From Trueperaceae bacterium (GTDB taxonomy: Bacteria > Deinococcota > Deinococci > Deinococcales > Trueperaceae), in contig OZ243927.1 of assembly GCA_965213925.1 (NCBI GenBank), positions 4,000,001 through 4,064,000 of the forward strand: 64,000 bases of DNA, given 5' to 3'. Below, in pieces: positions 1 through 64,000 of this stretch. The notes beneath the pieces are model-generated. The model was not told the DNA's origin and ran no database searches. It was given only the letters and a program-made list of their open reading frames with translations. Position 1 is the stretch's first letter. Each line of letters starts with the position of its first letter. A program made the position numbers and the translations under genes.

Positions 1-274
1 CAGCGGTCTGTTTGCTGAAGTCGTCTGGTGAATTATCGATGGGCGTGCGCGGCTCAAATAGGGCGATGTCTGGATTTCCGGTCCCATGCATGAGCAAGCC
101 CTTTTCATCGGCGAGCCAGTTTAGAAACACCCACTTAGGAACCGGAAGAGGTAGGTTCAGCCAATCGCCTTGTCCGTTCACAATGTGCTCAGCGTAGAGG
201 GTTTCTAGCTCGAGCCTATCCTCATCCGAAAGTTCAAATCTGGGACGCGGGAGCCAGTAGTCGGAAATCTTCAT
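1..274 (-). CDS. hypothetical protein, N-terminal part (runs off window)
   Basis: Hand translation from ATG 274: MKISDYWLPRPRFELS...KWVFLNWLADEKGLLMHGTGNPDIALFEPRTP..., open to position 1; follows the SDR gene by 9 nt. Confidence 0.65.
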   Translation of the reverse strand, partial: MKISDYWLPRPRFELSDEDRLELETLYAEHIVNGQGDWLNLPLPVPKWVFLNWLADEKGLLMHGTGNPDIALFEPRTPIDNSPDDFSKQTA

Positions 275-283
275 ACTTGCAGT

Positions 284-1066
284 TTAAGGGGAGGGCTCGA
301 GCGGGTTTCCATGCTGAAACTCGTAACCTAGACCTTTCAATTTTTCACTGCTGACCTCTTTGTAATCTACCTCGTGCGGCTCCACAAAGCGCGGCGGCTC
401 AAAGCCCAACCGCTCCGCCTGCGCGGTATAGACCTCTTTGCGAGACGGATGCGCGTCAGCGCAGACGTTGAACACGCCCCGAACGTTCTCCTCGATGACT
501 TTGACCAAGATCGAGACAACATCGTCACGGTGCACGAGATTGACACTTGCGTCTCCCCCGCTGACTTCTTTGCCCGCTAACCTCCGTCCAGGCTGCCGCC
601 CGTAACCGTAAAGCCCGGCCAGCCGCAAAATCGTTACGTTCGGATGTTCTTGTAAAACCTCTTCCGCCGCTAAGACTGCCCGCCCCGACCTCTTATCAGG
701 GTCTTTCGCGTCCTCTTCTGTCACGGCGCGGTTTACGTTCGGATAGACCGACGTCGAGCTTGTGAAGATGACGTGCTCAGCTTTAGCCGCGTCCAGAGCA
801 TGTCGAATCTGCGCAGGATAGTACGTTTCGATATCGTCGCGGCGTTCGGGGGGCAAGGTGAGGACGAGCACGTCCGCCTCGAGCCACGCCTTGTTGCCCA
901 CAAATTCCGGCTCCAACGTAGCAAGATGGGGCTCGATTCCAGCCTCTTTCAGAAGACCTAAGCGCTCAGGGGAGGTCTTAGAACCCCGCACCTCGTGACC
1001 TCTAAGCGCGAGCGCAGCCCCGAACGGCAAGCCCACCCAGCCACAGCCCAAAATCGAGACCTTCAA
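284..1066 (-). CDS. NAD(P)-dependent epimerase/atypical SDR (YeeZ-like)
   Basis: Rossmann motif ILGCGWVG, FTSSTSVY, LRLAGLYG, NLVHRDD. Real start is probably TTG 1066, overlapping the gldC stop by 4 nt. Confidence 0.85.
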   Translation of the reverse strand: MKVSILGCGWVGLPFGAALALRGHEVRGSKTSPERLGLLKEAGIEPHLATLEPEFVGNKAWLEADVLVLTLPPERRDDIETYYPAQIRHALDAAKAEHVIFTSSTSVYPNVNRAVTEEDAKDPDKRSGRAVLAAEEVLQEHPNVTILRLAGLYGYGRQPGRRLAGKEVSGGDASVNLVHRDDVVSILVKVIEENVRGVFNVCADAHPSRKEVYTAQAERLGFEPPRFVEPHEVDYKEVSSEKLKGLGYEFQHGNPLEPSP

Positions 1067-1425
1067 GCGCCTCGCTGCTCTTTCTGCGCCGCCTTCTCCG
1101 CAAACTCTCGCGCGAACGTTTTGATGTCCGCCATGATTTCCAAATTGTTCGTTGCGTTTTTGTAGGTATCCGCCATCGTCAGGAGCGTCTGGAAGAAGAA
1201 GTCGTTCATGTCCTCCACGGTCATCTGCTTTGTCCACAGGTCGATGCGGAGCGAGTTGCGCTCCTCCGGGTCCCAGAGCGCCAAAATCATCGCGTTCGCG
1301 CTCTGCTTGCCGTTTGTTGGCGCGTCGGTCGCTTGCCAGTCGATCGTCTCGATATTGTCCTCGTCGTCACGGCGCACGCGCAGGCGGATGTTGGCTTCTT
1401 TGCTGACTTTTTTAGTTTGGCTCAT
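1063..1425 (-). CDS. gldC: GldC-family protein (gliding motility-associated in Bacteroidota)
   Basis: Signature LWD..E..SLRIDLWTKQMTVEDMNDFFFQTLLTMADTY..AT matches GldC as I recall it. Confidence 0.8.
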   Translation of the reverse strand: MSQTKKVSKEANIRLRVRRDDEDNIETIDWQATDAPTNGKQSANAMILALWDPEERNSLRIDLWTKQMTVEDMNDFFFQTLLTMADTYKNATNNLEIMADIKTFAREFAEKAAQKEQRGA

Positions 1426-1533
1426 TGCCGCATCATACGTGTAAGCGGTTGGTGTGGCGGACGTGTAGCCTACTCACGAGGTTGTGAAACTTGCACGCGC
1501 AGGCGGGCGTCAAGAGGTTTAGCCTATTTGCAG

Positions 1534-1848
1534 ATGAGCAACACAACGACAAAACTCTCTCCGAGCTTGAAATGGCATCTGGGAATCTGTGGTTTCTATG
1601 CACTCGTAAGCATCTTTACAACATCACCGCACGGGCTTTTTGGCTCGCTGTTTGTAGCTCTATTCGGCGGGTCAATCGTGGCGACCAGTCTTATCTTGTT
1701 AGCGACCGCAGTCCTTCTGTCACATCTTTCGTCACGAAGGATAAACGTTGCAACCGTAGTTTTAGTACATGTCGCCAATCTCGTCTTAGGTGTTCTGCTC
1801 GGAGGTCACGTTTATCTCTATGAATTTCTAAGCGATATTTCGCCCTAG
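1534..1848 (+). CDS. hypothetical membrane protein
   Basis: 104 aa from ATG 1534, about three hydrophobic segments, lower GC. Confidence 0.5.
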   Translation: MSNTTTKLSPSLKWHLGICGFYALVSIFTTSPHGLFGSLFVALFGGSIVATSLILLATAVLLSHLSSRRINVATVVLVHVANLVLGVLLGGHVYLYEFLSDISP

Positions 1849-1895
1849 TGATACCGCGCCAGCGCGACTAAAAATACCGCTTGCTCATCTGCAAA

Positions 1896-3584
1896 TCACT
1901 CGAGTCTCAAACTCACCCTTACTACTCCCGCTCTCTCATGCCGCGCCGTCAACCTGACCTCTCCCCCATCCGGCGCGTGAACGACCCACTCGAGCTTCAC
2001 CCTCTCCTGCGTCTCATCCGCACTGAAAAAGGGATTAGGCGTGGAGGGTTTATAGGCGCGTCCTTCTAGCTGACCTCTTTCTTCTCTCTTTTTACCAGAG
2101 ATGAGGCTCGAGCCTTCCGGCAGCTCAATCTCCGCCACCACGCCGCGCACGACTCTGTTCTCGAGCGCCTTTTTCGTTACATACGTCGGTAGCCAACCTG
2201 TATTGTGAAGGACGAGTTTGATGCGGTAGTGGTCGTTGCCGAGAGGTTCGCTGCTTGCTTCGAATAGCTCCAACTTAGGTGAAATCAAGAGGTGCCAGAT
2301 AACCCAATTGGGGAAGCGCTCGAGTTCCCGTTCCAATAACTGCGGCGGCGGATTCCGAAATGCGTAGAGCATGTTCCACCCACCGAGTTCGACCTCGCCG
2401 AGTTGCGGATGCTCATATTTGTACCAGTCCACATATCCTTCACCGCCGAGAACGTCATCATTCCACTTTAAGAGTTTAAGGTCATCCTCCACCGGATGCT
2501 CGCGGTACCACTCGATAAACTTACGCCCTTTGATCCCCGCTTCCACCTGCGGGCTCCACATCTCTACCGTCCAGCCGAAGACGCCCAAGTGGTCGAACAT
2601 CCAGTCATCGAACGCGCCCGTCATGACCTCTTTAGGGTGATAGCGAAAGTCGTGGTAGACCGAGACGTTCGGGTAGCCGGTGAGTTCTGTACCCTTTTGC
2701 CCGATTTTCTTGAACGTCCAGAGGTCTTCGGCGGGCATCGCCTCGTCGGGCTGATGCGACGACGGACGCAACAAAACGCCGCCATGCGTATGAAAGCTGA
2801 TGCCGCCCGTGATGTTCGGGTGCTTTGCCACAAAATCCACCACGTTGCGCACCTCCGGTTCCGAGGTCGGGTAGAGACCTGCACCCTTCTGCTTCCCCTC
2901 TTGCCGCCACTCGGAGGGGAAGTTGCGGTTGAGGTCTAAGCCTTCTTTGATAGGTTTCATCTCGAGCGTCGTACCGTCGTAATTTTCCAGCGTCCCTTCG
3001 GGCAGCACGCGGTAGTACGTCCCGCCCGTTTCTGCTGGTTCACGTCGTACCAACAAGCGTGAGTCGTGCTCCGAAATCTTCCAGGGTCCGTTCTCATCTC
3101 TAAAACGCATCATCAACATTCGCCCGTCGCCGTCCACGTCCTCACGCACTAAACCGCTCAGTGCGTCCTCGTCGTAAGGATAAGGGCGGGTGGAGGAGCG
3201 GATGATTTTGGGCTGGTCGGCGAGCGCCCACTCCGCGCCGTCGGGGTTGACACGGGGGCAGAGGTAGAGGGTGCGGGTGTCGAGGCAGCGGGTGATGTCC
3301 TCATCAATGCCGTAGCCGTTCGTGAGCGTGTGCAAGAGGTAGAGGCACGCCATCGAGGGTGAGACTTCGGTGGCGTGGATGTTGCCGTCTACCCATAAGG
3401 CGGGTTTCTCTCGAGCTTCACCTGTTTCTATATTTGTGAGCGTGAGGAGCCACACGTCGCGCCCTTCGTAGCTCTTGCCGATGCTTTCTATCTGAACGAG
3501 GTTTGGGTATTCGTCGGCGTAGGCGTGGAGGAGGCTCGAGAGGTCGTCATAGCGGTAGTAGGTGTCGAAGTGGGGGGTGGGCAT
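1896..3584 (-). CDS. M14 family zinc carboxypeptidase
   Basis: GNIHATE, NPDG, DLNRNFP, SFHTHG and VEMW motifs. Confidence 0.92.
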   Translation of the reverse strand: MPTPHFDTYYRYDDLSSLLHAYADEYPNLVQIESIGKSYEGRDVWLLTLTNIETGEAREKPALWVDGNIHATEVSPSMACLYLLHTLTNGYGIDEDITRCLDTRTLYLCPRVNPDGAEWALADQPKIIRSSTRPYPYDEDALSGLVREDVDGDGRMLMMRFRDENGPWKISEHDSRLLVRREPAETGGTYYRVLPEGTLENYDGTTLEMKPIKEGLDLNRNFPSEWRQEGKQKGAGLYPTSEPEVRNVVDFVAKHPNITGGISFHTHGGVLLRPSSHQPDEAMPAEDLWTFKKIGQKGTELTGYPNVSVYHDFRYHPKEVMTGAFDDWMFDHLGVFGWTVEMWSPQVEAGIKGRKFIEWYREHPVEDDLKLLKWNDDVLGGEGYVDWYKYEHPQLGEVELGGWNMLYAFRNPPPQLLERELERFPNWVIWHLLISPKLELFEASSEPLGNDHYRIKLVLHNTGWLPTYVTKKALENRVVRGVVAEIELPEGSSLISGKKREERGQLEGRAYKPSTPNPFFSADETQERVKLEWVVHAPDGGEVRLTARHERAGVVRVSLRLE

Positions 3585-3634
3585 GGGGTCTATCCTAACA
3601 ACGTCCGGTGAGCTTACTGTCTTAGAATAAGTAC

Positions 3635-4648
3635 ATGAAATTCAGCTTTATCTACATCGACGATTACGGCAACACTGGAAACCGAATGGATGATCCTGAT
3701 CAGCCTATCTTTATGCTTACTGGTCTTGTCGTTCCATCTGACAACTTGAACCGGCTCGAGTATGAGGTTATGAAAGCAACTCTTGAGCTAAGAGATTTAG
3801 CAGATAAACCAGCAGAAAAGATGTTTGAATACCCTGATTTTGAACTGCATGGACAAGACCTTTTTTCGAGAAGAAATAAAGCCTTATCTGGCGTGCCCAT
3901 AGAAGCGCGTACAGAAATGGTTCTGCGCTTAGCTAAAGTAACAGTACGTTTAGGAGGAAAGATAGTTTCAACTTTTGTAGATAAAGCGAAACTCCTTCAG
4001 GCAAGAGAAGATTTAGTAGATAGTCATGTTTCTGAAGATATTGAGAATGCGAAATCCGAATTAAAAGAGAGGGGGATTCCCTACGACGATGACAAGCTCG
4101 CTAAAGTTTATCAGGAAACGCACCGACAAACATATACGCCCTATGTGGTTGGTTACTCCACTTTGCTAGTTCCCTTAAACGATCTTCTTCAAAAGCAGAA
4201 CCGATTTGGCGTTCTCATCGTAGATCAACAAAACCAGTTTAAGAGTGTCCATTACTTGAACTCTACAAGGGCGTTGAGACTCAGTGCTCAGAAAGATAAA
4301 ACCTTAACTTTTGCAAGAATTATTGAACAGCCTTTACAGGGCGATGGTAAATCTAATCCCTTACTTCAATTGGCTGATGTTTTCGGCTATATTGTTGGAC
4401 GGCAAATTAAAGCAGAAATGCAAGGCAGGTCTGCACACGATATGTATCAGCCAGTTCTTGATATATTGGACCGCGTAAGTAGTATTAAGAATGCGGAAGG
4501 CTACTGGCAGGATAAGAGGGTTCATGCAGTTTCTGAAGACCTCGCCCAACATATTCTCAAACACAAAATGCCAGCAATTATATCAATAGGTATGACAAAA
4601 GAAATCGTTGAGGGTCTGGACTTTCAAAGAAAAGGCGAGGAGCACTAG
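3635..4648 (+). CDS. DUF3800 domain protein
   Basis: N-terminal YIDDYGNTG and C-terminal LLQLADVFGY typical of DUF3800; lower GC. Confidence 0.75.
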   Translation: MKFSFIYIDDYGNTGNRMDDPDQPIFMLTGLVVPSDNLNRLEYEVMKATLELRDLADKPAEKMFEYPDFELHGQDLFSRRNKALSGVPIEARTEMVLRLAKVTVRLGGKIVSTFVDKAKLLQAREDLVDSHVSEDIENAKSELKERGIPYDDDKLAKVYQETHRQTYTPYVVGYSTLLVPLNDLLQKQNRFGVLIVDQQNQFKSVHYLNSTRALRLSAQKDKTLTFARIIEQPLQGDGKSNPLLQLADVFGYIVGRQIKAEMQGRSAHDMYQPVLDILDRVSSIKNAEGYWQDKRVHAVSEDLAQHILKHKMPAIISIGMTKEIVEGLDFQRKGEEH

Positions 4649-4836
4649 TGACTAGTTGGAGCTGCTAAGGGCAACTCTCTGCTCCACGCTACTTCATAAG
4701 TTTAGCAAATTACCGTGTCCGCTAGAGAGCTTTCGCTACATTAAATAATTCACGGTAAGTGTGCTTACCTGTTGGGGCTTTTTGCTACGGGCAAGGGTGG
4801 CTCGAGCGATTACACTACAGTAACAAGGAGAACCCT

Positions 4837-6174
4837 GTGACTCCCTCTCACGCTGGACCCAAAACCTACCCCCTAGTCGGCAGCGTCCCCGAACTGCTCA
4901 AAGACCCCTTCGCCTATTTCTTCGGCGCACAGCGCGAATTCGGTGACGTTTTTCCCTACCGCATCGGACCGCGCCGACTCTACTTCGTCGCGCATCCGCT
5001 CGACATCAAACACGTCCTGTTGGACAACTATAAAAACTACCGCAAGCACAGCGCCTACGACAAGATCAAACCGCTCGTCGGTGAGGGTCTCCTGACGAGT
5101 GAAGGTGAGACGTGGCTCGCGAACCGCCGCTTGGCTCAAAGCGTCTTTCACCGGCAGCGTATCGCGGGCTTCGGGCAGCTTATGACGGACGAGACCGAAG
5201 CGATGTTAACCCGCTGGGAGCACTCCCAAGCTGACGCCTTCGACGTCGCCGCTGAGATGATGCGCTTGACTCTCACCGTGGTCGGCAAAGCGCTCTTTAG
5301 CACCGATTTGAGCCTCGAGGCGCAAGAGATAGGCGAAGCGCTGAATTTCGCTTTAGAGGAGACCAACCGCCGCAACCTCGCCCCGTTTAGCTTGCCGCCG
5401 AGCTTACCGACGCCGAACAACCTGCGCTATCAGAAAGCAATTGGGGTGTTAGACGACGTGGTCTATGGACTCATCGAGGAGCGCCGCCGTTCGGATAAAG
5501 ATGAGGGGGACCTCCTCTCGATGCTCCTAGACGCGCAAGACGCCGACACGGGCGAGCGTATGAGCGACAAACAACTGCGCGACGAGGCGATGACCCTTTT
5601 TTTAGCGGGACACGAGACCTCAGCCACCGCGCTCAGTTGGACGTTTTACTTGCTGTCTAAGCATCCAGCGGTTAGACGTGAACTGCTGAGAGAGTTTGAC
5701 CAGACCTTAGAGGGGCGCGTCGCTACCGTAGCTGACGTGCCTAAGCTGCGCTACACGCGCCAAGTCGTCGATGAAGCCTTGCGGCTCTATCCACCCGCCT
5801 GGATTATCGGACGGCACACTTTAGCAACAGACCGCTTGCCGAGCGGCGCAACTTTAGACGCAGACACGGACGTCTCGATCAGCCCCTATGTGACCCACCG
5901 CCACCCGGATTTTTGGACGAATCCCGAAGGTTTTGACCCTGAGCGCTTTGCGCCGGAGCGCCCAGAGCAGCACCGCTTCGCCTATTTTCCTTTTGGAGCC
6001 GGACCGCGCATCTGTATCGGCAACAACTTCGCTCTTTTAGAGATGGTATTGACATTGGCAACAGTGTCGCAGCGTTGCACTTTAGAGCTTGTTGAGGGTG
6101 AGCAGGGCAAGATGCAACCCAAGATTACGCTGCGTCCGAAAGAGGGAATCAGGGTTAGGTTGAGGGCAAGGTAA
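4837..6174 (+). CDS. cytochrome P450
   Basis: AGHETS, EALR, PERF and heme motif FGAGPRICIG; GTG 4837 preceded by AAGGAG. Confidence 0.95.
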   Translation: MTPSHAGPKTYPLVGSVPELLKDPFAYFFGAQREFGDVFPYRIGPRRLYFVAHPLDIKHVLLDNYKNYRKHSAYDKIKPLVGEGLLTSEGETWLANRRLAQSVFHRQRIAGFGQLMTDETEAMLTRWEHSQADAFDVAAEMMRLTLTVVGKALFSTDLSLEAQEIGEALNFALEETNRRNLAPFSLPPSLPTPNNLRYQKAIGVLDDVVYGLIEERRRSDKDEGDLLSMLLDAQDADTGERMSDKQLRDEAMTLFLAGHETSATALSWTFYLLSKHPAVRRELLREFDQTLEGRVATVADVPKLRYTRQVVDEALRLYPPAWIIGRHTLATDRLPSGATLDADTDVSISPYVTHRHPDFWTNPEGFDPERFAPERPEQHRFAYFPFGAGPRICIGNNFALLEMVLTLATVSQRCTLELVEGEQGKMQPKITLRPKEGIRVRLRAR

Positions 6175-6200
6175 GCGCGGCGTAGACCGCTAAGGACAGC

Positions 6201-6713
6201 TCAGCACGTCCATCTGTACAAATAGCTAAGCCCGTACTGGTCCCTAACCTCACCATAGCGCTCTAACCCCAACCGCTCGAGCACCCGAATCGAAGGCACA
6301 TTATCCGGTCTCACCGACGCGACGATCTTGTCGTAATCCAAGAGGGTGCAGCCAGTTTTGAGTGCTACTTTTCCCAGCTCTGTCGCGTAACCTTGACCCT
6401 ACGCCGCTGGGCTAAACCTGAAGTAGAGGTTAGGCAACATCTCACCGTCAACCTCTTTAGGCGAAAGTCCGCCGAAGCCTAGAATTTCAGATGAATCTTT
6501 TTTAAGGACGGTCCAGTAGCCGAAGCCGTACGCATCCCATAGGTCGAGCCAGTGCTCCAACATGGCTCGGCTTTGGTCAAGAGAGGTGTGCGCACCCGTA
6601 GGGTTAAAAGCGTTGGTTTTAGGATCGCTGTGAATAGCGAAGAGGACGTTTAAGTCTTCGTAGATTGGTTTGCGGAGGAGTAGACACTCAGTCGGAACAT
6701 AGCGGTAATTCAT
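6201..6713 (-). pseudogene. RimJ/RimL-type GNAT acetyltransferase with internal amber stop
   Basis: Frame reads ...FRFSPAA*GQGYATELG...NVPSIRVLERLG...; TAG at 6399-6401 sits where Trp of the WGxGYATE motif is expected. Confidence 0.85.
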
Positions 6714-6751
6714 TGTGATCTTTGCTCCAACCTGCCATCACCGAATCAACG

Positions 6752-7057
6752 CTATTGCGTGTGATACCACTTTACAACACTACCATCTGCTTTTGAGATG
6801 ACAACATGGGGTCCTCCGCCAGGACGAGGTGGTACGTAAGAGCGGTAGAAACCAACGTCCCAAGTATCTTTACCATTACGAACAGACGCGGTAAGGTTAT
6901 CCCAATCGTAATTGGGGAATTTATCAGTCCAAAAAGCCTTCGCTCTCACGACAGCCATATTCCGAGTTATAGTCTGCGGCGCTTGTTCGGTAGGCTTGTT
7001 CGGCGAGGCGCACCCACTGATAAAGCAGGTAAGAAAAAGGATAACCATTAATCTCAT
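6752..7057 (-). CDS. hypothetical lipoprotein
   Basis: MRLMVILFLTCFISGC lipobox; TATACT 6 nt before ATG. Confidence 0.65.
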   Translation of the reverse strand: MRLMVILFLTCFISGCASPNKPTEQAPQTITRNMAVVRAKAFWTDKFPNYDWDNLTASVRNGKDTWDVGFYRSYVPPRPGGGPHVVISKADGSVVKWYHTQ

Positions 7058-7101
7058 GTGGATAGTATAAAAGAGCGGCGTCTCTCCTCGAGGCTCAACA
7101 C

Positions 7102-7491
7102 TCACTCCGCCGTCTGCACCAACTCCTCTTTCGTGAACCACATCGCCTCGGGCTCCACCTCTTCAGAAAGTTCCGGCCCAGTATCTTTCCACTCCTGATT
7201 CTCCAAGGTCATGATGGGCTCAACTACCATGTCCTGCGAGCATTTGATTTGGCACGACAAGCGGTAGGTCGGCGCACCCACTTGACCTCGAGTTCCGTAG
7301 CCGAGCTTTAAGAACTCCGCGCGGGTCATCTCAAGAGGTTCACCCGAGACGAACTCGACGCGGCAGGTCGTACACCTCGCTTGACCGCCGCAGCGGTGTC
7401 CGATGTTAACGCCTAAGTCTTTGATAGCTAAGACGAGGCGTTTGTCTTCGCTGAATTCTGCGCTTTGTCCGTTGACGGTGATGGTGGGCAT
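7102..7491 (-). CDS. 2Fe-2S ferredoxin
   Basis: CGGQARCTTC...RLSCQ. Confidence 0.9.
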   Translation of the reverse strand: MPTITVNGQSAEFSEDKRLVLAIKDLGVNIGHRCGGQARCTTCRVEFVSGEPLEMTRAEFLKLGYGTRGQVGAPTYRLSCQIKCSQDMVVEPIMTLENQEWKDTGPELSEEVEPEAMWFTKEELVQTAE

Positions 7492-7542
7492 AATATCTCC
7501 TAAGTTGTAGCTGAGTTTTCTGATGGCTATGTATGTGGGTAC

Positions 7543-7625
7543 AAGTAGACAGTAGTCAGAATTCAGTAGTCAGCCAATGCACTAGGATTCACTACTGAAT
7601 TCTGACACCTGACTACCGTCTACTT
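7543..7625. repeat. long imperfect palindrome built of heptamer units
   Basis: AAGTAGACAGTAGTCAGAATTCAGTAGT ... ACTACTGAATTCTGAC..GACTACCGTCTACTT. Confidence 0.7.
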
Positions 7626-7633
7626 CTTTCACG

Positions 7634-8389
7634 TTACTTCTGCTCTCTCGCAGCCACGATTGCAGCCCCCACAATCCCCGCCTCGTTGCGCAACTCCGCC
7701 GCGACAAAGGGCGTCTCTAGCTCTAAAACCTCGAAGAACTTCTCGCTCTTTTTACTGACGCCGCCGCCGATGATAAAGAGGTCGGGGGAAAAGAGGAACT
7801 CGAGCTTCCCCAGATACACGTTTACCCGCTTGCCCCACTTTTTCCAACTTAAATCTTCCGCTTTACGCACGCTGCTCGCCGCCCACTTCTCGGCGTCTTC
7901 GTGCTCTTTAAGCGCCATGTGCCCCAGTTCGGTATTGGGAATGAGTTTGCCGTCAATAAACATCCCGCTACCGATGCCCGTGCCGAAGGTCAGGGTGAAG
8001 ACGACGCCTTTTTTGCCCTTGCCCGCACCGAAGGTCATTTCCGCCACACCCGCGGCGTCCGCGTCGTTGAGAAGGCTCACAGGGCAGCCCGTCGCTTCGC
8101 TAAAAAGCGCGGCGGCGTCCGTGCCGATCCAGTCGTCGTCCACGTTCGCCGCCGACAGGGCGACGCCATTTTTAACAACCGCGGGAAAGGTGCAGCCGAT
8201 AGGACCCTTCCACTCGAAGTGCTTGACGATGTCCACGACCACCTCAGCCACTGCCTCCGGTTTGGAGGGCTGCGGCGTCTCGATGCGGTAGCGCTCACGG
8301 GTGAGTTCGCCTGTCTCCAAGTTCACCGTCGCACCCTTGATGCCCGAGCCGCCGATGTCGATCCCTAAAATGTCGCTTTTATTTGCCAT
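7634..8389 (-). CDS. ppgK: polyphosphate glucokinase (ROK family)
   Basis: GIDIGGSGIKGA, NDADAAG, GTGIGS, PNTELGH, LRNEAGIVGAA. Confidence 0.9.
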   Translation of the reverse strand: MANKSDILGIDIGGSGIKGATVNLETGELTRERYRIETPQPSKPEAVAEVVVDIVKHFEWKGPIGCTFPAVVKNGVALSAANVDDDWIGTDAAALFSEATGCPVSLLNDADAAGVAEMTFGAGKGKKGVVFTLTFGTGIGSGMFIDGKLIPNTELGHMALKEHEDAEKWAASSVRKAEDLSWKKWGKRVNVYLGKLEFLFSPDLFIIGGGVSKKSEKFFEVLELETPFVAAELRNEAGIVGAAIVAAREQK

Positions 8390-8490
8390 GAGGGGATTAT
8401 GACCTATTTTGACTTCTTAGGGCTAGGAAAGTGCGTTTCAGCTTTCTTTCAACCTCTCTAGGAGCGTTTAGGTTGAGACAAGGAGGCAAG

Positions 8491-9306
8491 ATGATTGTAG
8501 AAACGATTCAAGGACAAGAGGTCCCCGCGCTCGGCTTCGGCACCTGGGACTTAAACGGTGAGGATTGCGTTAAAGGCGTCGAGCACGCGCTTTCGCTCGG
8601 CTATAGGCATATCGACACCGCACAAGGCTACGACAACGAAGCGGAGGTCGGGCGCGGGCTCAAGAACTCGAGCGTGAGCCGCGAGGACATCTTTCTTGTC
8701 ACGAAGCTGAAACCGAGCAACTTCGCAGAGGATAAAGCGCTCAGGACGACGCGGGAGAGCTTGGAGAAGTTGGACGCGGGCTACGTCGACCTCTTGCTGC
8801 TGCACTGGCCTAACCCAGACGTACCCGTAGGCGAAACGCTCGGCACACTACGTCAGTTCGTCGAAGAGGGCAGCGTGCGGCGCGTGGGCGTCAGCAACTT
8901 TACGCCGTCACTGGTAGAGGAGGCAAAGCAGCACGCGGAAATTTTTGCGAATCAGGTGGAGTATCATCCATATCTGTCGCAGGACAAGCTCGTCGATCAA
9001 GCGAAAAGTCTAGGCTACCTCTTGACCGCATATAGCCCCATCGCCAAAGGAAAAGTCATGGACGACGAGACCTTGCGAGACATCGGTGAGGCGCACGGTA
9101 AGTCGCCCGTGCAGGTCTGCTTGCGCTGGCTCGTGCAGCAAGAGCACGTCGCGGCGATCCCGAAAGCGAGCAGCGCGGCGCACAGGGAGAGCAACTTCGA
9201 CATCTTCGACTTTGAGCTATCCGACGAGGAGATGCGGAAAATCTACGACTTGCGCCGCGAAGAGCGCATCGTTGACCCGGCGGGCGGTCCGGACTGGGAG
9301 CGGTAG
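8491..9306 (+). CDS. aldo/keto reductase
   Basis: LGFGTW, IDTAQGY, LLHWP, GVSNF, AIPK; AGGAGG before ATG 8491. Confidence 0.93.
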   Translation: MIVETIQGQEVPALGFGTWDLNGEDCVKGVEHALSLGYRHIDTAQGYDNEAEVGRGLKNSSVSREDIFLVTKLKPSNFAEDKALRTTRESLEKLDAGYVDLLLLHWPNPDVPVGETLGTLRQFVEEGSVRRVGVSNFTPSLVEEAKQHAEIFANQVEYHPYLSQDKLVDQAKSLGYLLTAYSPIAKGKVMDDETLRDIGEAHGKSPVQVCLRWLVQQEHVAAIPKASSAAHRESNFDIFDFELSDEEMRKIYDLRREERIVDPAGGPDWER

Positions 9307-9423
9307 AGGCGAGTTTGAAGCTTGTCTTAGAGTTGCCTGCACTTACTCTCGAGCACGGCCCAGCAACCACTTCAGTCTTCGAATGCTAGAGTGACCTCTT
9401 ATGAGAGGTAACATCTTAGCATT

Positions 9424-10287
9424 ATGAGAGGTATCATCTTAGCAGGCGGCTCCGGCACGCGCCTCTATCCGGCGACTCGTGCGCTCAGCAAACAGCTCGT
9501 CCCCGTGTACGACAAGCCGATGATCTACTATCCCTTGTCCGTCCTGATGCTCGCGGATATCCGCGAGGTGCTTGTCATCACCACGCCGCATGACCGGGAG
9601 AGCTTCGAGCGGCTTTTAGGCGACGGCTCGCAGTGGGGCGTGACGCTCCGCTACGCCGAGCAGCCTGAGCCCGAGGGCTTGGCGCAAGCCTTTATCATCG
9701 GGCGCGAGTTCGTCGGTGACAGTTCCGTCTGCCTTATTTTAGGCGATAACATCTTTTTCGGACAGAGCTTCGGTCAGCAGCTCCGGCGGGCGACCTCTTT
9801 GGAAAAAGGTGCCACTGTTTTCGGCTACTACGTGCGCGACCCCGAGCGCTACGGCGTGGTGGAGTTCGGCGAGGACGGCAAAGCGGTAAGTTTGGAGGAG
9901 AAACCCGCGCAGCCTAAATCGAACTACGCCGTGACCGGGCTCTACTTCTACGACAACCAGGTTTTAGACATCGCCAAAAACCTCGAACCTTCGCCCAGGG
10001 GCGAGCTGGAAATCACCGACGTGAACAAGGCATATTTGCAACAGGATCAACTCCACGTCGAACTGATGGGGCGCGGCATGGCGTGGCTCGATACGGGCAC
10101 ACACGAATCACTCCTGCAAGCCTCGAACTTCGTCGAGACCATCGAGCAGCGCCAAGGGCTCAAAATCGCCTGTTTGGAAGAGGTCGCCTACCGCAAAGGT
10201 TGGATAAACGCCGAGACCCTAGCCGAACTCGCGGAGCCGATGAAGAAAAATGAGTACGGTCAGTATTTACTCAACCTCTTGAAATAA
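9424..10287 (+). CDS. rfbA: glucose-1-phosphate thymidylyltransferase
   Basis: [45 protein letters not shown]. Confidence 0.97.
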
Positions 10288-10298
10288 AGGAGTTGCGG

Positions 10299-10841
10299 AT
10301 GTCGCACGAAGTCTCATGGGCAAGGATGGCGGAGGGCTTGTCGGAGCCGTGGAAGAATGTATTTGCTGATTTTATGAAGAGAAATACGCTCGATGCTGCA
10401 CGCTATACCACTGTTAATGAGATCAATCTTGAAGGTTTACCGATTATCAACCTAGAACCTCTTGAGTTCTTTCCGGACCTCCGCCAACTCAATATCTCGA
10501 GCACAAGGATTCGAGACTTACGACCTTTAACAAATGTGCCAAGACTCGAGATGTTTTACGCAGACTTCGGTGAATTCGAAGACTTAGGGCCGCTGGCTCA
10601 GCTTACCGAACTTAGAGAAGTTGACGTGACCTGTTCTCTCGCGCACCTTACCGATATATCTGCGCTCTCAGAGTGTCGAAAGCTAGAGAAGGTCTACTTG
10701 GCGCATAGCCCGATCACCTCAATTAAACCTCTATTTGAGTTACCGTCGCTCGAGCTTCTCAGCGTAACCAACACGGAAATACCTGAGGAAGAGCTAGAGT
10801 CCTTTCGGGAGTTGCATCCAACATGTGTCATTTGGAGTTAA
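10299..10841 (+). CDS. leucine-rich repeat protein
   Basis: Repeated LxxLxxLxxLxLxxxxIxDL units; AAGGAG before ATG 10299. Confidence 0.8.
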   Translation: MSHEVSWARMAEGLSEPWKNVFADFMKRNTLDAARYTTVNEINLEGLPIINLEPLEFFPDLRQLNISSTRIRDLRPLTNVPRLEMFYADFGEFEDLGPLAQLTELREVDVTCSLAHLTDISALSECRKLEKVYLAHSPITSIKPLFELPSLELLSVTNTEIPEEELESFRELHPTCVIWS

Positions 10842-11007
10842 AGCGCTACGCCTAGTCAGTGTTAGCACATCCAAGATTAGGGTGAAGTTGTCTGCATCAT
10901 CCCTAATTGCACTTTGCATTAAGGGAAAATGTTGGACTTTCGGGATAAAATAGTGCGCTGATGTTACGAACTGTCCCCATCTCTATTCCGACTTCGGACG
11001 CTACCCC

Positions 11008-11745
11008 ATGACGATTCTCTTAACAGGCGGCTCCGGACGACTCGGTAGCGAGTTGCGTACGCTGATGCCAGACATCATCGCGCCGCCGAGCGCAGAACTC
11101 GACCTCACGAACGCCGCCAACGTGCAGCACGCGCTCAGGCTCTACAAACCCGGTGTCGTCATCCACGCCGCCGCCTACACCGACGTCAAAGGGGCGGAAA
11201 CGAATCAAGCCGCGTGCTGGCGAGTCAACGTCGAGGGCACGCGCAACCTCATCAGGGCGCTAAAGCATACTGAGAAAGACACGGTGCTCGTTCACATCTC
11301 CACCGATTATGTCTTTTACGGCGACACAGGGAACTACCTCGAGGATGACCCGGTTGGACCCGTGCGCAACTATTACGCGCTGAGCAAGCTCGTCGCGGAA
11401 GAGGTCGCGAGACTCGCCGAGCGCCACCTGATCATCCGCACCAGCTTTCGCCCACGAGAGTTTCCGTATCCGGTGGCGTTCGCGGACGTGTTTACGAGCC
11501 AAGACTACGTGGACGTTATCGCGCCAGAAATCGCTTTAGCGGTGCAGCACGTGAACGACATCTCCTTCAGCACCTTGCATATCGCCACCGAACGCAAAAG
11601 CGTCTACGACCTCGCCAAAAGGCGGAGTGACGACGTTAAACCGGGCTCCAAAGCCGACGCGGGCGTTTCGCTGCCGGGCGACATCAGCTTAAATGTCGAG
11701 CGGTGGCAAAACCTCCGAGCGTCCTTAGAAAAGAGTACTTTATGA
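11008..11745 (+). CDS. rfbD: dTDP-4-dehydrorhamnose reductase
   Basis: TGGSGRLG, HAAAYTDV, ISTDYVF, YALSK. Confidence 0.9.
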   Translation: MTILLTGGSGRLGSELRTLMPDIIAPPSAELDLTNAANVQHALRLYKPGVVIHAAAYTDVKGAETNQAACWRVNVEGTRNLIRALKHTEKDTVLVHISTDYVFYGDTGNYLEDDPVGPVRNYYALSKLVAEEVARLAERHLIIRTSFRPREFPYPVAFADVFTSQDYVDVIAPEIALAVQHVNDISFSTLHIATERKSVYDLAKRRSDDVKPGSKADAGVSLPGDISLNVERWQNLRASLEKSTL

Positions 11746-12278
11746 CCGACCTCTCTAAACCCGCCGCTGAAGCGCTGACCTTTCAGGCTTACGAGCCTCA
11801 TCCCGCAATCGACGGCGTATGGACCCACAAACTCGTTAAGCGGCGGAGCGATAACGGCTTCTTCATGGAGTACGCGCGGCTTAGTCAAGGAAACGTGGAG
11901 GGTCTGCCGCACGACTTCACGGCTAAGCAAATCAGTGTCTCGAGAGCCGAGCCAGGGCGCATCAACGCCTTTCACATCCACCCGAGGGAGCCGCAGAACG
12001 AACTCTGGACGGTCATTCAAGGTCGACTCAAGGTGTGGCTCGCGGACTGCCGCGCAGGTTCCCCGACCGAAGGCAAAAAACGACCCTTTATCTTAAACGG
12101 CGAAGAACCCGCGCAGCTCTATATTCCAGCGGGCGTGGCGCACGGCTACCAAGCAGGACCGGACGGCGCAACGCTCCTCTACGCGATGGACCAACAATTC
12201 AACCTGGACAACCCGAACGAGGGACGCTTGCCCTGGGACTTCTTCGGGGCGGACCTGTGGGCAGAGGATAGGGGTTAA
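11742..12278 (+). CDS. rfbC: dTDP-4-dehydrorhamnose 3,5-epimerase family
   Basis: DNGFFME, AFHIH, YIPAGVAHGY; ATGA overlap with rfbD. Confidence 0.88.
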   Translation: MTDLSKPAAEALTFQAYEPHPAIDGVWTHKLVKRRSDNGFFMEYARLSQGNVEGLPHDFTAKQISVSRAEPGRINAFHIHPREPQNELWTVIQGRLKVWLADCRAGSPTEGKKRPFILNGEEPAQLYIPAGVAHGYQAGPDGATLLYAMDQQFNLDNPNEGRLPWDFFGADLWAEDRG

Positions 12279-12280
12279 AG

Positions 12281-13282
12281 ATGGATTATAAGAAACTTTT
12301 AGTCACGGGCGGGCTCGGCTTTATCGGCTCCTCGTACATCCGCATCATACTGAGCGAGACGGACTTGGAAATCGTCAACTTAGACCTCATGACCTACGCC
12401 GCGAACCCCGCGACGCTAAGCGACTTCGAGGATGACCCGCGCTACACCTTCATCAAAGGAGACATCGCTGACCCAGAGGTTGTCGAAGAAGCCGCGCAGG
12501 GCTGTGACGCGGTGCTCAACTTCGCCGCCGAGACGCACGTAGACCGCTCCATTCAGGACGCCGCGCCCTTTACGCGCACGAATGTGGAGGGGGTGCGGGT
12601 GTTGCTCGAGGCTGCCCGCGCCCGCAACATCCGCTTCGTCCAAGTCTCCACCGATGAGGTCTACGGCGAAGTCATGGAAGGTTTGAGCGTCGAAAACGAC
12701 CCTTTTAGACCGCGCAGCCCGTACAGCGCCTCCAAAGCGGGCGGCGATCTCCTGGTGCAAGCCTACGCCACGACCTACGGCATGGACGTGGTGACGACGC
12801 GCGGCTCGAACAACTACGGTCCCTACCAGTTCCCCGAAAAGGTCATCCCGCTCTTCGTGACCAACGCTTTGGAGGACCAACCGCTGCCCATCTACGGCAC
12901 GGGCAAAGCGATTCGCGACTATATCTTTGTAGATGACCATGCGCGAGGCATTCACCAGGCGCTGCTCGAGGGCAAAAGCGGCGAGGCGTATAACATCGGC
13001 GGAGAGAATCAGACGGACGGGCTGGCGGTTGCCGCAACGATTCTGAACACGTTGGACAAACCCGGCGACCTCATCCAACACGTTAAAGACCGCCCCGGTC
13101 ACGACTACCGCTACGCGCTGGATATTTCTAAGGCGAAGCGTGAGCTAGATTGGCAGCCGAGCATGACCTTTGCCGAGGGAATTGCGAAGACGATTAAATG
13201 GTATCAGGAGCACCCGGAGTGGTGGCGGGAGACGAAGGCGGGGCAGAAGGAGTATTTCGAGAAGCAGTACGTGGAGCGCTGA
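12281..13282 (+). CDS. rfbB: dTDP-glucose 4,6-dehydratase
   Basis: TGGLGFIG, FAAETHVDRS, VSTDEVYG, SPYSASK, DRPGHD. Confidence 0.96.
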   Translation: MDYKKLLVTGGLGFIGSSYIRIILSETDLEIVNLDLMTYAANPATLSDFEDDPRYTFIKGDIADPEVVEEAAQGCDAVLNFAAETHVDRSIQDAAPFTRTNVEGVRVLLEAARARNIRFVQVSTDEVYGEVMEGLSVENDPFRPRSPYSASKAGGDLLVQAYATTYGMDVVTTRGSNNYGPYQFPEKVIPLFVTNALEDQPLPIYGTGKAIRDYIFVDDHARGIHQALLEGKSGEAYNIGGENQTDGLAVAATILNTLDKPGDLIQHVKDRPGHDYRYALDISKAKRELDWQPSMTFAEGIAKTIKWYQEHPEWWRETKAGQKEYFEKQYVER

Positions 13283-13310
13283 GCGTTAGTTGAACTGTTG
13301 AGGCTAGAAA

Positions 13311-13562
13311 GTGTCCAACGCAAGGTTCAGGCTGTAGTATGAGGAATTCAAAGAAAATCGAGACGTAGCCAAAGATATTTTCGGTTTGACTCGTGAAGGA
13401 CTGGTCGGGTTTTTAGGGCAACCTGATGACGTCGGCGGTACATCGCGTAAATACGAAACTCCTTCGGTCTACAAGTATGATGACCTCGAGTTCTTCTTTG
13501 AACCTTGGCAGGACGGCAGGCTACACACGCCTTACAAGATAGTCAGAGTAACTGCACGCTAA
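13311..13562 (+). pseudogene. degraded small hypothetical gene
   Basis: GTG 13311, in-frame TAG 13335-13337, then protein-like ...LGQPDDVGGTSRKYETPSVYKYDDLEFFF... to TAA 13562. Confidence 0.45.
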
Positions 13563-13821
13563 GCCTTACACTTAACGATTTGCATGGGTCAACTTAGCCT
13601 TTAACGCTACATTCCTCCCACCGACCTGTAAAGCAAGCCGAACATAAGGTTGTAGGCTCGAGCAGCCAAACACAACTCAATTCGCATAACAACGATTTAG
13701 CGGATTCACTCACCGTGAATCCGCTAAATGTCACTTCTAATGACAATTTTAACTCCTTTAAGACGACGTAATTGACTTCATAGCCGCGTTTGAAGCAATT
13801 TGCTCTAATAGTGACAAGAAT

Positions 13822-13894
13822 TTCCGGAGCGATGAAGCTTATCCCGTTATCTGGGCACCTGGGGTAAGTGGAGCGAGTGGTGCAACCGACGGGA
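13822..13894 (+). ncRNA. c-di-GMP-II riboswitch aptamer
   Basis: GGAgcgATGAAG-CTTATCCC-gttatct-GGGCACCT-GGGGTAAG-tgGAGcgAGTGGTGCAACCGAC. Stem 13838-45/13861-68, pseudoknot GCACC/GGTGC, 3' GTGCAACCGAC as in the class consensus. Confidence 0.8.
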
Positions 13895-13931
13895 CGGCGC
13901 ATACGCCCTCCCACAGCAATACCTGGGAGGG
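13891..13931 (+). promoter_or_regulatory. riboswitch expression platform (anti-SD/SD hairpin)
   Basis: CCCTCCCA 13906-13 pairs with TGGGAGGG 13924-31 (SD of ATG 13935); alternative pairing with GGGACGGCG 13891-99. Confidence 0.7.
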
Positions 13932-13934
13932 TTC

Positions 13935-16187
13935 ATGCAGCTTGCACGCATCTCATCACACATTTTGGGCATTATGGTCTTTTCGCTCCTCGCCGCGTGT
14001 AGCAGCGCCGGAAACCAGGTCGTCGAGCCTAAACTCGCGGAGCCTCTACTGACCAGCTCGAGCACCAGCGCCACGCTGCGCCTCGCCAACGAAGGCGGCG
14101 CACCCCTCTCCTTCGAAGTCACGAGTAACGACCCGCGCATCGTCGTCACCCCGCAAAAAGGCACCCTAAAAGGCAACAAAGCGCGCACCCTAGAAGTCAG
14201 CGCGGTATGCGACGAGGGCACGGCTGAAAGCGACCTCACCATCACATCGAACGACGCGGCGACGCCCGTTAAAACCGTTCCGCTCACGCTTACGTGCGGC
14301 GCGACCCAAGGACCCGTCTGGTGGCTCAGCGCGAACACCTTAACCGTCGATAGTGACGGCGATCTGAGCGCCCAACAAGAGGTCACGAAGAAAGTAACAC
14401 TCAGTAACAGCGGGCGCGTGAAGGGCGAGTACACCCTCTCGAGCACCCAAGACTGGCTCAGCGTGGCGCGCACCTCCGGCGAATTGGACGCGGGCGAGAA
14501 GGACGAGTTGGCGTTCTCCGTTCGCCCTTGCACCGAGCCTAAGCGTGACAGCGCCGAGCTTACGGTCAATGGCGGCGGCGCGAGCGCTTCACTCACCGTA
14601 GTGCGCGACTGCGACGCCGAAAACGCGGCGACCTTAGACCTCAAGTTCGAGCGCTTTTACATCAACCAGGCGGTACCGGCGGCGGATTCACACCGCCCGC
14701 CCCACGAGCGCCGCACCCTCATCGCCTCGCGCGAAGGTCTGGCGCGCGCGTTCGTCCACGCGAACCAGCTCAGCGACCAAGAGGTCACCGTGCGCCTTCA
14801 CTACAAAAACGCTGACGGCGAAGGTCACCTCGACCTCAGCGGTCCGGCGAGCGCCCCGACTCAAGCGGACGAAGGCGACCTTGGCAGCACCTTTAACGCC
14901 ATGTTGGACAAAACGCTCCTCACGCCTGGCCTCAAAATCGCGGTGGAAATCGACCCCGAAAATAAGGTCGCCGAGCGCAACGAGGCGAACAACCGCTACC
15001 CCGCTTCGGGCTTCGTCTCCCTAAAGGTGACGCAAGCGCCGACGCTCAACCTCACGCTCGTGCCGGTGAGCTACAAAGGCAGAACTCCGGTGCTGGACAA
15101 AGCGGCGCAAGAGGACCTCTTGCAGCAAACGCGCCTGATGTACCCTCTAAGCGACGTTCGCGTTCGCGTTCATACGCCCTACACCTTTAGCGGCGTTTTA
15201 GAGGCGCGAGACGGCAAGGGCTGGAACCAACTCCTCTCGCAACTCACCAAGTTACGCACCCTGGACGGCAGCAGCGACCTCTACTACGGCGTCGTCGAGC
15301 CCGGCTATAGCGGCGGCATCGCGGGCGTGGGCTGGGTCGGCGGCTCGCCCGTGTCGGTCGGCTGGAATAGAGCGACGGGCACCCCCTCGAGCCGCAGCTC
15401 CGTCATGGCGCACGAGCTAGGTCACAACTGGCAGCGCAACCACGCACCTTGCAATGTAGACGGCGACAGACACTACCCCCACACCGAAGGACAGATAGGG
15501 GTATGGGGCTTCGACCACAGCACGCATACTCTCAAAGCGCCCGCAGACAACGCCGACATCATGGGCTACTGCCGCCCCGCCTGGATCAGCGACTACACCT
15601 ACGACGGCATCATGGACTACCGCCAAGGGCACGCCTACGACATTCAGAGCCAATCTCTTCCCACGAACGCCCTCATCGTGAGCGGCAGCGTCGAGCGCGG
15701 CGCGGTGACGCTCAACCCCGTCTTCCAAGCCGAAGCCGTCACCGACACCCCCACCCCCGGTCCCTACACCCTCATCGGCACGGACAGCGCCGGACGCACC
15801 CTCTTCAGCGTGCCCTTTAGCACCCAAAGCGTGGCGGACGTGCCCGAAGCGAGCTTCTCCGGTTTCAACCTCACCGTGCCCCTCAGTGAAGGCGAGGCGA
15901 GTGACCTCTCGAGTCTCCGTATTGAGCGTAATGGCAAAGTCCTCGCCGAGCAGAGTACGGCACTCCGCACGCAGTCCGCGCAGAAGACCGAGGTAAAGCG
16001 CGTCAATGGCAAGCTCACCCTCACCTGGGACGCCAGCGCCTACGACGCCGTGATCGTTCGCGACGCCGAGGGCAACATCCTAGCGATGGACGAAAGTGGA
16101 GAGGTTGTTTTGGAGACGCAGAGCAGCGCCTTAACGCTCACCTTCTCCGACGGCTTACGCTCGCACGAAGAGGTATTGACGTTCTAA
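13935..16187 (+). CDS. surface lipoprotein, Ig/BACON-like domains plus metzincin zinc metalloprotease (M66-like)
   Basis: Lipobox LLAAC, beta-rich repeats (WLSVARTSGEL), HELGHNWQRNH zinc motif, DIMGY Met-turn. Confidence 0.85.
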   Translation: MQLARISSHILGIMVFSLLAACSSAGNQVVEPKLAEPLLTSSSTSATLRLANEGGAPLSFEVTSNDPRIVVTPQKGTLKGNKARTLEVSAVCDEGTAESDLTITSNDAATPVKTVPLTLTCGATQGPVWWLSANTLTVDSDGDLSAQQEVTKKVTLSNSGRVKGEYTLSSTQDWLSVARTSGELDAGEKDELAFSVRPCTEPKRDSAELTVNGGGASASLTVVRDCDAENAATLDLKFERFYINQAVPAADSHRPPHERRTLIASREGLARAFVHANQLSDQEVTVRLHYKNADGEGHLDLSGPASAPTQADEGDLGSTFNAMLDKTLLTPGLKIAVEIDPENKVAERNEANNRYPASGFVSLKVTQAPTLNLTLVPVSYKGRTPVLDKAAQEDLLQQTRLMYPLSDVRVRVHTPYTFSGVLEARDGKGWNQLLSQLTKLRTLDGSSDLYYGVVEPGYSGGIAGVGWVGGSPVSVGWNRATGTPSSRSSVMAHELGHNWQRNHAPCNVDGDRHYPHTEGQIGVWGFDHSTHTLKAPADNADIMGYCRPAWISDYTYDGIMDYRQGHAYDIQSQSLPTNALIVSGSVERGAVTLNPVFQAEAVTDTPTPGPYTLIGTDSAGRTLFSVPFSTQSVADVPEASFSGFNLTVPLSEGEASDLSSLRIERNGKVLAEQSTALRTQSAQKTEVKRVNGKLTLTWDASAYDAVIVRDAEGNILAMDESGEVVLETQSSALTLTFSDGLRSHEEVLTF

Positions 16188-16207
16188 AGCTCTGATCTGA
16201 CTGTTCA

Positions 16208-16238
16208 AAAGAGCGCACTCACCGTAGGTGCGCTCTTT
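16208..16238 (+). terminator. intrinsic terminator
   Basis: AAAGAGCGCAC/GTGCGCTCTTT hairpin after the protease gene. Confidence 0.75.
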
Positions 16239-16670
16239 CGTTGTTGAAGCCAGCTTTTAGTTGTCAAAACGGGTAGAGGTTCTGAGTCGAATGCTCCTAT
16301 GTACCCCTTCTGCCGCCTCCACGCGACAAAGGGGTTTCAACCCCTTGCTTCTGACCTCAGTGTCATTCCAGACAGAGCCACTACCACGTGATGGAGTCCG
16401 AAAACGGCCATGCGCAAATGGTCACTTCGGCTACGGCTCTAACCCGAGGACGTCTCAAAGTCTAGGGCAACCAAGTGTTAAATTTTCCATATTTTTAAGC
16501 GGGTGAATTCCTTAACATAGGGGTGCGCGACACATTCTTTTCGTTGCCTCCCGCGCGAAATCTACATAGATTCATTCGGGGGATGAGGGATATTGAGGTC
16601 AACCGCGCCAACAACTCACACAACTTCACATTGCACTACTGCACTCCAAGAAGGTGTGTATAGTTTCTCT

Positions 16671-17597
16671 ATGCCCGACAACATCCCCGCGCTACCCAAA
16701 GGTCTTAGTGTGAAGCGGCAGGGGGAGAGCCTCGAGGTCACTCGTTCTAAAGCAGGCGAAATTCACCTTTTGTCTACCCGCTACACAGCCGAACTGGTAA
16801 GAACAACTATGAGAGTCGGCAAGCGAATCACGCTTACGCCCGCTGAGGATGACAAGGTGACTGAGATTTATTTCATCTTAAAAGGTATGTTGCGGTGTGA
16901 CTTGCCTGCAGGACCACTAAGAATAAGCTCCGGCGACTACCTCATCGCTGAAGGTTTAGAGCAACCCGTCATCTTCACTACGGAGACAAGCGTCGAGTTT
17001 TTGTATCTCACATCGCACCCTTTCTTTCACCATATCAGCAGCGAAATACATGAGTTGAGGCAGCTCGCCGTCGAGGTCGAGCAGAAAGACGGTTACACGG
17101 CGAACCATTGTGAAAGGTTGCAGTCGCTTTCTTATGCGGTGGGCAAAGTTCTCGGGCTGCCTCTCTACCGCCTTCACTATCTTGACTACGGTGCTTACTT
17201 GCATGATGTTGGAAAAGTGCACGTACCAATAGAAATACTCAATAAGCCCTCTGCCCTCACACCTTTAGAATGGGATATCATTAAGAAACATCCTATTTTT
17301 GGTAGAGAGATGGTCGACAAGACTTTCATGAAAGAATCTGGACCCATCATTGAGCAGCACCATGAGAAGCTTGATGGAAGCGGCTATCCCTACGGTCTAT
17401 CTGGGGACGAAATATCAACGGAAGCCTACATCATAGCGGTTGCCGACGCTTACGACGCGATGACGAGCAACCGCCCCTACCGCCGCGCACTGAGCCATGA
17501 CGAAGCTATCGCTGAACTTATGCGCTTTTCAGGTCGGCATTACCCGAGTGAGATTATTCAGGCGTTTCTCGAGGTGGTGGGCACGATGAAACCTTAA
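16671..17597 (+). CDS. HD-GYP c-di-GMP phosphodiesterase with N-terminal cupin-like domain
   Basis: LHDVGK, HHEKLDGSGYP, VADAYDAM, RPYR; N-terminal EIYFILKG...GDY cupin pattern; TATAGT 6 nt before ATG. Confidence 0.9.
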   Translation: MPDNIPALPKGLSVKRQGESLEVTRSKAGEIHLLSTRYTAELVRTTMRVGKRITLTPAEDDKVTEIYFILKGMLRCDLPAGPLRISSGDYLIAEGLEQPVIFTTETSVEFLYLTSHPFFHHISSEIHELRQLAVEVEQKDGYTANHCERLQSLSYAVGKVLGLPLYRLHYLDYGAYLHDVGKVHVPIEILNKPSALTPLEWDIIKKHPIFGREMVDKTFMKESGPIIEQHHEKLDGSGYPYGLSGDEISTEAYIIAVADAYDAMTSNRPYRRALSHDEAIAELMRFSGRHYPSEIIQAFLEVVGTMKP

Positions 17598-17642
17598 TAC
17601 ACAACCGTGCTCAAAGTCTCGTCTCGTTCAAGGGAGGAACAG

Positions 17643-17963
17643 ATGAACATCACGACCTACAGAAGTTTAGCCTTTATCCTCGTTCTACTCTTCGCACTTC
17701 TCGGCTGCGAAGAAGATGTCACGTTGGAGACGACGGACTACCATCCAGAGGACGACGTTTACATCATGATAAGAGGTGAGGTCATCGAGGACGCCACCTC
17801 AGTCCTACCCGCCGCCCTTATCGGTGAGCTGGCTTTCGACTTGCAAGAAGGAACGCACGAAAGCATCACCGATGTGAGCGGCGCAGAGGTGGACCACTAC
17901 TACATTTGGGTGTGCTTGGAAGACGCCTGCATTCCGGTTGACCCGTTTCGCTTCAATAATTAG
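17643..17963 (+). CDS. small acidic lipoprotein
   Basis: GGAGGA RBS, lipobox LLGC, C-terminal CxxxxC. Confidence 0.7.
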   Translation: MNITTYRSLAFILVLLFALLGCEEDVTLETTDYHPEDDVYIMIRGEVIEDATSVLPAALIGELAFDLQEGTHESITDVSGAEVDHYYIWVCLEDACIPVDPFRFNN

Positions 17964-17982
17964 GACAAATCACAACACTCGA

Positions 17983-18014
17983 GAGACCCGCAACATCTAT
18001 AGGTTGCGGGTCTC
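17983..18014. terminator. hairpin between convergent genes
   Basis: GAGACCCGCAAC/GTTGCGGGTCTC. Confidence 0.65.
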
Positions 18015-18019
18015 GTCAT

Positions 18020-18319
18020 TTAACAGCTAATCACCGCGTTCTCCGTCCCCTGGTCATTCTGCACAGTGCTGTCCGCGTCGGGGTCGTTGAAGTAGTGGTC
18101 GTGGTCGTTGTGGAGGGCGCGGTAGCGAAACTGGTAGTCGTGGCCGGGCTCGACCTCTTGCACCAACTTCCACTTGCCACTTTTCTGCTTGTTAAAGGGC
18201 ACCTCTTGCCAACCGTTAAACTCCGCGACGAGGTGAACGGCGTCCGCTTCGAAGTCGGCGGGCAGTTCGAAGGTGACTTTGCAGACTTTACGGGTTTTGA
18301 CCTGCTGTTTTTTAATCAT
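18020..18319 (-). CDS. isoamylase early-set / CBM48-like domain protein
   Basis: CKVTFELP...AEFNGW...YQFRY...NDPDAD. Confidence 0.85.
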   Translation of the reverse strand: MIKKQQVKTRKVCKVTFELPADFEADAVHLVAEFNGWQEVPFNKQKSGKWKLVQEVEPGHDYQFRYRALHNDHDHYFNDPDADSTVQNDQGTENAVISC

Positions 18320-18451
18320 CGCTCGTCCTTTCGCATTCACAATGTCAGTGTTAAAGGTCTCCCCCTCACCTAAATGAAGAGGTCTTGTGGCATGAAGGAT
18401 ACCAAATTATGCCGTATGTCAACAAAAGGTGAGCGCGTGGTATAAGGTAAC

Positions 18452-19165
18452 GTGACCTTAGATGTTCAGTTTGTGCCGCGCAGCACGGATGATAGTAAAC
18501 CTGATACAGCTGTTGTAGTCGACGTTTTACGGATGACGACCACCTCAGGACTTCTCTTCTCGAAAGGGTTAGAGGAGCTTTTCGTCGTCGCAGAAGTCGA
18601 GGACGCAAGAGGTCTGGCGGCTCAAACGGGCGCACTCCTTTTGGGTGAAAGAGGTGGAGAGAAGGTGGAGGGATTCGACGGGGGCAATTCGCCGCTCGAG
18701 TACACCCAATCTCTAAGCGGTCAAAAGGCTATTTTATGCACCTCGAACGGTTCCAAAGCAGTTCAAACAACTCGAGAGGTTGAGCATGTCCTTTTAGGCG
18801 CAATCGTTAATGCAAAAGCGGTGGCGGCAAGGGTGCTCGAGGTTGCTACGAAAAACATCACGCTAATCTGTGCGGGAACGGGTGGACATATTTCTTTGGA
18901 CGACGTTATCGGCGCGGCGTGTATCGCCAGGGAACTGTTAGACTTCAATTCCAAGCTAGACCTCACAGACGCCTGCAAGATTGCGGTGGGGAGTCTCGAG
19001 CTGAACTCCGACCTCTTGAGCGGCTTACAAGGTGCCCACCACAGCACTGTTCTAAAGAATTTGGGCTATGAAGAAGATATCGCTTTCGCCGCCAAGCTCA
19101 ACCTCTTAGACACCGTACCTGTACGAGCCTCGCGAAATCCGACTTGCTTCACACTTGCGACGTGA
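18452..19165 (+). CDS. comB: 2-phosphosulfolactate phosphatase family
   Basis: VVVDVLRMTTT, GERGG, GFDGGNSP, TSNGS, SLDD. Confidence 0.88.
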   Translation: MTLDVQFVPRSTDDSKPDTAVVVDVLRMTTTSGLLFSKGLEELFVVAEVEDARGLAAQTGALLLGERGGEKVEGFDGGNSPLEYTQSLSGQKAILCTSNGSKAVQTTREVEHVLLGAIVNAKAVAARVLEVATKNITLICAGTGGHISLDDVIGAACIARELLDFNSKLDLTDACKIAVGSLELNSDLLSGLQGAHHSTVLKNLGYEEDIAFAAKLNLLDTVPVRASRNPTCFTLAT

Positions 19166-19659
19166 ACGCCTACACTGTCAAACTGCTCAAACCGGGCAAA
19201 GGTACGGAAATTACCTATCAAGGTTTTGAACTGCTACGCGAACCGAATCATCTGCTCATTCATGCGCGGTGGGACAGAGACGCGCTCGAGCTTGGTTACG
19301 TGACCTTTGAGACCGGCGACCACTTTTATGAACACTACTACACGAACAAATGGTTCAACATCTTCGAAATTCGTAGTGAAAGAGGTCGGCTCAAGGGCTG
19401 GTACTGCAACGTGACGAAACCGGCGAGGGTCGAAGACCGCACGGTTTACTCAGAAGATTTAGAACTCGACCTCTTTGTCTCGGCGGACAGGAGGCACGTA
19501 GTCACGCTCGATAAAGAGGAGTTTGAGGAGAGGGAGTTTAGCCAAGAGGTTCGGGAGGCTGCTTTGAATGGGCTCGAGGCGTTGCGAAAGATGGCGCGTT
19601 TGGCTACGCCACCCTTTGACAGTACCTCTTCCCGTTTGAGTCTGGGCAAGTCGGTGTGA
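19162..19659 (+). CDS. DUF402 family protein
   Basis: KWFNIFEI...GWYCNV..P...DLELDL...LDKEEF; GTGA overlap. Confidence 0.8.
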   Translation: MNAYTVKLLKPGKGTEITYQGFELLREPNHLLIHARWDRDALELGYVTFETGDHFYEHYYTNKWFNIFEIRSERGRLKGWYCNVTKPARVEDRTVYSEDLELDLFVSADRRHVVTLDKEEFEEREFSQEVREAALNGLEALRKMARLATPPFDSTSSRLSLGKSV

Positions 19660-20051
19660 AGCTCATAGGCTATCCCTGGGACGTAGTAAGGGAACTCGCG
19701 CTTCCAGCACATGACTACGCCATTTTCGGCAGCGCACCTCTTCTTGCCTACGATTTAATCGAAAAGGTTGGCGATATAGACCTTTTGGCGAGGGGTGAAG
19801 TGTGGGAGAGGGTTCAGCAGTTCGGTTTCATAGAAACTACGCCGAAAGGCGATAAAGTTGTCCGACTTGATGAAGGGCTCGAGGTATTTAACGCCTGGCT
19901 CGGCTTGAACACTGACGACATTATCAACCATGCCAAAATTATAGACGGGCTTCCCGTTGCAAACCTAAAGGACGTGCTCGAGTTCAAAAAGCAGCTCAAC
20001 CGACCTAAAGATAAGACCCACATTGCGCTTATTGAGAGCTTTTTACATTGA
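19656..20051 (+). CDS. hypothetical protein, nucleotidyltransferase-like
   Basis: IFGS...GDIDL...RPKD. Confidence 0.65.
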   Translation: MKLIGYPWDVVRELALPAHDYAIFGSAPLLAYDLIEKVGDIDLLARGEVWERVQQFGFIETTPKGDKVVRLDEGLEVFNAWLGLNTDDIINHAKIIDGLPVANLKDVLEFKKQLNRPKDKTHIALIESFLH

Positions 20052-20076
20052 CATCCCCTTTGCGCCTTGTTACGAT
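20048..20076 (+). promoter_or_regulatory. sigma70 promoter of the aspS leader
   Basis: TTGACA 20048-53, 17-nt spacer, TGn-TACGAT 20071-76; predicted start at about the ATG 20084. Confidence 0.8.
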
Positions 20077-20083
20077 ACCCGCA

Positions 20084-20146
20084 ATGAAATGTGCCGCACG
20101 CCCAAACAACCTATCTAATAATGATGATTGGCAGTTCGGGGCATAG
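20084..20146 (+). CDS. Asn/Asp-rich attenuator leader peptide (MKCAARPNNLSNNDDWQFGA)
   Basis: 6 of 8 consecutive codons are Asn/Asp; leaderless; directly upstream of a terminator and aspS. Confidence 0.8.
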   Translation: MKCAARPNNLSNNDDWQFGA

Positions 20147-20168
20147 GCGTCACGACGATGCTATGACA

Positions 20169-20201
20169 CCCCGAGGCGAACCTCGGGGATTTTTCTTTTT
20201 T
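20169..20201 (+). terminator. attenuator terminator upstream of aspS
   Basis: CCCCGAGG-CGAA-CCTCGGGG followed by ATTTTTCTTTTTT. Confidence 0.85.
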
Positions 20202-20212
20202 GGGAGTTCAAT

Positions 20213-21496
20213 ATGATAACCGCAACCCGCAGCCTCGTGTCTGAAATTCCGACGCAGTTAGGTGAAAATGTTCTTCTAAGGGGCTGGGTGCACAACCGCC
20301 GCGACTTGGGCGGCGTCAAGTTTTTAATCCTGCGTGACCGGAGCGGTCTGGTACAGTGCGTTTTCTCCAAAGGGGACATGCCGCTGCAAGAGAGCTGCGT
20401 CGAGGTAACCGGCAAGGTTGTTGAAAATGCGCGGGCTCCGGGCGGCTTTGAACTCCACGCCGACGGGCTCCACATCATCTCCGAAGCGACGGACGCGCCG
20501 CCCATCGAAATCCCGAAAGAGGAGTGGACGGTCAACCCGGATACGCTTTTGGAGTACCGCCACGTCTCGCTAAGAGGTCAAAAGGCGCAAGCCGCGATGA
20601 AGGTGCAAGCCGAACTCGTGCGCGCCTTTCGCGCTTATCTCAACTCGGAGCAGTTCACCGAAATCTTCTCCCCGAAAATCGTCGCCGCGGGCGCAGAAGG
20701 GGGCGCGAACCTCTTCGAGGTGGACTACTACGGCAAACGCGCCTACCTCGCACAGTCGCCGCAGCTCTACAAGCAGATTATGGTGGGCGTTTACGAGCGC
20801 GTCTATGAGACCGCGCCGGTCTACCGCGCCGAACTCTCGCACACCTCGCGCCACCTCTCCGAATACCTCTCGCTGGACGTGGAGATGGGCTTTATCGACT
20901 CTGACAGCGACGTGATGGATTTGGAAGAAGCGCTGCTCAAGTCCATGATGGCGCACGTCGGGGAGCACTGCGAGCGGCAACTCGGGGTGATGGAGGCGGA
21001 GCTTCCCAACCTAAACGTCACCTTTCCGCGCATCCCTCTTTTCGAAGCTCGAGACCTTATCAAAGAGCGCTACGGACACCAGACGGGCGGCAAAGACCTA
21101 GACCCCGAAGCCGAACGCCTCTTAGGGCGCTGGGCGAAAGAGGAGCACGGTTCGGACTTCGTCTTCGTGACGCACTACCCGCAGGCGGCGCGTCCCTTCT
21201 ACACCTACCCGACCGAGGACGGGCTCACACGCGGGCTCGACCTCATCTTTCGTGGCGTCGAAATCACCTCGGGCGGGCAGCGGATTCACGAGTACGGCGC
21301 GCTTGTTGACGAGATGAAGAAGCGCAACATGGACCCGGAGCGTTTTCAGGGCTACTTGGAAGTGTTCAAACACGGGATGCCGCCGCACGGCGGGTTTGCG
21401 ATTGGGGCGGAGCGGCTGACGGCGCTGCTTTTAGGAATTAGCAATGTGCGCTTTGCGCGGGCGTTTCCGAGGGATGGGAGTCGGTTGCAGCCCTAA
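20213..21496 (+). CDS. aspS: aspartate--tRNA(Asp/Asn) ligase, short archaeal-type non-discriminating (AspRS2)
   Basis: 427 aa, LRGWVHNRRDLG, ARAPGGFE, LAQSPQLYKQ, YRAE, SGGQRIH, GMPPHGGFAIGAERL. Confidence 0.93.
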   Translation: MITATRSLVSEIPTQLGENVLLRGWVHNRRDLGGVKFLILRDRSGLVQCVFSKGDMPLQESCVEVTGKVVENARAPGGFELHADGLHIISEATDAPPIEIPKEEWTVNPDTLLEYRHVSLRGQKAQAAMKVQAELVRAFRAYLNSEQFTEIFSPKIVAAGAEGGANLFEVDYYGKRAYLAQSPQLYKQIMVGVYERVYETAPVYRAELSHTSRHLSEYLSLDVEMGFIDSDSDVMDLEEALLKSMMAHVGEHCERQLGVMEAELPNLNVTFPRIPLFEARDLIKERYGHQTGGKDLDPEAERLLGRWAKEEHGSDFVFVTHYPQAARPFYTYPTEDGLTRGLDLIFRGVEITSGGQRIHEYGALVDEMKKRNMDPERFQGYLEVFKHGMPPHGGFAIGAERLTALLLGISNVRFARAFPRDGSRLQP

Positions 21497-21631
21497 ATTT
21501 TATGTCAATGACAAGGTAGCTTTCAATCAGGAGTATTCCCCTCTGCCGAAACAGTGTATTACGACGTTGACAATTAGGCTGCGAACTGGGTTAGCTCGGT
21601 CACGAGGGCGTTTTCATAGATTAGGTTTTTA

Positions 21632-22180
21632 ATGTCACAAAAAATTCGGCAGGAAAATGGAGGGTCCAACGCAAAAGCCGTCTCTTCTAGAAAGGGAATG
21701 GTCTGGGTCATTCTTATGGTTTCTATCGGTGGAGGACTCGTCATGGCAGCGTACAATATCAAAACGTTTTTGAGCGGGGGCAACGTTAGCCTTCAAGAAC
21801 TTTTAGTTACTCTAGCCATGATTGTATTCTTTATGTGGCTCGTGCTAACTAGCTCTACCCTCAAAGTCGAGGTGGACAAGGAGGGCATAATCTTCAACAG
21901 CATCTGGGGAGAGCGGACGCTCGCGTGGAAGGAGATACACAGCATAACCGTCCTTCCCGGCTACGGTTACATCCCTTTCATCGGCTACAATGTCTTGCTT
22001 CATACTACGACCTCGAGACGCGCCGTGCCGCTTGTCACTATAATGTTCGGTAATAGTCACAAGGTCATGAAAGCTGTTATAGAGGCGTCTTACCGAAGCA
22101 ACCCCGGCATCAGCATCAAAGGAAGTCTGCTCGACACCTACGGCTTGCCTCCCTACGGAATCTTCAAGCTAGAAAAGTGA
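21632..22180 (+). CDS. hypothetical membrane protein (bacterial PH-like)
   Basis: Two TM segments then GI..IWGERTLAWKEI. Confidence 0.6.
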   Translation: MSQKIRQENGGSNAKAVSSRKGMVWVILMVSIGGGLVMAAYNIKTFLSGGNVSLQELLVTLAMIVFFMWLVLTSSTLKVEVDKEGIIFNSIWGERTLAWKEIHSITVLPGYGYIPFIGYNVLLHTTTSRRAVPLVTIMFGNSHKVMKAVIEASYRSNPGISIKGSLLDTYGLPPYGIFKLEK

Positions 22181-22435
22181 GGCAGTCGCACTAGGCAAAG
22201 GGGTACCTCTATTTTGGGCGCTTGAGGGCTATCACTAAACTTACTCAAAAGACCATATTTTTGCGTGTAATAGAAGATGTTCCGTTTTGCGTGTATACAA
22301 AGTTTGCACCATCTCTTCTCGAGCAAGCTCTTACAAACAGCTACCCGAACGCGACCAGATAGAATCACTTAAAGCATGGTTACAGGAGAAGTAGGACAAT
22401 ACCTAATCAGGTACTTTTGCTGTAAAATACGAATT

Positions 22436-22654
22436 ATGACGACGCTTCTCGAGCAAGCCTTCTCCAAAGCCTCACAGCTACCCGAGCGCGAGCAGGACGC
22501 ACTTGCCGAACGCCTCTTAGCCGAGCTTGCCTCGGAGGAGCGCTGGAGAACGCTTTTCGGTGAATCGCAAGATTTACTCTCTGAGTTAGCTGAGGAAGCG
22601 TTGGCGGAGCACAGTGTAGATAAAACAAAAGTTCTACATCCTAATGATTTGTAG
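22436..22654 (+). CDS. putative antitoxin (orphan)
   Basis: MTTLLEQAFSKASQLPEREQDALA...EERW..LF..SQDLL..LAEEALAEH, a type usually upstream of RelE/ParE-like toxins; TAAAAT 7 nt before ATG. Confidence 0.7.
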   Translation: MTTLLEQAFSKASQLPEREQDALAERLLAELASEERWRTLFGESQDLLSELAEEALAEHSVDKTKVLHPNDL

Positions 22655-22680
22655 TGTTCAGAACGACAAGTAGATCAATA

Positions 22681-22716
22681 GAACGCGGTGGATACCCCGA
22701 GGTGTCCACCGCGTTC
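22681..22716. terminator. strong hairpin between convergent genes
   Basis: GAACGCGGTGGATACC/GGTGTCCACCGCGTTC. Confidence 0.7.
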
Positions 22717-22734
22717 AACTCTCTCAAACGACCG

Positions 22735-25700
22735 CTACGACTTACTCTCCGCCGTCTGCGGTCTAGGCGTTCTCTGCAAACTCGGTGCGGGCGTGCGCGG
22801 GCGTTCGGTCTCGGCGACCTCGCCCGAGCCGCCTTCGCCCCGCTCGAAGTTGCGGCGTTCGAACTGGTAGAAGGCGGCGGGCACGACGTAGAAGGTCAGG
22901 AGCGAAGAGGTCAGCACGCCCGCCAAGATAACTAAACCGAGCGGGCGACGAAACTCCGCGCCTTCGCCGAGCCCGAGCAGGAGGGGCGCGCTGATGATGA
23001 CGACGGTCACGGCGGTCATGACGATAGGGCGGAAGCGTAGCCGTCCCGCCTCGATGAGCGCGTCTTTGAGCGAGCGCCGCTCCCCTTCGCGGAGCTGCTC
23101 GAAGAGCACGTCGAGGAGGAGAATCGCGTTTTTCACGACCAAACCGATGAGCATGATCACGCCCAGCACGCTGATGATGTCGAACGAGGTGCCGGTGAAG
23201 TAAAAGGTCCAGAACACGCCGATGAGCGCTAAAGGTACGGTCAGCAAGAGGTATACGGGGAAGCGGAACGAGTTGAACTGCGTGGCGATAACCAGGTAGG
23301 TCAGCAGCAGCGCTAAGCCGAAGGCGATAGGACCGTATCTGGCGAGGTCACCGACCAGGTCGAGTTCGCCGCTGTCGCCTATGCCGACGGCGTCGCCGAT
23401 GAGACCCTCCTGGCGGAGACCCTCTTCGATCTCGTTACGCACCGTGAGGAGCGGCGGCGCACCCGTGGTGAGGTTCGCCTCGAAGTTGACCGAGTAGGTC
23501 TGGTTCGAGCGGGTGAGCGTCGTGGGCGCGGCGCGGCTTTCGAAGCGTCCGAGCGAGTTGATGGGGACGCGCGACTCCAAGCCGGGCGCGAAGATGGGCA
23601 GGCTGATGAGCGCCTGCTCGTCGCGGACGAAGCGCGGGTTGACCTGGACTTGGATGGGGATATCTTCGCCGCCCGAGCGAACCTGCGCCGCCTCCGTGCC
23701 GACGTTGTAGGTGCGCAGCGTGCCGTAGATATCCGATGCGCTCAGCCCCGTGCCCGTCAGTTGGGCGCGGTTGAGGATGAAAACCTGTTCGCTGACGGTG
23801 GACTCTAGGCTCGAGCTAACGTTGCGCAGATAGGGCACGCTCTCTAAGTAGCTGATCACCTCGGGTTCGCGCGCCTGGAGCGCCCCGAAGTCGTTCGAGG
23901 CGAGCGTGAGGGTGTAGACGTCCGAGGGCGGAGGTCCGCCCGCCGCGTCGCCCGCTTGGACGCTCACGTTAGCCGCCGGGAAGTTGGCGAGCGTCTCTTC
24001 AATACGGTTCTGATAGACCACCGCGTACTCGTTCGTCGTGCGCGTGCGCGCGTCCTTGCCGACGAGCTGGAGCGCTAACGCGATGCGCTCCGCCCCCGAG
24101 ACGCCGTTCTGATCCGACGCGCCCACGGTGACTTGCAACGTTTCGACAAGCGGGTCGTCCAAGAGGGCGTCTTCGACCCGGTTCGCCACCGCGTTGCTCT
24201 CGTCCAAGTTGACGCCCGTCGGCAACTCGACGGTCGCGGAGAGGAGACCCGAGTCGTCCGGCGGCGTGAAGTTAAAGCCGATGCGCGGCGCGACGAAGAT
24301 CAAACTGGCGAAGAGGAGCGCCGCCACCACCAGCACGACCCAGGGTTGCGCGAGCACACCGCTCAAGGACGAGACGTAAGCGTCCCTGACCACGTTCGTC
24401 GCTGCGTTGCCGACGCGGTAGATGCTGAGCGCCACCACACCCAAGAGGTGGCCGATAAGCCGCCCAATGTAGCGAACGACCACGAGAACGACCGGCACGG
24501 CGAGCAAGGCGAGCAGCCAGATGAGGCCGAGCTGCGTGTAGAGAGCCGCTGCGGCCGCCACCATGAGCACCCAGAACCAGATGCGCCGCCAGAGGTTGAG
24601 CCCCCAGCGCAGGTCGCTCCCAATCTTGCTAAACGCGCGCGGCAGGTCGCGCCAGCCGGGGGGGAGCGGATTGGGGGTGTACGCCAGGAGCATCGGCAGG
24701 AAGAAGATCGAGGCGAGGTAAGAAAATACGACCATCGCGACCATCGAGAGCCCAAAGGTCGCGAAGAAGTCGCCGATGACGCCGGGCAAGAAGGAGATGG
24801 GCAAGAAGACCGCCAGGAGCGCCAGCGTCGAGGCTAAGACGGGCGTCGAGACCTCCGCCGCGCCCACGACCACGCCCTCTTGCGGGTCCCTATCGCGGTA
24901 CCTGTCGATGTTCTCGGCGACCACGATGGAGTCGTCGACGACCAAGCCCACCGCCACCGTGATGGCTAAGAGCGTCATCAGGTTGAAGGTGAAGCCTAAG
25001 AGGAAAAAGGCGATGAACGCGCCTAAAATCGAGATAGGGATGGCGAGAATCACGCCTAAGAGCGTGCCGAGCCGCCCGACGAAGAAGAGCATGGTGATGC
25101 CGACTGCGGCGACGGCGATGGCGATCTCGACCAAGGTATCGCTTACGACGGCTTCGGTGAATTCGGTCGTGTCGCTGACGATCCGGGCGCTGTAGCCCTC
25201 TGGCAGCTCGAGTTCTGATAGCGCCCGCTCCACGCTGTTCGCCGCCGCCACCGAGTTGCCGCCCGAGGTCTTCTGCGCTTCTAAGAGGACGACCTGTTCA
25301 CCGTCAACGCGCGAGAAGCTCTCCAAATCTTCCGAGCTGTCGCGCACCGTGGCGATGTCAGACACGCTGACGCCGCGCGCCGAATCCACCGTGATATTCG
25401 CGACCGCCTCTAACGACGTCGGCGTGTTGCGCCCGGTCAAGAGGATGCGCCCGTTCGACACGTCCAAGCTGCCGATGGGCACGTCCGTCGCTGAGGCTTG
25501 GATCGCGCCCACGACCTGCGAGGGCGAGAGGTCGTACGAGTTCAACTGGTCGGGGTTTAAGAGCACCTGAATCTGCCGGTCCACTTCGCCCACCAACGAC
25601 ACGTCCGCGATGCCCTCGACGCGCTGCAACACCGGCGAGATGTTGTCGTCCACGTACCTCTGCAGCTCGGTGAGCGACACGCCGGGGGCGTCGACAGCGA

Positions 25701-26124
25701 TATCTAAAATCGGCTCCTCGCTCGGGTCGAACTTCTGCACGATGGGCGTGTCCGCGTCGCTGGGGAGCGCGTTCAAAATCGTGTCGAGGCGTTGCCCCAC
25801 GTCCACCGCCGCCTGGTCCTGGTCGACGCTGTTATTGAAGTTGATGATGATCACGCTCAAACCCTCGGACGAGGTCGAGGTGATGCTGCTCACGCCGGGC
25901 AGGGTCGCGAGCGAATCCTCGATGGGCTCGGTCAGCTCTTGGGCGACCTCTTCGGGACCCGCGCCGGGGTAAGGGGTCGAGACGGCGACAACGGGGATGG
26001 AAATCTCGGGGAAGAACTCGATGCCGAGTTCGAAGTAGGCGATGAGACCGAACAAGACCAGCGCCCCGAAAACGCTCACCGACGCGACGAAGCGCGTCAC
26101 GAAGAGTTGAATGAGACCTCTCAC
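22735..26124 (-). CDS. RND efflux permease (AcrB/AcrD/AcrF family)
   Basis: YPGAGPEEV, GLVVDDSIVVAENI, GLVVKNAILL, RFRPIVMT. Confidence 0.95.
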   Translation of the reverse strand: MRGLIQLFVTRFVASVSVFGALVLFGLIAYFELGIEFFPEISIPVVAVSTPYPGAGPEEVAQELTEPIEDSLATLPGVSSITSTSSEGLSVIIINFNNSVDQDQAAVDVGQRLDTILNALPSDADTPIVQKFDPSEEPILDIAVDAPGVSLTELQRYVDDNISPVLQRVEGIADVSLVGEVDRQIQVLLNPDQLNSYDLSPSQVVGAIQASATDVPIGSLDVSNGRILLTGRNTPTSLEAVANITVDSARGVSVSDIATVRDSSEDLESFSRVDGEQVVLLEAQKTSGGNSVAAANSVERALSELELPEGYSARIVSDTTEFTEAVVSDTLVEIAIAVAAVGITMLFFVGRLGTLLGVILAIPISILGAFIAFFLLGFTFNLMTLLAITVAVGLVVDDSIVVAENIDRYRDRDPQEGVVVGAAEVSTPVLASTLALLAVFLPISFLPGVIGDFFATFGLSMVAMVVFSYLASIFFLPMLLAYTPNPLPPGWRDLPRAFSKIGSDLRWGLNLWRRIWFWVLMVAAAAALYTQLGLIWLLALLAVPVVLVVVRYIGRLIGHLLGVVALSIYRVGNAATNVVRDAYVSSLSGVLAQPWVVLVVAALLFASLIFVAPRIGFNFTPPDDSGLLSATVELPTGVNLDESNAVANRVEDALLDDPLVETLQVTVGASDQNGVSGAERIALALQLVGKDARTRTTNEYAVVYQNRIEETLANFPAANVSVQAGDAAGGPPPSDVYTLTLASNDFGALQAREPEVISYLESVPYLRNVSSSLESTVSEQVFILNRAQLTGTGLSASDIYGTLRTYNVGTEAAQVRSGGEDIPIQVQVNPRFVRDEQALISLPIFAPGLESRVPINSLGRFESRAAPTTLTRSNQTYSVNFEANLTTGAPPLLTVRNEIEEGLRQEGLIGDAVGIGDSGELDLVGDLARYGPIAFGLALLLTYLVIATQFNSFRFPVYLLLTVPLALIGVFWTFYFTGTSFDIISVLGVIMLIGLVVKNAILLLDVLFEQLREGERRSLKDALIEAGRLRFRPIVMTAVTVVIISAPLLLGLGEGAEFRRPLGLVILAGVLTSSLLTFYVVPAAFYQFERRNFERGEGGSGEVAETERPRTPAPSLQRTPRPQTAESKS

Positions 26125-27382
26125 GGCTCTCTCCGATCACCTGAACGGGCGTGCCGTCTCTCAGGTCGGCGGGCAGCGGGTAGACGACCCTGGTGCCGGG
26201 CCCCAACCCGTTCACCACGACGTTGCCGCCCGCTTCGCCGACTGTGCTCACCTCTTGGCTCCGCGCCACGCCGTCCTGTAACGCCAGCACAACGCTCCGC
26301 CCGCCCGTGGTGCGCACTGCACCCGACGGGAGTCTAACGCCTTCGGCGAGCGTGATCTCATAGGTGAGCTGCGCGACCGTGCCGACCGGAATCTGCTGCT
26401 CGGACGGGTAGACGCGGGCGGTGATGTTGACCAAGCGCGACTCGCCGGGGACCTGTGAAGAGCGGATGATCTGCGCCGCGTAGTCGAGCCCGTTGTAGTC
26501 GATGTAGACGAGACCCTGCTCGACCAAGGGTCCAGCGTCTTGCGGCGGCACAGAGAACTTGGCGAGCTGCTCTTCGGTGCTCACCAGTCTAAAGGCGGGG
26601 CTGCCCGAGCCGATGAACTCGCCCTGCTCGACCAAGACCTCGGCGACCTCGCCCGTAAAGGGCGCGGTAATGGTCGCGTCGTTTAAGGCGCGCTGCGCCT
26701 GGGCGAGTTGGTTTTGGGCTTGTTGCACCTGAAGACGTTGTAATTCTAAGTTTTCACTAGGGGCGCGTTCTAGCTGCGCCAAGCTTGCCTGGGCTTGCTG
26801 GAAGGAGGACTGCGACTGCTCCAACTGCGCCTTAAACTGCGTGAGCTGCGTCTGCGAGATGCCGCCCGAACGGAAGAGCTGCTGACCCTCCTCGTACTGC
26901 TGCCGCGCCAACTCCAGGTTGGTCCGCGCCGCGTCCAGCGCAGCTCTCGCCTGCTCGGTATTTTCCTGCGTCGAATTCTGAGCGCTCTGCAGGTTGACGC
27001 GGGCGGTCTGCAAGGCGGTGCGGGCGTTTTCGACTTGGAGCTGCGACGTTTCGGCGTCCAAACGGACGACCGTGTCGCCCTCCTGGACTTGGGCTCCCTC
27101 CCTCGCCACGACGCTCGCGACCTGACCCGAGGTGCCCGCCGCGATTTGGCTCTCGCGACCCGGCTCGATATCAACCGACGTGCTCCTTTGAGTTGTGAGT
27201 TCGCCCGTCTCGGCGGCGAGCACGCGTACGCGCCGCGCGTTGTTCTGGGCTTGGTTTTGAGATTGGCTTTGCTCGTCGCTATTCTGATCTTGCGCTTGTA
27301 CACCGCCACACGCGCTAAGCACGCCAAGTATGAGTACAAAGGCGAGCGCGGTACACCCCCGCTGACACTGTTGAACACTCAC
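25832..27382 (-). CDS. RND periplasmic adaptor (MFP) lipoprotein; stop codon apparently lost
   Basis: Lipobox LSAC, SGQV...EG..V..GD, coiled coil, ITAPFTG. Homology appears to end near 26125 but the frame runs about 290 nt into the permease. Confidence 0.88.
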   Translation of the reverse strand: MSVQQCQRGCTALAFVLILGVLSACGGVQAQDQNSDEQSQSQNQAQNNARRVRVLAAETGELTTQRSTSVDIEPGRESQIAAGTSGQVASVVAREGAQVQEGDTVVRLDAETSQLQVENARTALQTARVNLQSAQNSTQENTEQARAALDAARTNLELARQQYEEGQQLFRSGGISQTQLTQFKAQLEQSQSSFQQAQASLAQLERAPSENLELQRLQVQQAQNQLAQAQRALNDATITAPFTGEVAEVLVEQGEFIGSGSPAFRLVSTEEQLAKFSVPPQDAGPLVEQGLVYIDYNGLDYAAQIIRSSQVPGESRLVNITARVYPSEQQIPVGTVAQLTYEITLAEGVRLPSGAVRTTGGRSVVLALQDGVARSQEVSTVGEAGGNVVVNGLGPGTRVVYPLPADLRDGTPVQVIGESRERSHSTLRDALRRVGERFRGAGLVRSHRLLRTRHRVLPRDFHPRCRRLDPLPRRGSRRGRPRADRAHRGFARDPARREQHHLDLVRGFERDHHQLQ

Positions 27383-28752
27383 TGATTTCCTCCTTGTGAG
27401 CCACCCGTCGCGTCATCGGCGGCGTTATCTGTACCCGGCGTTTCACCTGTGGTCTCACTCTGCGCATCTTCATCGCCGCTGTTATCGGTACCTGTGCTGC
27501 CCGTACCTGTATCGTTTGTACCCGTATCATTTGCACCTGTATTACTTGTGCCCGTATCACTTGTACCCGTACCGCCTGCGCCGCTCGAGCTTCCCGCTTC
27601 CTGCTCACTTCCAGAGGGTGAACTGGTAGGCGCACTGCCCGTCTCCCCCCGCGCCGCGCCAAAGGCTGCCGAAGCTTCGATGGGCTCGGTCGAGGGCACG
27701 TCGAGCACTTCGGGACCGCCTAAGTCCACGAGCGTGCCCGACTGAAGGCTCAAGAGAGAGGTGAGGTAGCCGTAGCGGGCTTGCAACGCCTCTAGCTCCG
27801 CTTGCAAGTTCGACAGCTCCGCCTGGCTCAGTTCGATGCGGGCGATGAGCCCCCCTTCGAAGCGCTGGCGCTGGGTTTGCAACCGCTCGTTGGCGTTTTG
27901 CAGGGCTTCCTGCTCGGTCTGGTAGGTCTCCTGGGCGCTTGCGGCGCTGTTGTAGAGGTTGCGCGCCTGGATGCGGAAGCTGCGCTTCGTTTCCTGCACG
28001 CTCTCCCTAGCGTTCGTGAGCCCCGTCTCCGCACCGTCGATCTGCGAGCGTGAGGCGTACGAGGGGTCGAGCAAATCGGTATTGAGTTGGGCTAGCTCGA
28101 GCTGCTGCTCCGCCTGCAACACAGTAGGGTGCTGTGCGGCGGCGTTAAGCACGCGCTCCAACTCGGGAACTTGCGCGAGGTAGTCGTCAGAGATAGACTC
28201 TAAATTTTCCGCCTGGAGTTCCCTAGCCAAGATGCTCTCTAGGTTATTCACCGCGACGCTCAAGTTGTCTCGCGACGAGCGCAAGTTGTTCTGCGCCTCG
28301 TTCAGCGCGGTTCGCGCCTCGTCCAAGTCGAGCTGCGTGCCGCTGCCGTTCTCCAAGCGAATCTGCGCGATCTCCAAAGAGGTCTCGTTGACCGCCACGC
28401 CCTTTTGCGCCACCTGCACCCCTTTCAGCCCTTGCACCACGTTCGTATACGCCGCAGCGATCTCTTGCAGGGCGCTGTAGTAGGTCTGCTCGAAGTTCGC
28501 GCGCGCGAGCGCCAAGCGCTGCTCCGCTTGCAAGGTGTCGTTTCTGACCGCTAAGGGGTCGTTCTCGGTGCGCTGCAAATTGATGACCGCGTCGCGCAGT
28601 TCAATGCGGGCGGTGGCGACGGCGGGGCGGTTCTCGGCGGCTTGCAGCGACGCCTCTAAGGTGAGCGCGTGCGCGAACGGCAAGAGGAGAAAGAGGACGG
28701 GCGCTAAGCGCGTCATCACACCTTCGAAAGCAGTCACGGTGAAAACGGTCAT
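27379..28752 (-). CDS. TolC-family outer membrane protein with low-complexity C-tail
   Basis: Helical OEP repeats (RLENGSGTQLDL, RFEGGLIARIEL). Confidence 0.85.
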   Translation of the reverse strand: MTVFTVTAFEGVMTRLAPVLFLLLPFAHALTLEASLQAAENRPAVATARIELRDAVINLQRTENDPLAVRNDTLQAEQRLALARANFEQTYYSALQEIAAAYTNVVQGLKGVQVAQKGVAVNETSLEIAQIRLENGSGTQLDLDEARTALNEAQNNLRSSRDNLSVAVNNLESILARELQAENLESISDDYLAQVPELERVLNAAAQHPTVLQAEQQLELAQLNTDLLDPSYASRSQIDGAETGLTNARESVQETKRSFRIQARNLYNSAASAQETYQTEQEALQNANERLQTQRQRFEGGLIARIELSQAELSNLQAELEALQARYGYLTSLLSLQSGTLVDLGGPEVLDVPSTEPIEASAAFGAARGETGSAPTSSPSGSEQEAGSSSGAGGTGTSDTGTSNTGANDTGTNDTGTGSTGTDNSGDEDAQSETTGETPGTDNAADDATGGSQGGNQ

Positions 28753-30602
28753 AGCAGCACCTCCGAGGGGGGCAGAGCGTAAAATTCATAGAGGTCTAAG
28801 CGCGCTTGCAACGCGGCGAGGCGCGCCTGGCGCAGTTCGGTATCCGCCTGGAGCAACTCGACCAACGCTTGCTGCGTCTCGATGGGGTTGATGAGCCCTA
28901 AGTCCTGGCGCTGCTGGTTCTCCTCGAACGCCCGCCGCGCGTTGCGGAACTGGAGACGCTCGAGTTCGAGCGTCCGCTCCGCCTCGCCCAGCGTATTCAT
29001 GAGCGAGACGCGCTGCAGCTCCGCGTTGTCCTGCGACGCCTCCAAACCCGCCTCCGCCGCCCTGCGCTGGTCCTTCGCCGCGTCGATCTCATTGAACAGG
29101 CCGAAGGACACGCTCGCCGACGCGCTCAAGGTGAGGCTGCCGTTCACCGCGCTCTCCGGTCCGGAACGCGCCGGGTCCTGGTAGCTGTAGCCGACGCTCG
29201 GTTGCAGGGTGCGCGACTCGATCGAGGCGCTGAGGCTGCTCCGGTCGTCTAAGTTGTAGTTGTACGAGGCTTGTGCGGTGGGAATGAGGTCGCGCCGCGC
29301 ACTTCCGACGCCGATGGCGGCTTGCCCCAAGGAAATCTGCGAACGCCGCACGGAGAGCGGCAAGCCTTCAGTGGCCTGAGGGAGGTCGAGGAGCATGTCG
29401 ACCTCTTCGGGCGAGGCGTTCTCGATGACGTTGCCGAAAGGTCCTAGGTCGAGGGTGCTGAGGCTCAGGCGGGCGAGTTGAAGGTTCGCTTGAGCGTTCT
29501 GGACGAAGTTCTGCGACTCCTGAAAGTTCGCCTCGGCGTCGCGGAGTTCGCGCTCGTTCGCGGCACCCCGGTCGAAGCGCGTCTGCGTCGCTTCCAAACC
29601 CGAACGCGCGGCCTCTAACGTGTTGTTCGCCAACTCGACGGACTGCAGCGCGAGCCGGAGTTGCAGGGCGGACTCGAGCGCCTGTCCCTGCAAGCTCGTC
29701 ACCGTCTCGCGGAAGTCGAGGATGGCATTATCCAGCGCCAGCTCTTGCTGCCGCACCAGGTCGCGGACGTCGCCAAAGGGAAAGGGGCGAAAGGTCGCGT
29801 TAGCGGAGAGCTGGGTCGCGTTGGGTGCGCCTATCTGTTGCCCACCGCCCTCGTCCGGCTGCTCCTGCTGCTGGGGTTCCACTTGCGGAGCCGCCGAGGG
29901 GTCGGCGTCGGTATCGGTGGTGTTGTAGGTTCCTTGCACCTCTAAAGACGCAGGGTTGTACGCGGCGCGGAGCTGCGCTTCGGCAGCGTCGACGGCGGCT
30001 TGCGCGGCGACGTAACGCGGGTTGTCCTCCAAGGTTACGAGCAGGGACTCGAGGAGTTGCTGCTGCGCCGCTTGAGCCGCTTCACGCCGCCTCGCCGCCG
30101 CCTGTTCAGCCTGCGCGACGCTTTCGCGGAGCGCCGCAACTTCGGCTTCTTGCGCGGCTAACGCCTCCTCTTGTGAGGCTAAGTCAGCCTCCAGCGCCGC
30201 GACCTCTTCGATCTGTCCTTGCAGCGCAGCGCGCTGCGCCTCGAACGCTTCACGCTGCAACTGGAGCGCTTCACGTTGCGCGTCGGACACGCTCTCTTGC
30301 GCGGCTAACGCCGCCTCTTGCATCAGGAGGGCTTTCTCCTGCGAATCTAGCGCTGCTAACTGTTGGTCTAAGACCTCACGCCTGCGCTGCACCTCAGCAC
30401 GTTGGGGCTCTAAGTCAGCGTCAACTTCCGCCAACACGCTCGCGCGCGCCTCGAGTTCGGCGCGTTGTGCCTCTAAGGACGCGGACTGGTCTTCTTGGTT
30501 CTGATCTTGAGCGTCCTGACTTTGAGCCGCTTGAGAGGACCCGAAAGGCACGCTAGCGAAGACGAAACAAAAGAGTAAAGCAAAACGAAAGACGAAACTC
30601 AC
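28749..30602 (-). CDS. TolC-family outer membrane protein with N-terminal coiled coil
   Basis: Signal peptide, RFDRGAANEREL, RQDLGLINPIE. Confidence 0.85.
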   Translation of the reverse strand: MSFVFRFALLFCFVFASVPFGSSQAAQSQDAQDQNQEDQSASLEAQRAELEARASVLAEVDADLEPQRAEVQRRREVLDQQLAALDSQEKALLMQEAALAAQESVSDAQREALQLQREAFEAQRAALQGQIEEVAALEADLASQEEALAAQEAEVAALRESVAQAEQAAARRREAAQAAQQQLLESLLVTLEDNPRYVAAQAAVDAAEAQLRAAYNPASLEVQGTYNTTDTDADPSAAPQVEPQQQEQPDEGGGQQIGAPNATQLSANATFRPFPFGDVRDLVRQQELALDNAILDFRETVTSLQGQALESALQLRLALQSVELANNTLEAARSGLEATQTRFDRGAANERELRDAEANFQESQNFVQNAQANLQLARLSLSTLDLGPFGNVIENASPEEVDMLLDLPQATEGLPLSVRRSQISLGQAAIGVGSARRDLIPTAQASYNYNLDDRSSLSASIESRTLQPSVGYSYQDPARSGPESAVNGSLTLSASASVSFGLFNEIDAAKDQRRAAEAGLEASQDNAELQRVSLMNTLGEAERTLELERLQFRNARRAFEENQQRQDLGLINPIETQQALVELLQADTELRQARLAALQARLDLYEFYALPPSEVLL

Positions 30603-31081
30603 CTTTCCTCCAATAAAACGCGCTGGATGCGCGCTAAAGCGCGAAGCTGTTTCGAGCTGAGCCGCGCTAAGCGCTCGCGCTGCAACTCGCGCCAGGTGCG
30701 CTGCGCTCGTGCGTGCGCTTCTCGACCCGACTCCGTCAGGGCTAAAGAAACGCGCCGGTGGTCCTCGGGGTCGAGGGTGCGTTCAATCAACCCCTTCGCT
30801 TCCAGCGAGCGCAGCAGCGCCGATATGACCGGGGGCGCGACGTCAAGGGCGTGCGCCAAATCTTTGGGGTAGTGCGAGGTCTGCGTGAGCAGCTCGAGCG
30901 TCAATACCCCTAAAGGTTTGAGGTCCAGAGCGCGAAAGGTCTCGTCTATGTCGCGTCTAAGCTGCCACATCAGGGTGAACGAGTCGTGGTGGACGCACTC
31001 GAGTAGCCGCACCCTAGCCGCGTCACCCGCCGCATCGACTGAACAGTCCTCCGCCGTAACCCCCGTCACGTGACGTTCCAC
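30599..31081 (-). CDS. MarR family transcriptional regulator
   Basis: LRSLEAKGLIERTLDPEDHRRVSLALTESG; start may be GTG 31069. Confidence 0.9.
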   Translation of the reverse strand: MERHVTGVTAEDCSVDAAGDAARVRLLECVHHDSFTLMWQLRRDIDETFRALDLKPLGVLTLELLTQTSHYPKDLAHALDVAPPVISALLRSLEAKGLIERTLDPEDHRRVSLALTESGREAHARAQRTWRELQRERLARLSSKQLRALARIQRVLLEER

Positions 31082-31363
31082 TTTTTAGCGTTTGGTTTCA
31101 TAGCGGTCCATTCCATAGGGTGCAGTATGCGGTGGTGTTGCAAAGAATAGGTTTACGCTTTGTTAAGATTCTGCAAAGTCTTAACAGTTCATCAACTTTA
31201 ACAACTTGCGCAGGTGCGGTATAGGCGACCTCTCGCCTTAGAGCAACCTCTCTTTTTTCGGTCACGCGCCTCCTCGCCGGCGTGCAGAAACGCTCGTCAA
31301 AGAATACCGCGCAACCGCGCCTAAAAACGTGTTCGGCGGCGAGGTGTAGGCGATTTCACGCGC

Positions 31364-31392
31364 CAAAAAAAAGACCTCTTTGCGAGGTCTTT
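31364..31392 (-). terminator. intrinsic terminator
   Basis: AAAGACCTC/GAGGTCTTT hairpin with T-tract on the minus strand. Confidence 0.75.
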
Positions 31393-31412
31393 CCGAAGTG
31401 TAAAAACGTGCG

Positions 31413-31769
31413 CTAGTTGCTGTAGCGCTCCAAGGCGTTGGGGTCCGCGCTCTGCTTCGCGAGCAGCTCTGCGACGGAGAGGTCGTCGCCCTCCAAGTCC
31501 AAGTAAACAGAGTTGCGGCTCGCCCCCGCTGTCGCAACCTCGAAGGTGTAGCTCTGGTCGCCGTAACCGATCGTGACGTACTCGGCGTCCTCCAAGTCTT
31601 CGTTGCGCTGGGCGACCGAGTTGGCTGAGACCTCTTCGGTGGCGATCGCTTCGGCATCGGCAGTGGGGCTGCTCTCGTAAAACGCGACCTCGAACGTGTC
31701 GGGGCTCGCTTGCGCCCCCGCTAAACCGGCGACCAACATCAGCCCTGTGAGAAGTGCAACCTGTCTCAT
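31413..31769 (-). CDS. small secreted acidic protein
   Basis: Signal peptide ending AGA-Q; purine-rich RBS. Confidence 0.7.
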   Translation of the reverse strand: MRQVALLTGLMLVAGLAGAQASPDTFEVAFYESSPTADAEAIATEEVSANSVAQRNEDLEDAEYVTIGYGDQSYTFEVATAGASRNSVYLDLEGDDLSVAELLAKQSADPNALERYSN

Positions 31770-32264
31770 GGCACCTTCCTCTCTCGGTAGCGACCTCTAC
31801 AGTCTGCGACTACCTGATCGGCAGTTTGCTCGTGCGAGATGAAGAACGGGGCAAGGTAACGTCAAGATTGGGTGAAGATAGCGCTAGCAACTACCTAGAC
31901 GATTATGAGAAGCGCTGACACCCCCCGAAACCCGCACGACAACGACCTCTTTTGCGCCTGCTGCTACTTTGGAGAGGGGCAACGTAAAGCGGGTGAACGG
32001 GAGATGGGCGCGTACGCACCGGGTCTCTCATCTCATCTGAATAGTGCAGTAAAACGTAGAGACGCCGCGCCTCGAGGGAACGCTCACGTTCATAAAAACG
32101 CCCTCGCCCAAGAGGTTTTTGTGTTTGCCTCGAGCCCTATCCGAAGGCGCGCCAAACCTCACACTCGAGCACATCCTCACAGAGAACCTTCACGTCACAT
32201 TTGTTTAGAATGCGCTTTAGCGGAGAAGCGCGCTCGGACAGCGCTTCGGGTCGTTGCCGCCCGA

Positions 32265-33698
32265 CTAAGCCGACTCCTGCGCCGACACCCACCCCTGCGC
32301 CGAATTCAGGATATCTTCGACCTCTTCATCATTCGGCGCTTCACAGTAGACGCGCAGCACGGGCTCGGTCCCGCTCGGGCGAAAGAGAATCCAGGCGTTG
32401 CCGCTCAGGTTGAGCTTCACGCCGTCCAAGGTCTCGACCGACTCGACCTCTCGCTCCGCGAATGTATCCGGCGGATTGTTCAGCGAGCGCATCACCGCGT
32501 CTTTAAGCTCGCTACCGCTTAGGTGAACATCTAAACGGTCGTAGGCGTGTTGCCACTCGGTCTCGCGCTCCAACGCTAAAAACAGCTCAGCGACGCTTTT
32601 GCCCGATTTGATAACCGCCTCGAGCATGAGTAAACTGTTCGCCACTCCGTCACGTTCAGGTAGATACCCTGTTACGCCGATGCCACCCGACTCCTCGCCG
32701 CCAATCAGCACGTCGCCCTCCAACATCGCCGCGACGATGTACTTGAAGCCGATGGGCGTCTCTGAAACGGGAATGCCTCTTTTTTCTGCCAACCGCTCGA
32801 CGAGGCGCGAGACGTTGAAAGTCTTGATAACGCGCCCCGAATAGCCCTTCTCGTTCATGAGGCTTAGCAGAACGGCAAAAATCTGGTGTGCGTTGAAGTA
32901 GCTGCCGTCCGGTAAGACGAGCCCCAAACGGTCGCCGTCGCCGTCCGTGACAGCGGCGAAGTGGGCATCGGAGTTTTTCATGTGCGACATAGTAGTCGCT
33001 AGATTCTGCGGCATCGGCTCGGGGTTGACGCCGTAGAACATGGGTGTGGGCTCGCTGCGGACCTCTTCGACCTCTACGCTCGAGCCAATATGCTGCAAAA
33101 ACCCGCTCAACCAGCCCGCTGCCGCGCCGCCCATCGCGTCGTGGACGAGGCTACCCGAGGCACTTCTGAGAACATCAACGTCCACGAGTTCGGCAAGTTT
33201 GTCAAAATAAGCCTTGCGAATGTCAAAGGTTTCGAAACTGTGCGCTTTAGCGTCGAACGTCTTCACGTCGTGCGGGGTGATGCGGCTCGTTCTCGAGGAA
33301 ACGTCCTCGTAGATGTCGGGCGTCGCCGTGCCGCCGTAGGGTCCTTTGAGCTTAAACCCGTTATACGCAGGCGGGTTGTGCGAGGCGGTCAGCATGACGC
33401 CGCCGCCCGTGCCAAAATGCACCGCCGCGAGCGAGAGCGCGGGCGTCGGCAAGGATGCACCCGCTAGTCTAACGTCAACCCCGTTCGCCGCCATGACCTC
33501 CGCAACGAGGTTCGCGAAACGTTCCCCGTTGAAGCGTGTGTCATAGCCGATGACGACGCTCGGCGTGTCTTTCTCCAAAAGGTGTTCGGCGTAGGCTTGG
33601 GCGACCCTCGAGACGTTCTTAAAGGTAAAGATGTTGCCGATAATGTCGCGCCAGCCGTCCGTGCCGAAGGTGAGTGTGTCAATATCTGAACCGTTCAC
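32265..33698 (-). CDS. phosphoglucomutase/phosphomannomutase
   Basis: FGTDGWR, TASHNP, DGDGDR, GEESGG, RPSGTEP. Confidence 0.95.
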   Translation of the reverse strand: MNGSDIDTLTFGTDGWRDIIGNIFTFKNVSRVAQAYAEHLLEKDTPSVVIGYDTRFNGERFANLVAEVMAANGVDVRLAGASLPTPALSLAAVHFGTGGGVMLTASHNPPAYNGFKLKGPYGGTATPDIYEDVSSRTSRITPHDVKTFDAKAHSFETFDIRKAYFDKLAELVDVDVLRSASGSLVHDAMGGAAAGWLSGFLQHIGSSVEVEEVRSEPTPMFYGVNPEPMPQNLATTMSHMKNSDAHFAAVTDGDGDRLGLVLPDGSYFNAHQIFAVLLSLMNEKGYSGRVIKTFNVSRLVERLAEKRGIPVSETPIGFKYIVAAMLEGDVLIGGEESGGIGVTGYLPERDGVANSLLMLEAVIKSGKSVAELFLALERETEWQHAYDRLDVHLSGSELKDAVMRSLNNPPDTFAEREVESVETLDGVKLNLSGNAWILFRPSGTEPVLRVYCEAPNDEEVEDILNSAQGWVSAQESA

Positions 33699-33784
33699 AA
33701 GGGCCTCCCAAAATTCCCGCTAGCATAACAGACGGTGAGCCATAAGGCGCACCTTTCGTCACAGTTTCGGCGCGGTGTGCGGCG

Positions 33785-34402
33785 CTACTTGCTCGAGCGG
33801 GGCGCTCTCGCGACGACCGCGATGTAAACTCCGCTCGCGCCCGCCTCCAGTAGCGCCAGACTGCACTCGGTCAGCGTTGCGCCGCTCGTCATCACGTCGT
33901 CTATGAGGAGAACCCGCTCGCCTCCTAGGGGTTCGGCGCGAAACGCACCCGTAACATTCTGCTGACGCTCGCTGCCGCCCAAACGCGCTTGCTGCTGCGT
34001 CGCCCGGACGCGCTTAACGGCGTGAGCGTGAGGAACGTTCAGCCGACGCGCTACCGTCTGAGCAATGACGGCGGACTGGTTGTAGCCGCGCTCCAAACGG
34101 CGGCGCGTATGTAGCGGCATCGGACAGATGAGGTCAGGGATCCAAGCGCTCCCACGAACGACGGACGCGATTTCTTCGCCGAAGGTCACACCCAAGCGTG
34201 TCACGCCGTGAAACTTAAAGGCTCTAACGGCTCGCTCCAGCCGCCCCTCGTAACTCCCTAGCGCAAGCTCGAAGCCCCCTATCTGAGGCGAAAACAGCGC
34301 CGACGCACAAACCGAGCAGCACCCCTTGACGCTACTCGGGCGCGTCCGGCAAACCGGGCAGCGGCTCAAGCCGTAAAAGAGGTCCGTAACGGATAAGCGC
34401 AT
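33785..34402 (-). CDS. comF: ComF family amidophosphoribosyltransferase-like protein
   Basis: CxxC..CxxC, RGYNQS, LIDDVMTSGAT. Confidence 0.9.
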   Translation of the reverse strand: MRLSVTDLFYGLSRCPVCRTRPSSVKGCCSVCASALFSPQIGGFELALGSYEGRLERAVRAFKFHGVTRLGVTFGEEIASVVRGSAWIPDLICPMPLHTRRRLERGYNQSAVIAQTVARRLNVPHAHAVKRVRATQQQARLGGSERQQNVTGAFRAEPLGGERVLLIDDVMTSGATLTECSLALLEAGASGVYIAVVARAPRSSK

Positions 34403-34532
34403 GGACCCAGCCTAAAGCGTTCCCAATCCAAGGGACGTGGCTTTCGCCACCCCACGTTTATCTTGGCAGCGTACTAAGCCTTGTGTAGAAACCGCGCGAA
34501 GCGTGTAGGTATACTGTCAATCAAAGAATGAG

Positions 34533-34708
34533 TGATGTCATTCTGAACTAGGTTAGAGCGAAGCTCAAAGCACCTTGTGCTTCACCTACGCAGCAAAGCG
34601 GAGCGTAAGAATCTCTGCATTCGCCTTCTTGTCTAGCCGAGAATAGAAGTTACAAAGTTTTGGCAGTAGCCAAACGAGACCCTTACGCATTCGCTCAGGG
34701 TGACATCA
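34533..34708. repeat. TGTCA...TGACA palindromic repeat element, copy 1
   Basis: TGTCATTCTGAA...AAGAATCTCTGC...CGAGACCC...TTCGCTCAGGGTGACA; shares these blocks with 60285-60388. Confidence 0.75.
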
Positions 34709-34808
34709 GTGCTATAAAACTTGCTTAACGCTGTAGTAAGTATGTCAGCGAGATGTCCTCAAACTCACAAAGTGAGACCCCTACTCGTCACAGACCTTTT
34801 GCTTGCTA

Positions 34809-35002
34809 ACCTGAGTTCGAGGTTTCTCTAGGCGTGCTTTTCCGTCTCTGACGTGCTTCCTTTTACAAGAGCAAGGCGTATCTATTGTTGAAACGCTCGA
34901 GTATTTCCGAAAAACAATAAAACCGCAATCTCAGATAAGGTCGTCAGCCACCAAAAGTACAGGGTTTGCGCGCCTGACATGAAAATAACTCCGAACTCAG
35001 GT
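34809..35002. mobile_element. 194-bp MITE with terminal inverted repeats and target-site duplication
   Basis: ACCTGAGTTCG 34809-19 / CGAACTCAGGT 34992-35002, flanked by direct TTGCTA (34803-08, 35003-08). Confidence 0.8.
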
Positions 35003-35005
35003 TTG

Positions 35006-36004
35006 CTATGTTTTTCGGTTCGCTAAAGAACCCAACACGTTCAAAATCCGCCGCGCTTCATCCTGATTCGGCAAGTCGGCAAAACTTTCATCCAAAAGAG
35101 ACAACCCCCGCGCCGCTCTCGCCTCGGCAACCTCTTGCGCGTAAGCCAATGAGCTGTAGCGCTCAATGAAACCTAAAATACGTTGAACGTCCTCTTCCGT
35201 TTTGTCGTTTCTGGGCTTTGCCAACCGCTCATAGACCTCTTCTCGCTCACCTTGCGCGGCGTGGGCGAAGAGGTGCGCCAACACGAGCGTGCGCTTGGCT
35301 TCGAAGAGGTCACCCGCGAACTCCTTACCGTAAGCGATGTCGGGCATGAGGTTCAAGATGTCGTCGCGGATTTGAAAGGCAACGCCTAAATGGGTACCCG
35401 CCTCGACGAACCGCGCGTCCGGCTCCATCTCTGCGCAGAGCGCCCCGAGCCGCAAGGGGCACACGACCGTGTAGTACGCCGTTTTAAGCGTAACCATCTC
35501 TAAATAATCCGCCTCGGAGATGTCGAACGTGCCTTCAGCCACCCAACTGAGGTCTAAGTGTTGCCCCTCCGCCGTGCGCGAAATCATCCACTCGAACTCG
35601 CTGAAGATTTGCCGCTGTACCTGGTGAGAGAAGCCCCCCAAGTGATGCAGCACCCGCCACATGTAGACGTGCAGCGCGTCCCCGACGTTGAGCGCGACGG
35701 GCATCCCCACCGTGCGGTGCAGCGCGGGTGCGCCGCGCCTGTCCTCGGAGTCGTCCTCGATGTCGTCGTGAATCAGGACCCAATTTTGGAAGAGTTCTAA
35801 CGCCGCCGCAACGTCCAGACCTCGTTGCCACGTTCCGCCGTGTGCCGAAACGGAGCGCAGCACGAGTTGACCTCGCAGGTGTTTCCCGCCCCGTTCGGGG
35901 TAGTCGCGGATGAGGGTGTAGAACGCCTCGAGTTGGGCGTTCGCGTGGCCTTTGGGAAGGTGAGAGAGGATGCGCTCTCTAAGGGCGTCTTGCATAGAGG
36001 TCAT
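35006..36004 (-). CDS. polyprenyl (GGPP-type) diphosphate synthase
   Basis: GGKHLR, HDDIEDDSEDRRG, GQHLD, KT, FQIRDDILN. Confidence 0.92.
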   Translation of the reverse strand: MTSMQDALRERILSHLPKGHANAQLEAFYTLIRDYPERGGKHLRGQLVLRSVSAHGGTWQRGLDVAAALELFQNWVLIHDDIEDDSEDRRGAPALHRTVGMPVALNVGDALHVYMWRVLHHLGGFSHQVQRQIFSEFEWMISRTAEGQHLDLSWVAEGTFDISEADYLEMVTLKTAYYTVVCPLRLGALCAEMEPDARFVEAGTHLGVAFQIRDDILNLMPDIAYGKEFAGDLFEAKRTLVLAHLFAHAAQGEREEVYERLAKPRNDKTEEDVQRILGFIERYSSLAYAQEVAEARAARGLSLLDESFADLPNQDEARRILNVLGSLANRKT

Positions 36005-36038
36005 CTGTATTTACACAACACAGAATATCTCGTTACGT

Positions 36039-36066
36039 GTAGGGGCGATTCATGAATCGCCCCTAC
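36039..36066. repeat. GTAG-type REP palindrome
   Basis: Perfect 28-bp palindrome GTAGGGGCGATTCATGAATCGCCCCTAC. Confidence 0.8.
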
Positions 36067-36083
36067 TACACTGCTCTGCAAAA

Positions 36084-37123
36084 TCAAACCGGACCAGGAC
36101 GCCGTATGCACGCCTTGAAATGTCCCGGACTGACCTCTTCTAAGGGTGGGTCGATCTTGGCGCACTCCTCGATGGCGATGGGACAACGGGTGCGGAAGAC
36201 GCACCCCGAGGGCGGGTTGATCGGGCTGGGGATGTCGCCCTGCAAGATGACGCGCTCGCGCTTGACCGTCGGGTCAGGGATCGGCACGGCGGACAGCAGC
36301 GCTTCGGTGTAGGGGTGAACGGGGTTCGAGTAGAGGTCTTTCGAGGGCGCGATCTCCATGACCTTGCCCAGATACATCACGACCACCGTGTCGCAGATGT
36401 ACTCGACGACGCCCAAATCGTGGGCGATGAAGAGCAGCGTCAGCCCGAGTTCCTCTTTGAGGTCTTGAAGCAAGTTGACGACCTGCGCTTGAATGGACAC
36501 GTCGAGCGCCGAGACGGGCTCGTCCGCGACGATAAACTGTGGGTCTACGGCGAGCGCGCGCGCGATGCCAATGCGCTGCCGCTGCCCGCCCGAGAACTCG
36601 TGCGGGTAGCGCCGCATGTGCGCCGACGAGAGCCCGGTGCGCTCCAGGAGGTCCGCGACACGCTCCTCTTTCGCCTTGCCTTTAGCGAGGTTATGGATGG
36701 TCAGGGCTTCGCCGATAATGTCCGCGACGGTCATGCGCGGGTTCAGACTCGCGAAGGGGTCCTGGAAGATGATCTGCATCTCTTTGCGGTACTCGCGCAT
36801 CTCGGAGCGTGAGAGCTTGGCGACGTCCACGCCATCGAAGAGGATTTCGCCGTCCGTGGGCTCTAAGAGGCGCAAAATCGTGCGCCCCGCCGTCGTCTTG
36901 CCCGAGCCCGACTCACCGACGAGCCCGACCACCTCGCCCGGTTTGATGTTTAAGCTGACGTTTTCGACCGCCTTGACGTTCGCGACGACGCGGGAAAAGA
37001 CCCCGCCCCGAATTGGGAAGTATTTTTTGAGCCCTTTGACCTCTAAGAGGTACTCGCCCTTCGATCCTTTGCGTTTGCTGCTCTGTGGCTGCTCTTGCGA
37101 CTGTGTATCGTAGGCTTTGACCG

Positions 37124-37127
<4 letters not shown>
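36084..37127 (-). CDS. oppF: oligopeptide ABC transporter ATP-binding subunit
   Basis: [38 protein letters not shown]. Confidence 0.93.
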
Positions 37128-38134
<1,007 letters not shown>

Positions 38135-38301
38135 AATATATGCTCCTTGTCATCTGCCTATCATACCTCTCTAACCTGACCAATTGTAAGCTTTTTCACT
38201 GGATCCCCGCAAAAACGCTTCAGTTCGGTAACGGTGCGCGTTGCCAACACTAGATTTAGGCGGCTTGACGGGTGCTCGAGACCATCCCAGAATAGCCCCG
38301 T

Positions 38302-39516
38302 TCACTGCCGACTCTTAGGATCAAAGGCGTCGCGCAGACCGTCGCCTAAGAGGTTCCAAGCCAACACCGAGATGAAGATAAATACGCCGGGCAAGAAAAT
38401 CCACCAGCGGTCCGTAAGTCCGGTCACGCCGACAAAGCGTTGCGCCGTGTTGAGCATGAGCCCCCAACTCGTCGAGGGCGGCTGGATGCCCAACCCGAAA
38501 AAACTCAAGACCGACTCGACGATGATGAATGAGGGGATGATCAGACTCATGTAGACGATAAGGTAGCTCAAGGTGTGCGGCAACATGTGGAGGCCGATAA
38601 TACGGGCGTTGCTCGCGCCTAAAGACTTCGCGGCGAAGGCGAAGTCGCGCTCGCGCAGCGAGAGAATCTGCCCGCGCACGGTGCGCGCCACGCTGCCCCA
38701 GCCCACCATCGCCAGCACCACGACGATGAGCAAGAAGACTGTCGAGGAGGGCAGATTTAAGGGATAGAAGATGGCGGAGAGCGCGATGAGCAAGAAGAGG
38801 TCGGGAATCGCCGCCAACGCCTCGATAAAGCGCATGATAAGCTCATCCACCCAGCCGCCGAAGTAGCCCGCCAAACCGCCAAAAAATACGCCGATGGCGA
38901 CCGTCACGATAGCGGAGAGAATCCCCACCGTGAGGCTGATGCGCGCCCCGAAGAGAATCTTGCTGAACACGTCGCCGCCCAAGTCGTCGGAGCCCCAGAG
39001 GTAGAGGTTCGCTTGGGGCGGAGAGTCAGCCAAGCCGAAGAGGTGCAGCGTCGCCCAGGGGCGGATGCCCAAGTCTTGGCGGAAACCCTGCGGGATGAGG
39101 TTGACGGGGAAGGGCACATAGCGTTCGCGCACGGCTTCACGCCGTACGAAGAATTCAACGGGGTACTTTTGGGACTCGTCTACGGTCCAGGTGGTCTCGA
39201 GCGTGTCGAAATCCAGCTCTTTCTCGAGTCCGTAAACAAAGGGTCTCGTCAAGCCGTTCTCGTCGCGAAAGCGAATCTGGGTGGGCGGCTGAAAGGTCGC
39301 GCGAGGGTTGATGTACGCCTCGGGGTAGGGCGCGATAAAGTCGGCAAACGCCGCGAAGAAGTAGAAGATACCCAAGACCGTCAGCGCGAGCCGCGCCATC
39401 GGGTGCTTGCGAAACTGCGCCCAGGCGATGGAGGTGAGGCTCGCTCCTTGCGCGGCGGGCGGCTTCTGCCCCTCTTCCGGGCGCTCTTTGTCGGGGTTAA
39501 AGGCGGTGTCAGCCAT
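38302..39516 (-). CDS. oppC: oligopeptide ABC transporter permease
   Basis: GARISL, ARTVRG..L..RE, HMLPH, LSFFGLG, GDGLRDAFDP; true start ATG 39516. Confidence 0.92.
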   Translation of the reverse strand: MADTAFNPDKERPEEGQKPPAAQGASLTSIAWAQFRKHPMARLALTVLGIFYFFAAFADFIAPYPEAYINPRATFQPPTQIRFRDENGLTRPFVYGLEKELDFDTLETTWTVDESQKYPVEFFVRREAVRERYVPFPVNLIPQGFRQDLGIRPWATLHLFGLADSPPQANLYLWGSDDLGGDVFSKILFGARISLTVGILSAIVTVAIGVFFGGLAGYFGGWVDELIMRFIEALAAIPDLFLLIALSAIFYPLNLPSSTVFLLIVVVLAMVGWGSVARTVRGQILSLRERDFAFAAKSLGASNARIIGLHMLPHTLSYLIVYMSLIIPSFIIVESVLSFFGLGIQPPSTSWGLMLNTAQRFVGVTGLTDRWWIFLPGVFIFISVLAWNLLGDGLRDAFDPKSRQ

Positions 39517-40496
39517 CAGTACCGAATCCTCGGGTCGATGAGCGCTAATGCCACGTCCGAGACGAGGTTGCCCACCATAAGTAGCACGACTAGAATCGTT
39601 AGGAAGGCCATCACCACGTAAGCGTCTTGCGCGTAGATGGAGGAAATAAAGAGCGGCGTGATGCCGGGCCAGCGGAGCACGTACTCCACGGTCCCCGCGC
39701 CGCTGATGAGCCCCGGCAAGATGCCGCCGATGGTCGCAACGATCACTAGAATTGCGTTTCTGAGCGCGTGCTTGTAGTTCACCACGCGCTGTGAAAGCCC
39801 CTTCGCCCGCGCCGTGCGGATGTAGTCTTGCCCCATGACCTCCAACATCTCCCCGCGCATGATGCGGGTGATAAAGGCGAGGCTCGACAGAGCCACCACC
39901 AACATCGGCGCAACCAGGTGCCACAAGAAGTTCGTCGTCTTACCCCAGAACGAAAGCTGGCTATAGACGCTGCTCGTCATCCCGCCTGTCGGAATCAAGA
40001 GGTAGTCGAAGTTTTGAAACCACTGCACCGCGAACGCCACGACCAAGAGCGCCAAAAAGAAGTTGGGAATGGCTAACCCGATGAGGCTAAAGACCGTTAA
40101 GATTCTGTCACCGATAGAATATTTGCGCAGCGCAGAGTACACGCCGATGGGAATCGCCACGAGATAGGTGAGCGCTGTCGCGGGCAGGAGCAGCCACAAG
40201 CTATTCACCATGCGCGGCCAGATGAGGTTGCTCACGTCGCCCTTCGTGGTCATGCTCGTGCCGAAGTCCAAACCAGTGACGACGTTGCGGAGCCAGTAGA
40301 GGTAGCGAATGTACCAAGGGTCGTCGAGCCCTAATGATTCGCGGATGCGCTGAGCCTTGTTCACGTCAACCTGGTCAAAGGCAAATTGGCTCGCGAAGTC
40401 GCCGGGCGCAAGCTCGATGACGCACCACGCCAAAAACGTCGCCACGAAGAAAGTGGGGATGAGGTTGAGGATTCGTCTGATGATATATGGAATCAA
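39516..40496 (-). CDS. oppB: oligopeptide ABC transporter permease
   Basis: DYIRTARAKGL, KHALRNA, IDPRIRY. Confidence 0.93.
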   Translation of the reverse strand: MIPYIIRRILNLIPTFFVATFLAWCVIELAPGDFASQFAFDQVDVNKAQRIRESLGLDDPWYIRYLYWLRNVVTGLDFGTSMTTKGDVSNLIWPRMVNSLWLLLPATALTYLVAIPIGVYSALRKYSIGDRILTVFSLIGLAIPNFFLALLVVAFAVQWFQNFDYLLIPTGGMTSSVYSQLSFWGKTTNFLWHLVAPMLVVALSSLAFITRIMRGEMLEVMGQDYIRTARAKGLSQRVVNYKHALRNAILVIVATIGGILPGLISGAGTVEYVLRWPGITPLFISSIYAQDAYVVMAFLTILVVLLMVGNLVSDVALALIDPRIRY

Positions 40497-40604
40497 CGGG
40501 CTTCTCCAGCGAGTTGGGATTTTGGGGTGAGCGACTTGCTCAATTTAATTAAAAAATAGAATGTTCGGCTCTCTAAATACAGTGTTGAAAGATTGACGAG
40601 TAAG

Positions 40605-40639
40605 GTAGGTAGAGCTTTAGCACCTAAAGCTCTACCTAC
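40605..40639. terminator. inter-cistronic hairpin after the substrate-binding gene
   Basis: GTAGGTAGAGCTTTAG/CTAAAGCTCTACCTAC. Confidence 0.7.
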
Positions 40640-40649
40640 GAAAAAGCGG

Positions 40650-42443
40650 TTACTGCGGCGTCGCGAGGGTACCCCTAAAGCCACCCGGACGATACGGCGA
40701 CTCTATACTATTGGAGTCGAGCGCCTCCTCGGGCCAGACGTTGCTCATGTTTTCGTAGAGGTGAAACGCGGGGCTGATGAGCGGGGTCATCGGGAGGTAC
40801 TCGCGCATGAGCGCGGCACGTTGGTTGTAAACCTCGACACGCTCATCGATGTCGAGCGTCGCGTCCATGCGGCGGCTCAGGCGGTCCATGGTGATCTCCC
40901 AAGGCTTGACGTCGGTGGTGCTCTTGTTCCAAGAGTTGAGGTTGACGCCAAGACCCAGTACGTTCACAGACGAGGGGTTGTCCAAGTCGCCACCGGCTAA
41001 GCCCCAAATCTGCGCGTCGTAGTCCACCTCGCGGGGCAAGCCCTCCGTACCGACGATGGAGTTGGACCAGATTTCGGTGGAGACTTCGCGGGGATTCACA
41101 GCGACGCCGTACGGGGCGAGCGTCTGCGCGATCACCTGCGCCTCTTGCGCGCGGCGGTTGTTGCCCGAGTTGAACTGGAGGTCAAAGGCGACGCGGCAGC
41201 CCGTCTCGGAGTTGCGCAGGACGCCGTCAGGTCCCTCTTCGGTGTAGCCGAGCGAGTTGAGAATCTCGACGCCGCGCTCCGGGTTGAACTCGAAGGGGTC
41301 TAAGTTCGGCGCGTTAAAAGGCTCACCCGCTTCGCTCTGGTAGTCTTTCGCAGGGAAGCCGAGACCGCCTAAAGCCGCGTCAACAAGCGCGTCGCGGTCA
41401 ATCATAATGGAGATCGCTTGGCGGAAGTCGGGCGAGCGGAAGAGCGTGCTCTTACACTCGTCCGTCGTGTTGAAGTTGTAGGTGATAAAGTCTACAAGCG
41501 TGTCCGGTCCGATGTTGGCGAACAGCTCACCTTGAATCGAGCCGTTCTGTACGGCTTGCTGCACGGCGCGAACCTCGTCTAAGGTGGTGGGCCAGTAGAA
41601 GTTCGCTTGACCGGTGGTCACGAGCGCGAGCTGAGCGTTGCGGTCCTCGGTGAAGGTGACGGTCCAGCGGTCAGGTCCGGGGAGTGGGTCGCCGTTCGCC
41701 GCCTGAACATCTTCGCCATACGAAGGATTTTTCTCTAAAACGATGCGCTCGCCAGGGCGGAATTCAGCGATAGTATAAGGACCACCCGAAACGACTTGAT
41801 CTACAGGCGTGTCCACGCCCCAGAGCGCACGGATGCCCTCGGCACCACTCTCTTCGTAGACAGGCATATAGATGTGGGCGGGTACTGCGCCGATGATGCC
41901 GACGTTAAAGCCCATCGCGTTCACCTGCGGCTCGGGCAGGGTTACGCGAAACTGGTACGTACCGAGCTTTTCGTACTCGACGCGCCCATCTTCGCCCACT
42001 TCGGTTGAGGAGTAGTCGTTCGATTGAACATCGGGGTCGCCTTTGATGGTACGCGCCGCCATGAAATCGTCGGCGGTAATCTCGGTGCCGTCTGACCAGG
42101 TCCAGCCTTCGCGGAGCGTGATGATAAATTCCTGCTCAGTGCGCACCTCTTCGATGTCGCTGGCGAACAGCAGGTTGAAGTTGCCCTCTTCGTCGCGGAA
42201 GGAGCGGTTGCCGAGCCAGTCGCGGTAGATGAGTGCGGGACCGGAGATCATGCCGAGGATAGCGGTCTCAGTAGCTGAAGAGCTAAGCACCGGATTCAGC
42301 GTCAAAAAGTCGCCAAAGACGGTCTCTTCGATCACACCGCCTTGCGGCGCTTCGGGCGCGTACGCCTCGGACCACTGGTAAGGCTGCGCGAAGGCGAGTG
42401 CCCCGAGTGAAAATAGGGCAAGGGTCAAGAGGATTTGCTTCAT
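40650..42443 (-). CDS. oppA: peptide ABC transporter substrate-binding protein (family 5)
   Basis: Signal peptide, LREGWTWSDG.EITADD, SGGPY, FRQAIS..IDR; GGAGG RBS. Confidence 0.9.
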   Translation of the reverse strand: MKQILLTLALFSLGALAFAQPYQWSEAYAPEAPQGGVIEETVFGDFLTLNPVLSSSATETAILGMISGPALIYRDWLGNRSFRDEEGNFNLLFASDIEEVRTEQEFIITLREGWTWSDGTEITADDFMAARTIKGDPDVQSNDYSSTEVGEDGRVEYEKLGTYQFRVTLPEPQVNAMGFNVGIIGAVPAHIYMPVYEESGAEGIRALWGVDTPVDQVVSGGPYTIAEFRPGERIVLEKNPSYGEDVQAANGDPLPGPDRWTVTFTEDRNAQLALVTTGQANFYWPTTLDEVRAVQQAVQNGSIQGELFANIGPDTLVDFITYNFNTTDECKSTLFRSPDFRQAISIMIDRDALVDAALGGLGFPAKDYQSEAGEPFNAPNLDPFEFNPERGVEILNSLGYTEEGPDGVLRNSETGCRVAFDLQFNSGNNRRAQEAQVIAQTLAPYGVAVNPREVSTEIWSNSIVGTEGLPREVDYDAQIWGLAGGDLDNPSSVNVLGLGVNLNSWNKSTTDVKPWEITMDRLSRRMDATLDIDERVEVYNQRAALMREYLPMTPLISPAFHLYENMSNVWPEEALDSNSIESPYRPGGFRGTLATPQ

Positions 42444-42958
42444 ATAAACCTCCAAGAAGTAGGGAGCAACGTCTGGAATTGTCCCCGGAGCGAATTGTGT
42501 CGCTAAAACTAGGCTAACGCAGTAGGTCAGAAAAAATCAAGGTGTGCTGCAATACGTTCTTCTCGTTGTCTGTAGCGCCTCCTTCTATGTAGCTCAATCT
42601 ATCACTCACACGTATAGGCGTCAATTTCTCACAAGCTGCCATCTGAGAATTTTTCTCGGAACGCTTTGCTTAATTTTTCGCTGGAGTTTGCAAAGTGCCT
42701 CTTTAGAACTGTCCAAGTGTCTATCAAATTTTTGACACTACGAATCTTTGAGGACTCGAGCGCCTTCAGCAGCGTAAGTGTACTTTAGGCGCTTTCCCCA
42801 TGAGAGGACGCCAGGTCAGATTAAGGTCGTTTCATCCGTTTCGCGAGAATTCTATGCTGTCCGTGCGCAAATTCTAGCACACATCGCGCTGTAGCGGTAC
42901 AAAACGAAAAAACCCGCCCCAAAGGGAGCAGGTCTGTGAAGTTTTTAACTTTGTAGGG

Positions 42959-43201
42959 TTAAGCTCTTGGAATCACCGCGAGCGCGAGCGCGAGGAGACC
43001 CCAGACGACACCGAGCCAGATGGTGAGGCGGTGCAAGCCGCCCGCCGTGCCACCCGTGGTACTACCCAAGCCTTCGCCACCCCCGCCGCCTAAGCCTTCG
43101 CCGAGACCGCCCTGCTTGGGCTCCTGCAGCAAGATGATGAAGGTCAGACCGACTGACGCCAAGATAAAAAGGATGAATACTAACCAGAATATGATAAACA
43201 C
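42959..43201 (-). CDS. secG: preprotein translocase subunit SecG
   Basis: Two TMs, ILLQEPKQGGLG; adjacent to tRNA-Leu. Confidence 0.9.
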   Translation of the reverse strand: MFIIFWLVFILFILASVGLTFIILLQEPKQGGLGEGLGGGGGEGLGSTTGGTAGGLHRLTIWLGVVWGLLALALAVIPRA

Positions 43202-43313
43202 TTAAACGTTCCTCCACGGCGTCGCTCGAGCTTTCTGTAGCGACAGAAATTCTTATAATGAATGTAGTGGTTATATCCTAAAAGACGTTTTTTAACCACT
43301 TATATTGAGTCAC

Positions 43314-43390
43314 GCAGGAATCATCTTAGGAATGCGATTGCTAGGTCAGGCTTTATCCGCTGAGGGCGTTTGTGACCAGATGATACCTGC
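43314..43390. mobile_element. 77-bp miniature inverted-repeat element, copy 1
   Basis: GCAGGAATCATCT...GCGTT..TGACCAGATGATACCTGC. Confidence 0.7.
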
Positions 43391-43394
43391 TTTA

Positions 43395-43476
43395 TGCCGG
43401 AAGCGGGACTCGAACCCGCACGGTTTTACCCGGTAGATTTTGAGTCTACTGCGTCTACCAATTCCGCCATCCCGGC
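43395..43476 (-). tRNA. tRNA-Leu (CAA)
   Basis: GCCGGGATGGCGGAATTGGTAGACGCAGTAGA-CTCAAAA-TCTAC, long variable arm, GGTTCGAGTCC; CCA not encoded. Confidence 0.96.
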
Positions 43477-43689
43477 ACGGCCTCCAGACATTCCTCCGAC
43501 TCAGCAAGCTATCATAGCAGTGCGCGGCGCGGGAGGTCAACCGAGTAGGGTGCGATTTGTTCGCTTAGGGCTCGAGTAGAAAAAATGCCGTTCAGCACGC
43601 TCATAAAGAGGTTGTGCCCGTGCCAAGCGCAGCCAACAGGGGTAAGATTCCTCTCTACATGTGAATTTTTTGACGTTTGCTCTCGAATG

Positions 43690-44697
43690 CTAAACGGCGG
43701 CGAGCTGCCTTATTTCGACTTCGTGCTGATTCTCTCGCAAGACCTCGATACCGACATACTGAGCAATGAACGTCGCCAAATCTTCTAACGACTCGAGCTT
43801 GACCACCTCTTTACGAAGCGCATCTGCTTTCGGAAAGGGCGCGAAGTAGCGGATAAGCTGTCCGCGAAAAGGGACCACACCTTGTTCTTTCCTGTGCTCC
43901 TTTGCGTGCCAGTCACAGAACATCTCGGCGTGACGGTACACCGTTCGCGCCATCTCCTCGAAACTCGGCGACGCCGCGCCGCGCAGCTCGGCGAAAATCC
44001 ACGGACGCCCCAGTGCGCCGCGCCCGATCATCACACCTAGCCCTTGCGCCTGGTAGCGCTCGACTTGCACTCTACTTTGCACGTCGCCTGAGCCGACGAC
44101 GGGGATGTGTAGCGCCTCTGCCACCTCTTTAATCCGCTCCCAATCCGCCTCGCCGCTATACTTCTGCGCGGCGGTGCGTCCATGAACTGTGACGAGGGAC
44201 GCGCCCGCCTCCTGCAAGGCTAGCGCGACCTCTTTCGCGTTCACCTCGTCATAACCCAAGCGCATCTTGGCGCTTACCGGGACGGGGACGGCGGCGGCGA
44301 GGTTCCGTACGATGTCGGCGGCGCGTCCTGGGTCTAGCATGAGCTTCGAACCGCAAGACTTGCCTGTCACCTTTTTCACCGGACAGCCCATGTTGATGTC
44401 CAAGGCAACAGGCTGATACGTATCGTAGAGAATGCGCCCACCCGCCGCCACAATCTCAGGCTCGCCGCCGAAGACCTGGATGACCAAGTCGGGCTCACCG
44501 GGGTAGGGCTTGCCGATCTCGATGCCTTGCATATCGCCCTGCACGAGCGCCTTCGCGCTGACCATCTCCGTGACCGCCCAGGCGCTGCCGTAGTCGCGGC
44601 AAAGTTTACGAAAGGGCGCGTCGGTAAAGCCCGCCATCGGCGCGAGGATGGCGCGGTTTTGAGAGAGGCGGGAGGTGTAGAAGTTGGCGTCGGTCAT
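43690..44697 (-). CDS. dus: tRNA-dihydrouridine synthase
   Basis: LAPMAG, TEMVS, DINMGCP, KMRLG, VHGRT, MIGRG. Confidence 0.93.
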   Translation of the reverse strand: MTDANFYTSRLSQNRAILAPMAGFTDAPFRKLCRDYGSAWAVTEMVSAKALVQGDMQGIEIGKPYPGEPDLVIQVFGGEPEIVAAGGRILYDTYQPVALDINMGCPVKKVTGKSCGSKLMLDPGRAADIVRNLAAAVPVPVSAKMRLGYDEVNAKEVALALQEAGASLVTVHGRTAAQKYSGEADWERIKEVAEALHIPVVGSGDVQSRVQVERYQAQGLGVMIGRGALGRPWIFAELRGAASPSFEEMARTVYRHAEMFCDWHAKEHRKEQGVVPFRGQLIRYFAPFPKADALRKEVVKLESLEDLATFIAQYVGIEVLRENQHEVEIRQLAAV

Positions 44698-44760
44698 AGT
44701 GAACAGGATATCAGGCTGCTAAAAAATAGGAAGCAAGGAGCAATGAGTGAAAACCTTTAC

Positions 44761-45807
44761 TCATTGCTCCTTAGGTAAAACCCGCCGCAAAAAGCGCAGC
44801 CAATTGTGGCCTAAAAAACCCTCTCTGACCTCTTGGGGGACCGCCTCGCCTAGTTTGGCGAAATCAAAGACGCTCGAGACCTCTTGCGGCACATCCGCCA
44901 CACCAAACCCACCATCGAAGTCGCTCCCTATCGCCACGCGCTCCCAGCCGATAAGACCCGCGACGTGCTCGGCGTGGCGGCGCACGTCTCGTAGAGTAGT
45001 CTCTTCTTTGAGCGAGTCCTGCGTCACCCCTGTTCGCAAAAACGGATTGGCGATGACTAAACCCACCACCGCGTCACGTTCGGCGAGCGCTAAGAGCATG
45101 TCGTCCGAGAGGTGGCGGTCGGTGGGGACGAGCGAGCGAGCGTTGCTGTGGCTTGCGATGACGAAAACGGGATTTAAGTCCAGCGCACTCCAAAAGCTCT
45201 CCTCGGCGAAGTGGCTCACATCGAGCGTCACCTCCGTTTCGTTCATCGCCTGGATAAGTTCGACGCCTAAATCCGTAAGCGGTCCGGGCGCTCTCGTGCC
45301 GCCCGCGTAGCGCGTGCGCTGCCAGGCGGGACCGACGACGTGCAGACCTCGCCGGACCCACTCGTCAAGGTCACCAGGCGTGCGCAAGGGGTCGGCGTTC
45401 TCCATCAGCAGGACGAGGCCGACGCGCGCATCCTCCGCGCTCGCAGCCAGATGGCTCTCCAAATCATCCAGAGTGCGCACGATACGCACCTCGCCCGCCT
45501 CTTCCCAACGCTCGTAAAGTTCCAACTGCGCCAGAGCGAGCTTTCTCGCCTCTTCGGGTGTTTCGTAGGCTTTGCCCTCTAACGTCCCCTTCCCGCCTAA
45601 CGACTTCGCGCCCGCCGGTCTCACAAAAATCGTGCCGAAGACGAGCGTCACCCCGGCGCGGCGCAACTCGGGCAGGGTGACGAGCGCCGCCGCGTCCTGA
45701 GCGCGCAGTTCCTCTAAAGGGAGTGTGAGGTCGCGCCCTACGGCGAGGGCGTTGTAGGCGAGGTCGAGGTGTCCGTCGATGAAAATAGAGGGTCGAGAAG
45801 GGGGCAT
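44761..45807 (-). CDS. membrane dipeptidase (M19)
   Basis: DGHLD, LMENAD, DVSH, ASHSN, GSDFDGG. Confidence 0.9.
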   Translation of the reverse strand: MPPSRPSIFIDGHLDLAYNALAVGRDLTLPLEELRAQDAAALVTLPELRRAGVTLVFGTIFVRPAGAKSLGGKGTLEGKAYETPEEARKLALAQLELYERWEEAGEVRIVRTLDDLESHLAASAEDARVGLVLLMENADPLRTPGDLDEWVRRGLHVVGPAWQRTRYAGGTRAPGPLTDLGVELIQAMNETEVTLDVSHFAEESFWSALDLNPVFVIASHSNARSLVPTDRHLSDDMLLALAERDAVVGLVIANPFLRTGVTQDSLKEETTLRDVRRHAEHVAGLIGWERVAIGSDFDGGFGVADVPQEVSSVFDFAKLGEAVPQEVREGFLGHNWLRFLRRVLPKEQ

Positions 45808-46009
45808 GGGGTAGCTTACCAGCAGTCGCAACGCACCTTGAGATAAATAGACGCAAGCATTATCTCTTAACGTGCGGGCTAATTACGTAGTTTTCGCCTA
45901 TGCGAAACGATGTCGTTCGTTTAGCGTGAAAGCGGTTGTGACCACCCCCTGCTTGTACGTTATACGTGTCACCGCACATCTTTATTAAGGAAAGGTATAC
46001 TAGGCTAAC

Positions 46010-46546
46010 TTGAAAGACAGCGCCAGACTATCTCCGAAGGGAGTTCCTGTGCACACCGCTGTACCGAACATGTTCTTGCGCCGCGCCTCGTTAGCCGATG
46101 CTGAGCGCATTTTTGCCATCTATAGTCAGTCGCCGAGCTACTTCGACATCATCTCGATCCCGCTCCCGACACTTGAAGAGGTCAAACGCGAATTAGAAGC
46201 CGCCGCCCACGACCCCAAGCGTCACACCGAGTTGATGGTGACGAAAGAGGACGACCTAGAAGGCTGTGAGCGCGTGGTGGGCTACCTAGACTATAAACTC
46301 GACTACCCTGAGGCGGGTGACGCAACCGTCAACCTCTTGCTCATTCCCGAAAACCTTCAAAATAGAGGCTACGGACGCCTCTGCATCGGTGAACTAGAGA
46401 CCAAACTTAAAGGGCGTGCCAAGCGCGTCCTAGCGAGCATTTACGGGCGCAACCCGAGGGCGGAGGGGTTTTGGCGCTCGCTCGGCTACACGTTCGCGAT
46501 CGACGCGAAGCCGGTTTTGGACTGGTACGCGAAAGAATTAGACTAA
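46010..46546 (+). CDS. GNAT family acetyltransferase
   Basis: LLLIPENLQNRGYG, NPRAEGFWRSLG; start may be GTG 46049. Confidence 0.85.
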   Translation: MKDSARLSPKGVPVHTAVPNMFLRRASLADAERIFAIYSQSPSYFDIISIPLPTLEEVKRELEAAAHDPKRHTELMVTKEDDLEGCERVVGYLDYKLDYPEAGDATVNLLLIPENLQNRGYGRLCIGELETKLKGRAKRVLASIYGRNPRAEGFWRSLGYTFAIDAKPVLDWYAKELD

Positions 46547-46565
46547 AACGTCTGTCGGCTCGAGC

Positions 46566-46985
46566 CTAAGCCCCCGCCACCAAGTAAACCGCCACGCCCG
46601 CGAGTACAATCCCGAGCACTTTACGCACAGTAATAGCCTCACCCAAAAGAGCGAACCCCACCACCGAACTGACCACGAGAAAGAGCCCGAAAATCGGCAC
46701 GACGACGCTGACCGCGCCCAGCGATAGGGCGCGGTAGTACGCGATAATCCCGACCGACAGAAACGCGCCCGCGAGGTAGGCGTTCCAAGCGGACGGGTGC
46801 GCCAGCTCGCGCACATTAAGCTCACCTGTGAGCGCAGCGACGCCGAGCGAAGCGAGCGTAAGGATGAGCGAAGTGACGAGCAGCACGAGAAATTCCGGCA
46901 TTCCGCTGCCGATCGCGCGGCTCACGAAGGGCGCAACGAAGGAGTAGGCGAGCATGGCGACGAGCGCCCAGAGAACGGCTGACAT
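46566..46985 (-). CDS. EamA/DMT family small transporter
   Basis: Five TMs, YYRAL.LG.VSVVVPI, LLGEAIT.RK.LG. Confidence 0.85.
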   Translation of the reverse strand: MSAVLWALVAMLAYSFVAPFVSRAIGSGMPEFLVLLVTSLILTLASLGVAALTGELNVRELAHPSAWNAYLAGAFLSVGIIAYYRALSLGAVSVVVPIFGLFLVVSSVVGFALLGEAITVRKVLGIVLAGVAVYLVAGA

Positions 46986-47099
46986 AGTGACCTCCTGCAA
47001 AACGGAGCATAACAGGAGAGGTCACAGCGTTTTTGTGCGCTGGGCGGGTGCGTTTTAGGCAAAGAGGCTCGAGGTCAATCTTTATATGTTCAGTCGAGG

Positions 47100-48014
47100 C
47101 TAAGACCCCTGCATAAAGGCGATGATCTCCCTCGGGTTCATGTTCGTGCGCAGTTGCGGGATGATACGTAAAAGCGCGGGCACGCCGATGCTCGGTCCGA
47201 CGAAGAGCGCGGCGTACTGATTAAAGGTGTCAGTGGCGGGGCTCGAGAAACGCAGATATTCAGCCTCTTCCCCCTCGGGTACGTAGACCAAATTCTGCTC
47301 AGCAGGCGGGTCAGCCTGCGCGATGACCATCTCCGCGTCACTGTTCGCTAAAAAGAGGCGCTGCGCCGTGTTCGCGGGCGCGGAGACGTAGTTGCTAAGC
47401 GTGTAGGCGCAGTTTCCTAATAGAGAGAGCGCTCGCTGCGTATCGCGCCGCGCATCTACGACTTCCGCGGGTGGACGCTGTACGATCATGCGCGGATAGA
47501 CACCGCCATTACGAATGATCGCCCAAAAGTTGACGCCGCCCCCCTGCGGGTCAAACGCGAGCAGCGCGACGGGCTCTAAGCGCGGCGCAGCCCGCCCGAT
47601 CAGACCAGCGAGGTCACTCAGCAACTGCTCCTTCGTCGGCACAGCTACGACCTCTTCGGTGAAGTCAAGGTCGTACCAAGACGCCACGCCAGAGACCATC
47701 TCCGCCCACGTTCCGGGCGCTAAAGTGTCCGCCTCCCAGGTGCTGGGCAAGAGGTCGCGCTCGGCTAAGAAGCGCACGGCGCTAAAGGCTTCATCCTCAA
47801 CAGTAACGGGTACGTCGTTCACTCTCGCGAGTGGGGGCAAAACGGGCTCGAGCAAGTCCACCGCCTGTTTGAGATAGAGCGCCGCGTCGCGCCCGGTGGC
47901 AGGGTCGGCGAGTTCGTCTTGAGACATGTCGGCTTGGAGTTCGCTGAGACAAGTTTGCGCCAGAGCCGTGCTCAAAAGTAAAGAGGTCAGTAATACGAGT
48001 AAAAGTCGCGTCAT
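47100..48014 (-). CDS. hypothetical secreted protein
   Basis: Signal peptide ALA-Q; 304 aa. Confidence 0.7.
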   Translation of the reverse strand: MTRLLLVLLTSLLLSTALAQTCLSELQADMSQDELADPATGRDAALYLKQAVDLLEPVLPPLARVNDVPVTVEDEAFSAVRFLAERDLLPSTWEADTLAPGTWAEMVSGVASWYDLDFTEEVVAVPTKEQLLSDLAGLIGRAAPRLEPVALLAFDPQGGGVNFWAIIRNGGVYPRMIVQRPPAEVVDARRDTQRALSLLGNCAYTLSNYVSAPANTAQRLFLANSDAEMVIAQADPPAEQNLVYVPEGEEAEYLRFSSPATDTFNQYAALFVGPSIGVPALLRIIPQLRTNMNPREIIAFMQGS

Positions 48015-48122
48015 GTCTAAAGTCTAGCTCACGGGGGATGAAGCGCTGTGAGGAGAGGTTAAAAGGGGTTCATGAGCACAAAAAAAGCGGTCCGTAGACC
48101 GCTGCTATAGCTTTCGTTGCAT

Positions 48123-48620
48123 CTACTGCGTAAGGCATTCTGTCGGCAGTTCTACCGTAAGTGTCTCGGTTTCACCGTCTGTCCCCGTCGCCTCAATAAC
48201 CAAGCGAGTATCGACTTGGGGAACTTGTTGGGGTGAAATCTGCGAATCGGCGGGCTCAAGCGCCGTTTCAGGATCGATGGTGAACCTGTAAGTCACAGTG
48301 CTTTCAGTGACCGTCGCATCTGAGCTTTCGGGTCTAATGACCTCTTCATAGGTCGCTCTCTCCGTATCGTCACCACTGGGGCTGTACTCGCGAAGCGCTT
48401 GCGTCCAGCGTCTAATCCTTCCGTCGTAATCGAAACTGTACGATATTCTCGTCGTCGCGTCGTTGCAGATGTATGGACCTCTTTCAGGGTCCGAATAGTT
48501 AGAACTTACCGTGAGGTCGCTAACGCTAAATTCCGGCTCACCTTCAACGAAGATAATGTTGCAAGCGCCCAGCAGCGCCGCAAGCCCTACCACTAACGCG
48601 AGTGAGACTGCTCTTCTCAT
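48123..48620 (-). CDS. hypothetical lipoprotein
   Basis: Lipobox LGAC; AAGGAG RBS; hairpin plus T-tract at about 48080-48103. Confidence 0.7.
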   Translation of the reverse strand: MRRAVSLALVVGLAALLGACNIIFVEGEPEFSVSDLTVSSNYSDPERGPYICNDATTRISYSFDYDGRIRRWTQALREYSPSGDDTERATYEEVIRPESSDATVTESTVTYRFTIDPETALEPADSQISPQQVPQVDTRLVIEATGTDGETETLTVELPTECLTQ

Positions 48621-48710
48621 AACTCTACTCCTTTCACATTTTCAAGCGAAGCGTAACGTATTAACGGTTAAACTGTGTAAGCGCAGCCTGCGGAGCGCTT
48701 CACGAAACGT

Positions 48711-50339
48711 TCACTCGAGCGCCATCAAGTACGCGTACAAATCGGGGCTGCCGGGGTGGAGTTCGATCTCCAACTCGGGAAATTCTTCCGCTAGTTCTTC
48801 CGCTAAAGCCGTCGCCTTCTCCTCGCCGACTGAAGGGCTGTAGAAAAGCGTACCGATCTCAAAGGAGTCGGCGGACCCCTCTAAGAGCTTCTTCAGGCTC
48901 TCTTCGGGGCTCTTCTCCGCGACCTTGAGGTCGTTATTCACCAAGCCGATGTAGTCGCCTTCCGTGACTTCGACGCCCTCCACCGTCGTCGTGCGGCTCG
49001 CCGTGGTGACTTCCAAGGTCAGCGCGTTTTCGGAAGCTGCTTTCATCTCCTCGAAAAGCTCCTCCGCGTCGCTGCTCTCGCTAAAGAGCACGGCGGCGGC
49101 GAGCCCTTGCCCGACGGTGCGCGTAGGCAACACGTGAATGCGCTTCTCCTTGACGATGTCACCGACGCGTTCGGCAGCCATGATGATGTTTTTGTTGTTC
49201 GGCATAATGATCACGTCGTCCGCGCCGACTGTACGCACCGCGTCCGCGATGTCTTGTACACTCGGGTTATTCGTCTGTCCGCCCCCGACGACCCGCGCCC
49301 CGAGCGAGCGGAAAACTTTCGTGACGCCGTACCCCGCACTGACCGCCACGAGCGCACTTTTAGGCGGCTCCGCTTCGGTCATGTTGACGCCTTCTAAAAT
49401 CTCGTGATGCTGCTCGCTCATGTCTTCGATTTTAGAGCGCACCATCGAGCCGTATTGAACGACGGCAGCGAGGAGCTTTTCGGGCTCTTCGGTGTGGATG
49501 TGCCCTTTGACGAAACCCTCTGCACCCACGACGAGGAGCGAGTCGCCGTAGTCTTGAACCATCTCCTGAATCTCTTTGGTCGGGACAGAAACGTTCTCCA
49601 ACAAAAACTCCGTGCAGAAGCCGAACTCCTGCTCCTCGAACTGCTCTTGGGCGCGAGACTCGATCTTGGGCGGTTTCGGCAGGTCGCGTCCTTCGAACGA
49701 GGCGATGACGCCCTCTAAGACGCGCAGAAAGCCCAAGCCCCCCGAATCCACCACGCCTGCCTGCTTGAGCATCGGCAGCATCTCAGGCGTTTCTTGGAGC
49801 GCTTTTTGCCCCGCTTTCCAGGCGTCTTTGAGGACGGTCAAAGGATGCGACGAGCCCGCCTCCTCCGCCCCTTCTGCTGCTCTACGCACGACGGTTAGGA
49901 TCGTTCCCTCGACGGGCTTCATCACGGCGGCGTAGGCGCTCTTGGTCGCCCCTTTCAGGGCGTCGATGCAAGCTTGCGCTTCTAACGCGCTCTGGTCGCG
50001 AATCGCCTCCGCGAAACCTTTTAAGACCTGACTTAAAATCACGCCCGAGTTGCCTCTTGCGCCTAGAAGCGACCCGTACGAGAGCGCGTGCGCTAGGTCC
50101 TCCATCGTCTTAGGGCGCTCCTCGTTGAGCTGGCGGCGCACGGACTGCATGGTGAGGTGCATATTTGTACCTGTATCACCGTCGGGCACCGGGTAAACGT
50201 TGAGCGCGTTGACCTCTTCGACGTAGACGCCTAACCAGTCCGTCGCGTAGACAAAGGCGGTGCAGAGGTCTTTGACCGCTAAGGTCTGCCCGGACCCAGT
50301 ATTCGACCCGGTATTCGACCCGGCACTAGCGCTCGCCAC
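48711..50339 (-). CDS. DAK2 domain protein (fatty acid kinase FakA/YloV-like)
   Basis: LNVYPVPDGDTGTNM, GARGNSGVIL, PVEGTILTV, FCTEF, GGQTNNPS; start likely GTG 50339. Confidence 0.92.
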   Translation of the reverse strand: MASASAGSNTGSNTGSGQTLAVKDLCTAFVYATDWLGVYVEEVNALNVYPVPDGDTGTNMHLTMQSVRRQLNEERPKTMEDLAHALSYGSLLGARGNSGVILSQVLKGFAEAIRDQSALEAQACIDALKGATKSAYAAVMKPVEGTILTVVRRAAEGAEEAGSSHPLTVLKDAWKAGQKALQETPEMLPMLKQAGVVDSGGLGFLRVLEGVIASFEGRDLPKPPKIESRAQEQFEEQEFGFCTEFLLENVSVPTKEIQEMVQDYGDSLLVVGAEGFVKGHIHTEEPEKLLAAVVQYGSMVRSKIEDMSEQHHEILEGVNMTEAEPPKSALVAVSAGYGVTKVFRSLGARVVGGGQTNNPSVQDIADAVRTVGADDVIIMPNNKNIIMAAERVGDIVKEKRIHVLPTRTVGQGLAAAVLFSESSDAEELFEEMKAASENALTLEVTTASRTTTVEGVEVTEGDYIGLVNNDLKVAEKSPEESLKKLLEGSADSFEIGTLFYSPSVGEEKATALAEELAEEFPELEIELHPGSPDLYAYLMALE

Positions 50340-50706
50340 GACCCACCCCCACGATATGAATTTGCACCCTCGAGACCTCGACCCCCGCGAACGTCCCCGC
50401 CGCGTAAAACACGCGCTCGCGCACCGATTCGGCAACCGCCGGGATGTTGACGCCGTACGCCACCACGAGATAGAGCGTCACCGTCGTCTCTTCGCCTCTC
50501 GTAACCTCGACGCCCTCGTCCACTTGCTGCGCTCCCAGAATGCGCCTTACCCCCTCGCGAAAGTTCGCGGGCGACATCCCCACGACACCCGGCACCTCGT
50601 GGGCGGCGAGCCCGATAATCGTCGAGAGCGCCTCGTCGGTGACGATGACGCGGTCTTTCGCTCCAAGGTCATCCGGCGCGGCGCGCGTATCCAATGTGTT
50701 TGCCAT
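50326..50706 (-). CDS. Asp23/Gls24 family protein (YloU-like)
   Basis: IIGLAAHEVPGVVGM...YGVNIP.VA; canonical neighbour of DAK2. Confidence 0.88.
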   Translation of the reverse strand: MANTLDTRAAPDDLGAKDRVIVTDEALSTIIGLAAHEVPGVVGMSPANFREGVRRILGAQQVDEGVEVTRGEETTVTLYLVVAYGVNIPAVAESVRERVFYAAGTFAGVEVSRVQIHIVGVGRGER

Positions 50707-50859
50707 GCTCTAAGCTCCTTTGCTCGTCCGTAAGCGCCTGTTTGCGCCCCTCTAAGCTTCTTAAAGCTCTATCCTACCGCAAACACACCGGACTCAACAG
50801 CGCGAGCACGTTTCTAAGTCTTCATAGACAAACAGCCTTCATAGACAACCACCAAATAC

Positions 50860-51189
50860 TCAATCGTCGCCCGACCACAGCTCGAGTTCCACGCTGCTCT
50901 CAGCCACGCGGTAGACGCCGTGCGCCGCGACAAAGTCACCGACTTTACCGAGCATCCCCTCCAACCACACCGGGTCAGCGCTGATCGCCGTCGCCCCGAC
51001 TAGTTCCCAGTCGTGCGCGTCAAGCCCGCCGAGCCGCGCCACCGACACAGGAAAACGCACCTTGAGCTTTTCGGTGACGGGCTTGATGAGTGAGCGCTTC
51101 TCCTTGAGGCTACCTACCCAGGGCATCTCGAGGCGAGCCAAGTAAACGCCGACGTACACATTAGTCGCTGAACCTAAGTCAGATGCCAT
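50860..51189 (-). CDS. DUF503 family protein
   Basis: SLKEKR...K.RF.VSVA. Confidence 0.85.
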   Translation of the reverse strand: MASDLGSATNVYVGVYLARLEMPWVGSLKEKRSLIKPVTEKLKVRFPVSVARLGGLDAHDWELVGATAISADPVWLEGMLGKVGDFVAAHGVYRVAESSVELELWSGDD

Positions 51190-51218
51190 CCTTCGATTCT
51201 AACGCTCAGAGATTCGCC

Positions 51219-51425
51219 CTACTCCATCCCCGCTGAGAAACCGACCCTCCGTAGCGCCCGGATTAAGTCCGTAATCGTGCTGTCCGCCGGGTCATACTCT
51301 ACGGCGGCTTGTCCGCGCGACGCCTCGACCTTCTGCACGCCCTCGACAGAAAGTAAGGTTTCTTTGACTTTACCTGCGTCGCCCTCGTTGTCCATACCGC
51401 GTATACCTAATAGAACTCTCGCCAT
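51219..51425 (-). CDS. HMA (CopZ-like) domain protein lacking CxxC
   Basis: IRGM.....KV...L..VEGV..V......A.VEYDP......LI..L...GF. Confidence 0.75.
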   Translation of the reverse strand: MARVLLGIRGMDNEGDAGKVKETLLSVEGVQKVEASRGQAAVEYDPADSTITDLIRALRRVGFSAGME

Positions 51426-51444
51426 GCTCTCCCCTTTTAGGCTA

Positions 51445-51521
51445 GCTAGATTTCATCTGGTCAGTGACGCTCTCACATCTGAGAACATCGCTCAGCACGC
51501 ACGTTTAGTGATGATATCTGC
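51445..51521. mobile_element. 77-bp miniature inverted-repeat element, copy 2 (inverted, more diverged)
   Basis: Reverse complement GCAGATATCATC...GAGCGTCACTGACCAGATGAAATCTAGC. Confidence 0.6.
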
Positions 51522-51559
51522 GTGATACAAACTCAGTAACTTCAACCTTACATCCACTT

Positions 51560-52009
51560 CTAGGAGTTTTGTCCCCTCGAGCCCAGAATTCTCGAGAAGC
51601 TCACCACTTCTACTTCCGAGTATCCCTTGTCAGAAAGCGCTCTTATGCCAGATTTATCACCTTTGGGGAGGTGCACCTGCAAATCGTAAACGGCAGCGTC
51701 GTACGCACTCTTAGTCACGGCTTCGATCAACGCCAAGCGCGACTCACTATCATCCAGGTCAGCGACTGCCAAACGGTTCAAGTAAACTGTCGGGCGCGTG
51801 CCGTTCCAGATGGACTGAGCGAAAGCGAAACCCGTCACCTCACCCTCTTTCACGGCGACAAAGGCGTGACCCGTGCGCGTGTAAAAGTTGAGCGAGGAGC
51901 GCGTCATGATGGGCTCTAAGCCGAAGTGCTGGGCGTAAAACTGGTCAATAGGCTCTAACTCGTCCTCGTCATCTTGTGAGAGCGCCCGCGCAAAGGTTAA
52001 GCGTGCCAT
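51560..52009 (-). CDS. DUF1999-like GNAT-fold protein
   Basis: SLNFYTRTGHAFVA, QSIWNG.RPTV, VTKSAYDAAVY. Confidence 0.75.
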   Translation of the reverse strand: MARLTFARALSQDDEDELEPIDQFYAQHFGLEPIMTRSSLNFYTRTGHAFVAVKEGEVTGFAFAQSIWNGTRPTVYLNRLAVADLDDSESRLALIEAVTKSAYDAAVYDLQVHLPKGDKSGIRALSDKGYSEVEVVSFSRILGSRGQNS

Positions 52010-52010
52010 A

Positions 52011-52475
52011 TTAAAGGCTCCACGCGCCCGACTTTCCACCCGTTTTACTCAAGAGTTTAGTTTCGCGGATGACGATACCTTTGCTCGAGGCTTTGAGCAT
52101 GTCGTAAAGCGTCAGCGCCGCGATGCTCGCCGCCGTAAGCGCCTCCATCTCGACACCCGTTTTGCCCGTGACGCGGCAGGTCGCGGTGAAATGCACCTGA
52201 GCCTTCTCCGCGTCCACCTCTCCTACAACGGAGACTTTGGTGAGAGGTAAAGGGTGACAGAGCGGAATGAGGTCAGCGGTGCGCTTTGCGCCCATGATGC
52301 CCGCGAGTTCGGCCACGGCGACCGCGTCCCCTTTGCCGACGCCGCCCGCTTGAAGTGCTCTAAGGGCGGCGTCAGGCAGCTCGAGCGTCGAAACCGCCAC
52401 CGCCTCCCGGAGCGTTTCACCTTTGGTTGATACATCCACCATGACGGCCTTGCCGCCTTCGAAATGCGTTGACAT
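52011..52475 (-). CDS. moaC: cyclic pyranopterin monophosphate synthase
   Basis: MVDVSTK, KGD, LIPLCHPL, TGVEMEAL, YDMLK, KTGGKSG. Confidence 0.95.
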   Translation of the reverse strand: MSTHFEGGKAVMVDVSTKGETLREAVAVSTLELPDAALRALQAGGVGKGDAVAVAELAGIMGAKRTADLIPLCHPLPLTKVSVVGEVDAEKAQVHFTATCRVTGKTGVEMEALTAASIAALTLYDMLKASSKGIVIRETKLLSKTGGKSGAWSL

Positions 52476-52532
52476 AAGGGTAGTATATGAAACTTGTGAA
52501 GATTGCCGCGTTCTGTCGTCTATAATGGAAGT

Positions 52533-52785
52533 ATGGACACGCCTCTTCAAGCACCTGAAGGCTATTCTAAGCAACTTCAGCATTTACTTTCTGATACGCC
52601 TCGAGTGGCGCGAGAGCGACCTACCCCGTATTCAGGAATTGATGCGCACCTACGCCGACTTACCTCTCGGTTTTGCCGATGCAGCCGTCATCACATTAGC
52701 CGAAAGCGTGGGCAGGGTGGCTATAACCGATAGAAGACACTTCAATGTTGTCAGGACGAAGAAGGCGCTCGAGCTTCTTCCCTAA
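52533..52785 (+). pseudogene. chimeric remnant: unidentified N-terminus plus C-terminal half of a VapC/PIN toxin
   Basis: From about 52600: LEWRESDLPRIQELMRTYADLPLGFADAAVITLAE...TDRRHFNVVR...LELLP (PIN C-half), out of frame with the leaderless ATG 52533. Confidence 0.75.
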
Positions 52786-52825
52786 CTTCGCCCTCAAAAT
52801 TCTCGAAAAGGGTATAACGTCATGC

Positions 52826-53572
52826 GTGAAAGACTTGAGCGAATACACCTCCGGCGCAGACTACGACGCGCAGTACGGGAACCTGTACAAAAGCGAAATC
52901 GGTTACTTGAAGAGGCTAGCGCTAGAGCAAGGCGGCGCGATTTTAGATGTGGGCTGCGGTACGGGCATTGTCACGGTTCCCCTTGCAGAGACGGGATTAG
53001 AGACCGTCGGTATAGACCTCACTGAAGCGATGTTAGAGCGTGCTAAAGGGAAAGCGAGAGGTAAGAACAACCTCTTGTTTTGTCGTGTGAACGCGCTCGA
53101 GTTCGAGTTAGACACGCGCTTCGCTTTAGCCATCATGACGGGCAACGCCTTTCAGCAGTTTTTGAGCGAGAAAGAGATTCGGACCTTACTGGCCAATATC
53201 CACAATCATCTTCAACAAGGTGGTCTCTTGGTCTTCGACACGCGGCTGCCTAAAGGCTATGACCTCTCTTTAGACAAGGACTTCCGCTTCTACCAGACTT
53301 ACATAGATTTGGCTGGACAGAACGTTCGCTACTTCGACAAACAGGTTCGCTATAACGCGGATACCGGACTTCTCTATTTTGAGATGAAGCGGGAGTATGC
53401 GAGCGGGAGGGAGAGGCGCTCGAGCGAGACCATCAAGTTCACCCCTCTTGAAACCCTCCTCACCCTCATTCAAGAAAGCGGTTTCGAGGTTATGGACGTT
53501 TACAGAAACTGGGAGCTAGAACCTTTTGAAACAGGCGCGGCGAACGGCGTCTTCAAAGTTCGCAAAGCTTAG
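52826..53572 (+). CDS. class I SAM-dependent methyltransferase
   Basis: ILDVGCGTG, GID....ML, HL..GG.LVFD. Confidence 0.9.
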   Translation: MKDLSEYTSGADYDAQYGNLYKSEIGYLKRLALEQGGAILDVGCGTGIVTVPLAETGLETVGIDLTEAMLERAKGKARGKNNLLFCRVNALEFELDTRFALAIMTGNAFQQFLSEKEIRTLLANIHNHLQQGGLLVFDTRLPKGYDLSLDKDFRFYQTYIDLAGQNVRYFDKQVRYNADTGLLYFEMKREYASGRERRSSETIKFTPLETLLTLIQESGFEVMDVYRNWELEPFETGAANGVFKVRKA

Positions 53573-53713
53573 GTGCGCCTTACGGGTTGCCGCGTCCGCT
53601 CGGAGATGTCCCAATATAATGGTGAAGCTTCACCGAACTCGGGTCAAACCGCGCCCCCGTTTCGGGGCTGATACACTCACTAAACGACTGCAGACGTTAC
53701 TCATGGAGGACCT

Positions 53714-54763
53714 ATGGACCTACCCGTCGACGCTTCGGACACGCCTTCGCTCGAGCAAAACTTAACCCACGTGCGCCGCCAAAACAAGCAAATTGAGCAT
53801 TCCATGCGCGGCTTCGACCCGCAGTACGAAGACATCGTGGACTACATCTTGCGCATCACCCACCGCATCTGGGAAGAGGGCGACATGGGGCACATCTACG
53901 ACACGTATTTGGGCACCGTGGCGATGCACACGGGCTACGGCACCGCGTACGGCGTCGAAGAGGTCGTGAGCGGCTCCACCGCCTCTGCCGCCGCCATCCC
54001 CAACCGCCGCTTGTACGCCAAAGACGTCCTCTGGACAGGCGACGACGAGCGCGGCTTTCACACCTCGCACCTCTTAGTGAGCACGGGGACGAATACGGGC
54101 TATAGCCCCTGGGGACCCCCGACGGGGCGGCGCACCGAGTTCTTAGCCATCGCCAACTGCTTTGTGAGGGAAAACCTCGTGGTCGAGGAGTGGCTCGTGC
54201 GCGACACCGCCGCGATGGTGCGGCAGCTCGGCTTCGACCTCTGGGAGGTTGCACGGGACGCGGCGGCGGTTCGGCCCATGAGCGTGACGGGTGAGACAGA
54301 CCGCTTGCAAGGGCAGTACCCGCCTGCGGCGTATCAACCGCAGAGCGGAGACCCGCACGAGGAATTCGCCAGGCAGCTCTTTCACGACGTTTGGAATTCG
54401 AGGCACTTCAACCGGATAACAGAATGCTATGCGGGAAACTCGAGCCTCCACGTCCCGCATCACCTCACCCTGCGCGGCGTCGCTAACATTCGGGCGTATC
54501 ACCTGAACTTTATGGCGATGTTTCCCGACGCGCACATGAGCGTGGAGCACGTTTACGGCTTGGAGAGTGAGGAGGGCGGCTACCGCGCCGCCGTGCGTTG
54601 GCGCTTTTCGGGTACGCACGCCCGCTACGGGTGGTACGGCAAGCCGACGGATAAGCGCGTCAATATCTTAGGGGTGAGCCACGTGCATATCAAAGACGAG
54701 AAGGTGAAAGAGCACACCATGGTGTTTGATGATTTGGCGGTGGTGATGCAGCTAGTGGGTTAG
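53714..54763 (+). CDS. tandem SnoaL-like/NTF2 (ester cyclase) domain protein
   Basis: YILRITHRIWEE, EEWLVRD, FPDA, RWRFSGTH, FDDLA; GGAGG RBS. Confidence 0.8.
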   Translation: MDLPVDASDTPSLEQNLTHVRRQNKQIEHSMRGFDPQYEDIVDYILRITHRIWEEGDMGHIYDTYLGTVAMHTGYGTAYGVEEVVSGSTASAAAIPNRRLYAKDVLWTGDDERGFHTSHLLVSTGTNTGYSPWGPPTGRRTEFLAIANCFVRENLVVEEWLVRDTAAMVRQLGFDLWEVARDAAAVRPMSVTGETDRLQGQYPPAAYQPQSGDPHEEFARQLFHDVWNSRHFNRITECYAGNSSLHVPHHLTLRGVANIRAYHLNFMAMFPDAHMSVEHVYGLESEEGGYRAAVRWRFSGTHARYGWYGKPTDKRVNILGVSHVHIKDEKVKEHTMVFDDLAVVMQLVG

Positions 54764-55527
54764 AGGACTCGAGCCTCCCACGCCTCGTACCCCGCCTCCG
54801 CAAAGTAAAGCCCGTGCGGTGGTACGTTCGGTCCTGCTCTTTTGCGATCTCTACTCTCTAAAATCGACGTGATGTCGTGAGGTTTGAGCTTTCCCTCGCC
54901 GACATAAAGAAGTGTGCCGACTACCGTGCGCACCATGTTGCGCAAGAATCCGTCGGCGGCGATGTGCAAAGTGAGGTCACGTTCCTCTATGTCCAAACGG
55001 CAGAGGTAGACCGTCCGCACCGTCCCCCTCGTCTCCTGCGTTGCTAAGGCGGTGAAGTCCCGCGTCCCCTCAAAGTAAGAGGTCGCTTTTTGCATCGCCT
55101 CGACCTCGAGCCTCTGCGACAAGAAGAGGACGCGGTGGCGGTCTAAAGCGGTTCTCTCAAACGACCCTCTCGTCAGACGCATCCGGTAGAGGTAGCGGCG
55201 GTAGCGGCAGCTAAATTGACTCTCAAAATCCAGTCCGACCTCTTCGGCGCACAGCACGCGCACATCGTTGGGAAGCCTCGAGTTGAGCGCCTTGGCGACC
55301 TTTTCAGTAGGGATCAAATCTTCCGTATCATAGTGCGCGACCATCGCCAGCGCGTGCACGCCCGCGTCGGTGCGCCCCGCGCCCATAACCCGAGGGCGTG
55401 CGCCGGGGATGTCGGCTAGGGCAGTCTCTAAAACGCCCTGCACAGTCCTCTCCCCCGTCTTCGCCTGCACCTGCCAGCCATGAAAGTGCGTCCCGTCAAA
55501 CTCTAAGGTGAGCTTGATGCGCCTCAC
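54760..55527 (-). CDS. truA: tRNA pseudouridine(38-40) synthase
   Basis: FDGTHFHGWQ, AGRTDAGVHA, FLRNMVR, PPHGL; start GTG 55527. Confidence 0.95.
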   Translation of the reverse strand: MRRIKLTLEFDGTHFHGWQVQAKTGERTVQGVLETALADIPGARPRVMGAGRTDAGVHALAMVAHYDTEDLIPTEKVAKALNSRLPNDVRVLCAEEVGLDFESQFSCRYRRYLYRMRLTRGSFERTALDRHRVLFLSQRLEVEAMQKATSYFEGTRDFTALATQETRGTVRTVYLCRLDIEERDLTLHIAADGFLRNMVRTVVGTLLYVGEGKLKPHDITSILESRDRKRAGPNVPPHGLYFAEAGYEAWEARVL

Positions 55528-56402
55528 GTGGTTGATTTTGAAGGTTGTGCTGGCGTAAGGCGGGTCTGCTGAGCGAGCCAGGGCGTCAAAGCGAGACCTG
55601 TATAGCCGATAAGGAAGTAGCGTACAAAACCGACTAATGAGTCGCGTTTGACCTCTTCGGGCAGGAGGAGGCTCGAGCCAAACAGCGCCGCAAACACGAG
55701 CACGAATCCCAAAAGTGTAATGAGAACCCGCCGCCACACGCTTCCCTCAACCCGGTAAGGGACGAGCAGCGGCGCGGTGGCAAAGGCAGCCAGCCCGCCC
55801 ATCAAGACTTCAGAATCGGGCGTGGGTAAGAAGAGGTGTAGGGCAAGAGGTAGGAGCAGACCGAGGGCGAAGAGAATCCCCTTAGAGGGCAGCGTGACCT
55901 TTTCCAACCAGCGGTCAAGCGCAAGAAAAAGACCTATCAAGACCACTCCGATGACGAGCCCACCGACAATATCAATCGGCACGTGCACCCCTAGATAAAC
56001 GCGGCTCAGCGAGATTGTGAGAACGAGGAATACGGCGAGGACCCAGAACCACGCTTTTTGGAAGGAGGCGGCGACGTAGCCCCAAAAGGTCAGACTCCCC
56101 TGGGCGTGTCCACTCGGGAAACCGGGACCCGCGCCCGTCTCTACCGCCGCCTGACTCCGCGCTAAGTTCGGGTCAAGTTCGTAAGGACGCGGCGTGTCGA
56201 TGAGTCCCTTGAGGTGAAAGTTGAGGTAGAGGCTCACGAGCAAGTAAATCGCAACGCGCTGACCCAAACGCGAATCGAACGCTAAATACGTCACCAGCAA
56301 AAAGGCGATGTAGGCGAGTTCTGAGCCCAAGTCGGTGATGACGAGCATCAGCGCATCTAAGGTGGGTGAGGCGAACTGTTGTAGCCAGAGGATGGTGTCC
56401 AT
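55524..56402 (-). CDS. PAP2 family membrane phosphatase
   Basis: K......RP, FPSGH, SRVYLGVH...D. Confidence 0.9.
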   Translation of the reverse strand: MDTILWLQQFASPTLDALMLVITDLGSELAYIAFLLVTYLAFDSRLGQRVAIYLLVSLYLNFHLKGLIDTPRPYELDPNLARSQAAVETGAGPGFPSGHAQGSLTFWGYVAASFQKAWFWVLAVFLVLTISLSRVYLGVHVPIDIVGGLVIGVVLIGLFLALDRWLEKVTLPSKGILFALGLLLPLALHLFLPTPDSEVLMGGLAAFATAPLLVPYRVEGSVWRRVLITLLGFVLVFAALFGSSLLLPEEVKRDSLVGFVRYFLIGYTGLALTPWLAQQTRLTPAQPSKSTT

Positions 56403-56495
56403 CGTTCTCCTATTCTCTGGTTACAGTCTAGCAAGCTATGAAAGTACAAGTTCTGACGCAGCACAGTCTCTACGTACGATAGGATTTTCGGTACG

Positions 56496-56939
56496 ATGAT
56501 CGAGGTTGCAGAACGTGATTTTCGCCCTATAGAACAGTTCGGACTCAGGTGGCGCTGGACTGATACTCAACGCGCCCAAATCCGGCCTCTTAGTACGGCA
56601 AAGGCGAGCGAACTATCTAAACGTACGGTCAGTTGGGTTGAAGGTAGCTCATTGACTCAAAAACTCTTCAAGGACCTTTCGCATCTTGACGCGGATAAAA
56701 CAACCCCCAGCGCTGTGAAGTCGTGGCTCCAGCAGAAAGATGTTGCGCTTGAAGAGCCAATCGTCGTTTTATGGGGAGAACAGTTGGCGGTGTCTACCTG
56801 CTGGACTGTGTTTTGCAACTATTGGGATGACTTTTGTTATCCAGTCTCTGATGACGTTCTAGTTTTTCCTACATCCGAATATTGGGCGCTCTTCTACCAT
56901 CACGAAGAAAAGCTCTGTTTCGGCGTTAGAGCGACCTAA
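56496..56939 (+). CDS. hypothetical protein (DUF2947-like)
   Basis: WRWT..IRPL...W.VF..YWDDFCYP. Confidence 0.6.
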   Translation: MIEVAERDFRPIEQFGLRWRWTDTQRAQIRPLSTAKASELSKRTVSWVEGSSLTQKLFKDLSHLDADKTTPSAVKSWLQQKDVALEEPIVVLWGEQLAVSTCWTVFCNYWDDFCYPVSDDVLVFPTSEYWALFYHHEEKLCFGVRAT

Positions 56940-56946
56940 TTCGTTT

Positions 56947-57333
56947 TCAAGCGCGGTTGAGATGCGTATCCTTAAAACCACTCGAGTACTTGAGCCCATA
57001 CCCAATCATCCGGTCCATACCGATATGCGCAAACCAGATGAGCGCGGCGCTTACCGCAAGAGGTTGAGCCGCGAAAAAGCCGAACGCGAGTAAGGCAGCG
57101 GGAAGCGGCGTGCTGTGAAAGAGGTTGTAAACGTGCGCCCCCGACCTCTTACCAAAAAGATAGCCGAGCATCGCCACGTCGGGTGTGAGGAGAAGCAGTG
57201 CGAACAAAAGCCAATGTCCGCCGAGCACGAAGTAGGCAACTGCGCTGCCGAGCATGAGGGTTACGCCCTCGAGCCTCAGCCACACGCCCGGCGCTGAGAG
57301 ATGAGCCTGAACTGAAGGTGCCGAAGGGGTCAT
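56947..57333 (-). CDS. DUF4260 family membrane protein
   Basis: LRLEG, PD..M.GY, YN.FH, HIGMDRMIGYGLKY..GFKDTHL. Confidence 0.85.
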   Translation of the reverse strand: MTPSAPSVQAHLSAPGVWLRLEGVTLMLGSAVAYFVLGGHWLLFALLLLTPDVAMLGYLFGKRSGAHVYNLFHSTPLPAALLAFGFFAAQPLAVSAALIWFAHIGMDRMIGYGLKYSSGFKDTHLNRA

Positions 57334-57428
57334 ACTTAACCTCTTTTTCTTAAGACTAACGCTGTTTGTTTTCATACCAAACACTGTACACCTTGCTCAA
57401 TCTCTTGTCAAGACGTACGCTGTTGGGT

Positions 57429-57989
57429 ATGCCCTATCCTGCGAAGACGAATCGAGATGAAATTTTAGAGGCTGCGCTGACGCTGCTCGAGTCGGACGGA
57501 CTCACTACGCTTTCCATGCGGAATTTAGCTGCAAAACTTGGGGTGAACGCCTCGAGCCTCTACCATCACTTCTCCGGTAAAGAGGTTTTAGAAAAGGTGC
57601 TCGCGGACGAGGGAGCGCGGCTTCTTTTAGAGAGGTTGAAAGCGGCAACTCAGAATCAATCCGCCCAAGAAGCGTTGAAAACGACTGCAAAAACGTATCT
57701 CGCTTTTGCAAACGAACGCCCCGCCCTCTACGACCTCATGATAGCTCCGCGTCCACCCGAAAAAGCCGAAGCGGGCGCGGGCAAAGACCTCTGGAATTTT
57801 GTATTGGCTCGAGTTGGAGAGGTAACGAAGCGGGAGGATGACACCGCCGCCGCCGTCGCTTTTTGGTCTTTTTTGCATGGATTCGTCTCTTTAGGGCGTT
57901 CGGGGCTGTTTGGACTAAGTGGAGCACAGGGGGGTTTAGAGGCTGGGCTGGGGGCGTTTCTTATCGGACTCCCCAAAGTCGAACGCTGA
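57429..57989 (+). CDS. TetR family transcriptional regulator
   Basis: LSMRNLAAKLGVNASSLYHHFSGKE; WSFLHG; divergent from the DUF4260 gene. Confidence 0.92.
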   Translation: MPYPAKTNRDEILEAALTLLESDGLTTLSMRNLAAKLGVNASSLYHHFSGKEVLEKVLADEGARLLLERLKAATQNQSAQEALKTTAKTYLAFANERPALYDLMIAPRPPEKAEAGAGKDLWNFVLARVGEVTKREDDTAAAVAFWSFLHGFVSLGRSGLFGLSGAQGGLEAGLGAFLIGLPKVER

Positions 57990-58141
57990 AAGATTTCTCC
58001 TGACTAGCTGAATTGCTGACAGGCTGAAATCCAGCCAAGCTAATGTACATTAGTCTTTGCGAAGCAAACGAACGGTGCTGACCTCCTTTTCCCGTAAGCC
58101 ACATTCTTTTACCCCAACCTCTTCCGTGCCACCATAGACTC

Positions 58142-59443
58142 ATGAACACCTCTACCTCCCGAACGCTCTTCGAACGCGCTTCTCTGCTCATCCCCGGCGG
58201 CGTCAATTCTCCAGTCCGCGCCTTTGGCTCGGTGGGCGGCACACCGCGCTTTATAGAGTCCGCCAAGGGCACGCGCCTCTTCGACGCCGACGGCAACGAA
58301 TATATCGACGCCATCGGCTCGTGGGGACCGATGATCTTGGGTCACGCGCATCCGAGAGTTCTGGACGCCATCCAGCAAGCCTCTGTAGACGGCTTGAGCT
58401 TCGGCGCACCGACTGAGCGCGAAATCAAACTCGCTGAACTGGTCTTAGACCGTTACGAAAGTTGCGAGCGCATCCGCTTCGTGAATTCAGGGACCGAAGC
58501 GACGATGAGCGCCCTTAGAGTGGCGAGAGGTGCGACAGGGCGCGACTACATCGTGAAGTTTGCGGGCAACTATCACGGTCACGCCGACGCGCTCTTAGTC
58601 GCGGCAGGCTCCGGCGCGATGACGACGGGCGTACCCTCTTCGGCGGGCGTGCCAGCGGACACCGCTAAGACCACGCTCGTCGCGCAGTACAACAACTTGG
58701 ACTCGGTACGTGAACTGTTTGAAGCGAAACCGGATGAGATTGCGGCGGTGATTCTCGAGCCCGTCGTCGGCAACATGGGCGTTGTCATCCCAACCCAAGA
58801 GTTTCTACAAGGCTTGCGCGACCTCACGAATGAATACGGCGCACTCCTCATTGTAGATGAAGTGATGACCGGCTTCCGCTTAGCACCCGGCGGCGCAACC
58901 GAACGCTTGGGTATTGACGCGGACCTCATCTGCTGGGGCAAGATTATTGGTGGCGGCTTGCCTGTGGGCGCGTACGGCGGCAAAGCCTCCGTCATGGACA
59001 ACGTCTCGCCACTCGGCAAGGTCTACCAGGCAGGGACGCTCTCGGGCAACCCCTTAGCGATGGCGGCAGGCATCGCCACCTTCGAAGCGATGAACGAGAC
59101 GCCCGACCTCTACGACGTGTTGGAGGCGCGGACCGCTCAGTTAGAAGAAGGTCTCCGAGAAGGCGCGAACGAGGCAGGGCTCACGACGACCATTAACCGC
59201 ATCGGCTCGATGATTACAGTTTTCTTCACTGACCAGGAGGTCACGGACTTTGAAAGCGCCAGCACCACCGACACCGACCTCTTCAGGCGCTGGTTTCACG
59301 GGCTGCTCTCGAGGGGTATTTACTGGCCCGCCAGCAACTACGAAGCGGCGTTTCTCTCCTACGCGCATACGGAAGAGGATATTGCGCGGATGGTGGAGGC
59401 GGGGCGGGAGTCATTTGTGGACTTGCGAGAGGTTACAGCGTAA
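58142..59443 (+). CDS. hemL: glutamate-1-semialdehyde 2,1-aminomutase
   Basis: PGGVNSPVRAF, NSGTEATM, DEVMTGFR, GKIIGGG, YQAGTLSGNP. Confidence 0.97.
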   Translation: MNTSTSRTLFERASLLIPGGVNSPVRAFGSVGGTPRFIESAKGTRLFDADGNEYIDAIGSWGPMILGHAHPRVLDAIQQASVDGLSFGAPTEREIKLAELVLDRYESCERIRFVNSGTEATMSALRVARGATGRDYIVKFAGNYHGHADALLVAAGSGAMTTGVPSSAGVPADTAKTTLVAQYNNLDSVRELFEAKPDEIAAVILEPVVGNMGVVIPTQEFLQGLRDLTNEYGALLIVDEVMTGFRLAPGGATERLGIDADLICWGKIIGGGLPVGAYGGKASVMDNVSPLGKVYQAGTLSGNPLAMAAGIATFEAMNETPDLYDVLEARTAQLEEGLREGANEAGLTTTINRIGSMITVFFTDQEVTDFESASTTDTDLFRRWFHGLLSRGIYWPASNYEAAFLSYAHTEEDIARMVEAGRESFVDLREVTA

Positions 59444-59511
59444 GCAAAAATGCGCGATTTTGGTAAGCAAAAAATTCATTTGGAACATTTACACTCGTTA
59501 TAATCAGAATT

Positions 59512-60037
59512 GTGAAACGCACAAAGCGTAAAAGTAAAGAGGTTCAGCACCCCTCTGATATAGACTCTTCGCCTGTAGATGTAAGGAAGTATGGCATTGG
59601 AGATTTATTGAAATTACCAATGCGATTCACCATACCCTCTGCATCTCTTGTACTTTCTGCTATTACCTCCTTTGGGATAGCCATGTTTACAGCAGGTTTT
59701 TTTAGTGAATGAACATGGTCTTAGTTTACCCAATCACATGCAAACGAGCTTAGTAGGAAACGTTGAGGAAGTAAGCGCTAACCAAGATGATTTGTTAGAA
59801 AGATTGATGACTGACTACACTAATTCAGACTATATCGGCATTGATTTGCGTAAACAGATTTTGTGCGATAAAGCCTACATGGAGCTTTACAATCAAAAGA
59901 AGACTTCTTTAGACAGAATTGCAGCACTAGCTCGAGAGTCTGGGAGAGAGGAAATTCTGTACAGCTTTGTGAATCCGCAACGTCCCATGATGATCAACTC
60001 AACTTCAGATTGCTCCAGTCCTAATCTTGTGAATTGA
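59512..60037 (+). pseudogene. low-GC hypothetical membrane-anchored gene split at a T7 run (or two small ORFs)
   Basis: ORFs 59512-59712 and 59705-60037 fuse if one T of 59697-59703 is removed; TATAAT 7 nt before GTG. Confidence 0.5.
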
Positions 60038-60046
60038 GTCTGTAGA

Positions 60047-60272
60047 ATGAACTACCAAGACATCATCACCCTCGAGCCCGGCAAGCATAGCGGAAAACCC
60101 TGTATCAGAGGGATGCGCATCACGGTTTATGACGTGCTTGGAGTTTTTAGCTTCAGACATGACGCACGCAGAAATCTTAGAGGACTTTCTGTACCTCACC
60201 GAAGAGGATATTTTAGCGTGCCTCAGCTACGCTGCCGATAGGGAGAAGCGTCTCGTCATCCTACGGGCGTGA
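60047..60272 (+). pseudogene. DUF433 family antitoxin, frameshifted
   Basis: MNYQDIITLEPGKHSGKPCIRGMRITVYDVL then shifted frame EFLASDMTHAEILEDF..LTEEDILACLSYAADRE; extra G near 60140. Confidence 0.85.
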
Positions 60273-60284
60273 TGTTACCCCATA

Positions 60285-60388
60285 TGTCATTCTGAATGAA
60301 GCGCTAGCGTAATGAAGAATCTCTGCCCTTGCTGACTCCTCTGACCGAGATTGAAAGGCGAGACCCCTCGACTTCGCTCGGGGTGACA
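60285..60388. repeat. TGTCA...TGACA palindromic repeat element, copy 2
   Basis: TGTCATTCTGAA...AAGAATCTCTGC...CGAGACCC...TTCGCTCGGGGTGACA. Confidence 0.75.
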
Positions 60389-60490
60389 CAGGGTTCGAAA
60401 TAAAGTTGACAGCGTAACGTAGCTTCTCAAAAAATTAAAGAGCCCCGTAAAGGGACTCTCGAGTTCTACATAACACTGTGCTAAAGCTCC

Positions 60491-60567
60491 GCAACTATCA
60501 TCTCTATAATATGCGTTTTTATCAGTGTTTTCTCGACTAAGAGCGTTGATGACCAGATGATACCTGC
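60491..60567. mobile_element. 77-bp miniature inverted-repeat element, copy 3
   Basis: GCAACTATCATCT...GCGTT..TGACCAGATGATACCTGC; last 18 bp identical to copy 1. Confidence 0.7.
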
Positions 60568-61284
60568 TTAACTACTCGGCGGCTGACTCGGACGCACCTC
60601 CACCCGACTCGGCAGCGTGCGCTCATGCATTGTCAAGAGGTCAACGCAGAGCTTGGCGATGTCTTCGGATTGAATCTTCCAAGCGTCCTCTTCGGTGGGC
60701 GTCTGACCGCCGAAATACGTCGCCACCGAGCCCGGCATAATGGTCGAGACTTTGATGCCTTTTTGCCGCAAATCGAGCATAATCGCTTCGCTAAAGCCGT
60801 CCAGCCCGAACTTGCTCGCGTTGTAGCCGGAGCCGCCCGCCATGGGGTTTTTCCCTGCCAGCGACGAAATCGTAATGATATAGCCTTCGGACTTTTTAAG
60901 CTCCTCCACCGTCGCCTTGACGCTGTAGAAGACGCCCGTGAGGTTCGTGTCGATCATGTCGTGCCAGTCGCTCGGCTCCATTTCGTCAATAGGGGCGAAG
61001 CGTCCGACGCCTGCGTTGGCGATAAGGATATCTAAGTTGCCGAACTCGTCCACCGTCTTTTTGACAGCCTCTTGTTGCTCGTCCAAGTTGCGGACGTTGC
61101 ACTCTAAGCCCAGCGCCTTGCCCGGTCCCATGTCGGTCAGCTTCTGCGCCGCCTCTTCGACCTCATCTTTATGCCGAGAGGTGATGGTGACGTTCGCACC
61201 CTCTTTGACGAGCGCTTCCGCCACGCCGTAGCCAATGCCTTTACTTCCACCTGTTACGAATGCAGTTTTTCCTTGGATGTCCAT
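60568..61284 (-). CDS. SDR family oxidoreductase
   Basis: TGGSKGIG, ANAG, YNASK. Confidence 0.93.
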   Translation of the reverse strand: MDIQGKTAFVTGGSKGIGYGVAEALVKEGANVTITSRHKDEVEEAAQKLTDMGPGKALGLECNVRNLDEQQEAVKKTVDEFGNLDILIANAGVGRFAPIDEMEPSDWHDMIDTNLTGVFYSVKATVEELKKSEGYIITISSLAGKNPMAGGSGYNASKFGLDGFSEAIMLDLRQKGIKVSTIMPGSVATYFGGQTPTEEDAWKIQSEDIAKLCVDLLTMHERTLPSRVEVRPSQPPSS

Positions 61285-61352
61285 GTGGTGAACTTAGCAG
61301 GAAAGCGGGGTAGGCTTTGGAAGAGAGGTGACAAAGAACGAGTGGAAAGGTT

Positions 61353-61403
61353 AAAGGACTGAGGACTGAGAGAAAAGAGGGCTTACTCAGTCCTCAGTCC
61401 TTT
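61353..61403. repeat. heptamer-based inverted repeat
   Basis: AAAGGACTGAGGACTGAG / CTCAGTCCTCAGTCCTTT. Confidence 0.7.
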
Positions 61404-61560
61404 TCTCTCGTTACTTCTCCTTTGCAGTACGCCCCCGCCTTACCTCTTACCTCTTCATCGCCCTACGCTTTTCGTTTTAGGACGCGCAGCCTCTACGAAG
61501 TGCTACCTTATCCCCAAAGATTAGTATGAGCGGCGCGGCGTAAACTTTGTGGGAGGCGTT

Positions 61561-63330
61561 ATGGACATTGCGGACTTACTGCATAATTGGCGGCGAGCGT
61601 TGGGTTACGTTACCGTCGGCAGCGTGTATCAGCGCATGACCTTGGAGACGGGTGGGCTGAGCGGGACGTATGAGATTTGGCAGCAACCGAGCGGCGAACG
61701 CAAAGAAGCCTTCAACTTGGGCGACATTTACAGCGAGCTTCGTGTTTATGACGGTGAACGCGGTTGGATCAAGGACCAAAACGGCTTGGTGCGCGAGCTT
61801 GCGGACTCAGAACTCGAGGCCGAACGAACGCAAGCCTATTTGGGAAGTTTTTCCCACCTCATCGCGGAGCGTTTGCCGGGAGAAGCGGTTTATTCGGGAG
61901 AAGAGGAGGGTGCGCACGCGCTCGAGCTGCGCCCGCAAGGTGGACGCCCCGTCAAAGTCTATCTGGCGAGCGATACCTTTTTGCCCGTCAAGCAAGAAGA
62001 GGTTGTTCATGACCGCACCGAAACGACGACGTTTTCGGATTGGCGCGAGGTGGAGGGCGTCATGTTTGCGTTCGCGTCGCGGCAGAGTACGGGCGACGCG
62101 AAGTACGACGTTCTGTTTCGCGTCGAAGAGGTGCGGCTTAGCGAACCTCTAAGTGATGACCTCTTTGTCAAGCCGTCCGCCGACGCCGCGCCGCTCTTTG
62201 AAGACCCCCAGGTGACACTTCCCTTTGAGCTTATCTCGAACCATATCCATGTGGAGGGTCACATCGGGGACTCGCGTCCGCTCAGTATCATTGTCGATAC
62301 AGGCGCGGGCGGCTCGGTGCTCAGTAGCAGTTTAGCGAGAGACTTAGGGTTGGAAGAGGTTGGCAAGCTCGAGGTGAGAGGTGGCGGTGAAGGGTCTCAA
62401 GACTTGGGTCACGTCAAAGGGGTCAACCTCAAGCTCGGCGGTCATATGGTGCAAGAAGCGACTTTCGCTACGATTGACCTCACGCCTTTGGAGCCGCTCG
62501 AGGGACGCACGATAGACCTCATCTTAGGCTATGACGTACTCGGGCGAACGGTGCTCGAGGTGGACTACGCAGCTAGGCAAATCACCTTTCATTCACCTGA
62601 AATATTTGTATATGAAGGTTCTGGCGAGCGCATCCCTTTTACGTTGCAGAACAACCATCCTCATATTCACGCGGACGTTTTGCTTAGGGAGGATAAGTAC
62701 GCTAGCGGCACTTTCTTGGTTGATACAGGCGCACACATGGCGCTCTATCTCAACCGCCTCTTCACCGAACGCCATAGTGTCAAAAGCGCCGTTCCTAAGG
62801 TGCTCGAGCTGCCCGAACGAGTCAGCGGCGTCGGCGGCGCGTCGCGGGAGTCGGTGGCGCGGCTACCCGGTGTGCGCTTAGGCGCGTATGAATTCACCGA
62901 GATCGTTACAACCTTGTCCGAGAGCACCTCGGGCTCGCTCGAGACAGAGGCTCTGGCGGGGCTCATCGGTGGCGACCTCTTGAAGCGCTTCCGAGTCTTT
63001 TTCGATTACGGCGCTCAGGAGATGATCTTAGAGCCCAACACTGAGTTTGACGCACCTTTCGCCTATGACGCGAGCGGGCTGCGGCTCGTGGCTGAGAATT
63101 TAGAGCGCGTTACGGTACAAGCGGTTCTCGCTAACTCGCCCGCTGAGCGAGCCGGTTTGAGGGCAGGCGATGGGCTCGAGGCGGTAGAGGTAGACAGTGT
63201 GCCCGCCGAGCACTACACCCTCAACGACATTCGCGAACGTTTAATGGAAGCAGGCACTCTAAAAACGCTAAGTTTAAGGCGTAACGGGGAAACGTTCGAG
63301 GTGGAGTTGAGGCTCGAGGCGCTCATCTAA
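61561..63330 (+). CDS. retropepsin-like aspartyl protease (two DTG domains) with C-terminal PDZ
   Basis: IVDTGA..ILGYD, LVDTGA..LIGGD, NSPAERAGLRAGD. Confidence 0.85.
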   Translation: MDIADLLHNWRRALGYVTVGSVYQRMTLETGGLSGTYEIWQQPSGERKEAFNLGDIYSELRVYDGERGWIKDQNGLVRELADSELEAERTQAYLGSFSHLIAERLPGEAVYSGEEEGAHALELRPQGGRPVKVYLASDTFLPVKQEEVVHDRTETTTFSDWREVEGVMFAFASRQSTGDAKYDVLFRVEEVRLSEPLSDDLFVKPSADAAPLFEDPQVTLPFELISNHIHVEGHIGDSRPLSIIVDTGAGGSVLSSSLARDLGLEEVGKLEVRGGGEGSQDLGHVKGVNLKLGGHMVQEATFATIDLTPLEPLEGRTIDLILGYDVLGRTVLEVDYAARQITFHSPEIFVYEGSGERIPFTLQNNHPHIHADVLLREDKYASGTFLVDTGAHMALYLNRLFTERHSVKSAVPKVLELPERVSGVGGASRESVARLPGVRLGAYEFTEIVTTLSESTSGSLETEALAGLIGGDLLKRFRVFFDYGAQEMILEPNTEFDAPFAYDASGLRLVAENLERVTVQAVLANSPAERAGLRAGDGLEAVEVDSVPAEHYTLNDIRERLMEAGTLKTLSLRRNGETFEVELRLEALI

Positions 63331-63536
63331 GGAAACACCTCGCCGAGCCAGAAGCTATCGGGTAAGGGCGCATCAAAGTCTTCACTCGCCTCCATAGCGC
63401 CGCGGTGCAAACCGAGAATCCGCTCTTTGTGCTCCGGCTGTTCTTGCGCTAACAAAAACTGCGCGAAGCTATAGACCTGTTCGCGCAGGTGCGAAGGTAA
63501 TTTGTCCATGACCTCTTCAAACTCGCTTGCTGACAT
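63327..63536 (-). CDS. DUF2281-like antitoxin (orphan)
   Basis: LP..LREQV..FAQFL...RILGLHRG....SEDFDAPLPDSFWLG. Confidence 0.75.
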   Translation of the reverse strand: MSASEFEEVMDKLPSHLREQVYSFAQFLLAQEQPEHKERILGLHRGAMEASEDFDAPLPDSFWLGEVFP

Positions 63537-63625
63537 GGTTTCAGTTTAGCAGATGCTCTAACTAGAGCGCCTCAATGCAGTCCGCCCGCTATTTCACCTC
63601 TTACCAATCAGGTCACGATACCTCT

Positions 63626-64000
63626 ATGAACCACTGTTGGGCAGGCGATGTCACCGATTTTCTAAACACCCCTTACGAGTTTTGGCTGCAAACCATGTCG
63701 CAAAACTTCGACGAGATGACCCGTCAGAGACCGAGCCAGCAGCAAGTGACAGCGTGGCGCGGTTCGTTCGAGGTATTGCAAGCCGCATTTAAAGAGGTCA
63801 CAGAGACGGACGAGAGCGCAAGAGGTTGGACGCTCGTCTTTGAGTATGAGCTGCCGAGAGAGGGCGGGCGGCGTCCTGACGTGGTGCTCCTCGCTAAAGG
63901 GAACGTGGTGGTCTTAGAGTTCAAAGAGAAGTCCGGTCTCCTCACAGCGGACATAGACCAAGTGGCGGCGTACGCGCGGGACTTGGCGAACTATCACGAG
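63626..64000 (+). CDS. DUF2075/Schlafen-group-3-like nuclease-helicase, N-terminus (runs off window)
   Basis: Hand translation: ...Q..AW...LVFEYELPREGGRRPDVVLL...VLEFK...DQVAAYARDLANYH (PD-(D/E)xK-like); missing from the ORF track. Confidence 0.75.
   Translation, partial: MNHCWAGDVTDFLNTPYEFWLQTMSQNFDEMTRQRPSQQQVTAWRGSFEVLQAAFKEVTETDESARGWTLVFEYELPREGGRRPDVVLLAKGNVVVLEFKEKSGLLTADIDQVAAYARDLANYHE

Follow-up and report, generated by a model that had tools for sequence, protein, structure and literature searches.

Control of amino-acid operons and of pheST by leader-peptide attenuators has its classical examples in trpL, hisL, leuL, thrL and pheM of Enterobacteria, with pheST serving as the precedent for an aminoacyl-tRNA synthetase under this type of control. 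In these systems, a short ORF containing codons for the controlled amino acid precedes mutually exclusive antiterminator and terminator structures, and its stop codon is positioned such that a ribosome terminating there keeps the antiterminator from forming. Translation of the classical leaders relies on a Shine-Dalgarno sequence, and trp-type attenuators rely on a 1:2 pause hairpin. In Firmicutes, aspS or asnS is preceded by T-box riboswitches, which bind uncharged tRNA themselves and work without an ORF. To our knowledge, asparagine is absent from the textbook list of attenuator amino acids. In Deinococcus and Thermus, aspS2 and GatCAB together provide tRNA-dependent asparagine synthesis, and we know of no other asparagine biosynthesis pathway in these organisms.

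The closest described counterpart of the locus analyzed here comes from Deinococcus deserti. Supplementary Table S9 of de Groot et al. 2014 (Genome Biol Evol, PMC4007540) gives Deide_10019 (MFAALANNNDNDPH), which precedes the AspRS gene Deide_10020, as the putative leader peptide of a non-discriminating AspRS, and supplementary file 3 places a TEX-enriched transcription start site (TSS; dRNA-seq) on the first base of its ATG, with a TACACT -10 box 7 nt upstream. Sense reads number 117 on the 45-nt leader compared to 118 on the 1290-nt gene (PMC4007540), an excess that is a weak sign of termination given that the libraries are 5'-biased. In these supplementary tables Deide_10019 is listed as putative only, without structures or conservation, and the main text of the paper contains no occurrence of aspS, asparagine or aspartyl. 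An Asn/Asp leader of aspS2 is thus not new in kind, as a putative example was already published in 2014. Our full-text literature search found no Asn/Asp attenuator paper for aspS beyond these tables and no worked-out account of how the aspS2/GatCAB route is regulated. A structured aspS leader is listed in Shewanella (PMC2659441), where the listing makes no mention of Asn/Asp codons, and PMC4833913 holds nothing concerning aspS. Mycobacterial leaderless polycysteine uORFs, as described in bioRxiv 10.1101/834739, resemble the leader analyzed below in being short ORFs at the 5' end of an operon in which the codons of one amino acid set downstream expression, but they involve Cys rather than Asn/Asp, Actinobacteria, and other downstream genes.

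The window we analyzed is a 64,000-nt stretch of a Trueperaceae genome, in which the original prediction had placed a leaderless Asn/Asp leader peptide, a terminator and a non-discriminating AspRS gene behind a near-consensus promoter. Each of these elements was present as predicted, in the following layout:

20048..20053, + strand: -35 hexamer TTGACA, overlapping the TGA stop of the upstream ORF 19656-20051
20068..20076, + strand: extended -10 box TGT-TACGAT, with the hexamer TACGAT at 20071-20076
20084..20146, + strand: leaderless-type leader ORF of 20 codons plus TAG, encoding MKCAARPNNLSNNDDWQFGA
20105..20128, + strand: candidate sensor codons AAC AAC (20105-20110) and AAT AAT GAT GAT (20117-20128)
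20135..20146, + strand: antiterminator 5' strand, TTCGGGG plus CATAG, overlapping the last three sense codons and the stop
20148..20160, + strand: small inner hairpin CGTC-ACGAC-GATG, the antiterminator tip, which fits both states
20169..20201, + strand: intrinsic terminator, CCCCGAGG-cgaa-CCTCGGGG, then ATTTTTCTTTTTT
20202..20206, + strand: Shine-Dalgarno-like GGGAG, 6 nt ahead of the aspS2 start
20213..21496, + strand: aspS2, a non-discriminating archaeal-type aspartyl-tRNA synthetase of 427 aa, the proposed regulated gene

The promoter matches the consensus at 10 of 12 positions, with a 17-nt spacer, a TG ahead of the -10 box, and 7 nt between the -10 box and ATG 20084, a geometry from which we predict leaderless initiation of the uORF. 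Among the 20 codons of this uORF are four for Asn (20105, 20108, 20117 and 20120) and two for Asp (20123 and 20126). The terminator stem (20169-20188) consists of 8 bp, 7 of them G-C, closed by a 4-nt loop and followed by the T-rich tail. The predicted aspS2 product (AspRS2) contains tRNA-synt_2 and OB anticodon-binding domains (Pfam) and scores 563.6 bits against the NF003483 profile (aspartate--tRNA(Asn) ligase; cut-off 353) and 398.9 bits, also above cut-off, against TIGR00458. As AsnRS, a bacterial-type AspRS and two AsnB-family genes are also encoded in this genome, together with dispersed gatA, gatB and gatC, AspRS2 is an accessory route that is sensible to induce.

We propose, with a probability of about 80%, that this locus is a ribosome-mediated leader-peptide transcription attenuator of aspS2, orthologous to the putative D. 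deserti leader Deide_10019. We infer that ribosomes stall on the leader, that the choice between structures is kinetic, and that starvation induces aspS2. Transcription would start at or beside the A of ATG 20084, which would let a 70S ribosome engage the 5' end with no need for a Shine-Dalgarno sequence. With ample charged tRNA-Asn and tRNA-Asp, the ribosome would reach TAG 20144 and sit on TTCGGGGCATAG, in which case the terminator at 20169-20188 would form and RNA polymerase would halt in the T-run. When Asn-tRNA(Asn) or Asp-tRNA(Asp) is scarce, the ribosome would instead stall on codons 20105-20128, leaving the G-run free to pair with CCCCGAG once transcribed; sequestering the terminator 5' arm for long enough would allow the polymerase to proceed into aspS2. 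The extra AspRS2 would then produce more Asp-tRNA(Asn), the GatCAB substrate, and more Asp-tRNA(Asp). Because AspRS2 makes both of these species, the leader would monitor both products of the enzyme it controls.

This arrangement has in common with the classical attenuators the short ORF rich in relevant codons, the mutually exclusive antiterminator and terminator, and the placement of the stop codon. It differs in being leaderless by geometry rather than preceded by a Shine-Dalgarno sequence, and in the proposed sensing of two amino acids that are both tRNA-charging outputs of one enzyme. With T-box riboswitches it would share a synthetase whose expression tracks tRNA charging through a choice between terminator and antiterminator. 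We rejected a T-box identity, as a cmscan search of positions 19000-22500 against Rfam (E up to 10) gave no T-box match and the leader of ~130 nt is too short. The same scan returned no leader family, the matches being chance-level ones on the terminator hairpin (anti-hemB, E 0.62; NsiR1, E 3.5). If the attenuator reading is correct, the first enzyme of the pathway is induced when ribosomes lack its own end products, and the locus would provide a documented asparagine attenuator as well as a clean example of a leaderless leader peptide.

The original prediction called for Asn/Asp codons conserved among relatives together with covarying stems, and both were found. Loci of relatives were retrieved through the AspRS protein and not through the leader, and an Asn/Asp uORF was present in 25 of the first 30. 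Of 84 Trueperaceae aspS2 loci, a set that includes 5 low-GC loci without clear assignment of the element, 70 gave a leaderless-type uORF with a finder that used promoter geometry and an ATG only and was blind to Asn/Asp composition. Adjacent Asn/Asp codons occur in 62 of these 70 uORFs and both residues in 64. In four other Deinococcales families a uORF was found at 15 of 16 loci (adjacent Asn/Asp, 14/15; both residues, 13/15). The enrichment is specific to the reading frame: Asn and Asp account for 19.4% of in-frame codons in the 70 Trueperaceae leaders compared to 1.3% and 3.8% in the other frames, and for 39.5% compared to 2.5% and 0.6% in the other families. Promoter features are retained as well, with a TTGAC-like -35 box 16-19 nt from the -10 box at 70 of the 84 Trueperaceae loci, TGYTAnnnT as the -10 region, and a modal -10-to-ATG spacing of 7 nt (40/70). 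In each of the five families the stop codon falls within the antiterminator strand or immediately at it, and 44 of 62 Trueperaceae leaders have an Asn/Asp cluster that ends 8 codons ahead of the stop. The order of residues varies among leaders (DDN, NNDD, NND, NDD, NN, ND), which favors hunger codons over a fixed arrest motif. Speaking against the attenuator reading, most relatives have just 2-3 sensor codons.

An independent search of 185,579 species genomes used an RNA pattern that did not contain the Asn/Asp codons. It produced 58 matches, of which 45 lie just upstream of aspS2. All 45 hold a short ORF with Asp and Asn codons, adjacent in 42 cases, and every one with a named group belongs to Deinococcota; the remaining 13 matches are ordinary gene ends in other phyla. 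Judged from sequence, an Asn/Asp leader with a predicted attenuator is conserved before aspS2 across the Deinococcus-Thermus order. The element is nonetheless dispensable, since aspS2 starts directly at the promoter at 4 of the 84 Trueperaceae loci. At one further Trueperaceae locus the uORF is tiny, with neither Asn/Asp nor a terminator, another keeps the RNA with a uORF containing a single Asn, and at two Thermus loci the uORF and hairpin are present and the T-run is absent.

Deinococcales loci retrieved with the AspRS protein of the window bear the leader, and the Deinococcus-type leaders MNAANNNVNDDPC and MFAAHNNVNDDPC look like the published D. deserti peptide. Deide_10019, as tabulated, and the window leader each encode a short peptide with clustered Asn and Asp, belong to the order Deinococcales, and have a -10 hexamer 7 nt before the ATG, with the TSS mapped for Deide_10019 and predicted from geometry here. 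The gene downstream of Deide_10019 likewise encodes an AspRS of ~429 aa labelled non-discriminating. According to the same tables, the D. deserti peptide has 14 residues compared to 20 in the window. At the Deinococcus-type loci L029, L030, L097 and L098, the Asn/Asp cluster is positioned 2 codons ahead of the stop codon, with the G-run beyond that codon; in the window the cluster lies 5 codons ahead of the stop and the G-run falls within the last codons.

The original prediction also held that the segment 20135-20150 can mask the terminator 5' arm. When 20135-20175 is folded alone it forms a hairpin of -19.2 kcal/mol in which 20135-20146, including TAG 20144 in the 5' strand, pairs with 20163-20175 and occupies 7 of the 8 bases of the terminator 5' arm; the terminator folded alone reaches -15.6 kcal/mol. 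Both helices covary among 63 leaders. For the antiterminator pairing with 20169-20175, 90.6% of cells are paired and 6 of 8 pairs changed on both sides; none of 500 shuffles was as good, and sliding the partner by one column lowered pairing to 62-67%. For the terminator, 95% of cells are paired and 6 of 8 pairs changed on both sides, in leaders that had been preselected for a perfect hairpin. Where the terminator 5' arm reads CCCCAAGG or CCCCGAAG, the G-run strand and the 3' arm are both altered to match. A perfect hairpin with a T-rich tail was called at 67 of the 84 Trueperaceae loci, although at least three of these calls (L005, L012 and L114) are not the leader's own terminator. Together with the in-frame conservation, covariation of both stems supports the claim that translation of a leaderless Asn/Asp leader peptide decides between antiterminator and terminator ahead of the AspRS gene.

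The predicted alternative pairing of 20135-20150 with 20101-20107 was not confirmed, as it gained no support beyond what base composition gives. Duplexes between the uORF 5' part and the G-run gave a mean z of -0.37 across 58 leaders and -1.35 in the window relative to composition-matched shuffles (that is, 1.35 sd better than shuffles), so no conserved 1:2 helix was found. The C-rich 5' parts of the uORFs could have a 1:2 anti-antiterminator or pause role. As regards the proposed two-amino-acid sensor, Asn and Asp codons are both conserved. The two Asp codons in the window lie only 12 and 9 nt ahead of the antiterminator strand, and a ribosome stalled on them (NNDD order) would, assuming a 12-nt downstream footprint, already overlap 1 and 4 of that strand's 7 antiterminator bases. 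For this reason an Asp stall may not free the antiterminator, and the Asn codons would be the better placed sensors in the window.

At equilibrium, the terminator plus inner hairpin (-25.2 kcal/mol) is favored over the antiterminator (-19.2 kcal/mol) at every modelled ribosome position. As the antiterminator never wins, the switch would have to be kinetic. The same calculation fits a constitutive element, in which the uORF is translated and the terminator simply lowers aspS2 expression or ends the upstream operon, with no charging response and with Asn/Asp codons that are inherited baggage. That some relatives lack the element agrees with this explanation, as does the position of the upstream ORF, which ends within the -35 box, so that read-through from upstream would also encounter the terminator. 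We consider it quite unlikely, because the Asn/Asp cluster is retained over five families while the rest of the peptide changes completely, and because the antiterminator strand covaries with the terminator arm, a feature that a terminator acting alone would not require. A strict genome-wide scan (4.75 Mb; TTGAC-N17-19-TAnnnT, 5-11 nt, ATG, a 5-40-codon ORF and a perfect terminator) also argues against a constitutive element. It yielded five sites, located before ilvB, leuS, aspS2, leuC and pheST; the ilvB leader is rich in Val/Leu/Ile and the leuC leader in Leu, whereas the leuS and pheST leaders have two Leu only and one Phe only. As the strict scan finds only five sites and relatives keep the arrangement, the aspS2 leader is more than a chance occurrence. 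In this genome, no similar leader was seen before asnS, aspS1 or either asnB-family gene (by eye), or before gatA or gatC (by script and eye). A uORF 120 nt upstream of gatB (MNDADELIA, then a stop) lacks a terminator and was taken as chance.

A different explanation is that the conserved core is a nucleic-acid signal, with GAYAAT serving either as an internal promoter or as a site of sigma-dependent pausing, and with the switch set by other means, such as a protein or polymerase position. This view draws on the codons themselves. In 45 Trueperaceae leaders with a [DE]-D-N motif, the Asn codon is AAT in 45 of 45 cases, giving a -10-like GAYAAT hexamer, while T ends just 101 of the 774 remaining codons of these uORFs. 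In ten high-GC3 relatives, AAT is rare in the aspS coding sequences (3 AAT, 49 AAC) and common in the leaders (13 AAT, 4 AAC). The D. deserti tables moreover list GATAAT, within the leader ORF, as the -10 motif of a second TEX-enriched TSS, 1211341, with 7-nt spacing (PMC4007540). The bias toward AAT would also be explained by a rare, wobble-read Asn codon, and the hexamer is preceded by neither a TG nor a -35-like element. The clusters AAC AAC, AAT AAC GAC and AAT AAT GAT GAT occur in other families or in the window, and not all of them yield GAYAAT. Since Asn/Asp enrichment is specific to the reading frame, and since the reading frame is preserved between an ATG at leaderless distance and a stop located on the antiterminator strand even where the ORF changes in length, we judge it very unlikely that such a signal replaces translation of the uORF. 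Still less probable is an arrest peptide of the TnaC, SecM or Erm leader type, in which the nascent chain would stall the ribosome in response to a small molecule (free Asn or Asp, for instance) instead of tRNA charging: the D-D-N core and a C-terminal R-x-L-G-A are strongly conserved in Trueperaceae, but the tail is accounted for by the RNA pairing it encodes (CTCGGGGCNTAG), motif order and flanks vary by family (NND-R, DDN-L, NNNVNDDPC, NNAG), and the peptides of 7-13 residues outside Trueperaceae are short for exit-tunnel contacts.

We therefore retain the attenuator reading, for which the comparative set (~100 loci, five families and covariation for both helices) could seed an RNA family model. 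The nucleic-acid-signal and hunger-codon readings are compatible with each other, and the sensor codons might serve a double duty. In that case, which we regard as unlikely, GAYAAT would be a sigma-recognized -10-like element that causes a sigma-dependent pause until the ribosome loaded at the 5' AUG catches up, or forms an internal promoter exempt from attenuation. Such a pause would stand in for the 1:2 pause hairpin of trp-type attenuators. Holoenzyme can read the GATAAT hexamer, as the second D. deserti TSS lies exactly 7 nt after it. Fixation at the nucleotide level (GAC-GAY-AAT) suggests that a further signal, or a different one, may reside in the DNA or RNA; in the same 45 leaders, the first Asp codon is GAC in 39, and the second is GAT in 28 and GAC in 17.

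Sequence reading and folding located every element that the original prediction had placed between 20048 and 20213 in the leader of aspS2, the gene for the non-discriminating AspRS (AspRS2):

20048-20076, forward strand: promoter, TTGACA and TACGAT separated by a 17-nt spacer ending in TGT (extended -10; 10/12 consensus matches)
20084-20146, forward strand: upstream ORF (uORF) MKCAARPNNLSNNDDWQFGA, 20 codons, with ATG at 20084 and TAG at 20144-20146 (sequence reading)
Between uORF and terminator, forward strand: small inner hairpin
20169-20201, forward strand: strong intrinsic terminator, CCCCGAGG-cgaa-CCTCGGGG followed by ATTTTTCTTTTTT
Between terminator and aspS2 start, forward strand: GGGAG
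From 20213, forward strand: aspS2, encoding a non-discriminating, archaeal-type aspartyl-tRNA synthetase of 427 aa

The -10 box lies 7 nt from the uORF ATG, and the final uORF codons (TTCGGGGCATAG, 20135-20146), a G-run forming the 5' strand of the antiterminator, are predicted by folding to pair with 20163-20175. This hairpin (-19.2 kcal/mol) would occupy 7 of the 8 bases of the terminator 5' arm; the terminator alone folds at -15.6 kcal/mol. Directly upstream, a 131-aa ORF on the forward strand (19656-20051), for which Pfam and NCBIfam returned no match, has its stop codon within the aspS2 -35 box. A C-terminal end of the ...RPKD..HI.L... type also precedes aspS2 in several relatives, so that this ORF and aspS2 form a syntenic pair.

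The aspS2 product scored 563.6 bits against NF003483 (cut-off 353) and 398.9 bits against TIGR00458, and contains the tRNA-synt_2 and OB anticodon-binding domains of Pfam. The host genome (family Trueperaceae, order Deinococcales; 4.75 Mb, 58% G+C) also encodes a bacterial-type AspRS (731 bits), AsnRS (471 bits), two AsnB-family proteins above the family cut-off, and gatA, gatB and gatC at separate sites. AspRS2 is therefore not the sole AspRS, and serves as an accessory enzyme in the tRNA-dependent formation of Asn-tRNA(Asn). No comparable leader was seen in this genome upstream of asnS, aspS1, the asnB-family genes, gatA or gatC; gatB is preceded by a uORF, MNDADELIA, which lacks a terminator and is probably a chance occurrence. 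The asnS gene (C1:1595084; C1 positions lie in the same genome outside the window) looks leaderless itself, with TACACT 7 nt from its ATG, and lies ~3 kb from gatB (C1:1590399-1591802).

Comparative evidence supports the reading of this region as a putative Asn/Asp leader-peptide attenuator, as originally predicted. We collected the aspS2 loci by searching with the AspRS2 protein, independently of the leader. The gene was found in 40 of 41 genomes of the same genus, family and order, and in 25 of the first 30 loci a TTGAC-type promoter and a terminator flanked a short ORF with Asn/Asp codons. A wider family sample contained aspS2 in 101 of 112 genomes, a tally that counts G097, an unpublished genome that supplied no locus. 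From the 78 new genomes with a match we took 60 more upstream regions (18 were omitted, some because the gene lay at or close to a contig end), and we added 10 loci from the other families. To these loci we applied a finder blind to Asn/Asp (TTGAC-like hexamer, 16-19 nt, TAnnnT, 4-12 nt, ATG, ORF of 4-59 codons).

uORFs at aspS2 loci
Trueperaceae: 84 loci; uORF in 70; adjacent Asn/Asp in 62; both Asn and Asp in 64
Four other families: 16 loci; uORF in 15; adjacent Asn/Asp in 14; both Asn and Asp in 13

An Asn/Asp uORF is thus kept in relatives, as had been anticipated, and it is kept in frame: Asn and Asp made up 19.4% of in-frame codons in the Trueperaceae leaders, compared with 1.3% and 3.8% in the other frames, and 39.5% compared with 2.5% and 0.6% in the four other families. 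The 70 Trueperaceae leaders have a median peptide of 20 residues; 40 of them show a -10-to-ATG gap of 7 nt and 16 a gap of 8 nt. Residues flanking the cluster differ entirely from family to family, as seen in the Trueperaceae ending ...DDNSxxRxLGA, MRGLLNNDR in family f3, MLRADDNL and MLWLANC within one genus of family f4, the Thermus-type MGPLIGNNAG, the Deinococcus-type MNAANNNVNDDPC and the fifth-family MKCFFNNSADDDN. A second ascertainment used an RNA pattern (G-run, stop codon, terminator) containing no Asn/Asp codons, and returned 58 matches across 185,579 species genomes, 45 of them directly upstream of aspS2 and the remaining 13 at ordinary gene ends in other phyla. All 45 aspS2-linked matches included a short ORF in which both Asp and Asn codons occur (adjacent in 42; D-x-N or N-x-D-x-D in 3). 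Their species overlap with those of the protein-based sample, from which this one is not independent.

Covarying stems had been named as a mark of the proposed switch, and both the terminator and the antiterminator covary. Alignment A1 comprised 63 distinct Trueperaceae leaders from the 67 loci that passed a strict finder for a perfect hairpin and T-rich tail; L002 (identical to the window), L005 (another hairpin picked), L012 and L114 (neither with a recognisable leader) were left out. The terminator helix was paired in 95.0% of cells, a percentage inflated by preselection of loci for perfect hairpins, and the antiterminator helix (G-run with terminator 5' arm), which was not preselected, in 90.6%; both-side changes occurred in 6 of 8 pairs in each helix. 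None of 500 shuffles was as good for the terminator and none of 500 for the antiterminator, counts that overstate significance because the aligned sequences are related. Sliding the antiterminator partner by one column lowered pairing to 62-67%. Some changes were three-way: leaders with CCCCAAGG or CCCCGAAG as the 5' arm have matching changes in both the G-run strand (TTGGGG, CTTCGGGG) and the 3' arm (CCTTGGGG, CTTCGGGG).

The predicted geometry of uORF, G-run and terminator fits the classical attenuation scheme. A ribosome reaching the stop codon would cover the antiterminator strand and let the terminator form, while one held at the Asn/Asp codons would leave that strand free. The distance from the end of the cluster to the stop is 8 codons in 44 of 62 Trueperaceae leaders and 0-2 codons in the other families, where the G-run lies downstream of the stop. 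The window carries an NNDD variant of the sensor (AAT AAT GAT GAT, 20117-20128). With an assumed 12-nt footprint downstream of the A-site codon, a ribosome stalled on AAT at 20117 or 20120 would not reach the G-run; one stalled on GAT at 20123 or 20126 would mask 1 or 4 of the 7 G-run bases. Equilibrium folding always favoured the terminator plus inner hairpin (-25.2 kcal/mol), which implies that the antiterminator would have to act as a kinetic trap, transcribed first and leaving almost no toehold. The alternative pairing of 20135-20150 with 20101-20107 in the original prediction was unsupported: a duplex test on 58 leaders revealed no conserved helix between the uORF 5' part and the G-run beyond C-rich composition (mean z -0.37).

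Codon choice within the cluster depends on position. Among 45 Trueperaceae leaders with a [DE]-D-N motif, the first codon was GAC in 39, GAA in 5 and GAT in 1, the second GAT in 28 and GAC in 17, and the third AAT in all 45; elsewhere in those ORFs only 101 of 774 codons ended in T. In ten relatives with aspS GC3 of at least 0.85, coding sequences used AAT 3 times versus 49 for AAC, and their leaders used AAT 13 times versus 4. Rare codons sharpen sensing in the leu leader, and the slowly read wobble codon AAT could sharpen an Asn sensor. The codons also form a fixed GAYAAT hexamer resembling a -10 box (A1 columns ~24-32). We consider it unlikely that this hexamer is a -10-like element, although the D. 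deserti tables list a second TEX-enriched TSS whose -10 motif is the leader GATAAT, again 7 nt away (PMC4007540). If it were one, an internal promoter or sigma-dependent pause could replace a 1:2 helix, the anti-antiterminator or pause hairpin that the duplex test did not reveal. Further along, two codons upstream of the CTCGGGG strand (A1 columns ~42-44), many Trueperaceae leaders retain an AGG triplet (Arg) within the ...R-x-L-G-A tail; the window has CAG at this position. As a codon AGG is seldom used by G+C-rich genomes, and it is Shine-Dalgarno-like.

Fourteen of the 84 Trueperaceae loci had no promoter-defined uORF. Two are cut by contig ends, yet the Asn/Asp end, G-run and terminator are visible; three, from one genus, carry a leader of the MNPPRLDDDNWWYGA type preceded by a weak -35; five are low-GC and not assignable; and in four aspS2 itself occupies the leaderless position behind a TTGACA-17-TAGACT-type promoter, with no leader or terminator. 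Eight of the 70 uORFs lack adjacent Asn/Asp: six contain Asn and/or Asp apart, one contains just one Asn and lacks Asp (MILRLPFNPLQRPAKLLLR), and one is a tiny ORF, MRLSARLA, overlapping the aspS2 start (ATGA). At this last locus and the four direct starts (together L019, L023, L139, L161 and L157) the attenuator was lost repeatedly or never gained. Two Thermus-type loci, L095 (MGPLIGNNAG) and L099 (MRLPQGNDA), have a uORF, G-run and long C-run/G-run hairpin with no T-run, and their switch may not be a canonical intrinsic terminator. A second aspS2 copy in a same-genus genome (L105, 1-641; 86% identical, one in-frame TGA) keeps the promoter and ATG and has ~180 nt inserted between the leader ORF start and its NND...LGA end; leader and gene both look decayed.

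The Deinococcus ortholog of the window leader is already listed. Deide_10019 (MFAALANNNDNDPH), a putative D. deserti leader peptide, is tabulated with 'Aspartyl-tRNA synthetase, non-discriminating' as regulated gene, a TEX-enriched TSS on the first base of its ATG and a TACACT -10 box 7 nt upstream (de Groot et al. 2014, PMC4007540). The untreated library has 117 sense reads on the 45-nt leader and 118 on the 1290-nt gene (PMC4007540), weak evidence for termination because the libraries are 5'-biased. The main text of that paper does not mention this leader or contain the terms aspS, asparagine or aspartyl (PMC4007540), and a full-text literature search, covering PMC4007540 except for one supplementary file, returned nothing further on an Asn/Asp attenuator of aspS beyond the D. 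deserti tables. The family- and order-wide conservation, covariation and codon pattern go beyond what we found in print, and the leader offers a clean account, amenable to testing, of how the tRNA-dependent asparagine route is controlled.

A strict scan of the whole genome returned only five sites with a leaderless uORF and a terminator, a small group of leaderless attenuator candidates like that of Deinococcus: aspS2 and the following four.

C1:3570151, forward strand: ilvB leader MFHVHFTFLFTEFASEFVAVMAGGVLILGSWGVV, rich in Val/Leu/Ile
C1:3796857, forward strand: leuS leader MTYSFTTLRLGGSKHE
C1:2299608, reverse strand: leuC leader MFYPRANLLSLISLGVVAA, rich in Leu
C1:259318, reverse strand: pheS-pheT leader MRGYLASPFTK
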